A DNA stretch of 53,137 nt, counting the filler, from Sphacelaria rigidula (taxonomy: Eukaryota), in the NCBI GenBank assembly GCA_964200075.2. It is 3 parts of 3 records of this genome, joined end to end, with 100 filler letters (N's around TTAATTAATTAA, not from the genome) between each part and the next. Parts side by side here need not be neighbours in the genome. Positions count along the whole stretch, not along the records: positions 1 to 17,650 come from CAXNAA020001021.1; positions 17,751 to 35,395 come from CAXNAA020001022.1; 1 more part is not named here. One strand, written 5' to 3'. Positions 1-53,137 of this stretch are shown here, one piece after another. The notes beneath the pieces are model-generated. The model had not been told where the DNA came from, did not search any database, and saw only the letters and a program-made list of their open reading frames with translations. Position 1 is the stretch's first letter. Every line of letters begins with the position of its first letter. The translations under genes were made by a program, and so were the position numbers.

Positions 1-479
1 AGAGGCCGCTCTCGAAATCTCTGACCCAAGCGAATCGGAAAAGTGGGCTAGGCTCCTCTCGGTGGGGTGATACAAAGTGTCCAAGACGTGTGGTGGCGAT
101 TTTCCCTCTTTGGGGCTCAAAAACCTTATCAAATGTCCTTAAAGTGGAAAATACGAGCCAAACAAAATACGAACCGGAAGAAACGGCCTTACGTAGCGTT
201 AAATGGCCCAAAGTTACGTTTTCCCTGTTTTTTCGAATGTGTCACGTGTGTTTCCCTTATCCGAGAATAAAATCAACCATTCATCCACCCACCCAACCAA
301 TTAATTAATTAAAATATTTTCTTGTTGTTATACTTTGTCTTCCCCTTGTTCAAAAGACAGTAACCCAAACCCCAACCCAACCGTGATGTGTATATAATAA
401 ATTAAGTAATTAGTCAATCAATTATATCTATTACTTCTTATTTATAATGTAAATTAATTTTCATTTAATTTGTTCAATT

Positions 480-860
480 GCGTTTTGCACCGATAATTTT
501 GAATTTTGCTATTCGGTGTTTCAGGCGGTTGTTCGCGTGCCGTGCTCATCACAATGAACGTGTGATCCCTACGTTCGGGGATCGAGAGATACTTGCATCC
601 TCTCCACATTCCGAAGAAATCATTTGTGCACTCAATATTGAACGACTTACGGGGCGAGCGGTTCTCGGGGGTCCTGCCAATGCACAGCCCAAGGTTTTGA
701 CTGTTCGGTATTTTTGCTGGATTGAACCGATCCCGATCGTGCTCGTAAATAATTATAAATATCATTTTCCCCTGAAATTTCACCCTTTCATTGCCGTGAA
801 TTCGAAAAACCGTTTTTTTTGTCCAATGGCGGTCAATAACACCTTCCTGATAAACGAGGT
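480..860 (+). mobile_element. Diverged internal fragment related to MITE family 2
   Basis: Shares blocks with 5870-6125 (CTCCACATTCC, CTCAATATT, TCGGGGGTCCTG, TTCGGTATTTT, CCCGATC, CGGTCA.TAACACC). No TIRs seen. Confidence 0.7.
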
Positions 861-2193
861 CTTCACTCCGTCCGTACCACCCCGACAACACCAACTTGGG
901 GATTGTGTCCCGGGCACGACCTGTTCATTTTCTCAATATGTCGACTCCAGCACTTCCGAGTGCTGAAGAAGCCTAGTACGCCAGAAAAAGGAGAGAAAAT
1001 CTCAATGAAAAAGAACAGCCTAGAGTGCATGCGGACTACTATTTCAGTGGGGCGTGTGCCGTAATTATTATTGATGTTGTTGTTGTTGTTGTTGTCTTCA
1101 CATATAAAATCCTTCCGACTTCTGCTCAGTACTCTTTACTGGGCATCTGATGCGGACGCCTTCCGCGGTCACAGGCTAACTACCCCCGATATAGGGTAAA
1201 ATAATGATGATAAAATGAATCGGACCCAGAAACAATTCACACAGATGCGATGCAAAAGAAAAAAGAAACAAAACAAAACAAAAATACTAAGGCAGAAGAA
1301 AAAGGAAGAAAGAAAAAGGACTACTGGTAATGGAAGTCGTTATTCGGTGACTCCTATCTGCACCACCGTGGCCGGCACAGCAGGCACTGTATGTCGTACT
1401 TCCAAATAGGCGTAGAATAAAACATAGGCCCGTGCCGAGGAGACCTTGTCACCCTGTTGTCTGTACATAACATCGAGGCAAGATGTGCATACTTCGGAGG
1501 GGCTGAGGGAAGCAGCGTTCTCTCCCGTCATCATCGTCCGTGCGTCGTTACAGTGTAGGCAACTCGCCCTGTCGTGTCAAGTTCACCGAACCGCTCACGC
1601 TGCCACACACATCAACACAATGCTCTTCTAGCAAGCGTCTCATTAGACGGGCATCTGTACGCTTCGCTTCGACGCCGAAGCCCGCACGATCGGCAGCGTT
1701 GGCTTGTTACACTTGTCGTCCACCGAGCATAATCTAACGAAAACGCTCAGAAATATTGGCTTGTTTAGGCTGGATTTCAGATGTCGAGCACGACTCTACC
1801 GTCTGAATGCGCACGAGTGATGCAATCATGGCATTAACTCTACAAACTCCGGGTAGCTCTACACCACGGCGAATGCTCGTGTTTTGCCGCAAAAAAAATG
1901 TTGATGGCCCCGTTCAGTGCGCGAAAACGTATACGTTGATACCGTCTTCAATGTTGCTAGATAATGCGTATTTATCGATCGCGAGATATTGGGATACGGT
2001 TTTGGGGGCTGAGCCTGCTCGGTAGATTCGAGGACGATTTCTAGCCGTTTTTGAGTGATTGATTTTTTGTTGTCGCACTTTAACTGACCCCCCAGGGATA
2101 CAGTCGTGGTCACGTGATCGACGTACCCTAGACAACACATCACTGAACCACTCGGTAAAGAAAGAAGAAACAGAAAGAGGTGCTAACTAAGAC

Positions 2194-2404
2194 TGCAATG
2201 CGTGCGAGGACCGCGTGCTTAGAGGACCGCATCGGAATTTGAACATCCCTATGATGGAGGTTAGGGTTGGGGTTTGTGTTGGGGTTAGGGTCGGGGGCGT
2301 GATCCCTGCAGGGACTGGCCTGATGGATTTTGTAAAACGTCAATCCTGAAGTGTTTCGAAGTACGATGTGGTCTCCTGAGCACGCGGTCCTCTCACGCAT
2401 TACG
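2194..2404 (-). mobile_element. MITE family 1 (TGT..ACA, Ginger-like), copy 1
   Basis: About 40-bp TIRs TGCAATGCGTGCGAGGACCGCGTGCT / AGCACGCGGTCCTCTCACGCATTACG. Flanked by AAGAC/AAGAC. Internal GGGTTA-like repeats. Confidence 0.9.
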
Positions 2405-2501
2405 AAGACGGTCGTGTGGGATGAAGACAACACCCGCGGGCCCCGTTGGGAGGATCATGTACGGGAGTTGGCTGTTGGCTCTTTGCTCGTTCACCACGCA
2501 G

Positions 2502-5500
2502 CGATGACAATTCCTTTCGCACTCGCTGTTCGAATGGCGGGCAGGACGGTGAAGACGACAACAAAGCAATTCAAAGCAGCAACCGCAAAAAGAGGAGCAG
2601 CGTTTCCCGAGGGCTACCAACCCCGACTTCGCCACCTGCGACGGTCGCCCAATCGTCCAAACGCCGCTCATCAGAAGCAAATCAACCGAAGAAGAAGAAG
2701 AAGAAGCCGAAGCAAACTCCCACGCAAGATCCCGGCAGCATGAAAACGACCCATCACTCGACACCTCGCAGGCCGGAGACCACTCAATCCAAGAAAAAAA
2801 GATCCTCGAAGTCTACCCCCTTGAAAAGTAAGGGTTCCACGCCCGCCTCTAGAAAGTCGCCCGCCGCTACCACGCATCCTCCTTCCAGTCAGGGTGGCGA
2901 ACAGCAGTCGCTTGGTCACGTGGAGGAGATAGCAGCCGAAGAACCGAATGTGGTGGCGTCACCACCCCCAATGAACGCACACAAGTTCAAGATTATGACC
3001 GGGAAGCAGGCGGTGGCGGCCATTCGAGAAGGCACACGTGAGAGATCTGTACTGCAGAGAGACGCTGTTTGTTCTTCAACGAATGTGCTTGGCCCATTCA
3101 TTTGGGACACCCAGAAAAAAGACAGCTCGGCATCTCTGTTGCTGTGGTTTTAATACACCCGGCGTGCGTTGTACTTTGCAAGGTTCCTGGTTGTTCGTAT
3201 TGCACTAAGTCGATGTATTGAAATGGCGCGTTCATCTCTGTTGAATTTGCAGGTATCTATATCAAGAGTGGAGAGGGTAATGGTGGAGATACGTGGTGGG
3301 ACAGTGGCGTGGTCCAGAAGGTGAGACGTGATGTATCTAGAAGATGATCGCGAGTCTGAGATGCGGTCTATGAATTGCACGAATTACCCCTTGGCGCGAA
3401 AAACACATTTGCGGAGGAGGTCCCGCCATTGTGCGAGAGCTGGCAGCTCGAAATGCGAAACATTCCCAATCGAGGGCATCATGTGTTTCATGAGAGCGGG
3501 GGAATTTCTATTCGCTGAATCGAATTCGATTTAATTACATTTGAGTCATCATTTGCTTGAGGTGGCGAATGCTGAAGAGGACCTGAGAGGTTCAGTGCTT
3601 GTCAGGTCCAGTGCTTGGAATACCTTTGCCGGTGATGCCGAACATCGAAGCGATTGTTAGTTAATACGCTGAGAGCGTGGTGGGCAGACCCATTGGCGTG
3701 CGTGCGAAACAGCCGCCTGAGCAGCCGTAATGGCCGCACTGTGATAAATCCCCCACTTAGCCGGTGATTGGTACAACTGTAGTACCTTTGCGGAACTGCA
3801 CTACTGTAACGGATCCAACTTGATAGCGATTGACCGAACTACGGTGGGTTGCCGTATCTTTGGGGGTTGGACTACAGCGAGATAGATGCCCACCGTTGAA
3901 CTTCTTTTTCGACGCCCAGCAAGCACATACAGTTTTGGGAAAGCGGCAAGTACAGCAATGTACAGCCATATGCAGTTTTTTTTAGGCTTGCCAGATATGT
4001 TTGCACTTGTAGTGTTCATTTCGTTGCCGGACGAATTCCTCAAATGGTTTGCGGATAATTGAAGCGCACGGCCCGTTCCGTTTAACACTTTATTTCTGGT
4101 GGATACCCACAGTTGAGTCCCCGGAATTGCCAGTCGCCCCGGTGGCTCAGTTGTTATCCTCGAAACTTTTCACACCCTGGACAATATATGCTCAAAATAT
4201 CCAATAGACCAGAAGCGTACTGCATAAAGTGTAGGCCTATTGCGGCTAGTGTCGGCCGGCAATAGCCGCAATAGGGCTACACTTTATGCAGTACGCTTCT
4301 GGTCTATTGAATATTTTGACCATATTTTGTCCAGGGTGTGAAAAGGTTCGACGGTTCGGACGTGATTTCGAATCTCGGTGAAGTCACACGATCTTGAATT
4401 TTCCAACAGTGGAGAACGACTATGTCGTAGAGACATAAAAGTTCGACTTGACGGTTGACGAAGGAAAGGGACCGCTGAACCCTTTTCGCGATAAAAATAA
4501 TTAGGCGAGCGCCGCCTGAGGAAGGTGGGGTATTGAAACAAAAGAAAAAAACAAGAAAAGTCCTGAGTTGACCTTCCTCCTGTGTGACCCCGGCTGATGC
4601 GCCCACATATACCGAAAGGTGTAGACTGGTGTCCAGAATAGGTGGGATGGCAACACACACACAACACACAGTGTGGTTACGTGTCCGACAAGGGTGGGGA
4701 TGGTGTAATGCGTGAGAGGACCACGTGCTCAAGAGGCCGCATCATAGTTAAAAAAACCTCAGGATCGACGTTTTGCAAAACCAATCGGGCCAGTCCCTGC
4801 AGAGACTACGCCCCTGATCCTAACCCCAACACTATCCCAACCCTAACCCTAACCATAGGGGTGTTCAAACTCCGATGCGTCCTCTAAGCTCGCGGTCCTC
4901 TCACGCATTACATTGGCATCACAACTTTCGCACTGCAATCAAGAGGCTGTTTTGCGACTTCCATGCAATCAGAGCTTGTGCTGTAGCGATGTGCGGCATT
5001 GGACAGCGCTTCGCCGGCATACACGTACGGACTGTGCAGTATTGTGCCGTGATGTATAATAGTGTTTGGTACCTGCACTAAAAATGCCCTTCTTCATATG
5101 AACTTTCTGCACACACAACTCGCCGCCAAAGGCCTCTGGCATGACCGCAATGCTAGGGGTCAAGCCGTTTCATTATGTGACTGACCGGCCTACAGACTCA
5201 GAACATCCCATGAGAGAGGTAGTAACACCTAGACGAGCCAGGCGTCAACTGGCGGTATTGTTGGCTTTTTCAATATACTATGTAGTAGATCACGCTCACC
5301 AGGTTGAATCGACGGACGAAAAGGTCGCGGCTGCCGTGCAGGATGCTGGGTGCGATGTGAGCCGCACAGTCAGAAGCATCGCAGTGACGTTTTTGTGCAG
5401 TCCCGTGTCTCAGCTATGCAGTAATTCACAATCCTTTGTGGCCGCTGCTCGATCTATTCCTTTCTATGCCATTTCGATGAGATACACTCAACATTGCCCT

Positions 5501-6777
5501 GAAGCCTTGTCCGGGTTTGCATAAACGTGGTTCGGGAAGTGTTGCTCCCCGTATTCCTGCATGTTCTCAAGCTTTTGGCAATATCCCCTCTGCGACACCG
5601 CAGTCCGAAGGATGGCCGCGTGTATACGTCGTCTATGTTTCCCAACGTCGCTAGGTTGTTGGCAACCCGAACAACGTGTGTACAGCGTGACTCGGGTCTT
5701 ATACGGGCGTCATGAGCCTGATCTCGCGTTACGTAACTACTATGAACCGGCCTATAGTAGTGGGCGGTCTAACTATTCACATTGTGGCGTTTTGTGATTT
5801 TTTCCGTAATTGGCGATTGTTTTGGGCTCTTTTGCTTGCCACCGCTTCTCACATGGGGGATCTCAAGATATTTGTATCTGCTCCACATTCCAAGAAAAAA
5901 ATGTCACCTGTACTCAATATTCAGTGACTTATAGGCTGACCGATCATCGGGGGTCCTGTCACGTTTCAGCCCAGATTATTACTCTTCGGTATTTTCGGTC
6001 GATCGAGCCTGTCCCGATCATATTGTTGAAGAAATTTACATTTTCCTTTTTTTGAAATTCTACCTACTCACAGCGTTAAAGCCGAAGAACTTGTCTCACG
6101 GTCAGTAACACCCACCTGATGAACGGGGTACTTAATCGTATCGCTTGATAACACCAACTGATACTGGCTTGTGCAATGTATTTCGAGAATGATTTGTTTA
6201 CTGTACCAGAATATACCTCCGCTAGCAATTTCGATTCTATCGAAGAGTTCTACGCGAGGAAACCCCCCAAACACCCCTGAATTGTTGGCCCGCCGACTAC
6301 TGTATACCTCGGGACGTGCGTTTTACAAATGCACTGAATAAGCCGATTGACGCTGTGCGCACTTTGTTGAACTCGCCTTCAAACTGGGAACGTCGGGAAA
6401 CGTGGATAACTTATACCGACGGAGACCCGTGCCCTGTGAACTTGAATAAATATGCTGATACCAATCTACTGTTGTCCTTTGGTTGGTGCCCGGTGAAGGT
6501 CCACGAGCGCGGCAGACGGTTCGAGGTAGACTGGGAGGGGATCAATAACCGCGGGGAGGAGGTCGAAACGGGCGGCGAGAAGCGCATCGACTTACCAGTG
6601 ACCTACAGCCTCGGGGGCGCGGCTGCTGCAGCAATTCAGAGCGTGCCTCCCGGCACTCAAGAGGCCGCGCTCGTGCGAAAGCAAGTGCTAGCCGACGCTC
6701 GCATCGGGTCGTGGTGCATACAGCACCCGGAAGAACCGTGGGGCATGCTGGACCCGTTCGGTGAAGACTCCATTTGA
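2502..6777 (+). CDS. Spliced gene A: K/S/T-rich low-complexity protein with a C-terminal Tudor/SH3-like domain (paralogue of gene B)
   Basis: Exons 2502-3037 (cag acceptor; donor C|GTGAGA), 3253-3320 (gcag; AAG|GTGAGA) and 6499-6777 (aag acceptor; TGA) join in frame. Product reads ...GKQAVAAIREGT-RIYIKSGEGNGGDTWWDSGVVQK-VHERGRRFEVDWEG...RIGSWCIQHPEEPWGMLD. A phase-compatible first exon 938-975 (MSTPALPSAEEAY, donor GTACGC) is possible but speculative. The domain assignment is inferred from the pattern. Confidence 0.7.
4160..4351. repeat. 192-bp near-perfect palindrome (essentially no loop) in an intron of gene A
   Basis: Arms 4160-4255 and 4256-4351, centred on GTCGG|CCGGC. Includes a 33-bp perfect run; 4 mismatches in the inner 55 bp. 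Confidence 0.95.
4410..4670 (+). repeat. Dispersed repeat, probably a retroposon 3' end, with a CA-rich tail; second copy at 9305-9560
   Basis: Shared blocks CGACTTGA.GG, GCTGAACCC, GGAAGGTGGG, CCTGTGTGACCCCGGCTG.TGCGCCCA, GGTGTAGAC and CCAGAAT. Confidence 0.75.
4704..4912 (+). mobile_element. MITE family 1, copy 2
   Basis: TGTAATGCGTGAGAGGACC...GGTCCTCTCACGCATTACA. Flanks ATGG/TTGG. Internal CCCTAA-like repeats. Confidence 0.9.
5755..6302 (+). mobile_element. Tc1/mariner-type MITE (family 2), copy 1
   Basis: TIRs (C/T)AGTAGT(C/G)GGCGG..AAC.ATTCA at both ends, flanked by TA/TA. Confidence 0.85.
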
Positions 6778-7910
6778 GACGGAGACGGGAGGGAGAGGGG
6801 GCACTTCCCTCGTTCTTCTTCGAGTGGAACAGCCCTAACACGCACGCTCTCCTGGAGGCAGCCCCCCACTGTTTAGAGAGCGGCCAGCTTCCTTGGGTGC
6901 TCGTGTGGCCAGTCGTCCGGTCATGATTGGCATCGACAGATGTGTGTCGTCCTGCCGGACAGAAGGGAAGATCAGGTCCTTGAAAACTAGAGTAGATATC
7001 TGACTTCAAGCACCCTATCGAGAAGTTCTTCGAGCCGAGGTTCACGTAGCTGCTACGGTAGTATCGAATGTTACACGTGGTGATTTCGGGTAAACGAACC
7101 AGGAAGTCTTTGGGAAAGGTTGGTAGACACCGGTGCAGATATGATCTTGTCTGTGTACGTGTGGTTTCCGCCAAGCTGGCGTGTTTCCTGGTACCGAAGG
7201 GTTGCATAACTCGTTCGCCTCTGTCTTGCCTCATCTACATTGCCCTCGGACGTGTCCCAGCATTTGGTACAGAATGTAGCTTGCCCCGTATGACAGAGCC
7301 GCTGTTTTTTCCTGGAGCACCAGGCTGTAAGAAAGTTGTCTATATCTCGGCATGCCATGTGGCAGTAGACTGCAACATGTTTCGTTCCGCAAGCAGCTCG
7401 TCATAGTTCGCACGAGGTCGTTTTTTGCAGCACCGATAAGGAGTAGAGTGACGCAACTTGTCCAAAATTTCCCAATAATCGTTTGTGTACTTGGATACGA
7501 GAGGACTGCTGTGATGAAATTTTGTTTTGAGAGTTGTCGTGGGGGCGGGGGCGGGGGGGGGGACATATGTCGTGCCTCTAGAGTAGCACTGCTTGTTTAG
7601 CTCGTCAATGTTTTGAGTGTCGATATACTCGCTTCATTTTTGTACAAAACTGTTATGTTCAAGACTTTTGTTCCATGTGTATGCTGGGAGCAGGGTTGTG
7701 ATGAACGGAAGGAATGGAACCATGGGTTGGGAAGGTTGATTCCATGTGTAGCTTGGGGAAGATTCAGGTCTAGGCCGGGTGAGAGGGTTGCACGTACACC
7801 GACAGACACAGAGTACACATAGTGTCAATTCTAGATTTTTTGTGGGAAAGCACCCTCAACGGGTTTCAATGGCTGCCGTTCGGAAGTATTATATGGCGAG
7901 TGATGCCGCA

Positions 7911-8185
7911 ATAGCCCGCCCCCCTCCCCCCCCCCCAAACCAGCCCGAAACTGTCACGACGAGGGAAATGGCCATACAGTGCATGATGGATTGTGTCAGA
8001 CTGCATGAAGCGCCTCACAGGGGCGGCATTGGCAAAAACGATCCCAATCGTGCGAGTTCCCAACTGCTCGGTGTGCTCGGTTCTTGTCATTTTGATTCAC
8101 ATGTAGATTTTACCTCCTCAAACCAGCCACTTTCCTGGGGGGGGGGAGGGGGGGGGGTACTCACGTTCCCGGAGAGGGGGGCTAT
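7911..8185 (+). mobile_element. MITE family 3 (ATAGCC..GGCTAT), copy 1
   Basis: Terminal ATAGCC(C)n / (G)nGCTAT. Internal sequence aligns with 32869-33098 (CTGCATGAAGCGCCTCACA and others). Confidence 0.75.
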
Positions 8186-9706
8186 TGTGGTGTCAGTCTG
8201 GATGGCGTGAAAATTCAACACAACGGGGAAGCGTGTACTCCTGTGAGTGGCCGTCTTTGTCGAGAAGTGACATCTTCTTTAGAATACTGGCGAACGCTGC
8301 ACAGTAGGAGCAACGCCCGTACCCGAGTAAAATGTTGTTCGTCCTCACGCGAAGAAATCCCACCCCAATCCCACAGTATACACACGCTGATTGGTTTGAC
8401 CCTAACCTGTTGTCAGCAGTCAGCAGCGTCATCTAGATAACAGCTGGGTACCAGGTGGACATGAGTCACAACTCAGCAAAAAACTCTTGAACACATCAAG
8501 TACTGGTGGGTGTCAAGGCGGAAAAAAAAACAACGGATGCGCAGATTTTGTACCCTTGCATCATGAAGGCACGCAACGAACGCGTACGCACGCCGGTATG
8601 CCCCACTCACTGCGGAGAGCAAATTCCATTGTTGGCCTCTATGCTCTCTCTGTCTCTCCTTCGGCTTCTTATTCTCATGTAGTACACTACGTGAGCTCGT
8701 GGAGCCTTGTACGTTTGCAGTGTCCTCTGGAAGCTGTCAGGGCGTTGGGGTCGGTGGGATTCTCAGGGCTGGTACGCTTATGACGAGGAACTATTATTAT
8801 GAAGATGTGACATCGGTTGGGAAATACTTCGTGAGGGATGTTTCTCTCGCCCCCGTCGGAGTTTTTTGACCCCAAGATCCACGCCCCTCGCAAGTCTTCT
8901 TGTTGGGGGTCGCAACCGCAATTGTATGTGATACTGTACTAGCGTGTTCAGATGCGGCAACAATCATACTGCGAAGCCACGGGTACATGCACTCCAGAGG
9001 GGAAAACAAGGACGCAGATGGACTTCCCGAAGCGATGTCTCCGCAGCACACATTTCAACCCTAACCCAAAGCGCGTTTACAACCATACAGCACGACGCGT
9101 TGTCCACAACAGTACGGAAACTTTAGCTACAGACGGTGTACGCTGTGCCATCTCTGCTTGTGCGATGCTTGCTGCTGTCCAACAGAAACGAAAGGGGAGA
9201 GAAGAATTGTTTCGGGCGCCGATGCACACAACACAATACGCGATCGAAGCGAGATTGAACCAGACAAACATGCGTTTGTGGAAAGCAGTCACGTGCACAA
9301 CAGAGGAGAGCGACTACACTATCGTACTGTATCGTGGATCTGCGTGGGTACACAAAAATCCGACTTGATGGTCGACGAGGGAAAAGGACTGCTGAACCCG
9401 TCCCGAGATAAAAACGGAGGCAAGCCCCGCAGAAGGAAGGTGGGAAATTAAAACAAAACAAAAAACAAAAACTCTTGTGTTAACCCTCTTCCTGTGTGAC
9501 CCCGGCTGGTGCGCCCATACATAATGAACGGTGTAGACCGACGCCCAGAATGATAGGAGGACGAAACTGTCATAAACGTCAGAATCATGGAAAACGATGA
9601 CAGTTGTTGAAATTCAGTTTAATTATGTATCCACGACCGGTAAGTATGATGGCGGAAACTAGTACAGGCAAGCACGTAAGCTGACCAAGGGTATAGAGGG
9701 GAGATC

Positions 9707-9971
9707 ATGAGCGAGCTCAAAGAGATAGAGAAAGAGCTTGCGAGCATAGAAAATCAAATAGTTAAAGTTGAGGCGAATTCGCTCGCAGTCGATAATGCCA
9801 TTGCTGGCCGTGGTACGTACAGGGGCTACTCCGGGGAGGACTGCTTCCTGAAGGATAACTTGAGGGTGGTCCAGCGGGAGATGATGAAGCAACTCAAGCG
9901 AAAAGCGCGCGGCCTGAACTGCCGGAAGCGCCAGCTCCTCACTCGTGCAGCTAGCGTTAGTTCCGCTCCTG
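9707..9971 (+). CDS. Isolated ATG-initiated coiled-coil exon (orphan first exon or gene fragment)
   Basis: MSELKEIEKELASIENQIVKVE...LKRKARGLNCRKRQLL shows heptad-like L/I periodicity and is followed by a good donor G|GTACGT. No downstream partner exon was identified. Confidence 0.45.
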
Positions 9972-10707
9972 GTACGTGTATATTTTTTAGGTGCTAGGGC
10001 GGCTTCAAGGCCCGTAAGCCGTGCTGTGGAACCGGTTGCTTGTAATCGGCGTTTTGATGTGATCGACACTGCGCAGGAGTCAAGACGGGATGGGACCCTC
10101 AACGATTGCCTGTGCTGTGCTGTAACTGTTGTGATCTAAGTGCTGTGCCTTCTAGTGTGGTTAGACTTCATGACACTACGGCAGATCTGCCATTGTGCTG
10201 CTGTGTGAGTCTTGGTGTCTAGGTGTGTAAGACGTGGTTTGTCGGTGACTTACTCTTGACGAGCGGAAGAACCGTCTGTCCACACCACCACACGAAGACG
10301 AAGTGCAAGGGATGCGCAGGTACTATACAGTCAGAGTAGCCGCAAGTCCCCCACTGCAGCGTACGTGTGCGCCCACGAGCGGGAAGCCCACGCTTATACT
10401 TTTCCCGATGTCTGTTCTATGTGGACCTACGCAGTAAAGGTGTGTACCCCCGGACGCTGTGTCCAAACTGTACCCCTAGCCGCGTGTTTTTATTCGGTCA
10501 TGTCCCACGAGATCCCTGTACCTATTCTTTGCCGTGTCAGCTCTGTGTATCTAGTATACTTAATCAGCAGCGATAAGGCCGAACGTTAGCGGAACAGTAA
10601 TCTGTTGTTTGAAGGAAACAAATATGATTGCGGGCTCCAAAACTTGCGTGAAATTTCGCTCAGTATACGCTTCCGACAATCGATTACCTTGTCTCTCACC
10701 CGAACAC

Positions 10708-10910
10708 TGTAATGCGTGGAGGGACGGCATACTTTTTGGACTGCATCGGAGTTTAACACTCCTATGGTTAGGGTTACGGCTAGGGCTGGGGTTAGGGTCA
10801 GGGGCACGGTCCCTGCAGGGACTGGCCCAAGCGATCTTGAAAAACGTCGATCCTTGGGTGTTCAAATGCCGATGCGGTCCAAAAAGTACGCGGTCTTCCC
10901 ACGCATTACA
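10708..10910 (-). mobile_element. MITE family 1, copy 3 (variant TIR subfamily)
   Basis: TGTAATGCGTGG...CCACGCATTACA. Flanks ACAC/ACAT. Same internal core CCCTGCAGGGACTGGCC and GGTTAGGG repeats. Confidence 0.88.
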
Positions 10911-12950
10911 ACATCTCTCTTTTCATGCCGTTATGGCGCGAACATGATCAGGCCGCCGCTGTTCATGCTTAATCTTTTCGCGCATTATGCAAGCATGCCA
11001 CTGTAGCAGAAGAAGCGATCGCCACATACATGCCATGGTGCCGTGGCAAGTAGTGCGCGAAATTGTGGGACCCACCAAGCTCACTCGCTATTTTGCTATG
11101 CTGCGCAACAAATGTGAAATGCACTCCTACCTGTACCTACGTTATACACTTACTTCATGTCGAGTACCAAAGGATATCGCAGGACAGGTGAAAATGAAAA
11201 CAAGGAATACGACGTGTTGAAGCTTTGAACGGCCGGCTGCAATGCATCACATTGAAGTTGATGCGCCATTCTGGGCTACTCGGGCACTAACCCTTGCCCA
11301 TTAAGGCATGTTATATCTTTTGAATTTTGATCAGAAGGGACCAATGCGTTTTTGAGCGTGGGAGCAGAGTCTAGCTTGCCATTTCCGTGGAATCCTGTTG
11401 CTGTTTGCAGCCGGGAGTTGAACCCGCACTCTTTGGAGGAGAACATAAACGATTCTGAGGAGCCTGATAAAATCGCCAATTACGAAGAAATTGCAAAATG
11501 AACAGTTCAGGCGCCCATTACTTCACCACACCCCACGACCCGCGACGTAACACACACATGGCTACTGCTGTGCGTTGACCCTTTGAGATGAACCTGTAGG
11601 TGTGGACGTGGAATAACACGCAGTCTTGTGCTTGGTTGGGGCACACATCAACCACGTGCCCAAATGAAAACAGATCCAAACAGCAAATTCTACGTATCGT
11701 CCTCTGGTGTTCTCATTGGGTCAATCAATGGAGAGGACTGCCCAGGTAGGCATCGCTGCGCTCTACGCTTGTTGATGCCTGGTGGTTTGACCATCGTCAC
11801 CTGTGGTACGCTTACTCTCGAGGTGTATGTCCGATCAAAACAGAGTGTCTATGAAAAAAACATTTCTGGGAGAAGCCCTTTGATCTCTCGTTGGCTTGCC
11901 TGGAAGTCCAGTCCCAACGTCATATTCAAGGGAGGATACCGAACAGTAGTGATGTCCTGACAGTACCTTGTTCCCGTGCGCACCAAAGCCCGGAACTCCG
12001 TGCATGCAAGACATGCTAGGATGACATTTTTTTATAGCAGTGAAACAACACAAAAATTCAACTACCGTACTAGTGCTTTCCATTCGACCACCGGTGTTAA
12101 TCTGTTGTGCCGACTTTTCCGGGTAAACAGGTGTCAACCCTGCTCCGCAGACGGATCTTGGGGGGTTGTCAATACAAGCCTCGGTGGCAGCACCATCCGC
12201 CTCTGCCGACGCGACCCTCGGTTCGCCACGACCGGACGGGTGAGTTTTGCCCTGTTTTCGCGGCTCGTGAAATCAGTATTCGCGAAGGTTTCAAGCCTTG
12301 TGTGAGTTCATTTTGCGCGTAGTGAACGTAAAGCATGTCGCATCTTCGTCAGGGCATCGCTGCGTGAGGTATTCTCTGCATGTTGAGCCCAAGGAATCAG
12401 TAGAGCTCTGCAATCATGGAGTGTTCCTGACAGCTGTACGAATACCACCACCGTTGGCTCATATAGTTGATACAGAAACTGCACTAGTTTAGTTCTGGGG
12501 AAGATGTGTCTGTTGCACGCGCTCGACTCGTGAGGTCTTCGCCAGCGTTCATGAGGTTCCCTCCGTACCCAGTGCTGGGGGCGGCGGGGGGAAAAATGGA
12601 AAATTAAGCCACAATGCAGTATCTGGCAGATTATGAGAACCCCGAACGTCTGCAATCTCTGAACACTGCGCGAGTCATTCGCAGAGCCTCAAACCTAGAA
12701 TAAGGACGACGACTTCGCCCATCGCTGCTGCTCATGCAGTCTAATCCGGCGCTGCTCGCGACATGCGTCCAATCATTAACACCATCCAATGTCGAAGGCA
12801 GCCATCGTTGTGAGGCTTCTGTGTGCACACCTTCCATACTCCTTGGCACCATACTTTCCTGAATAACCTTTCAAACGTGTGGGTACCTGTGTGTATGCTC
12901 CGCATGGATTGCTTGCTTCAACGCACTGTACATGCACCCGGCAAACGCAG

Positions 12951-15900
12951 CAGGCCGTCAGACGTCGCATCAGCAAAGGAAGCGACTAACCCTACCCAGT
13001 CGGGAACGACCGGCTCATCAAATGCGGTAGCGGCTACATCATGTTCAGTACCGGCTGGCACATCAGATGCCGTGGGAGCTGCATCTGATAGGGTGTTTGC
13101 TACATCAGATGCTGTGACGGGCACACCAGGTGCCATATCGGCCAGCGCGTTGGTTGCCGGGATGACTAGAGCAGGTACTGTACATGTTACACCATGTTCC
13201 GCAGTGACTACTACATCAGGTGCCTTATCATCTGCATCGGATGCTCTAATGGGCACATCAGGTCCATTATCGGCTAGATCAAGCGCTACATTGGCCACAT
13301 CAGGTGCCGCATCGGGTGCATCAGGTGCTGTACCGGTTACATCCGATGCCGTATCGGCTACACCAAGTGTTGCAACTAGAAAATCAGGCGTTGGGACGGC
13401 TAGCACATCGAGTGCGGTAACGTTTGGCACATCAGGTGCCGTAATGGCTAGTTCAGGCTCCGTACCTGCTACACCAGGTTCTGTGGTGGCTACCACATCA
13501 CGCGCCGTACCGGCTACGTCAGGTCCTGTAACGGGCACATCAGGTTCCGTATCGACCACGTTTAGTTCTGTAATGGACACACCAGGTGCCGTACCAGTTA
13601 CATCAGGTGGCGTATCGGCGACAGCAAGCAGCGTATCGGCTACATCAGATGTACCGTCTACATCAGGTGCCATGCAGACTACATCACGTACCGTAATGGC
13701 TACATCTGATGGCATACCGGCTACACCAGATGCAGTAACGGGCAAATCAGATGCCATGACGGCTCGAACACCAGGTGCGGTAACGGACATACCAGATTCT
13801 GTACTTACTACCCCAGATGCCGTAGTGGCTACAGCATCAGGTACTGTATCGGCAAAGTCAGGTGCTGCAATGGCGATGTCAGATGCCGTGCCGGCTACAT
13901 CAGATGCCCTATCGGCAAAGTCAGGTGCTACAGTGGCCATGTCAGATGCCGTACCGGCTACATCAGATGCCGTACCGGCTACATCAGGTGCTGCAATGAC
14001 CATATTTGATGCCGTGCCGGCTACATCAGACGCCGTACCAATTACATTAGGTGCCAAGACGGCTACCCCCAGTGCCCTGCTGGCCGCGTCAGGAGCCGTA
14101 CCGACTAAATCAGACGCCGTATCGGCCACATCAGTTGCCCTACCGGCTACATCAGGAGCCGTATTGGCTAGTTCAGGCGCCGTACCGACTAAACCAGATG
14201 CCGTATCGGCCACATCAGTTGCCCTACCGACTACATCAGGAGCCGTATTTGCTAGTTCAGGGGCCGTACCGACTAAATCACATGCCGTATCGGCCACATC
14301 ACGGGCCGTACAGACTACGTCAGATGCCGTATCGGCCACATTAGGGGCCGTACCGACTAAATCAGATGCCGTATCGGCTGCATCAGATGACGTCAGGGCT
14401 GCCGTGGTGCCTACACCAGGCGCCGTATCAGCTACACCATGTGCCATAGCGACTACGCCAGGTGTCGTGCCAGCCCCATCAGGTGCCTTATTGGCTTCAT
14501 CAGGTGCCATGCCTGCCGCATCGAATGTCGTATCGGCTACACCAGGTGCCGTATCGGCCACATCAGATGTCCTAGCGATTAAACCAAGTTCCGCACCAAC
14601 CAACCCAGGTTCCGCACCGACTGCATCAGGTGCCGTAATGGCTACATCTAATGATGTACCGACTGCATCAGATACCGCACAGACTAGATCACATGGCGCA
14701 GTGGCTACATCAGGTGCCGTATCGGCTGCGTCAGAGGTCGTAATGACCAACCCCGCTGCTAACCTTACCGCGACAACAGCTAGCTTTGTAAAAGGAGCCC
14801 CAACAAATCCTGACACGCCGACTACAGGCAACGCTGCGAAAACAGTGACCCATGCAGATTCGACGAATATGTCAACAACGGTCATGGCCAGTACTGACAA
14901 TGCAGGCGATGCGAGATCGCCCACAATCCTGACTGCACCGAATGCATCCGCCAAACCGACCACCACTGCTACCGATACAGCTTCCCCGAACTCCAGCACA
15001 CTAACCGCACATCCAACACCGGCTTCTGACGACGCGAGTGCTATTGTAGCCCCATCCGTAGCCGCCGACGACTCAGAAAACGGAAAGCCAAAACACCCGA
15101 AGCTGGAGGCATCATCCCAAGTGTCACGACCTTCCAAAAATGCTAGCGATGACGAAAGTGCCACAAGGACCAGGAGTGCTACGAGCAAGTCGGCGCCGAA
15201 GGTAAAAACGACGCCAAAGGCGAAGCGGGCAACTACTGCTGCCAGTGCGGAAGGCGATACTACTCCCGGTCCTGCTACTTCTGCTGCGCCGAAAACTCCG
15301 CCGCAATCGTGCTCGGACTCTGGTGGTGGTGCCGGGACCGGGGGAAAGCGGAAGCGCTCTGCCAAGCGCACCTTTAGCCCCACACCGCGGACGTTCAAGA
15401 GCACAAAGCGCGGGAGCCCTGCTGCTGGTCCTCGGCCGGCTAGTTCTGTAGAAGAATACCTGGCGAATACCGAGCGAGGGAAGGAGGTTGTTGCGTCCAT
15501 TAAAAAGGGTACAGGTGCGTTCTGGAACTAGACGTCTGTTGAAATTGTGCATCAGGTGGCCCTATCAATGACACCCTGTAATGCGTGAGAGGACCGCGTG
15601 CTTAGAGGACTGCATCCTAGTCCAAAACACCTCAGGATCGACTTTTTTCAAAACCAATCCGGCCAGTCCCTGCAAGGATCACGCCCCTAACCCCAACCCC
15701 AACCCCAACCGCAACACTAATCCTAACCCTTACCATAGGGGTGTTGAAACTCCGATGTGGTCCTCTACGCACCCGGTCCTCTTACGCATTACAACCCATG
15801 AACTTGTCCAGTGTCAGGCACCTCTCCGGGGTAGGCGTGTAGTTTTCAATCGCGTGGGTAAAACATGAGACGGCATACGCTGTACAGTATAGGCTAGTTT

Positions 15901-18900
15901 TGTTCACATGGTAACTTGTTCGGCACGCCAGTAAATAATGCCTCGGAATATATTTTGTCATACATAAGGTGCCTGTTGTGTCCAAATGCGCTACTGGTGT
16001 GTGGTGAGTCGTGGTGTGTACTTTCGGGTTTGCTGCGGGGTACTGGTAGCACCTGCCGTACGTCCAGCTTCACGAGAAGTACGAATACGACTGAAAATGT
16101 TGATCGAGCATTGGCTCTGCCCTACTCCCGTGCCCCGTACACGATTCGCATCCGCGCAGTTTTCTGGATCAAGTTCAGTGACACCAAGCAAGCTTGGCTG
16201 GAGTGCGGGCTTGTCTGTAAGGTGAAGAATCAGACGAATGCGTCCTCCGTGATGGGATCCTATATATATATATATATTTTCTCTCCGCTCGTTCAATTTT
16301 TCATGGTGGTGATGGTGATAGTGCTGGTGCTGGTGCTGGTGATATCCTTATAGTAGTGGGCGATCCAACTTTTCAGTGGTGTTTTGGGGTTTTCCTCGCG
16401 TACTACTCTCCGATAGAACTCGAAATTGCTAGCGTAGGTATACTTTTGTACAGTAAACAGATTATCCTCGAAATACAGTGCCCAGGTCAGTGTTATTTGG
16501 TGTTATCGGGCGATACGAGAAAAAATACCTTCTTCATCAGGAGGGTGTTATTGACCGTGAAACACAGTTTTTCGGCTCAAACGCTATGAGTAGGCGGAAT
16601 TTCAGAAAAAACTGTACATTTCACAAATATGATCGGGACAAGCTCCATCGACCGAAAATACTGAAGGGTAAGAATCTGGTCTGAAACGTGGCAAGACCCT
16701 CGATGACCGGTCAGCCCGTTGCTCCGTCTCGTAAGGGATGCGTGGTCAATGGTCAAATGACTAAGGCAAGCAACAAATGAGTACGTAAGCCACCCAATAT
16801 TGAATACATATGTTTTTTTTTTTTTCTTGGAATGTAGTGCGGATACAAGTATGTCAAGATCCTCAATGTGATGAGCGGTGGCAAACGAAAAGAGCCAAAG
16901 GAAATCGGCAATTACGGAAACATCACGAAAAGCCACAAAACGAACAGTTGGACTGGCGACTTCTGTATCTCGATCGTGACACTGCCAGCTGTTTGATCAT
17001 CGGTTGAATATGTGTCCTACAGTAAGAAAGGGGCTGACGCTCTGCTGCAGTGTTCATGCGTTGCTCCAAAGTGTATTTTGACGGCTGCTACCATTTTTTT
17101 CCCTGTCGTAGCCTGTTGCTACTTCTTTGCGTACTGTGCTCAGAGAGAGTTCATGTTCACCGAGGAGGGGGAAATCTACCGTCTCTGTGTACAGAACTCA
17201 CAACACACATGTGAGCTCTGCGCCTCCCTCTTCTTGACCATTAGACGGCGAACCCCCCTCAGATGAATTGAGATTGCCCCATTTGGTGTACTAATGATCA
17301 TGCATACCATAGTCATAAGACCATTGACCTCGCATCCGCCGGACCAGGCTCGCTTGCCGCATTTGGGGTTCATAACTGCTGCTTTCCCACTACACAAAAC
17401 GCCCTTTCCATCAACATGTGTGGTATACAACGCTCGCGTGTTTGATCCAGAAGCATCTCACACGAGCTCGACTGTACCATCACTTCATCAACCCCTTCCC
17501 ACGAAACTGATTCATTCCTGGTTCCCCAAGCATTCTCGTAGGTACCGTCTACATCCTCTTGGGGGGGGGGGGGAAGGTGTGTGTGTGTGTGTGTGTGTGG
17601 GTGGGGGGGGGGGGGTGGGTGCGTGTGTGGGGGCGGGTGTGGGTGTGTGTNNNNNNNNNNNNNNNNNNNNNNNNNNNNNNNNNNNNNNNNNNNNTTAATT
17701 AATTAANNNNNNNNNNNNNNNNNNNNNNNNNNNNNNNNNNNNNNNNNNNNGGTCCGGCGAAAACCCGGCGTGCTCCATCCCGGCTTTGTAGGGATGCGAG
17801 GTCAATGGTCATATGACTATAATAAGGCGCAGGTGTCTACGCAATCTTGAATACCTAGACAGAGCAGATAGTACCGTTTACGCAAAGCTGGTACGGTTGA
17901 TGACGACAGCAACTTTTTTATTTGTCCTACAGAGCAGCGTCCGCACAATACCGTAGCACCTGAAATACCGAGCAGATTCGCGAGACACCAACCATCGTAT
18001 TGGCAGCAGGGCGAGCCCCTAGAACTATTGCGCACATCGGACAGCTCATGAGCTACTGCAGTATTTCTTCATGCTAGTGTACTGATCCGGATCATGAGCT
18101 ATCTCATTTGGCCCCCTTTGCCATATTTGCTCCATACAGCGTTAGACGTCGATCACGCGGAGTAGCGCAAAGATACCGCTTCGGCTTCTCGGACCCGCTG
18201 TCACGTATTTTGTGTTCTTCGACGACGGGTCTGAGAGTACTCCTCGATTGGTATTTTTGGTAGCTCATGAGCTGTCCGGCGCGAACTATTGCGCGAGGGT
18301 GGTGGATATATGTGCGTGTCGCATGTCCCTCTGCACACTATGTGACTGTACCCGCTCCTTTTCGGTTTCCTCTCCACCTCACAACAGCGAACCTTGCTGA
18401 CGGCAAGGAATTCCCAGCTCCCGAAACAACACCCATCCCTTACTCGGGTTCACAACTCGCCACATAGGCCCCCAAAACGCGCTGTTCCCGGGGACAAGAT
18501 GGTAACAGCATGAGTGGGTTCTTATCACCACAGCTTCATGGTTGTGGAACAATCATCCTTTGACCGCGGGTACGTTTACGCCATTTTTTCCCAAGGTTGT
18601 ATGTGTGTCTTCCCCGACTCCTCCGCCCCCCCCCCAAAACAAAAACATCTCTTCTTACGCCTCACCAGAACGAGCAAAAAGAGTCGGTTATCCTCCACAG
18701 GTTCGATCCTTAAGCTCATGCATGCCAATATCAAAATCGGTCAGTGTACCTCGTGCTCCTTAAGTCCCCAGCTGCGTGACGGTGCCGTTCATTTCCAATT
18801 TCAAAGCACTTTTCTCACCGCATCGCCAAATCCCAGCTACGTAACGGTGTCGCTCATTTTCGACTTTAAGGCGCTTTTTTTCACCGCATCTCCAGCCTAG

Positions 18901-21669
18901 TCACCAATCGAAAAAACAGGAAACATGCCAGAAGTGAACTATCACCTGGTTTTAGTGTATCATCACACTTGCCATTTTCCGGCACTTCTACGTGTCATGA
19001 GGGGAAAAAAAGTCTTGTGTGATGACAGCCGTTCCTTTCTGTCATATTCCGTATGGACTACGACGATGTGGACTGTACAAGAATTTGGCCAGCACAACGC
19101 AAGTACAGCACAGTAGGGTACGGTATAGTACGATGAAGTAAGTACACAAGAGTAGGGCGCAGCGCTTGACCATTTCTCTGCCGATACTTCACATCCTGGC
19201 CTACGATAGAATGCTACCTATGCGAGGTTCTTGCTCTAGTCGCCCCCCCTTCCCTCTCTCGTCTCGAAATGGATGCGTAGTCAATGGTCAAACGATAAAG
19301 GCGAGCAAAAAATCAGTACCTCGCCCCTCCCCTGCTTCCTCTTCCCCAAGGTTTTGACGTTCCACTTTCTCGTGAAGAACGGCAGCCACACCACCGAGGG
19401 CTGTGGCGTTGACGCCTTTGTCTGATCGATATCTTCGGATAATGGATACCTGCCGGGTGTGCAGCGTTCGTTTCCCCAGAAAATGTAAAGGATCGCGGAG
19501 CGCTGAGAGATAGTGCTCGGTTGCCCACAGCCCACTGGGTGACAGGATTGCGTGTTGATGTTCTGATGCGCCGTTTTTCTTTCGCGCTGCAATTCAGGTT
19601 CAAAGTGAAGCTTGGCTGCGAGGATGACTTCGAGAAAGTTTGGAGGTGCGTCGATCGATAGACTACTGCTGGCATGGCATACCTCGAAGACGGCTGGGGT
19701 GGAGTTGAGAGCTCGAATCCCCGCTTTTGTCCTCAGGAGTATGTGATGTCCGTCGTTGGAATCATGAGGGGATGAGCCTCAAAGAAACTTTGACGGAAGT
19801 CGACGGGGGTTTGGGAGTGTTGATTCAATTCGTGATGAGACAAATGCCAAGCATGTTGCGGAGGGCCAGATAGGTTAATCCCTTGAGACGGCGGGCTTGT
19901 CCTCAGAAGGGGGGGGGGGGAGGGTTGAAAGTATGACGGAAAACGATGATTGATGATATCAATGATGCCTGATTTAATTCACCCGTCCTTGTTTCGTCAA
20001 ACAATACAACTACTGTACAGCACTGGAGTTGGTGAGCAACAAACTGCGCAAACTGACTCCGGTGGTACGACCACCCTCTCGTTACCGTCACAAATTTACG
20101 CAAAGCGTGCTCCCGCGGATTGAAGCGGTTCACTTGTTCCAAAAAATGTCCTGCAAAGTTGGCTGTAGCATCGGACACGCGGGCGTTTCGCCGAAGGAGG
20201 CACGTTATCATTTTTTATCTACCCAAACCAGCACCTCACACACAAATTAAGCGCACCTGTTGCCGACAAAACTGCGGTCTAGAAAAAACTTCCGTCAGTA
20301 CAATACGCTCAGACTGTTCTGACCCACGTTCAGGTGTGAACCTGTTGTGTGTAGAGTGCATGCGTCGTTAAACCGGAGAAGCATAAACAGGAGGCGAGTA
20401 ATGGGCGTTTCTTGAACCTCCAACACCAAGATCTATGTGCTGTTGGATATTTACGGAACGCTCATCACTCCCCTCCTTTCATCGGGTCACTCAGACTCCA
20501 AATAATTATTTTATCACCTAGGACCCCAAAATTTCGGTTATCGGAATCCAAACTTGTATGGCGTGTGGTAGCTGTCAATACTTACCAGCAGGTGGGGGAA
20601 TTCAACCATACTTTGAAGAATTGGTGTGGATACGAGTATTTTAGTTTTCCGGATCATGATCCTCAAGGAAAGGCTCCAACCCCAACTTTGAAAATCGGCT
20701 GTTGGTAGATCTCATGTTGGTGTTGCGTGGGACTCTATACTGTCACTGTCCGGTCGTCCACACCCAAGCAGGGAGAGAGAAAGCAAGCTACAAGAATTTT
20801 CCGGGTTCGAGCAGTTCATGCTGCTCAAGGTTGACCACGGAGACAACGGCAAAGACGAAGAGGGAGGCGGGGCTGCTGCCAAGATCGGACATACCGAATT
20901 CATCTCCCACACTATATGGAGCCACAAGCTTGACTTCGACGATTGGAAGAAAAGGTGCGTGTTCGGGAGTCGCCGTTCTCATCAAGCACGCATCGAGAAA
21001 TCACGCGCAAGATTTCCCCCTCCGACTTCGATTAATTATCTGCAGAGTCGGGTCCGATGCAACACACAGGTGTCAAGTAGACAACAGATGAAAATGTCAC
21101 ATTTCACGAAACTGGAACGGGGTGGCACGTCGTTGAGTCCCGCGAACGACGCACGCCAAGGTAGCCCGTGGAGATGCTATCCTCTATCCTGGAACCCCCT
21201 ATCCACACGATCGCGCACGCCCTATGATGTGTCTTGGCGCGATCTCACCTTGGCCGGCGGAGAAATCGCGTACGATTAAAGGCATTTATAGCGTAATTTA
21301 ATCTCGCGGGTGCTGCATAATGATGCGTGAGTACGGTCGAGTCTCACAACTCAAACCCCCGTGTGTATCTCGGTGCCCCCCGTCGAGCCTCATAACTTCG
21401 AGTCCTCCCTTGTGTCTACATTTTCCCTCTCGTCCTGCCGACTCTGCCTTATACCCGTAACTCTTCTCCACGCACCCTACCGCTTGCGCTGCGAGGGCAG
21501 TCAAGCGTTCAAGAGCAGTCACGTTCAGAGCAAGATCGGCGATTTCGTGTTGGAGAGACCTCAACCTGGCATGTACGATGCGGTGATAATAGAGCCGGTG
21601 CCTCCAGAGCACAAGGGCGGTCTCTGGGACTTCGAGAACGAACCTTCGTACTTCGACGGCGACTTATGA
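12951..21669 (+). CDS. Spliced gene B: about 970-aa protein with Ala/Thr/Ser heptad repeats and a C-terminal Tudor/SH3-like domain (paralogue of gene A); start exon not identified
   Basis: Exons 12951-15514 (cag; ACA G|GTGCGT), 16160-16221 (gcag; AAG|GTGAAG), 20830-20954 (or from 20815; AG|GTGCGT) and 21501-21669 (gcag; TGA) join in frame. Product reads ...GKEVVASIKKGT-VFWIKFSDTKQAWLECGLVCK-VDHGD...KIGDFVLERPQPGMYD. The 902-aa ORF 12823-15531 is the large exon plus read-through into introns. Confidence 0.7.
13030..14740 (+). repeat. Coding 21-bp tandem repeat (consensus about ACATCAGGTGCCGTATCGGCT; T-S-G/D-A-V-S/P-A), with higher-order 84-bp units near 14090-14390
   Basis: Repeated ACATCAGGTGCC/ACATCAGATGCC at about 21-nt spacing. 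The 28-aa unit SGAVPTKSDAVSATSVALPATSGAVLAS recurs with variations. Confidence 0.95.
15577..15793 (+). mobile_element. MITE family 1, copy 4
   Basis: TGTAATGCGTGAGAGGACCG...CGGTCCTCTTACGCATTACA with a perfect 4-bp TSD ACCC/ACCC. Confidence 0.92.
16351..16965 (-). mobile_element. Tc1/mariner-type MITE (family 2), copy 2, inverted, with a nested LINE 3' fragment
   Basis: Reverse complement aligns along the length of 5755-6302. TA on both flanks. About 64 bp extra at 16720-16783. Confidence 0.85.
16720..16783 (+). mobile_element. Short 3'-end copy of the LINE at 51340
   Basis: GCTCCGTCTCGTAAGGGATGCGTGGTCAATGGTCAAATGACTAAGGCAA matches the reverse complement of 51340-51388. Confidence 0.8.
17305..17560 (-). 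mobile_element. 3' fragment of a related LINE subfamily (GCEVNG terminus); an oppositely oriented copy lies at 17751-17825
   Basis: GGATGCGAGGTCAATGGTC(T/A)TATGACTAT on - at about 17309-17338 and on + at about 17792-17820. A related TTATGAACCC block is also present at about 52200. Confidence 0.6.
17651..17750. other. Assembly gap/linker
   Basis: 44 N + TTAATTAATTAA + 44 N. Confidence 0.98.
19257..19318 (+). mobile_element. Short 3'-end copy of the same LINE
   Basis: TCTCGAAATGGATGCGTAGTCAATGGTCAAACGATAAAGGCGAGC (SRNGCVVNGQTIKAS). Confidence 0.7.
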
Positions 21670-22271
21670 CGTTGTGGCGTCCTCGCTATCCCACGGCCGC
21701 ACGTACGGTGCAGCTAGCTTGCAGTTCATGGCACGCATCTCCGCGAAGCGTTGAAACCCGGACATCAAAACACCATAGAGCCGCAGTACGATCCAACCTG
21801 ATACGGTATTCTTCGTCACCATCCACGCAGATCCCGACGACTGGATCCTCGTGGTAAATATGTGTGTGTGTCTACAGCAGCCAGGAGCTTCGACAATGGC
21901 GCAAATATCTCAGTTGTTAGGATTGAGATCTTTGACGGCGAACAATTATCGATGAACCTGTCGGTTCGCTGTCGAGAAGATGGACCCTCGTCAGGAGTAC
22001 CGCACTTGTGTATCGGAATGTCACACAATTTTATGTACTCGTCAGCAGTATAATGAACCTTGTTTAAATATTTCAAACCAGGATGGCAACAAGACAGATG
22101 CCGCGCGGCCTCAACACGCGTTCTTCTGTGAGAATGCTTGTGCTCTTAAACGAGGTTCGTACGGGCTAGTGAGGCATCTTTGAGATGCATTGTCATTGTC
22201 ATGGACACCTCGTGTTGCGGATGTTGCACAGTTGCGGACATACGAACCACCAGTGTGATGAATACATCTAC

Positions 22272-22994
22272 TATAGCTCGGAAATGGTTCTTCTAACCAT
22301 TAACTAGTTGACTGGTTACGCGTAGCGCGATCATTAACCAGTTAAATGGTACAAAATGGTTTGGTCATCGAGTGGCGCAGCCGCGATTGTTCTTCACTAA
22401 ACTAGCAAATACGTTAAATTTGGGCAAATTTTCAAGGGCTGTATGTAGCATACGTAGCCAGTAACGGCTTATAAAGCAGGTAACGGTAAATAATGGTTTG
22501 AAACCATTATCCAAAATGCTCATACAACCATGACCATCATTACCATTACAATGATGGAGCAATGCTATGGTGGGGGTTGCACTTTTTTAGCGGAAAGGTT
22601 TCTCAGGGCTGCTCGGGGTGTTGGACGGATCATTTGAGAGTCGGCATCATCTTTACTTGAATAAGGCTGGAAATGATGTCGATTCACGGAAAGGCCCCTG
22701 GGTGCAAGCATCATATTTCTGGGAGTCTGGTCCCCGGAGATTTGTGTTGCACAGTATAAGCCCCATATATTTGGGCTTCTACAAAAAAGAGACTCAAAAA
22801 CAAAAATTGTAACCCCTACCGTAGCATTGCTCGATAGTGGCTACTTATAACTGGTACCCATTCCCGAGCTCCAACATTTTATTATTATTATTATTATTTA
22901 TTACAAAAAAGAGACTCAGAAACAAAAAGTGTAACCCCTACCATAGCATTGCTCGATAGTGGCCACTTATAACTGGTACCATTCCCGAGCTCCA
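22272..22994. mobile_element. hAT-type MITE with a nested MITE and a duplicated right end
   Basis: TIRs TATAGCTCGGAAATGG / CCATTCCCGAGCTCCA. 8-bp TSD ACATCTAC/ACATATAC. AATGGT/ACCATT subterminal motifs. Confidence 0.8.
22557..22832 (+). mobile_element. MITE family 4 (GAGCAATGCTAC TIR), copy 1, nested in the hAT MITE
   Basis: GAGCAATGCTATGGTGGGGGTTGC / GTAACCCCTACCGTAGCATTGCTC. Confidence 0.85.
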
Positions 22995-23323
22995 ACATAT
23001 ACTGTGTACATCGCTCTGTTCTACCGTTCTGTGCATTTTTATTCAGTGAGTGTTTCCATCTTGTCTTTATCTCGAGTGCGTCCATCATGTGACCACACCT
23101 CGACCCCTGGGGGTCAGTTGAAGTGCGACAATCAAGTAACCAATCAGTTAGAGAAGTTCATGTTGCAATCGTGCCGCGTGGGCTCATATGTCGACATCAA
23201 ATATCAAAGTCGTGTGCATCATTACTTGAGAGTCCCGCCTGGGTTGTTCCGTCATCGTGGATGATTCTAAGGTGCAACTGTACCACCGGTGGTGGTACGA
23301 AGTGACGCTTTTTGTCTGGGAAA

Positions 23324-23579
23324 GAGCAATGCTACCGTAGGGGTTACCCTTTTTGTGGAGGCCAAAATATATGGGGCTTACTGTGCAACCCAAATCTCCG
23401 AGGACCGGAATCCCACAAACATGTTATTTGCACCCAGGGGCCTTTTCGTGAATCGGCATCATTTTCAGTCTTTTTCAGGTAAAAATGATGCCGATTCTCA
23501 GCATGACCTGTCCAACACCCCGAGCAGCCCCGAGAAACCTTTTCGCCAACAAAGTGCAATCCCTACCGTAGCATCACTC
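23324..23579 (-). mobile_element. MITE family 4, copy 2 (inverted)
   Basis: Reverse-complement homology to 22557-22832. 5-bp direct flanks GGAAA/GGAAA. Confidence 0.85.
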
Positions 23580-25844
23580 GGAAACGTCATTCCGGAACCA
23601 TGAAGTCCATTTTTTTAGATACAGCGTAGTGCTCGTGGTTCCCTCGTCCTTTTTTAGTCGTGAGCTTTGAACCCCTTCGACTTTTTGATGGAAATATTAC
23701 GGTTATCTCAGGTTTTGGAGGTAGACCTCTCTCTGTGCACTTCAACCTCATCTAATCTGGGTGGAACTAGAGCATGCACCCAGCGAGTAAAACAGGTGTG
23801 ATAACGACTGCGATGCATCCCGTACATGGAGGTCGCAGAGTCTGGTGGAACAAGGGAGATCCAACTTGTCCCAGCTTTGGTGTTTTATAACCTGGAGTAC
23901 TATGCCCCCGTGCGTATCGACCGGCATGCATGATGATTTTGTCAAGTACCCCTGCTCTTGGACTGCGTCGCTTCTCAAGCCACTGAGACGCCTGTACTCG
24001 TGCAATCGAACCAGTCATGAGCTTTTATTAAAAATAACTCGATGGTTATGCACAACTCACGTCAATTGAACGCCTGGATGAAGGGTACGCCCTGTTCTCA
24101 ACGGTGGGAATTGGTTTTGGAAATTTCTCATCGACGTTGCCATTCTTGAACGGGAGGCGACAGTTTCATGGGATAGGTAGAAGGGCGGCTTTGGCGCTAT
24201 GTACACTCCTGGCCATATAAGATACCACAGGCATCATGTGGAGGTTGTTACGCTTCCTGCAGGGCGCGATACTGTGCAGGCAACCTTCAGGTCCCCGCAG
24301 GATGCTTGTGCGGGTGGCTCGCACAGGATGTCAGCTACGTGAGATTGAGGTATTTCATCAAGCGCGCCTGCTTTGTAGCTCACCTCGTCGTGGGTATATA
24401 TTGCGGGTACTCAACGAACAATACGCTGCAAGGGCACACAATACGGTATAACCGTACTAGGAGTGTTCTTCGCGATGAGGTTCCGAATCATACCTACACC
24501 CGAACAACTTTACCGAGCGACCCCGTAGATTGGAATTTCGGGCTGGTGGTGACTACGAGTACCGCTCTCATCTCAGCATAGAGGGATGTTGTTGATGATG
24601 GTCACCACGCTTGTGGGCAGGAGCTCGACGCGATTGGACAGGCGGAGGGGTGTTACGAATAATAATCTCCGCCGGAAACGAGACTGGGGTTATTTTAGTG
24701 ACCACCGCCATGCCGACATATTTAATTGTCATCAAAGTATAAATTCGATTTCCTTCCAGGAAAAAAAACACAAACATGATGTCCAAACCAGCAAAACAAA
24801 ATAGAACAACAGAGATGACGGAACATCGTAAAACCATTGAAATGGCTTCATGTGTTACGCAAGTTCATTTTGATACAAATTTCGAGTAGTTCTATAAAGG
24901 AAATCGTCAATAAAATAAAGTGTCCACATTATTCAACAACTTGAGTGATGAACCGTTCAATATATGTATATATATATTTCGAAAAATCATGAGTAATACA
25001 GAGTATATTTCAGGGTAAAATAAATTCATAGTCGTTTTTGAACTCAAGTGAATTTAATTGGCAGCATTATTTTCAAAATAGTTCGACAGTAATTTATATT
25101 CCTGGAATTGTACGTTATTTACTTTGTTTCTATACTCGTCTATTTTCTCGCAACATTTTTACTCGAGCAATAACTGCCGTAGTTTATCTTCACCTCATCC
25201 TACCAATCCGACAGTTTCCCAACCTTCTAATATTCCTCGATCAACCACTCTCATGCGCAGGGCCTCGACGCGATGCGACAGGCGGGTTATTGATCCTCCA
25301 AATGCGAGATTGCAGTTCACGGTGATCACCACCCCCATCCCATGAAAGGGCGATTGCCGATAATTGTAACCACCACGCTCGCGGGCGGGAGACCCGCAAC
25401 GGTCGTAGATGGAAGCTCCACATGATTTAACAGGCTGTGATTTTTCACGAGAGAAATAATTCGTCGGAAGCGGGCTTGCCATCAACAATGACCATTACTC
25501 CCATCCCATGCACATCTACATGCTGAGGCCATTGCACTTCGTACGCCTCAAGTCCTCCTACGCGTTGTGCGAGCCCTTTGTTTCGTAGCAAGAGCAACGT
25601 CATCGGGACACAGGCCGATTGTTGTCGTTTCGACGCTCGCGCTAGAGACCGTGGTCATTCGGTTCCGCGATGTTTCCCCACCCTCTGCAAGCATGGTCAA
25701 CACTTTCTACGATTTTTTCAACAAAACGTCTTCATCAGAGGCAAGAAAGGAGGGGAAATCTGGACATGCGTGAAGCTGAGGTTTTGAAAAATCCGGCAGG
25801 ACAGCGTGGTTGGTAAAACCAGTATCGACAGGTTATTTCCAAAA

Positions 25845-28800
25845 CTAAGCATCTGCCGCAGCTGCCGATGGTACAGTCACAATGTCTTGCACCCACTGCG
25901 GCACAGATCGGAACTTTCGCGTTTCGTTATCCATGCAAAATAGAGCAATCTCGGCGTGCGCTATCAGGGCCCCATCTTGAGTGCACAGCGTCTCGTACAT
26001 TGTCATGACCCTATTTCCCCTAGTCAGTTTCGCTCCCAGGCGAACCTGCAACGTGTCCCCCCGCCTGACCTTCCTGCTGTCTATGCGCAGGTCAGCAATG
26101 TTGGTGACCTGGGAGCAGATGAGAGCACATGAGCAACGAACCAGTCACAAGGGCACAAACATCGAGAGTACGGCGCGTTGCATACAAAGCTCTGGGTCGA
26201 GAATCCTTCGCCTCGGGTGAACAGTCACGCGGAATATGCTTGAAAAATGCGTTGGGTTGGTATATACGCACCCAGGGATCAACACTTGAAGTACGTGACA
26301 ATCGAAGTTGGTACTGGAGGCAACTGAAAGAGACTCTGGGCAGAAAGGCTTCGCACAAACAACTAGGGGGTGGGTATTTTGCCAACGGGTCGGGCATATT
26401 CACTCTCCAACACATGGATGCGCCCGCACGGAAGAGGGAGCTTTTTGTGTTGATTCAGAGAAGCCCTTTCACTGCAGCCCGTTGTGCAATTTCAGGACGC
26501 CTTAGTGATCGGGAGTGCATATTCTTGAGTCCTGTGTATTGACCGTGATTACTGCAAGCTTTGCCATAGGTCCTGTCTTGACCGGACTCGAAAAATCATC
26601 TTGACTGTCTGCTGATTGATTGATTGTCGCACTTAAACTGACCGCCCAGGATCCAGCCGTGGTCACATGGTAGACTTACGCGAGTCAAAACAAAATCGAA
26701 AATCATACGAAGTACGACAAAAAATGTGACGAAAAACCCAAGCCGGTCAGCCTGGTTCATATCGAGAATGTACACACGACGCAAAACATCATTCGCCACG
26801 AGAAATATGCACCATAGCCTCACTGAACCGGAACGTGGCCTTACTGAACCCGGTCACGCTAAACGACTCTTTTCTACTGTACTCTCAGTGGAGTTCACGT
26901 GAGTTGGTCCCCGGAGTCCCTTGTTGAACGTATAAAATACTGGTTTCGGTAGAGACCGTCACATTCGGATGTTTTGGGGTGCGACAGTCTCCAGTGCTCG
27001 CCAGCGTGCGCAGGATGCGTTTTTAGCCACGACGCCGACCTGAGCTCCACCGAACACACACTTTAGCCAGTTCATCATATACGCCAACCTTGACCGAGGC
27101 TTCTGCGAATGCCTTGGGGTGAGGTTAGGATTAGGGTGAGCCTCAGGGTTTTACAATACCCGCATGTTCAACCACGAATATTGGCGACCAACTCGTGTGG
27201 ACACACCCCTGCTCCGCACCGTAGGGGCAGCGTCTGTGAATAATTTGCGGATAGAACATTGTAGTGTAGTCTGTCGCGCAGAAGCCATGCGCGCCCCGCG
27301 CAGTCATCGTGTGCACCGCAAGGGGGTGACAGCAGCTATAAAAGAACGTCTCTCGACACTGATGAAGCGATATGGCGTAATCAAGTAATGATCACAATGT
27401 GCCGCCGTTTCATGTTCCTGCACGAAGCATAAATCACCCAGATGTGGAGGGCACATCTCGGGCCTTCTTCCTGGGGTTCTACAACCCGGGTTCCCTGAGC
27501 AATGTCCCCGAAGGAGTTCCCCATTTATCGGGCAGCTGGCGGTAGCCCACGTGGTTCGCAGGTAGCAGTGGAAAGGAAACCCTGGATCCTAAGCAACCTG
27601 TATGTGCTCAATACTTCAACACATCCACAAACCCAGAGGGTACAGCTATTATAGAGCGCCTGTAGGTTGGCGCCCGCGGTAGGCAGTCTTCCAATGTAGC
27701 AGTTTTGGGAGCATATCGTTGTCATTCTCACGTGAAAAACCTCTGGAAAATCATATCGGATACAGTGCGACTTTTTTATTTTCATGAGGGGGGTGACATT
27801 GCAGCTACCCGTCACAGGGGTTATATCGCGTTCGAAAAATAGGAAGTATATATTTTCGGGTCTCGAAGACCGGAACTCACCACAACGGATACTCCTTCTC
27901 TATGCAATCTAACCAACCCGAGTTCGCCGCTATCCGGATCCCGCCCAAGGCTGAGCGTGCGAATCCTCTCGAAATAATTCAGCACCGCTGTTATCGTAAG
28001 CTCGCCACTGTGGGCATCCAAGTCTCCGTTCCACACGATCACATCCAGCCGCTTGGGTAAGTCGCCGAATGCTGCCGGCAATCGCTGCAACAACGCAGTG
28101 TGTTCTGCTTGCTGTTCATTCGGCGTTGCCGGATTCGCCGGAGGCTGCGCAACTCCAACAGGCAAGGCCCCTACCCCAGGCCACGATATTGTTGCCTCGG
28201 CGCTCACGAAAACGCGGGACGGATCTGTGGCGGTGACTTGGAAAAGCCAGCGGGAGCGGCCGCCGGCCATGTCGCAGGAAACCAGATCGCCCGACACAAT
28301 CACCGTCTCACCTAGAGTGGCCGCCGCTCGGTACTTCATGTCGTGCAGGGCGTGGATATATGGGGCCGGTGTATCCACTCCGAATGTGCGCTCCATGGCC
28401 CGTAGCACATACGTGATGTAGTTTGCGTGGTAGACGATCCCGTACCTGCCATTGTTGTGCATTTGGGTTCATCGAATACAGTACTTCGTTAGCCGGTAGA
28501 AAGGATGCGGAATCTCGAGGTTCGCAGACATCACCGTATTTTTTACAGTAGCTTGATTTGACTGAAGTGATCGATTGCCTCAATTTTTCGTAAGTTGGCA
28601 CACGCTGGCCGTTACAGCGTTTCGGTCTGTCTTCGTCCAGCCAGAAATATGGGCATCGAGTTAACCCTTAGACAGCGGTGCGGGTAGTCCATCTGGATTA
28701 CGCGTACTCTTTTCAACTGAATATTAATGCCGATTCAGCAGGTGACCTGCCCTCGCGGCCAACGGGTTAATGGAAGTATGCGCGACGATGGAATAGCACT

Positions 28801-29475
28801 AACTCAACCAAACAACCAACGCCAAGCAGTGCTGTTTTCAAACACAACATTCAACCTTCGAAACGCCAACAAGGGCGCAAGACAACGGTATCACACGCAA
28901 TGATGGCGCTATCGAGCTCGTCGCGCTCATAGCTATAGAATACAACTCTGACTGAAGTAGTCTTGACTGCACACGCCTGTTGATTTGGTAGCCATGGTGG
29001 CATTGCATGAGCTGCAGGTATCGATTACACTTCGATTGGACTTTGCGGTACAATATATACTGTACTCTGGGGTGGTTGCGCCGCTAATTTCACGACTTGA
29101 CAACAGAAAAGGATCGTCAAGCACTCACATATCGGTCATCTCGATAAAAACTGTGCTCTTGCGACGAATCTGCAACCGATGACGACAGTTGATTTGATCC
29201 TGTGTTTCCGACACGTCAAAGCCAGCAGCGAGATCGCTGATGAATCCCGACGCTGCCTTTTCGCCAACGACCGTGACATCCTCGTTGCCTTCTATCGACC
29301 GCAGTGAGGTTGGGGCGGTCTTCTGGCGGAGTACACCCGAAACACTGCTCAGGCGCCCGCCATGCGTGAGAAAAGCGTCACCTATAATCGGGGCATTGAA
29401 CAAGCATAGTACGTGCAGTAGAAATAGCCGATGAGGTAGTGGCGGTTGGTAAGTTTTGCGTCCGCTAGAGCACAT
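25845..29475 (-). CDS. Double-hotdog acyl-thioesterase (4HBT/YbgC-like) with a probable bipartite plastid-targeting presequence, 391 aa
   Basis: Exons 29475-29129 (AT|GTGAG), 28445-27881 (GTG|GTGAGT) and 26108-25845 (TAG) join in frame. The spliced motif EMTDMYGIVYHANY matches the YbgC/4HBT signature. A second hotdog motif reads GDLDAHSG...LNYFERIR. The N-terminus has a hydrophobic stretch, then GDA-F, then an S/R-rich segment. Confidence 0.88.
26613..26690 (-). repeat. Dispersed repeat with an (AATC)n tail (retroposon 3' end); other copies at 2056-2125 (-), 23086-23145 (+) and 33851-33938 (+)
   Basis: Shared core GTGACCACGGCTG..CCTGGG.GGTCAGTT.AAGTGCGACAATCAATC. Confidence 0.75.
28665..28766. 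mobile_element. Small piggyBac-like MITE in thioesterase intron 1
   Basis: TTAA-CCCTTAGACAGCG ... CGCGGCCAACGGG-TTAA. TIR match is 9/13, with TTAA on both sides. Confidence 0.55.
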
Positions 29476-29706
29476 TCGCCTACCGTCTGTACTCTGACCA
29501 CAGCAGATATTGGTACAGCATAGCAGACCTTTAGTACGTAGTTCAAATAGTCATGCCTTATCATTCTCCGAGATTCTCACTGCGGATCTGACTTCAAGGC
29601 AAATGTGGGATGAGAAAATGAACGCATAGAACAGGTTCGTGCTTTTCGTTTGCATCGTACGTGCACTTCTCAGAGAACTGACCCATCGAATGCGCGAACA
29701 GCTACA
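29476..29706. promoter_or_regulatory. Putative bidirectional promoter between the divergent thioesterase and ZC3H3-like genes
   Basis: Start codons at 29475 (-) and 29707 (+) are only 231 bp apart, head-to-head. Confidence 0.6.
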
Positions 29707-32700
29707 ATGGTAGTTTTGAGCTATTATAGTGGAAGAGGTCGAGGCTATCCTTCCGGAAGGGGTCGTGGAATTTCGCCAGCTGCTGGTGTTCCGATGTTCT
29801 CCCGCGGGCGCGGGGGCGGCCGAAATGCGGGCAACAGCAACGCTCGGCGCGGAAGAAGTATGACTTGGACGAACCCGTCCCAACAGGGAGGTGCTGCTGA
29901 TGCTAATGCTCCTAGTGCGACAACTTCCCCCAATCCACCTATAGTGGGGAGCACGCAGACTATTATACCTCGGGGTGCGTCGTTAAGGACGAGAACCGGC
30001 GCAAATTTAGTGTGGAGAAACACCACTGTAGCGGCGGCACCGAGGGAACTAGTTGTGCCGTCGGCGGCCGCGAGCGGAGAATTGGCGCTTGCGACCAGAG
30101 GGAGTCACGAAAGTCGGTGCATGCCACCCTCTGGGAGTGGGCGAGGCTCAAGTTCATCGGCATCGAATATGCCCGCTCGAAGCCCTACAGTACGCACGCA
30201 GACCTCGCAGGCGGACGTGAGCACTTCCAAGGCTGGTAATTTGGTCTGGCGAGGCGGCCCCGCAAACTCCGGTGCAGCTTCAACGTCGCAAGTTGGTATG
30301 AGCGCGTCATCAGCCAAGACCAAAACGCAACTGAACCCATCGGCAGTAGCGTGGGCACCACCGCCGGCATCGATGGTGGTGGCAGCTGGGCCGGTCGCCC
30401 CGGCTACACCAGCTACTGTGGGTACATCAAAAGCAGGAAATCGCGTGTGGACGAACAGGTCAACCCAGAAGAGCGTGAACGTGACGATCGCTAAAAAAAT
30501 ACCAAGCACTAACCGAATTATACCGAAGGGGAACTCAGGCTCCGAGTCCACACCAACGGCAACAGCTACAGATCGCTCCTCTAGTGCTCCTCTACAGCGC
30601 AGTGTAGGCACATCGAAAGCAGGGAATCTTGTATGGACAAAAGCTGGATCAAAACCGACATCGGAGACAGGTAGCCACTCGCAGTCACAACCGAGCGGCG
30701 CAACCTCGACACTATCAGGAGCACGGGCAGAAGCTGCCGCCGCCGTGCGTGACCCCGTGAATGTGCGCTCTCTATCGGGATCTTCTATACCAGGCAGTAG
30801 CAAGCAGCGTGGTTCAAGTAATGTAAACCTCGCCATAACGTCTCGTGTGGTTGGGGCCGCGTCATTATCGGCGACAACTGCCCGCGGGCCATCACCAGCA
30901 GCACCAAGTGCGCGTCCGTTCGAACGGCGTCCACCACGCCCGCCACGCCCGCCGTCCTTCGCCAGTATGGGAGCAGAGTCTTCGAAGACAGGTAATCTGG
31001 TGTGGGTGAATTCAGCGACAACTGGCGGCAGCGGCGGCGCGGCGCCTCGAACCGGAACGGCCAAACCCCGAGTTGTCCCTTCCAGCCACAGAGGCCGCTC
31101 ACCGGCCAGTGTTAGTTCAACCGTTGCTTCCCAATCGGCGGCACGTCGACAACAGACGCTTACTTCGGCAACTGCAAATGCTTCACAGCAGCCAACGGCA
31201 AGGTATTCCGGCTCTGCCCACCGCCAGTTGAAATCAGAATCTCGCGCCGGCGCTCCAGGTGGACGCGCGAGAGCGCCCACGAGCGATTCCTCGAGCAACA
31301 AGACGCGGGCTGCAGGGCAAGTCGCACGGTACTCGGGAGCTCGGACTGGCCGCGGGGGTCAGCTGGTGGCCGGGTGCGGGAGAGGTGCGACGTCGCAGGG
31401 AAGAGGATCAAGCATGGCACGTGGCTACATCAGAAAGGGCGTCGGGCGTGGCCTAGCCTCGTGGGGGAGAGGAATAGGATGGCTGCCTCGCGGCGGCAGA
31501 GGAATGATCCCGTCCCACCATCGCCGTCTATATCCATCCCCCTTTTTTGGCATGAATCTGAGGTATGGTGCAATGGCCCAAGCCCCGTTCGGCTATGGAT
31601 ATCCAGCTATGAATTGGGGGTCCCGATGGGCACCTTGGAGAGGTGACCGAGCCGACTGGAGCAGACGTGACGCGCTGCGCGGTAATCGCTCTTCTCGACC
31701 TCGCAAGAGCAAATTCAAAAACAGGACGCTCATTCGCGTTCGGAGTATGATTCTTCCCCAGTCTGCCTCGGTAGCCCCGTTTGCTATCAACCGCCGGAAA
31801 TCACTGCTTCGCACACGATCTGCGCTGATAATGGCAGCTAAAAAGAAGATTGCAGGCAGCAGCAGCACACCAGAAATGTTCGTTAGGAGTGGCAAGCACG
31901 GCATGGCAATCCGCCGTGTCAACAGTATGGACCTGGCGGCCCGTCGCAGGGCTGCGGCCGCCTCGCTGGCATCGAGGTCTGCCGTAACCGGTGTGAAGCA
32001 CAAAGTGACAGCCACGGGGCCGATTTCGCTGTCAACGACACCAGCCACCGCTGGGGTTACGGTTGCGTCAAGAGAGCGGTCTTTGGTGTCGCATGCTGCG
32101 CGGAAGGGAAAACCCGCAGCTGTGACCCAACCGGCAGCAACTTGTGCTGTGACTCCACGCAAGGCGAAGCTTTTGAAGAAGATACGCGACCGTAGCAATG
32201 TGGCGGGGGTGTCACGTCGAAAGGCCGCTGCGGCGATGGTGGTGGCGGACGCGCGGGCGAAGCGGGCGCGCGTTGTGGGACGTAACATGACCTTGTATCG
32301 AGGAAAGGATGGAGCGGGGCAGGTGACTGTGAGCGGTGTTTCGGACCACAGCACGAGGACCGCGAAAGGATCTCCGCCATTGAAGAAGCAGAAGAGAATA
32401 AAGACGGAGCAATGCCTGTTCTTCTGTAAGTTTGGAAAGTGTTCCAAGTCGGACGAGGAGTGTCGGTTCATCCACGACAAGAGCAAGGTGGCCGTGTGTC
32501 GGGCATTTTTGAAGGGCGAGTGTACCAAGGGAGAGGGCTGCCTCTTGACGCACGCCATCCAGACGGAAAAAATGCCGGTCTGTATCTACTTCGAGAGGGG
32601 CATGTGCTTCACGCCCAACTGCCCCTATCTGCACGTGAAAGTAAGCAAGAAGGCTGCCATATGCCCGAACTTCTTGAAGGTGCGTGTGCGTTCCGTCTTG

Positions 32701-35095
32701 TACGCGAACGTTATATTTTGCCGCGATACGGTTACTTACTTGACTCTTTTTTTTTTGTCTGAACCGAGAGTACGCTGTTGCTGCCGCTTGTGTGGCAGAT
32801 CATTTTTTTGTTTGAGTGATGATCCTTGCGTAAGATTTTGCTTCTTTCGACTGCGGGGTTTTCTCGTGATAGCCCTGGATGCCCCCCCAAAACCAGCCCA
32901 AAAGTGTCACGAAAAAAGTTGCCATACAGCGCCTGATATTTGGACTCAGGCTGCATGAAGCGCCTCACACTGGCAACATTGGCGAGAACGAACCCAAGCG
33001 TGGGAATTCCCAGCTGCTCGTTGTGCTCGGCTTTTCCCATTTCGATTTACGTGAAGGTTTTGCCTCCCAAAACCATGCACTGTTTTTGGGGCGGCTATCG
33101 TAGAAAGTGTCGATGGCTTCCCTCGTAATTTCACAGGTGGGTACTGTTGTCGGTAAAGCATCTCCTGGCTCTTGAGGAAGTGACCGCCGTATGCTCTCCT
33201 ATTCCACTGCACGCCGTTCATGTTTTTCGAATCAATTCTATGCAAAAAATAGGGCTACTGTCCAGATGGCACCGCGTGTAGGCTGAAGCACGAGCTGGGA
33301 GACCATCGCAAGAGGAAGACACGAGACGCGACCGATGAACGCGAGCAGGGCGTGAGAAAAACAAATTTGTCCCCCATTTTTTATGCTCATTTATAAATTG
33401 GAATTTTGTTCTGGACGCGCGTTCTAAATCGCTGAATTGATATATTTTGTTACTTTTCATCTTGAAACCAAGGCGCCTCCTTTCAACAAGCGCCGAGGAT
33501 TAGACGCACGGGAGGTGGGGGGGGAGGCGGGAGCGGGGGTATATATTGTACCCACTGCCCTTTTTTGTGTGTATTTACATATGTGTTCTCTGCTCCCCAG
33601 CTTTCGAGAGTCTCGTTGGCTTCTCCTCGAATCTTTCGGCCAGCAGTGGTCTGTTCGTGAGCGTATGTGCTTTTTTGTGCAAGACCTTTCTCATATGAAG
33701 CCATGTTGCAGGGGCCGATCATTTTTTGTTTTTCCCCTGCTTGGTTTCGTTTTTGTCTCTTATTTTCTCAGTTTTCTCCGCTCGTCTGTTTCACCTGATT
33801 TGTCTTCACTTTTTTTTTCCTTCAGAGCGCTTCCTTTTTTGTCTACCTTGGGGTATGTCTATCTTGTCGATAATGACCACGGCTGAATCATGACCTCTGG
33901 GATCTCAGATGTTGTGCGACGATTAATCAATCAATCAACTGAGTCGTCGTTGGCTGTGGCTTCGCTATGAGTACACCGTGTTATTCGCCCGTTTAAAAGT
34001 AATGGTTTCGGTGGGAAATGTATGTATCATGGTTGACTCATGTGTTTTGCTTGGCATGCCCCCCCCTACTCTCTCACCCTTTCCCCTTGTTCATGTTGTG
34101 CCCGTTGACCCCTCCCCCCCTTCCACACTTTTTTTTTCATGGTAGGGCGAGGAGAGCGGGGGCCCGAGGAGAAGCAGTAACACCACATCCGCTTCTGAGA
34201 CAGGTTCGAGCACCCAACTTGGCGATGGTGCCCCGAAGTGCTGCCCACTGCACAGCAGGCGTCGAATGGGGATGGCAAGGGGGAGTTGGCGGGGAGGCGC
34301 TTCGGGCATTCACTGGCACCCCCTCCTTCCTCAGCAATTCGCGCGAATGTTCGAGGAGGGGTCGAGAGGGTGTCCCGACCCTCCACCACCGCTGCTGACC
34401 TTTTTCTCGCGTCTTGTCTGTTTGTGCCTCTTTGCTTTAGTGCGAGCGGCCATTGGGGTTTGGAAAGTTGATAATCAGAGACGACACTCGTGTGTGGCGT
34501 ACCGGTTGTGGGTGTTGGTTCGTGTTTGCTTTCACACACAGCATGGATGGCGAATCACCAACACTCTTCTCTGCTTTCGCTTCTAACGTGTCTTGCGTTT
34601 TGTTTTGTTTTTTTCTGGCGTCGACAGATCGTTGGGGGTGGCTGTCGTGAGTCATTTCCTTGATTTTTATGGGGAACGAAGGCCCCTTGATGTACTTACC
34701 GTCCGTACCGCGTTGCCCGTTTCCCTCCGCCCCCCCCACGATGCGTGATACGATGCGGCTCTTTGCGGCGCAACAACCGACCGATGATATTGCCAGGCTT
34801 CCCGCAAGCGGAGAAGAGCGCCGCAGGTATTTCAGGTGCCCCTTCGCCAACAAGCATTGTACCGAATGGTGAGCGAGGTAAGTGTAGTGTAGAGCTGAAG
34901 GAGCAATCTTCGGAGATGAGCGGCACTCAGAAGGTTACTGCTGATGACGGCGGCGAAGGCACTCGGAATCAGCCCGGGCCAGTCGCAAGTCCCTCCAGGG
35001 TGGGAAGTAGTGCGGAGGATAAGGGGGTAACGAGTAGGGGAAATGATGACGAGGGGCTAAGGCCGAAACTTCCTTGGAAGCGACGGCGTTTGTAG
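29707..35095 (+). CDS. ZC3H3: ZC3H3-like CCCH zinc-finger protein (four tandem CCCH fingers, long disordered RG-rich N-terminus)
   Basis: Exons 29707-32679 (AAG|GTGCGT) and 33253-33351 (GYCPDGTACRLKH, completing finger 4) are firm. Exons 34146-34203 and 34797-35095 are phase-compatible but less certain. The finger array CLFFCKFGKC..CRFIHDKSKVAVC..H..EKMPVC..CPYLHV.VS.KA.IC..FLKGYCP matches the ZC3H3 family pattern. Confidence 0.88.
32869..33098 (+). mobile_element. MITE family 3, copy 2 (ZC3H3 intron 1)
   Basis: ATAGCC...CCCCAAAA / TTTTGGGGCGGCTAT. Homologous to 7911-8185. Flanks CGTG/CGTA. Confidence 0.75.
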
Positions 35096-35395
35096 AACTT
35101 GTTGTTGAAGATAGGGTCTTGGATCTATTCTCCTGGGTGATGTGGAGTTGACGCGATGGTCCATGTTTCCCCCTCTCCTAAAGGGTGTGGTGGTGGAAAC
35201 GAAGGATGTGGGTCAGTACGTTATGGAGAATGGTCGCCGCCTTGACGAGTTACTTGTTGAGGGTGGCGGGCTGCCTTTTGCATGTTCTGATGGTGCGGTT
35301 CCCCCCCCCCCCCCCCCCGCGCCGGCCGCCTACGCTAAGGACGGCTGTTGCGCTCGGGGGGGGGGCGTGGGGGGGGGGGGTGGGGGGGTGGTTGG

Positions 35396-35495
35396 NNNNN
35401 NNNNNNNNNNNNNNNNNNNNNNNNNNNNNNNNNNNNNNNTTAATTAATTAANNNNNNNNNNNNNNNNNNNNNNNNNNNNNNNNNNNNNNNNNNNN
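35396..35495. other. Assembly gap/linker
   Basis: 44 N + TTAATTAATTAA + 44 N. Confidence 0.98.
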
Positions 35496-36500
35496 CATTC
35501 ATCACGAGTCAACTTAGTGTACTAAAACCAAGTAATTTCCTGACGAATCATTATTTGTCCTAACCGTGAAAGAATCGGAGAGTGTTGCCCTGACTAGGAT
35601 CAAGATAGGAGATAAGAGGTAGGAAGGGGGATCGCACGGGGTGTGCCCAAGCTCTCCTTCCTGTTCCTTCTCTACCTTATTTCTGGATATCCTCTCTCTT
35701 TCTCCTATTCTCAAGTCGTGGTTTCTGACGCGCTCCCGTCTGTTTCATTTGCGGTATCCGTAGCTTTCACTTCAAGCCATGCATGCGACAGACGCCTGCT
35801 GTGTTCTTCTCGTGGGACCCGCGCTACAAGAGCACTACTCAGTTCATCTCAGCCTAGCGTTTTTTTCTTCTCCTTTTTTTTTTCTTCCATTTCTCCTCTC
35901 GTATCTTTTTTTTCAGGTTTGATTGTATTGCCTCTCTCTTCATCTTTATTTCCATCTTGATATTCCATTCTCCCTCCTCGACTTTTGTTCAAGGGGTGTT
36001 TCTCTTGATTTTTGTCCTTTATTCGCCTTGTTAACGGGTAGTCAGTACCCTACGTCGGCCGGGTAACCACGACTGTGTTTTGTTTATCGGAGCGGAGTAC
36101 TTCATGTGTGGCAGTGTTAACATAATCCAAATGTAATGCGCGGAGATCAAATCAAATCAAATCCAACATGGAAGCAAAACCACCTATGGGGCGACGCCTA
36201 CCAGCTCGCCTCAACCTATTATACTGTACCTGCTAACGTCCTGCCAGTGTGTCCGCGTGTTTCCAACAAAATGCACTCCACTCCACTACAGCGCCACTCG
36301 TCACTCGCCAGCGCCAGCCTTCATACTAGTCATCCTAGTCACACCGGTAGCCACATCGTGGTACCGTAATACAACAGCTACAGCTACAACCATTCATCGA
36401 TTCTTGGCCCATGGTCAGTCCACCTCATGCAACGGAAGATATGTTTCTCTAGCAAAAGTTGATGAACTATGACTTTAGGTATGAACATAACCATTTTCAC

Positions 36501-37182
36501 CTGTTCTCGGGGCGGTCGTTCGATTGAATCTCTCCCCTTAGTGCCCACGGTTTCTCCGCCAACAGCTCCCTCTCTTGCTCGGTGATTCTGCCTTTCATCT
36601 GTTTCGAATACGCCGCATGCCCGGTTAAACTCTCATCTTCAGAGCTCTTCTCAGAAGCATCTTCCTCTGCACTATTTATAGCGACATCCGCGTCCTCGTC
36701 TTCATCATCCATAAAGTTTAGGGCATCTTCCTTCTCCTCCTCCTCCTCTTCCTCCTTGTCGCGGTTGCTCTTCTTATTCTTGCTCCCGCTTGTTTTTGCT
36801 TGCAGGCTGCCATTTTTCACCTTTTTCTTCCGACTTGAGCTGAACATTTCGGTACATTACATTTTGACGGTGGGAATTTTGACAGTGGACAGTGGAACCA
36901 ACGTTAGCGAACGAGTAGCGGGCACGAACTTGGTATCTTGGTATTGACGCACCACGGTACTGTACTGTACTATACTATATAATACAAACTAGTGACAGCA
37001 GCTGGTGCGGGGTGGACGTGTGCATGGATGATATAGTGTTGATAGCAGGCGTTTTGGGCACTCGGTCTTCACTTTGGGTTCTCAAGGTAAGTCAAAGTTT
37101 CGCCACTTCACTTCAATTGCGCTAGGTACAGCAGGACAAGATAAGCGACAACGTGACAACGTGTGCACAAGACTAAAAGGCA

Positions 37183-37238
<56 letters not shown>

Positions 37239-39310
37239 CACCTTGGAAACAAAACCATCGACTCAAATAGACAACAACGTCAGCGGCCTCGACAGCTCAC
37301 CGAATGAAATCGATTATTACCCTGAACGTACAGTGAACAAACAACTTTCCCCGAAGTCCAAATTTTCAAGCCTTACCTCACGCCCCCAAAAAAGTCTTCA
37401 TGGCTGATACCCCCTCCAACCTTGTCCTCCATATCTTGCAGCATCTGTCCCATTTTGGTATCTTTCTCTTCATCCTCGTCCCAATCGTCCTCTAAGTCAT
37501 CGGGCAACCCTGGCTCTTCGTCGTTTTCGGAAGATGACGAAGCTCCACCCCCTGCCTCCCCTCCGCCGTACATCTCGTCAAGTACCCCGCCTACCGGATG
37601 ATGTCAATCACAGTCAAGAATGGAACAAGTGCGTTTGAGAGGAAGATATTGAAGTCAATAACGGTTATAAGAATAGTCGGAAACAAAGCGTTGGTTTCAA
37701 CGACGAAAATCGTGAAAAATCGAACGTGAGCGCCAAGAGTGGTCAAGTACAACTACGGCGATAGTTTACAGAACAGAACGCCGTGTCTCTCGCAGAAAAA
37801 TAAGAACTATGCACGGATACAGAGTACAGTGAAAGCCACGTCCAAGTACACGTACACAGGAGTATCGATGCTTCCCTACCGTTTGTATTGTAAGTATGGT
37901 CACTATCGTTATTGGTGCTGGCTCACTAACCGTCGAGGTCATCTTCCGTGGCCCCTTCGTCAGCGAACTTGTCCATGTCGTCAGCATCGAAGAACATGTC
38001 TTCGTCTTTATTTTCATCTTCATCCTGCACAACCGTCCCACGTTTCTCAATGTCAGTATCACTCCAGCAGGCAGGCGTGAACTGTTAACTATGAATAGTG
38101 TACGATACATCTTGCTGGTCGGCGGCTGACTGTTGAGTGTGACAAGCGAAAGGAAGCAATGCGAGCTACTCGTGGCTGTATTATGAACAAGGTGATACGT
38201 ACTCTACAGTTCTACAGTGGTTCGTTTTCATGCAACAAGGACAAGAAGGACATGACGTACACACATGTTACACACAGACACACTGCTGTCCTACAGGACT
38301 ACGGCATAAATGTACTGGTACAAACTTGTGTCAAGAGTAAGGTGGAGGTCCCCTGACAAAAGCGATTAAAATTTAAGTATGCTCAATTTTACTGTTTTCG
38401 CTGCTTCCACTAGTCCCGTACCTACCCGTCATCCTTGCCGAGTTTCACACCTGATTCTGATTATGTTTCCTCCTTGCCCTTGCTAGTCCTTTCACATCTT
38501 TCACATCTTTTTCCTCTGCATCGCTGCCCAGCCTCCCCTGGCGCATGTGGATATTGACATTTTTTCTTGCACGCTCATCGGAGAAGTGTATATTTCTGTC
38601 CTTATCCTTACGCTCACCGCCAGCTTCGTTATCATCGCCGTCTTTACTATCCTCATCCTCATCCTCATCATCCTCATCGTCATTTGCCTGCTCGTCGTCC
38701 GACTCAACGTCCGCAGCCAACTACGTTCCCAACAGCGGGATAATGCAGGGGAAACATGGGGTCGTACAAAATTGTCGAAGAACGTACCATATGCATGGGT
38801 GTATCTTACCTCAGCTTTGCATGTACAGAGGCTACGAGGTGGTATGGTCATACGGTGGTGGTAGCCGCGAGATCGGCTTTGCCAGCAGTCACAGCAGCAA
38901 AGAGATTCCCTGATTTTGACTGACCGAGCGTCACGTTTTCGATTCTGTGCGAGTCCCTCCCCGGAAGAAGTCGACTTCATGTACTGGAACTGGACGTAAG
39001 ATTTACGCAGGACGTTTTCAAGCTCCAAGATGACTGGAGCAGTTCTTGCCGAATGATGCTCTTCAAGGAGCAACAAAACACTCAAGACATTTCATAGTAA
39101 CAGAAGCAACCACAAACGATTCAACCGAGTGGTTTTAGTATGGCCTACAGTAGCTTGGTTGCGGCATCTCCCCCGTTACGGGATTAGACTCAAGGTACTA
39201 AGGTACAACACGAGAGTTATGAAAAGAAGCAGAGTTCAAAGCCCAGTCTCGCTAGCGGGGTTGGTTAAGTCATCATCTCATTATACTAGTGGCAATGCTG
39301 TGCAAGAAAA

Positions 39311-39384
<74 letters not shown>

Positions 39385-42300
39385 AAATGGCGATGGTGTA
39401 CCCAACTATTTCAGTGCGTATGTTTTCATGCCAAATTAAACGACCATTCCAACTTCTTGACCAGCGGGGGGATGCGTACTCATTTGTCACTTGCCCTAGT
39501 CCTTGGACCATTGACCACGAATCAAATTGTAGACGGAGCACCGTTCTTACCCCTAACAGAGACATCTCCAAAATTTTGTGCGCTCATTGCGTTTCCTTCA
39601 TGCGTTACACAAAAATCTTGGACATGTTTTACGCCCTTCCTGTTTCATCGTCTGTGGCCACCATTTATCTCCTAAAATCGTAAAGCGACCCAAGGGGGAG
39701 GGAAGGGGTATGGGGGGGTGACTTGTCGCCCTTCACAGGAAGCGTTGCGTGACAAATGCATGCATCCAATAAGTCATGACTTGTGGTGACCCGCGTCTGA
39801 TACCAAGTCCTGCTAGGCATCATTGGTCATCATTCTTGACAGAATGATCAGCACAGTGACAATGACTAGCATGACTTGAGTCCTGTAGATCACGTAAAGA
39901 ATGATGACCCGAGACTCGTGACTTGTGGTCTCAACGAGATGAAATTATATGAGTCATACTGGGACTTGCTCCATGCTTGGAGCAATGCCCCTTATCTACC
40001 AAAAATTGCAATATGACTCAACGGTAGCTGTTGCCCCATGTTCGATTCTTTGCCGGGTCCGGCATAGTTGTTGAGGCATTGAATGTTTTGTCCCTTGACA
40101 CCCGGCACAACACATCATCTGTATGTCAAAAACTTGAGAAAATTTGCTCAGACTACGTCACCACACCCCCAGCAGCGCTGTATCACGAACTCAAGGCTCC
40201 AAGGTGAGATACTATACAAAGCTGTCGCCGGTAATTTTCCGGTGAATATCGCACATTTGCATATTTTCGTGTGCAGATGCAAGATGTTTATTATTGGGGG
40301 AGAAAGTCAGTTTCCTGCCTGCCACCAATATACTGGCTTACTATTATAGCGTACTCGCGTACTAGCATACTGTATCACGTCACCGTATCATGCACCAACT
40401 AGAAAGCGCCCGCAAGCGCCCGCAATCTGACATGACTTGTCGATAAATGAGCACTAGATGGAAAAGTGCACTACCTAGCCCTGACTGCAGTAGCAGAACG
40501 GAATAAGAGTAACACTTGTTCATACGTCTGTGACTGCAGGTAATGTAGGCACCCCGAAATGCGAGAGGTCAGTCATTACCCGTACACTTCACAAGAGACA
40601 CGAACCAGCTGTAACCGTATGCGCGGAATGAATTATCAGGACCCCAGATACTGTACAAATGACAGCATAGGCAAACCAAGTCAAACATGCCCTGAATTCA
40701 AGTCGACAGTGGTCCCGTGCGTGGTACCTTACAGTATAGGTCTGCCCGCGCAGGTGCACAAGTACTGTGTGCCCAAGTGCTGTGTGCCCGCCAAGGGCGG
40801 CAATGACGGCGGACATTTTGAGTAGAGGGAGGCAGGCACTCACCGAGATATCCTCGCTTTCTACAAGGCGGGCCATCGTTCGGCGTGCATGTTTTTCCAG
40901 CGGCGCATTGCGTAGCTCCAGCTCCGCCCAAATTGACTCACAGTCAAGCCCTACAGCCAAACGGGACGGCGAAGGCAAGAAAAACAGACGCACGACACAC
41001 GACACACGACAGATCGAGGTAAACAGGCAAACAGCAGCAGCAGCAGCAGCAGCAGCAGTTAGCGAACGCAAAGACAGGCAAGACAGCTAGGCAGGGGCTT
41101 TGTGTCAGAGCGTCACAAGTGTGTACACGCTAGGTGTGAAGTGTTAATAGCAGCTTTGCTTTTGGTCATGAATTAATCATGGTGGGCACTCAAGAAACCC
41201 TTGTATCAATACATTCCCCACTTTACAAGTGATATCGTGTTGTCACCGGCGATGAAGCTTGCTAACTGGCACAGTATAAAAGCGACGCTTGGTATCAGTT
41301 GGGTACGTGTAGTCATAAGTAATATCCATCATCACAATGGGGTCCAACGCAAACCTCTTTACCCGCGTCATGGCTATATGTACAATACATGTATTAATGT
41401 TACTATTCCTATTATAACATGGCCAAGCAACACCTCACTGTCACGCCTCAGACAGGCCGCGGAGAAATGGTGGGTACTGTGAAGACCAACACTTATATTA
41501 CAAAAATCAAACATCAAACATCTAACACGCCATCCAGCCACTCGTGGAAAACGTTCGAATGCGCAGTAGAGTGGCAGCAACAGCAGCAATACAGAGACAC
41601 AAAAAACGCAAGTAAAACAATGGGACAATGTGACATGGGTGCACGATTAAAACGCGCCCGAGGTGTGCTACAGTAGCCTACAATAGAACTGCCCCGAAAG
41701 TACCACGATTGCTGCCAAAGTTACGTAAGTTATACACTTCCTCTGTGCCATAATGTGGGCGTTTTATCGTTTGGGTATTTCAATATTAACGACCATCCTT
41801 TGGCTGGGTTCGTTAGAGAGGTGAAGCGCAGACGAAGCTGATGAAGAAAAAAAACGAAAAAAAAAAAACTTGTTTTTCATCACTAAAATTATGTCGAAAT
41901 ATACCCACCCCAGTTTGACCCTTTTCGATCCATTTATACCCCCATCATTGACCGATTGTGGATGTTTTCGCGTCGAGCACTAGCAATTACATGCCAACAA
42001 AATGTTGGATGGGGCGTGCGTAGGTTAACATCACGGACATGTCCAAAATCAATGGTGGTTACACGATTTCCACATTTCCTGGCCCATTGTTCGCGATTTT
42101 TCGTGTTCCTGAAAAAGCCTGGAGGAAAAAATGCCCATTTTTGGACCGACCTACTTTTTCTCGGCCGCGCGGCTGCATGGGTCATGGCTGCATGGGTCAA
42201 GCACCCTCGTTGTAGAAAGAATGTTGGTTTTAGCCAAAAAACGCCGACGAATGCAATAAAAAGATCGAACATCAAATATCATACCGTTAAGGGTCCGTGC

Positions 42301-43811
42301 AATCGTAAGGATCTCTACCTTTACTTATGGCACAGAGGAAGTTCGAGGACATCACGTACGTTGCTTGTTTTCATCGCAGCAGTAGTGAGCCAGTTTCAAA
42401 GCATTTAAAAAGAATCAAAGCACGTATCCCACGAGGAAATCTTATCTCAGTGGGCTAGGCCAAGACGTACAGATCCAAAATACCGATATATATATCTATA
42501 CACCATAACTCATGTACCCGACGATTTTTCTAATTCTAGTTTGTTCTTTCGAGCCGTACGTATATTTTCGTGTACTTTCATTATTTTGCTGACGTGTGTA
42601 GAACCCCGCCCTTCGGAACGCCATGTTTTATTCGTCGTGGGTGTCTTATTCTTATTAATTTCTTCTTTGTATTGTCTTTTGTGCCTTGGCTGTTGTGATC
42701 ACGGGCGCGAGATTTTCTGGGAAAGAGCTGATTTGAGAAACAGCAGCAATAGCAACAGCAGCAACAATGACAACACGCACGTGGCTTGTGTCTCAAAATC
42801 GGTAAAAATTAGTCAGGGGTTCTACACATGCGCCCGACATCCACACATTGATGAAACAAGGCATCTTTTGAACGATCAGCTGTTCTGCACCCCAAATGTG
42901 TAGTGGGTTATCTGAGGGGGGGGGGGGGGGTCGCAGCCTAAGGGTTGACGTTTCTTGTTATGAACGATACACCAATTCTACACCACTTTACAATGTACAT
43001 ATCAGTGTCTCTAGCTCGTAATAGATGTTGCTGCACTTCCGGACCCACGGCTTTGTAGCTTTGTTCAAGGGCAATACTGTACTGATAGAATGACCAGCGG
43101 CAACGGCTACAACGGTACTGTACCACAGCACATATATACCACTGCCCAACGTGCGTAGACAGCAGCAGACATGCAACTCAGCAGGCCACGATAACAGCCC
43201 CCGTCCGCTGTGCGCTCTGCTCTTGTAGCTACAGAGCATATGCGACCTAGTTCGCCCTGCCAAGCGTCATCAATTTTGTATCTATGCTTGTGGTGTGCGT
43301 GTGCGTGTGCGTGTGCGATTGTCCTCGTCCTGTCATGACTTCCGAGAATTGTGTCGCTTTCGACTGCGCTTCAAAGGAGGAAGGTAGCAGGTATCTCGGC
43401 CGTGGATATTACTCGTGATACTGCTCAACGAGACGCTGGACAGTTGTGTAGTCCAGCAAACTATTAGTCAATAGTGAGAAAACGGAACATGGACACCAAT
43501 AGAGCTCAGGCAGCACGCACATTCTCCCCAAACCGCGGGTGAAATCCAACAGCATGGAAGGCGACCAGAAAATAATTTATTGTGTAAAATCGTCGCATAG
43601 CGGCCCGTGCTCATGACCTTGGCGCCCAGTAGGCTGTCTGTGATCCGTCGCTATGGATTGTGGATTGTGGCTTGTGGATTGGTTCAGTCGAAGCAATTGG
43701 AAGCAAGTACTCACCATCAACGTAAAGTTCTTCCAGTGGTCCGAAGGGTTTGCGCTGCGTCTCGCTCCGTCTGGCGAAAGCAAAGAGTTGCCTGAGCGCT
43801 CCGGTCAGCTC
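36501..43811 (-). CDS. MPP10: U3 snoRNP protein Mpp10, partial (start exon not located; C-terminal exons absent, probably in the gap)
   Basis: Exons 43811-43715, 40950-40844, 38720-38451, 38024-37931, 37590-37377 and 36839-36501 are all phase-compatible with GT/AG boundaries. Motifs: GPLEELYVDGLDCESIWAELELRN, acidic tracts, DMFFDADDMDKFADE and EKPWALRGE..SNDRPEN. Confidence 0.9.
37185..37236. repeat. (GT)n microsatellite
   Basis: Pure GT run. Confidence 0.98.
39315..39383. repeat. (GT)n microsatellite
   Basis: Pure GT run. Confidence 0.98.
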
Positions 43812-46099
43812 CTGGGGATGGGATGGACAGAGAACGTAATTCGACGTCCAGGCACATCGCTTAGTGCTTGCTACAATATCACTGCGACTTGTATGTCGGG
43901 GCGAATCCGGGTGATTAGATGAACAGGGAAACCACGGAATAGAGTTTGAGTTCGAGTTCGAGTTCGCGTTACTGCAATTTCTTCTAACGTGGGAAGTACC
44001 ATCTGCAGAAGCAGTCAGTCCATCAAACGAGTCAGCCCTCCTTCTCGTGTGTACTTGCCCAGGAATCTTTCATCTTTTGACTGTAGGTCTGAATGCGTGA
44101 ATGTGTGAATGAAAGAACCAACGCGTTTTGTTTCGAGAAAACATAATATTTTTTTTCACGTCGCCGGCAACCTGCCTGATGGGTAGCAGGAAGGGTAATT
44201 TACACTGGATCCCCATCTAGAATGTGGAGGAGACTTCTGTCAGTGCCCAGGTCTCCAACTATTGTATACCTTTTCCTGTCCTTGTTTCGTCCCAGTTTTC
44301 CCCATGTACACTATTCAAGGATCTTTAGGGCTACGTAGGGTTCTGCAGGTACTCTGGGATTCCTTAGGGTTCGCAGAAACTCAGTACCCTACACTACCCG
44401 GAGTCTTTACCCCACAAGCACTCGGTGTCGTACCCACGTACTCAGCAAATAATCAGTGCCCCGAGTACCTTGAGTGATAAGTGCCTACAGGGTACTCCGG
44501 AGCATCCGCAGCATGACCAACCGGAGGTACTCAATGGTCAATCAACACTCCGTAGTCTGCAAAATACTCGGGTGTCGTACTCTGCGTACTCAGCAAGGCA
44601 CTCAGTACCTCGAGTACACGGAGTACCGAGTCCGAGAAATACATTGTGTCTTCAGAGTGTCTAGAGTACCGTCAACCCGAACTACCCAGTATTCGGGAAT
44701 ACCTGGAGTATCGATCGCCAAAATAGCCAGTGTACCAGAGTACGTGGACTATGGACTTCTAGAAAAACTGCGTATTTCTGATTGTTACTCATCGCTGATT
44801 GCTGATTCCTCGACAGCTGACAAGTATAGTGGATACTCATCAAACATCAAGGCGGTTTGATGACGAGTGCGGTACACGAAACTTCAGCTATGCCGCGAAG
44901 CTTCGGACCTTCAAACTTCAAATCCCATCATACTGGAGACTCTAGTCACCACTGTCACCCAGGTTGGGGACGTTATGTGGGTGGATCAATGCGCTATGGG
45001 CGTTTACCGCTGGTTGATGGATCGCGTTTCTGCATGTCGGATCGGTGAACTCTGTGAATGGTTCACCGCCGCAAGGTTTGGGGTTGGTTTTACTCCGTTG
45101 GAGAGAGGCTATGGTCTTGTTCTCCTGTACCATGAACATCTGAGGTTCAATACATCAATCACTAAAGCTGCCGAAGTCCATGTGCCCATGGTGGGAGTGG
45201 TCCATATAGCTGTCTGATCTTGAGTGACAGAGGTCTATAATCGTTTATTAGGTCCACTGAAAAGCAGTGTCGAATGAGTGCAGAGTCAGTGTGTGTGTTG
45301 TATGTCTTCGCTGAATACAATGACAAGAAACAATCAGAGTGCCATCGCCCTGCACCCAGCACACTCTACTCATTGTAGGCTGCTCATGTCTCTACTTCGT
45401 ATTTCACCACACTGCAGATAGTTGAAAGCTATGTAGGCAACACAAGAGGGGTCAGGCAGGCGGCAAAGACCACGAACGGAGTAAAGAGCACGTTATTTGT
45501 GCCCATGTTATCTATGGCTGAAAGGACAAAATCAGAATGGCAAATACGGCTAGACTGCGAGATAGTGTATCTCTTGTCCACCTGCGGTGTGGCATACTGA
45601 CCATTCTGACCAATCACAGCTGCCATAATGGTCGCTTCGCTCCTCTTGAACCTCGTTTCTCGTTGAGAATTTTTCGTGGCACTTATTAACACATATCGTT
45701 GACTTCAAATATTTGAGGCTATTGTGCGCACAGATCGTGTAATTCCTACGTTCTAGTATGGGCTGGCGACCCAAAAAAACATGCGGGAAATCACGGGGGT
45801 GCTATATTGAATGCGAGTTAAACGGAAAATCGTTCCCCGATCATCCGGGCTTTGCATAACTAGGAAGGCGCCTTATCTGGGCCAGGGACAGGGCCCTCAC
45901 AGGATCTTGGCAGCGACATCAAAATCAGTAACAATCCCCGCGCTGGTCGTCAAGGTCTGACCGATAAATTTCGCCTCGCCGTGATTGAGCAGGTCGCTCC
46001 CTTACTTATTTTTTGTTATTTCACCAACACATGGTCAACCCCGTGTTAGTTGGGGGTCGGTCCCAAAATAGTTAATCGCAGGGCAGGGATGTGCAGACG

Positions 46100-46600
46100 G
46101 CAGGCCGCATGTGGCGGGAAAGATAGACTCTGCATAACTAAGAAACGAAAGAGTACAAGACGGTCAGAATGACGTTGTCTCTTCGAGTACACGCCACGCA
46201 CTCTAACATGGGTCCCCAGAGTGACTGGGTATTCAAGCAGCAACGCTTCTTTGTTCATGACTTGTCGGAGTGCATTGTACGTTGGCACACTCCGGTTCAG
46301 ACCTCTCCTCCCATTTTGCCCTGCCCCCGTCCGGTCTGCGTGGTTGTATTTCATTTGCTTTTATTCAAGACGGTATGGCTCGTTCAGGAGTGTCCATCGA
46401 TAGGCCGGCTAAATCGTACATGTTCTGGTCGGCCACGTGTGCGATTCGAGCGCAGTTTTTTGCGTAGTGTGCTTCAAATCACTACACATGTCTCGACAAA
46501 CTCGCTTTCGGGGAACGTCCCGCGCTCGGTACACCAGACGGCAAAAATATATATGCAGAGTTTCGGGGAACGCTTCGAGAGAACTGAAAAAAAAAGCTTG
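46100..46600 (-). pseudogene. Possible highly degenerate retroviral-type (rve) integrase relic
   Basis: Fragments in different frames: YFCRLVYR, ERGTFPESEFV and GQNGRRGLNRSV..NALRQ. These resemble the D-R-G and Q.NG..ER.NRT motifs. Pattern only. Confidence 0.3.
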
Positions 46601-47861
46601 ATGAGAAATGTCAGGGATGTGAAGGTGGAGGTGGCGTCTGAACAGGGAGGGCGGCGCGTGAACGCACGATTTGCCAATGCTGAGGACGTCGTTCCGAATC
46701 AAGTGGATCCAAAAAGAAGAAAAAAACGAGATGACTTGTCCATGGTCGGAAAAATGTCATCGAACAGCCCGGACACTCTTCAGAGGCTAACACCCCCCCG
46801 GTTCGCACCCTCTAACAGTGCCTGTCGGTTCTGTCATGTGCTGGCCAAGTAGGCCCGGGTAGCGTGGGAGGGAACCTAGTACGATCTCATGAATAGACAT
46901 GCTGTTTAGTCAGCAAGGGATCCGCGCTTGTTTCGCTTTCTTGAAAACACAGAATACAGTAGAAACGTAATTCTCGCGTGCGCCAAGGGAAGCTACTGAC
47001 CATCGCTACAGAAGTAGATCGTCGTCACGCTACCTACTACTGCTACTGCGTACGTTGCCACTAGCGGCTGCTCGGGGTGGAGGGTGCACAAGACGAAGGC
47101 ATTCCCTCGTTGGTACATGTGTTGCTTCCGTTGTGCAAAAATGTGTCAGTCTAAGTGTGCTCATATGCCATTCTGTGTAGATTTACCGGTCGTCAGGGAG
47201 GTATCAGAAGAGGCTGGTGGCGAGCACTACTTTTTCTGTACTAAATTCAACGTATTCACGCCCCGACCCGTACCTAGTTTTTCGACCAGCAGTTTTCTCT
47301 TGACCGTGTATACACACCGTTGACAATACAGCAGTGGCATCACCTTAGCAGAAGTTTTCCCTTCCTCGACAGCTCATCCATTGACGCTGCTGGTTGGCCG
47401 TTCCATGTCGATCGGGAGCAATGTACCCATGGGAGTGGTTTAATCTCAACCAAAGAACAACGCAATGATGTACTACCTGTCGTTCACACCAGGGCTGCAC
47501 ATCGGATATCGACAATCGATACGATTTCGATAAATATCGGCGATACGCAGTATCGATATCGGAGCGTAGTAAACCGGTGTTTGGCGGTATTCCGAAAATG
47601 AGACGATACGTATCGAGTATCGATATTCGATACGATACGGCTGGTTTAGTATGGCCGCAGTGTACAAGACCGAGCGGTACACTGGTACACTGGCACCCCC
47701 ACTTACTCTTAGGTTGCGTAAGATACCACATCCCCTAGACTGACTTTGAAAGCTCGGTTACTCCACAACGAAGAGGGTGCCAACATCAAACGAAACGTTT
47801 TGGAAAGCTCTCGACGAGATGGTTGCAACGCCGCCCAGTTCAGTTCCCACATCGTTTGTGG

Positions 47862-49590
47862 CGAGATATCGCCATGCACAGAAGGACGTCTCGCTTCCAG
47901 AAATCACCGCCCCCTTTAAGGCCAACTTTCGGCCGGGTATACCTGATCTAGAGATGATTTTTCAGTCGTACCTTACCTGGGCCACCAGTCGGCCCAGAAA
48001 GTACCTATCCTAGGCTGTCGCTTCCCACACCGTACCTGATGTGGCACACTGCGCAAAAGGAAATCTACCTGCCAACTCCGACCATGACGTCCACACATTC
48101 GGCTCTTTTCCCGCCTATAACGACCACATGTTACTAACCCTAACGCCAAACCCATAAACCGTTTGACCGCGAGCGAAAAAAATATATCCACCCGTATGGG
48201 CGGAAATAAGAAAGAACCCACACATTTTGTCATGACCAATTCTGCATTGTTTTTTAAATTCGGGAGCTCACTTCTTTTTAATCTGAGACCTGTTACAGAT
48301 GTTACCAAACAAAGTATAATCTGCCCGTGTACCTCAGTTCAGGCTGTAGTCATATCCTTTGCATCTGCATGCACCACCATGTACGTGCATCTGCATGTAA
48401 CCTGCCTTCCGTTGCCGCGAACAAATGATTGACGACCTCGTACTTACTGTGTGTTCAGAGAACAGGGTGTACTTGTATCGTTGTACTGTATTTGCAAAGA
48501 ATAGCAACCTACCGTTTTCCTGTGGTTGTAGGGTACAGTTTGTAACCCTACACTACCGTACTCCGTCTGTGCTTGCAGAGTAGAGCCTGTACTGGTAACT
48601 TTGCACTACTGTGCTTGAAGGGTACAGCCCGTGCTTGTAACCTTGCACTTCTGTGCTTGCAGAGTACTGCCTATGCTTGTAACCTTGCAATACTATGCTT
48701 GCAAAGTACAGTCTGTACTCGGAAATACAGCGATGCAATCTTACAAGTACAGGCTGCACGCGCGAGCATAGCGAGGTTGCTGTAATTTGCAAATACAGTA
48801 CGATACAAGTTCACCCTGTTCTCTGAACACACGGTAAGTACGAGGTGGTCAATCATTTGTTCGCTGCAACGGGAGGCAGGCTCGCATTTGGCAGCGGTGA
48901 TGTCGGCAATGTCCGTAGTTCTACATTGCCTTCACTGTAGGGTTCAAGGCTACATGCAGATGCACTTACATCGTGGTGCATGCAGATGCAGAGGATATGA
49001 CTACAGCCTCCACTACAGTACACGGGCAGGCTTTTCTTTGTTCGCAAATATCCGTAACAGATCTCAGATTAAAAAAAAGTGAGCTCCCGAAATTAAAAAA
49101 CAATGCAGAATTGGTCATGACAAAATGTGTGGGTTCTTTCTTATTTCCGCCCATATGGGTGGATATACTTTTTTCGTCCCAAAAGGGTTAGTACGGAACA
49201 TGACACCAGCCCCAGATCGCAACAGCACGACGCGTTGTGAGTCATGAGTCCAGTCTTGTGTCGATGCGGACAGACTCGGGAACCATTTCCGGGGAGAAAG
49301 GGATGTGGTCGTTGTGGCGTTCGCGAACGGCAAATGGACGGGAAAAGAGCCGAATGTGCGGACGCCAAGGTTGGAGTTGGCGGGTAGATTCCCTTGCGCG
49401 CAGTGTGCCGCATCAGGTGCAGTATGGGAAGCCACGGCCCAGGAAAGGTACTTCCTGCGCCGACTGGTGGCCCAGATAAGGTACAATTGAAAAATAATTC
49501 TTAGATCAGGTGTTCCTGGCCGAGACTTGGCCTAGGAAGGGAAAGTGGTTTCTGGAAGCGAGACGTCCTTCTTTGCATGGCGATATCTCG
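47862..49590. repeat. 1.7-kb foldback (long inverted repeat)
   Basis: Left arm 47862-48510 and right arm 48774-49590 are collinear reverse complements with indels, for example TATGGGCGGAAATAAGAAAGAACCCACACATTTTGTCATGACCAATTCTGCATTGTTTTTTAA. Confidence 0.92.
48567..48720 (+). repeat. 42-bp minisatellite, about 3.7 copies, in the foldback spacer
   Basis: Units start at 48567, 48609, 48651 and 48693 (CT(G/A)TGCTTG.A..GTA...C...GTAAC.TTGCA.T). Confidence 0.9.
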
Positions 49591-51339
49591 TGAGTAACAT
49601 GTTTTTTCCTGGTTTTTTTTTTCTGCGAGGCCCGGGTCCCGAGGAGCCCCCCGATTGCTGTGCATGAAAATTTCGGAGGGAAATCGGTTCAGATTATGTG
49701 TTTTGCTGTTCTTGCGTTTCTGGTCATTTCTCGTACCTACCTTAGCCAAAATACGAGAAGGTATACCTTTCCTAGGTCATCGTCCTTCTAAGCATATCGT
49801 ACCGAACTCTATTCTCGGTCCGATATGCAACCCTGGTTCACACACGGTGATTTGCGCCGTGGTAGCTGAAGGATTAATCCTTTCGATACTGGCAATGGAA
49901 AAGTGCTGATTTGGAGGTGCTGTTTTTCGAACGACACATGGTTCCACGCAGCACTTTTTTGCCCAAGGCGTGTTTTTCGGACCTGCGCGAGTTTCAAATG
50001 CCGGTGAATTGCGTAAATGTCGCACCTCAATCCTTCCACGTATAGTGAGGGGATTTCCGTGTGCTCGGCCGTGCTACTTTGTGATGTGGCTTACCGCGCT
50101 TGCCAAGTGTTGGGCGGGTACGACCTTCGGACTGCAGCACAACAAAAGTACGGTGCGGTGCGTCACCGCTATAGAAGTGTGCCCCAGAGCCACACGGGAC
50201 TGCATATATAGAAATATACAGGTGGTGCTAATTTTTGTTTAATGAAATTCAGAAGCCGCGGTGCTGATTTTTGCTGTGCGCCCACCGTTGAAATCACTTG
50301 ACCCGTTGCCTTCTCTTATCATGCTACAAAGACGAGTACTATGCAATTTGCAGCAAGGAATAGATTCCATACTATGCGCAGTACACTTTTTTGCACCGTT
50401 TACGTACTGACTGTTGAATATTTTGCCCACGGCGTGGTATATTTCCACATACAATCCAACGCGGTGAGATCGAGAAAGAAACTGCAAGTTGTGGGCGAAA
50501 TATATGTGGAGCAATCGCCAAAATATTCACGTACAAACTCTTCCCCAGTGCGCTGTAAGATGATGTCGCTAGAAGAACACCACTACAACCACCTTACCGG
50601 CTGCCGGGTTGTCAGCAACTTGGTTACGCCAGCATTGCTACTGTCTGTACGGGGACGTTGCCCACTTGCCGGTTACACCGGCAAGGGTCCGTGGCAGAAC
50701 GCAGGGGTCGCGCGACAAAAGCGTAACCTTGACCTGTGGAGCAACTTGGACCGGGAATGGTCAGCCCCCGACCCTCAGATATGTAACGGAGCCTAAACGA
50801 TGCTTGTTTGCTGGGTTTCCGCTGGCGTTCATCCCTAACTGGACGAAGATTGATCATGAGGCCTACAGGATTTCGTCGCAGCCTGCGGAACCGACCGATG
50901 TCGTACCCTGTATAATCGTCATGAGACAGTAACTGCTGAATAAAAAACAACAGCATCACGGGTATCCGCTGGTTGAATGTAGACCGAACCCTCCACGCCT
51001 TGTGCGGCGACGGCTTCGACTGTGACACCATGCTGTAGTAGCAGTCCACATATCCTCCACGTTTCGGCGTCATCATAGGCGAGGTGCGGATTGATTTGGC
51101 GCCTGAACTTCAAAGACACCGCCTTCATAATATCGAAAAGGAAAAACAGTAATTGGATATGAAACTAATTCGACAGCACCGGGGCGACATTTTTGGTGCA
51201 AGTATGACGTACGTCGATGCATTCTTCTGTGGCCTTCCAGAGTGAAGATGGTTGTGGGTAATTTATTTTCCCATTTATTTTTCTGTCAGCGCTTGAATTC
51301 ATGAGGCGTTTGAACCGGGGACGCGAGGGGGGGGGGGGG

Positions 51340-52145
51340 TTGCCTTAGTCGTCTGACCATTGACCACGCATCCCTCTCGAGATGGAGCACCATTCCTACT
51401 CCTATAAGAGACACCTTCAACATTCCGGCGCTCATTACGTTTCTTCCTGCATTACACAAAACCTTTTACACATCTCATCCCCGTCCTGTTTCGTCGTCTA
51501 TGGCCACCATCTATTTCCTAGTATAGCCGTCGTTTTCTCCCTACTGTCTGATGCATCAAACGATTTCATGCCATCTTCGTTCACGTCCCACATTCTCCCC
51601 TCTGGCACGCCCCGTACCTCCTTGTATCGTTCACATTTTGCCACCATATGACTTCTGCTCTCTATCGCTTTGCCACAGGGGCAACTCTGTCCATCTACTT
51701 CCTCGTCCTTTCGACGACTGGTATATATATATTTATTTCTTCTTTCTGGCAGGTCCAGGCCCCCCACCCGAAATCGCACTTGAATTTTTTTCGCCGCGTC
51801 CACTGGGCCATGCAAATATGCCTTCATCCCTATCCCCTCCCGCAACCCCACGTATATCTCCAGGTGTTCTTCCTCGTCTACATTTCGTCTGAGCGCTTCT
51901 CTTCCTCTTATTTCTGTCATATCTCTTACTTTTGTCTTGTACCCTGCGCCTTCATCTATGGACAGTGTTTTGTCTTGGTTTCCTCCAATTTACTTTCATA
52001 ATTTTTCGACTTCTCTATCCCACCTTTTAGCATACCCTTCCGTACTTTTCCTCCATATAGCCTCATCAACTATGGCTGGCAATCTCCTTCTCTGCATGCT
52101 TTTTACGCTCTATCGCCATCGCAATGCCCTCATGTCTCTGTTTGA
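51340..52145 (-). mobile_element. Degenerate 5'-truncated non-LTR retrotransposon (3' end of ORF2)
   Basis: Broken ORF with a Cys/His knuckle-like SCPCGKAIESRSHMVAKC, in-frame stops and frameshifts. It ends in ...RNGAPSREGCVVNGQTTKA, and this terminus recurs elsewhere in the window. Confidence 0.8.
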
Positions 52146-53137
52146 ACCCTTAGACAGCGACCCCCCCCGGTGGTAGACTGAGGTATACACTCCACTTTTT
52201 GGGTTCATAATCATTCCACTGTCACAACTCATAACGCCTACTCTGAGGCGGAAGGGACCGGGGGTGCATACGAGGCACATAGTTGTGAGAGTCATAACAC
52301 AGACAGTCTAGACGACTACCTGATAATTACGCCGCATGTTTTTGCTGCGCAGTCTGTCGTGTATCGTGCCGCGGCTGCACGTGCGGTCTGCAGCATAAAA
52401 TACTGGATCTTACAGTGTTGAACGTGCCGAGTGTACGTAGCGTGCGTTTGGATATCGCACCATGACTACCGCCGCGAACGCCCCTGAATACCGTAGAGCA
52501 CTTGCTCGGCGATGGCGGTTGCCTCACCGCCGAAGTACTTGTGTACATTTACGTGCGTAGGATACTCGTGGCCGCCGCTCGCACGTTGCGCCATGACGTT
52601 TCATACCAGATGAAGGTGTGGAGCTAGCAGGACGCTCAGACAGTACTGAACAGACAGACACAGTGTACCGAAGATGCTCGAACACCAGCTTTTTGGTTAT
52701 ATAATCTATGGTTGATTTGGCATGATCAAAATGCGAAGAAATTAGATGCGCACCCGGGTGCACCATGTGCACCCTCGGATAATGGCAAAACACGTGCGGC
52801 TGGCCTGTGCCGCATGACCACCCCGACCGTGGTGACTTGCATCACACTTTCAATCGGAGCTAGCACAACCAACGCAGAATATAGTCAACAGTACAACAGT
52901 AACATGATGTCGCACTCTCTCTTATCTCTCACTGCCCGTCGCGTGGCCGCGTCTGCATGACTTCCCACTGCCAGCTCGAAGATGAAAAAATGATCTGTTG
53001 TTTATTTCGAAGCTCAAAATTTTACGTTCGCTAACTTCTCATCTATATACGATGCACACCGACAAAGTATGAAGGGAGAAGAGCTGCTGTTACGTGTACC
53101 CGGAGAGGCACAGAAAACCCAAGGTAGAGAGAGTGGC

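Follow-up and report, generated by a model that had tools for sequence, protein, structure and literature searches.

The described domains closest to the protein family considered here are the Royal-family and other SH3-like barrels (Tudor, Spin/Ssty, Agenet, chromo-barrel and SAWADEE), the likeness being five predicted short strands over about 55 amino acids with aromatic residues on strands 1-3. A second point of comparison is a set of Ectocarpus proteins, here called B-type (P0038, an 'expressed unknown protein' of Ectocarpus siliculosus, with P0015, P0037 and P0039-P0041). These are orthologous to our gene B and have in common with it a long low-complexity arm, a basic patch, the segment SVEEYLANT..G.E.VASI..GT and a micro-exon beginning VFWIKFSDT...; their arms differ in length (1087-1832 amino acids) and in repeat content, and they are complete, ending in a last exon that resembles that of our gene A, whereas gene B is without that exon in the DNA studied here. 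[quoted passage not shown]

The window, as we call the whole 53,137-nucleotide stretch of Sphacelaria rigidula DNA that was analysed, contains two genes of this kind. Our reading is that gene A, a short form, and gene B, a long form, are neighbouring, same-strand, transcribed old paralogues on contig 1, and we give this explanation as a whole a probability of roughly 0.6. Judged by sequence, their C-terminal domain of about 130 amino acids appears so far to be confined to brown algae among the members that carry a species name.

Composition of the window

The window consists of three separate contigs of 17650, 17645 and 17642 bases placed in descending size, and each join is an artificial linker of the form N44-TTAATTAATTAA-N44. 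The linker at 17651-17750 (44 N, TTAATTAATTAA, 44 N; no strand) separates contigs 1 and 2 and carries stops in six frames; the second lies at 35396-35495. The first two pieces match in size the public records bearing P0001 and P0006. Because a linker with stops in six frames separates contigs that are listed by descending size, the adjacency of contigs 1 and 2 is an artefact of concatenation. The main practical lesson of this work is therefore a technical one: the window is made of unlinked contigs, so gene models that span a TTAATTAATTAA linker are unsafe, and one such span gave rise here to a false Tudor-ABM chimera.

Transcript evidence and gene A

Read contigs from three RNA-like runs of one study (X1-X3, none recorded as RNA, their RNA status being a guess) and from a single DNA run (X5) were compared with positions 1750-17640 of the window. 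X1-X3 were taken as RNA because GT..AG joints are present there and missing from the DNA run. Five such joints, namely the originally predicted 3037/3253, 3320/6499 and 15514/16160 together with 9971/12131 and 12239/12954, occur in all three RNA-like runs and in 0/1 DNA run, where the X5 contigs continue unspliced across the junction sites. The three predicted junctions on contig 1 are thereby confirmed, and the motifs and micro-exons that had been described lie in the sequence where they were placed.

All exons described below are on the + strand. The large exon of gene A occupies 2545..3037; the RNA contig matches of X1-X3 begin exactly at 2545, behind an AG at 2543-4, and at least 61-93 nt of mRNA upstream of that point come from a further exon. 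The exon had been proposed to begin at phase 2, which is incorrect because all three RNA contigs place its start at 2545 and not at 2502. The exon codes for a disordered arm that is basic and rich in S/K/P (pI 10.5, with a KKKKKKPK tract), then for a helix ending GKQAVAAIREGT, and it has a phase-1 donor after base 3037. The micro-exon at 3253..3320 encodes predicted barrel strands 1-2 (RIYIKSGEGNGGDTWWDSGVVQK), ends at phase 0, is bounded by GT..AG on both sides (3/3 RNA-like, 0/1 DNA) and is also present in the genomic ORF fragments P0016, P0017 and P0020-P0024. The last coding exon, 6499..6777, holds predicted strands 3-5, two helices and, before the stop codon, the tail IGSWCI...PWGxLDPF that is invariant in the family; it is followed by a 3' UTR that covers at least 6778..8469, the X2 contig being unbroken over 6495-8469. 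Across the joined exons the frame is open for 280 codons from 2545. Gene A thus described has the full-length A/B domain, both introns shared with gene B, a profile score of 284 bits and both junctions in RNA contigs. Its public record is P0001, an 'unnamed protein product' of Sphacelaria rigidula, whose model uses both junctions and whose last exon is 100% identical. Orthologues were found in Scytosiphon, Ectocarpus and Pylaiella, giving 4 named A-type proteins in 4 genera.

Gene B and its truncation at the end of contig 1

Gene B begins with an exon at 9676..9971 (ATG at 9707, product starting MSELKEIEKEL), seen in the RNA contigs with its joint 9971/12131, and continues with exon 2 at 12131..12239, whose joints on both sides are present in X1-X3. 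The large exon, 12954..15514, is defined by RNA contigs, translation and a tblastn match to the P0015 tail, and ends in a phase-1 donor. An A/S/T/V/P-rich arm is encoded here, with degenerate 21-bp (7-amino-acid) repeats in tandem at 13493-14569, followed by the basic patch KRKRSAKR and by a helix that ends GKEVVASIKKGT; the arm of gene B as a whole, heptad repeats included, is about 960 amino acids long. The micro-exon at 16160..16221 (VFWIKFSDTKQAWLECGLVCK, ending at phase 0) is joined to it at 15514/16160 in X1-X3 and is the final portion of the gene within the window, the frame being open over all joined exons for 999 codons to 16221. A tblastn search of the window with the P0015 tail matched the helix at 15349-15525 (E 9.6e-10) and the micro-exon at 16159-16224 (E 1.1e-7, 72.7% identity), and both segments have their orthologues in the Ectocarpus B type, where the introns share column and phase with those of gene B. 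The Logan genomic ORF P0042 enters an intron immediately after '...IKEGT'.

The RNA contig records of gene B continue 1803-1804 nt past 15511, and about 1.74 kb of the mRNA beyond the micro-exon falls outside contig 1. A tblastn search found no A-like last exon (KP[FY]EVxW...IGSWCI...PWGxLxPF) for gene B anywhere in the window. A relic-like likeness at 21199-21276 (...TPYDVSWR..., E 0.25-0.6), inside an intron of the ABM-like gene described below, was treated as chance. Gene B is truncated by the end of contig 1, and its last exon is absent from the window. Because contig 1 stops 1.4 kb past the micro-exon, we expect that exon in another part of the assembly, and by analogy with Ectocarpus it would be A-like (KP[FY]EVxW...KRIxL...IGSWCI..PWGxLxPF). 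The two genes had also been called hidden; this description does not fit, because public annotation of both exists in the form of unnamed or unknown proteins.

The ABM/IsdG-like gene on contig 2

The original prediction carried gene B from 16221 into exons at 20830-20954 and 21501-21669 and took both genes for Tudor/Agenet methyl readers, a model that we now consider highly improbable. The proposed junction 16221/20830 crosses the artificial join at 17651-17750, and the six-frame stops of that linker lie between the two halves of the model. The exons at 20830-21669 are on another contig, belong to an ABM/IsdG-like gene and have no match to the family. In that gene the exon spans 20770..20954, outside gene B: P0006 and its Laminaria counterpart P0007 are continuous through 20830, and coding conservation with P0007 extends upstream of the claimed acceptor to about 20770. 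The last exon, 21501..21669, also outside gene B, ends ...GGLWDFENEPSYFDGDL. The junction 20954/21501 is itself in accord with both P0007 and the public model P0006, but it is a junction of the ABM-like gene.

Three observations had seemed to favour the longer model. The RNA contig match after the joint covers 16157-16223, which fits a next exon starting with GT and a non-G base, as at 20830; any exon beginning with Val, the Ectocarpus type included, is equally consistent with it. There is a short likeness between IGDFVLERPQP and IGSWCIQHPEEP, and Royal-family rows are frequent among the weak fold matches. The similarity claimed for the two C-termini, RIGSWCIQHPEEPWGMLD and KIGDFVLERPQPGMYD, proved insignificant: hhalign gave probabilities of 0.3% and 0.2%, and the A-type family HMM scored P0006 at -0.1 bits and P0007 at -2.0 bits. 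The 20830 exon instead matches ABM/IsdG-like proteins, and the Ectocarpus B-type proteins terminate in an A-like exon.

The closest described counterpart of the contig-2 protein is the heme-degrading monooxygenase domain of ABM/IsdG-HmoB type (PF03992). Residues 8-70 of P0007 match positions 29-76 of this model at E 2.1e-4 and 21.9 bits, below the cut-off of 23.1, and P0006 matches it at E 0.083. By phmmer against the PDB, 6 of the 7 matches listed (E 0.01-0.79) were chains of ABM proteins or heme-degrading monooxygenases, and both TT1380 and a heme-degrading monooxygenase align with the signature ...W..(E/D)F..W..S.AFK..H. None of the 6 upstream ORFs scanned contained the domain's N-terminal half. 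A conserved extension at the C-terminus, PVPPEH.GGLWDFENEPSYFDGD, sets the contig-2 protein apart from ABM/IsdG proteins.

Paralogy of genes A and B

Over a stretch of 36 amino acids across the first shared intron, the two genes align with a Smith-Waterman score of 61, against 30.4 +/- 5.2 for shuffled sequences, of which 1 in 2000 reached 61, and pairwise BLASTP of the same stretch gives E 6e-5 with 39% identity. Both introns fall at the identical alignment column and phase. The relationship is real because the last exon of the Ectocarpus B type is clearly A-like: within one species, A-type P0003 and B-type P0015 match by BLASTP at E 6e-17, with 32% identity over 129 amino acids. In a search of 1.84 billion representatives the A-type profile finds P0015 at E 1.9e-10, and the A-type HMM scores it at 57 bits. 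Gene B of the window, taken alone, scores 5.2 bits against this HMM, so its membership in the family depends on the Ectocarpus bridge. Of the tandem paralogue pair first proposed, the A/B relationship survives by way of the Ectocarpus B type, but the second gene model was chimeric.

A tblastn search found no third copy of the family within the window. The representative search also returned P0018, P0025-P0030 and P0032-P0034, which were rejected as bacterial repeat proteins (InlB B-repeat, PKD and DUF4082-like) whose match is limited to a glycine-rich SGGDTW. Among the papers listed on Ectocarpus, Tudor and chromatin, no title or abstract opening describes the family, which is weak evidence that it is unpublished.

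Predicted fold of the shared domain

Model predictions suggest a small SH3-like barrel as the probable fold of the shared C-terminal domain. An amphipathic helix would come first, then a small beta-barrel of five strands, two further helices, a strand (IGSWCI) and, last, an acidic tail (PWGxLDPF). Two introns interrupt the domain, in the same columns and phases in the two genes. Twenty columns are invariant across the A and B types, including G114, S115, W116, C117, I118, P124, W125, G126, L128, P130 and F131. The AF2 model first built, on 4 sequences, was of poor quality (pLDDT 43.1); a second, middling one reached pLDDT 63.7 overall, with values <50 for residues 121-136 and a pTM of 0.60. 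The domain could instead have a new fold or a non-SH3 arrangement, the barrel being an artefact of a shallow alignment and the function residing mainly in the IGSWCI..PWGxLDPF linear motif. The pLDDT values of the second model are in keeping with this, as are the position of most conserved A/B columns in the tail, not the barrel, and the lack of a significant fold match (best Foldseek E 0.23; Atlas scores under the 0.9 bar). We nevertheless think it unlikely, for the strands fall at the same three core segments in both AF2 runs, the pTM is 0.60, and the top structural rows are nearly all small barrels with no random mixture of folds.

The small SH3-like barrel that we prefer leaves a further question, which is whether it truly belongs to the Royal family (as a Tudor, Agenet, chromo-barrel or PWWP-like module) and has an aromatic cage that reads methylated lysine or arginine on histones or RNP proteins. 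Strands 1-3 carry conserved aromatic residues (Y/F/W in RIYIK/VFWIK; W in TWWD/EVWVE, where the B type has V for the second W of TWWD; F/Y and W in FEVxW). These would suit such a cage and are equally explicable as the core of a barrel. Spindlin, SAWADEE, Tip60, RDM15, SGF29 and Agenet are among the best weak matches, the Atlas neighbours agree, and the arms are basic and NLS-like. VFWIKF...TWWD presumably resembles the strand 1-2 signature of PWWP domains, but PWWP rows appear in Foldseek at E 0.45-0.62 only, with an rmsd of 11-12 A, and all structural scores are under the noise bar, with Sm, KOW, TraI and Pelota barrels scoring equally. Pfam hmmscan of P0001-P0004 gave no Royal-family model at E up to 10, the best matches in the barrel region being SH3-B_UBE2O (E 0.092) and DUF4819 (E 0.047-0.055), both below their cut-offs; P0015 and P0038 matched 0 Pfam families, and individual exons matched none. 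Of two PDB profile searches, one gave low-complexity matches alone at E about 1 and the other none. A methyl-reading module of this kind seems doubtful to us. Of the Tudor/SH3-like label first given to the family, the small barrel remains the probable fold, but significant matches to a Royal-family profile or to the sequence of a solved member were not obtained.

Possible function

We infer that the A/B barrel would be an SH3-like, Royal-family-like binding module, that the basic arm would carry it into the nucleus, where it would dock on a chromatin or RNP ligand, and that the invariant tail would either cap the domain or offer a short motif for partner binding. More broadly, brown algae may have a small-barrel domain of reader type to themselves, one with a distant likeness to the Royal family and capped by the invariant IGSWCI/PWGxLDPF, whose two ancient paralogues, one short, basic and nuclear and the other giant with fast-turnover repeats, form a lineage-specific chromatin/RNP adaptor system, a proposal that is tentative and that we would rate as rather improbable. 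If true, it would describe an adaptor system with no plant or animal counterpart in a lineage of independently evolved complex multicellularity. Should the reader-type barrel be proven, a conserved, expressed, lineage-limited family of two members would reasonably merit functional work in Ectocarpus.

Comparison with known systems

Searches by sequence, profile and structure gave no significant match between the A/B domain and the Royal-family and SH3-like barrels, and we know of no counterpart for its family-invariant C-terminal strand and PWGxLDPF tail. The loop between strands 1 and 2 is glycine-rich in the A type (SGEGNGGD), unlike that of the Royal-family barrels. These barrels dominate the weak fold and feature matches of the A/B domain, and the predicted A/B barrel has a helical part on either side, like the capped Tudor and chromo-barrel domains, and basic disordered arms attached.

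Paralogy of the two genes

Gene A, the short-form gene (exons 2545-3037, 3253-3320 and 6499-6777, + strand), and gene B, the long-form gene (exons from 9676 to the micro-exon 16160-16221, + strand), are the single A and the single B copy in the window, 1.2 kb apart on one contig and one strand. Compared alone, the two genes share a 36-aa match of 39% identity with a pairwise E of 6e-5; its SW score of 61 (shuffles 30.4 +/- 5.2) was reached by 1 of 2000 shuffles. Because the exon-by-exon tblastn comparison of A with B over the window gives E 2-4, this match is too weak and would not survive correction for the whole window. We then rely on an A-type core profile (A3), searched over 1.84 billion representatives, which gave eight A-type matches below 1e-30 and found P0015, a 1578-aa B-type protein of Ectocarpus fasciculatus, at E 1.9e-10 (profile 13-136, at the extreme C-terminus). 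The tail of P0015 is common to five more Ectocarpus records, including an E. siliculosus 'expressed unknown protein', and is made up of a long low-complexity arm with a basic patch, then SVEEYLANTKKGTEAVASITEGT and VFWIKFSDTKEVWVECAVVTK, which match gene B of the window (tblastn E 9.6e-10 and 1.1e-7; micro-exon 72.7% identical), and a last exon with a clear likeness to that of the A type (…KPFEVTW…KRITL…IGSWCIVKPDQPWGQLDPF). In a comparison inside a single species, the A-type protein P0003 matches P0015 over 129 aa (BLASTP E 6e-17, 32% identity), and A and B are therefore true paralogues, which bears out the pair proposed in the original prediction. Nor is the pair hidden, contrary to what had been claimed: public records already annotate both genes, if only as unnamed or unknown proteins.

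Two introns common to A and B fall at identical alignment columns, the first at phase 1 after '..GT' and the second at phase 0 after the final K of the micro-exon. The same break points recur in genomic ORF fragments of other origin: P0042 reads '…IKEGT' and then into the intron, P0016, P0017 and P0020-P0024 contain the micro-exon with non-coding flanks, and in P0009-P0011 and P0036 the last exon begins directly after an in-frame CAG.

Transcripts and gene structure

Logan contigs of three RNA-like runs of one study (X1-X3) and of a DNA run (X5) were aligned to 1750-17640. The GT..AG joints 3037/3253, 3320/6499 and 15514/16160 are present in all three RNA-like runs and absent from X5, whose contigs are continuous across those sites; over this interval three of the five proposed junctions were seen, and the predicted motifs and micro-exons lie where they had been placed. 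Genes A and B are expressed and spliced.

The large exon of gene A, previously set at 2502, starts at 2545 in the RNA-like contigs, with AG at 2543-4; a further 61-93 nt per contig represent an upstream exon that was not placed, and the 3' UTR extends to at least 8469. The last exon finds P0001, a Sphacelaria rigidula 'unnamed protein product', at 100% identity, and both predicted junctions are used exactly in it, so the gene is annotated, though unnamed. Orthologues are found in Scytosiphon promiscuus, Ectocarpus fasciculatus and Pylaiella littoralis (68-78% identity). Conservation is confined to about the last 135 aa, which follow a disordered, basic arm (pI 10.5; S 17%, K 13%, P 13%).

For gene B, the RNA-like contigs add two upstream exons, with joints 9971/12131 and 12239/12954, that were not in the predicted model, and the joined exons form one open frame of 999 codons, from the ATG at 9707 to the last base of the micro-exon, 16221. 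The long-form arm (about 780 aa, rich in A/S/T/V/P) is built in Sphacelaria by a tandem repeat at 13493-14569 (+), whose degenerate 42-bp unit, equal to two 7-aa (21-bp) units (roughly TSGAVPA/TSDAVSA), occurs about 21 times. Arm length and repeat type vary among the Ectocarpus B-type records, and the arm probably serves either as a rapidly evolving spacer or as a disordered region with multivalent contacts. A minus-strand ORF at 12918-15527 has 869 open codons across the repeat region and is probably a by-product of repeat composition, not a second gene. X1 has many single-base differences from the window in the arm (13072-15369), including 19 in the piece 12953-14124, where X2 and X3 have none; the pattern is consistent with polymorphism among strains or alleles that is concentrated in this arm.

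A dispersed repeat occupies introns and flanks of both genes (about 2140-2400, 4640-4890, 10560-10920 and 15572-15870). Its translation is ...RERTAC..D.I....TSG.TF.K......PCRDHAPDPNPNPN..., and telomere-like CCCTAA/CCCCAA runs occur in it; loose ends at 2253 go on as (GTTAGG)n, and its bins reach a summed X5 depth of about 7e5 vs about 60-75 in unique-sequence bins.

Contig joins and the exons on contig 2

Linkers of 44 N + TTAATTAATTAA + 44 N at 17651-17750 and 35396-35495 split the 53,137 bases into three pieces, each shorter than the one before (17650, 17645 and 17642 bases). Since the linker carries stops in six frames and the sizes descend, we conclude that these are separate contigs, size-sorted and concatenated, so that adjoining pieces are not necessarily neighbours in the genome; features across either linker are artefacts. 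TTAATTAATTAA also occurs naturally, without Ns, at 301-312. The contigs recorded for P0001 (17650 bases) and for P0006, the contig-2 gene model (17645 bases), have the lengths of the first two pieces, and the predicted feature (2502-21669) straddles the first join. Gene B is cut off by the end of contig 1: its two longest RNA-like contigs each run ~1.8 kb past 15511, with only 65-67 nt of this on contig 1. The last kb of contig 1 (16590-17650) is highly repeated, with summed X5 depth up to 7e5, and terminates in G-rich and (GT)n runs; this repeated end is probably the reason for the break of the assembly inside the last intron of gene B.

The exons 20830-20954 and 21501-21669, which the original prediction gave to gene B, sit on contig 2 within the gene modelled as P0006. 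This model starts before 20830 and is continuous across it, and coding similarity to the Laminaria digitata orthologue P0007 reaches ~20770 (RERESxLxxFSGFEQFMLLK), which means that no exon starts at 20830; as coding conservation continues upstream of its annotated start, P0006 is probably 5'-truncated. The gene (20770-20954 and 21501-21669, +) is ABM/IsdG-HmoB-like: P0007 matches Pfam ABM (PF03992) at E 2.1e-4, slightly below the cut-off, and of its seven PDB sequence matches six are chains with the ABM fold or heme-degrading monooxygenases, led by TT1380 at E 0.01 and followed by a heme-degrading monooxygenase, YhgC and HmoB. A C-terminal extension of the product, PVPPEH.GGLWDFENEPSYFDGD, is conserved; six upstream ORFs did not contain the N-terminal half of the ABM domain. 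Against the A/B family, the contig-2 exons give hhalign probabilities of 0.3% and 0.2% over 12-13 columns, the A-type HMM scores P0006 at -0.1 bits and P0007 at -2.0 bits, and this HMM aligns no further domain when the exons are joined to gene B. The supposed C-terminal likeness is therefore best read as chance, and about half of the predicted gene-B model, with the similarity built on it, is a concatenation artefact. The RNA contig match after the micro-exon runs to 16223, which fits an exon start of GT plus non-G (Val-first, for example), so the two gene-B models are not distinguished by it. At 21199-21276 (+), between the exons of the ABM-like gene, the end of an ORF, ...CYPLS...TPYDVSWRDLTLAGGEIAYD*, weakly resembles the B-type last-exon start VYPRSVKPFEVTWRPFDSGG (tblastn E 0.25-0.6); the likeness is probably chance, although its placement is odd given the predicted model.

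Nature of the shared domain

No Pfam family reached threshold for either type, with sub-threshold hints to SH3-B_UBE2O (E 0.092) and DUF4819 (E about 0.05), and PDB sequence and profile searches gave no relevant match. Outside brown algae, the representative search returned only bacterial repeat proteins, which we rejected as relatives, the likeness being a glycine-rich motif. AlphaFold gave a pLDDT of 43.1 with four sequences and of 63.7 (pTM 0.60) with an 11-sequence A+B alignment, whose model runs from a helix through strands 22-28, 35-45, 51-56 and 73-75 to a pair of helices, a short IGSWCI strand and a disordered tail. Nearly all fold-search matches are small barrels, every one weak; Foldseek, whose matches include the RBBP1 chromo-barrel, AGDP3 Agenet, SGF29 Tudor and Tip60, gives 0.23 as its best E, and the Atlas feature neighbours of both types include Spin/Ssty, Agenet and Tudor_5 clusters, whose scores of 0.76-0.83 fall short of the 0.9 bar. 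We give an SH3-like small barrel a probability of roughly 60%. That the domain is a true Royal-family methyl-reader is unlikely; none of the hallmarks of that family was established in these analyses. Conservation between A and B peaks at strand 3 (EVxW), at KRIxL and above all at the C-terminal IGSWCI…PWGxLxPF, a segment that likely matters as much as the small barrel.

From these predictions, we envisage a basic, NLS-like disordered arm that would bear a small putative binding barrel, with the IGSWCI strand probably packed against it; the acidic PWGxLDPF tail may bind a partner or act as a cap within the molecule, and the long form would add its arm of about 780 aa to the predicted binding barrel. 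Among the papers listed by a literature search, no title or abstract pointed to the A/B domain family, and neither the shared domain nor the A/B paralogy appears to carry a name yet. The family is lineage-specific and probably a variation on the small-barrel theme. It is of moderate interest for brown-alga biologists and of little general surprise.
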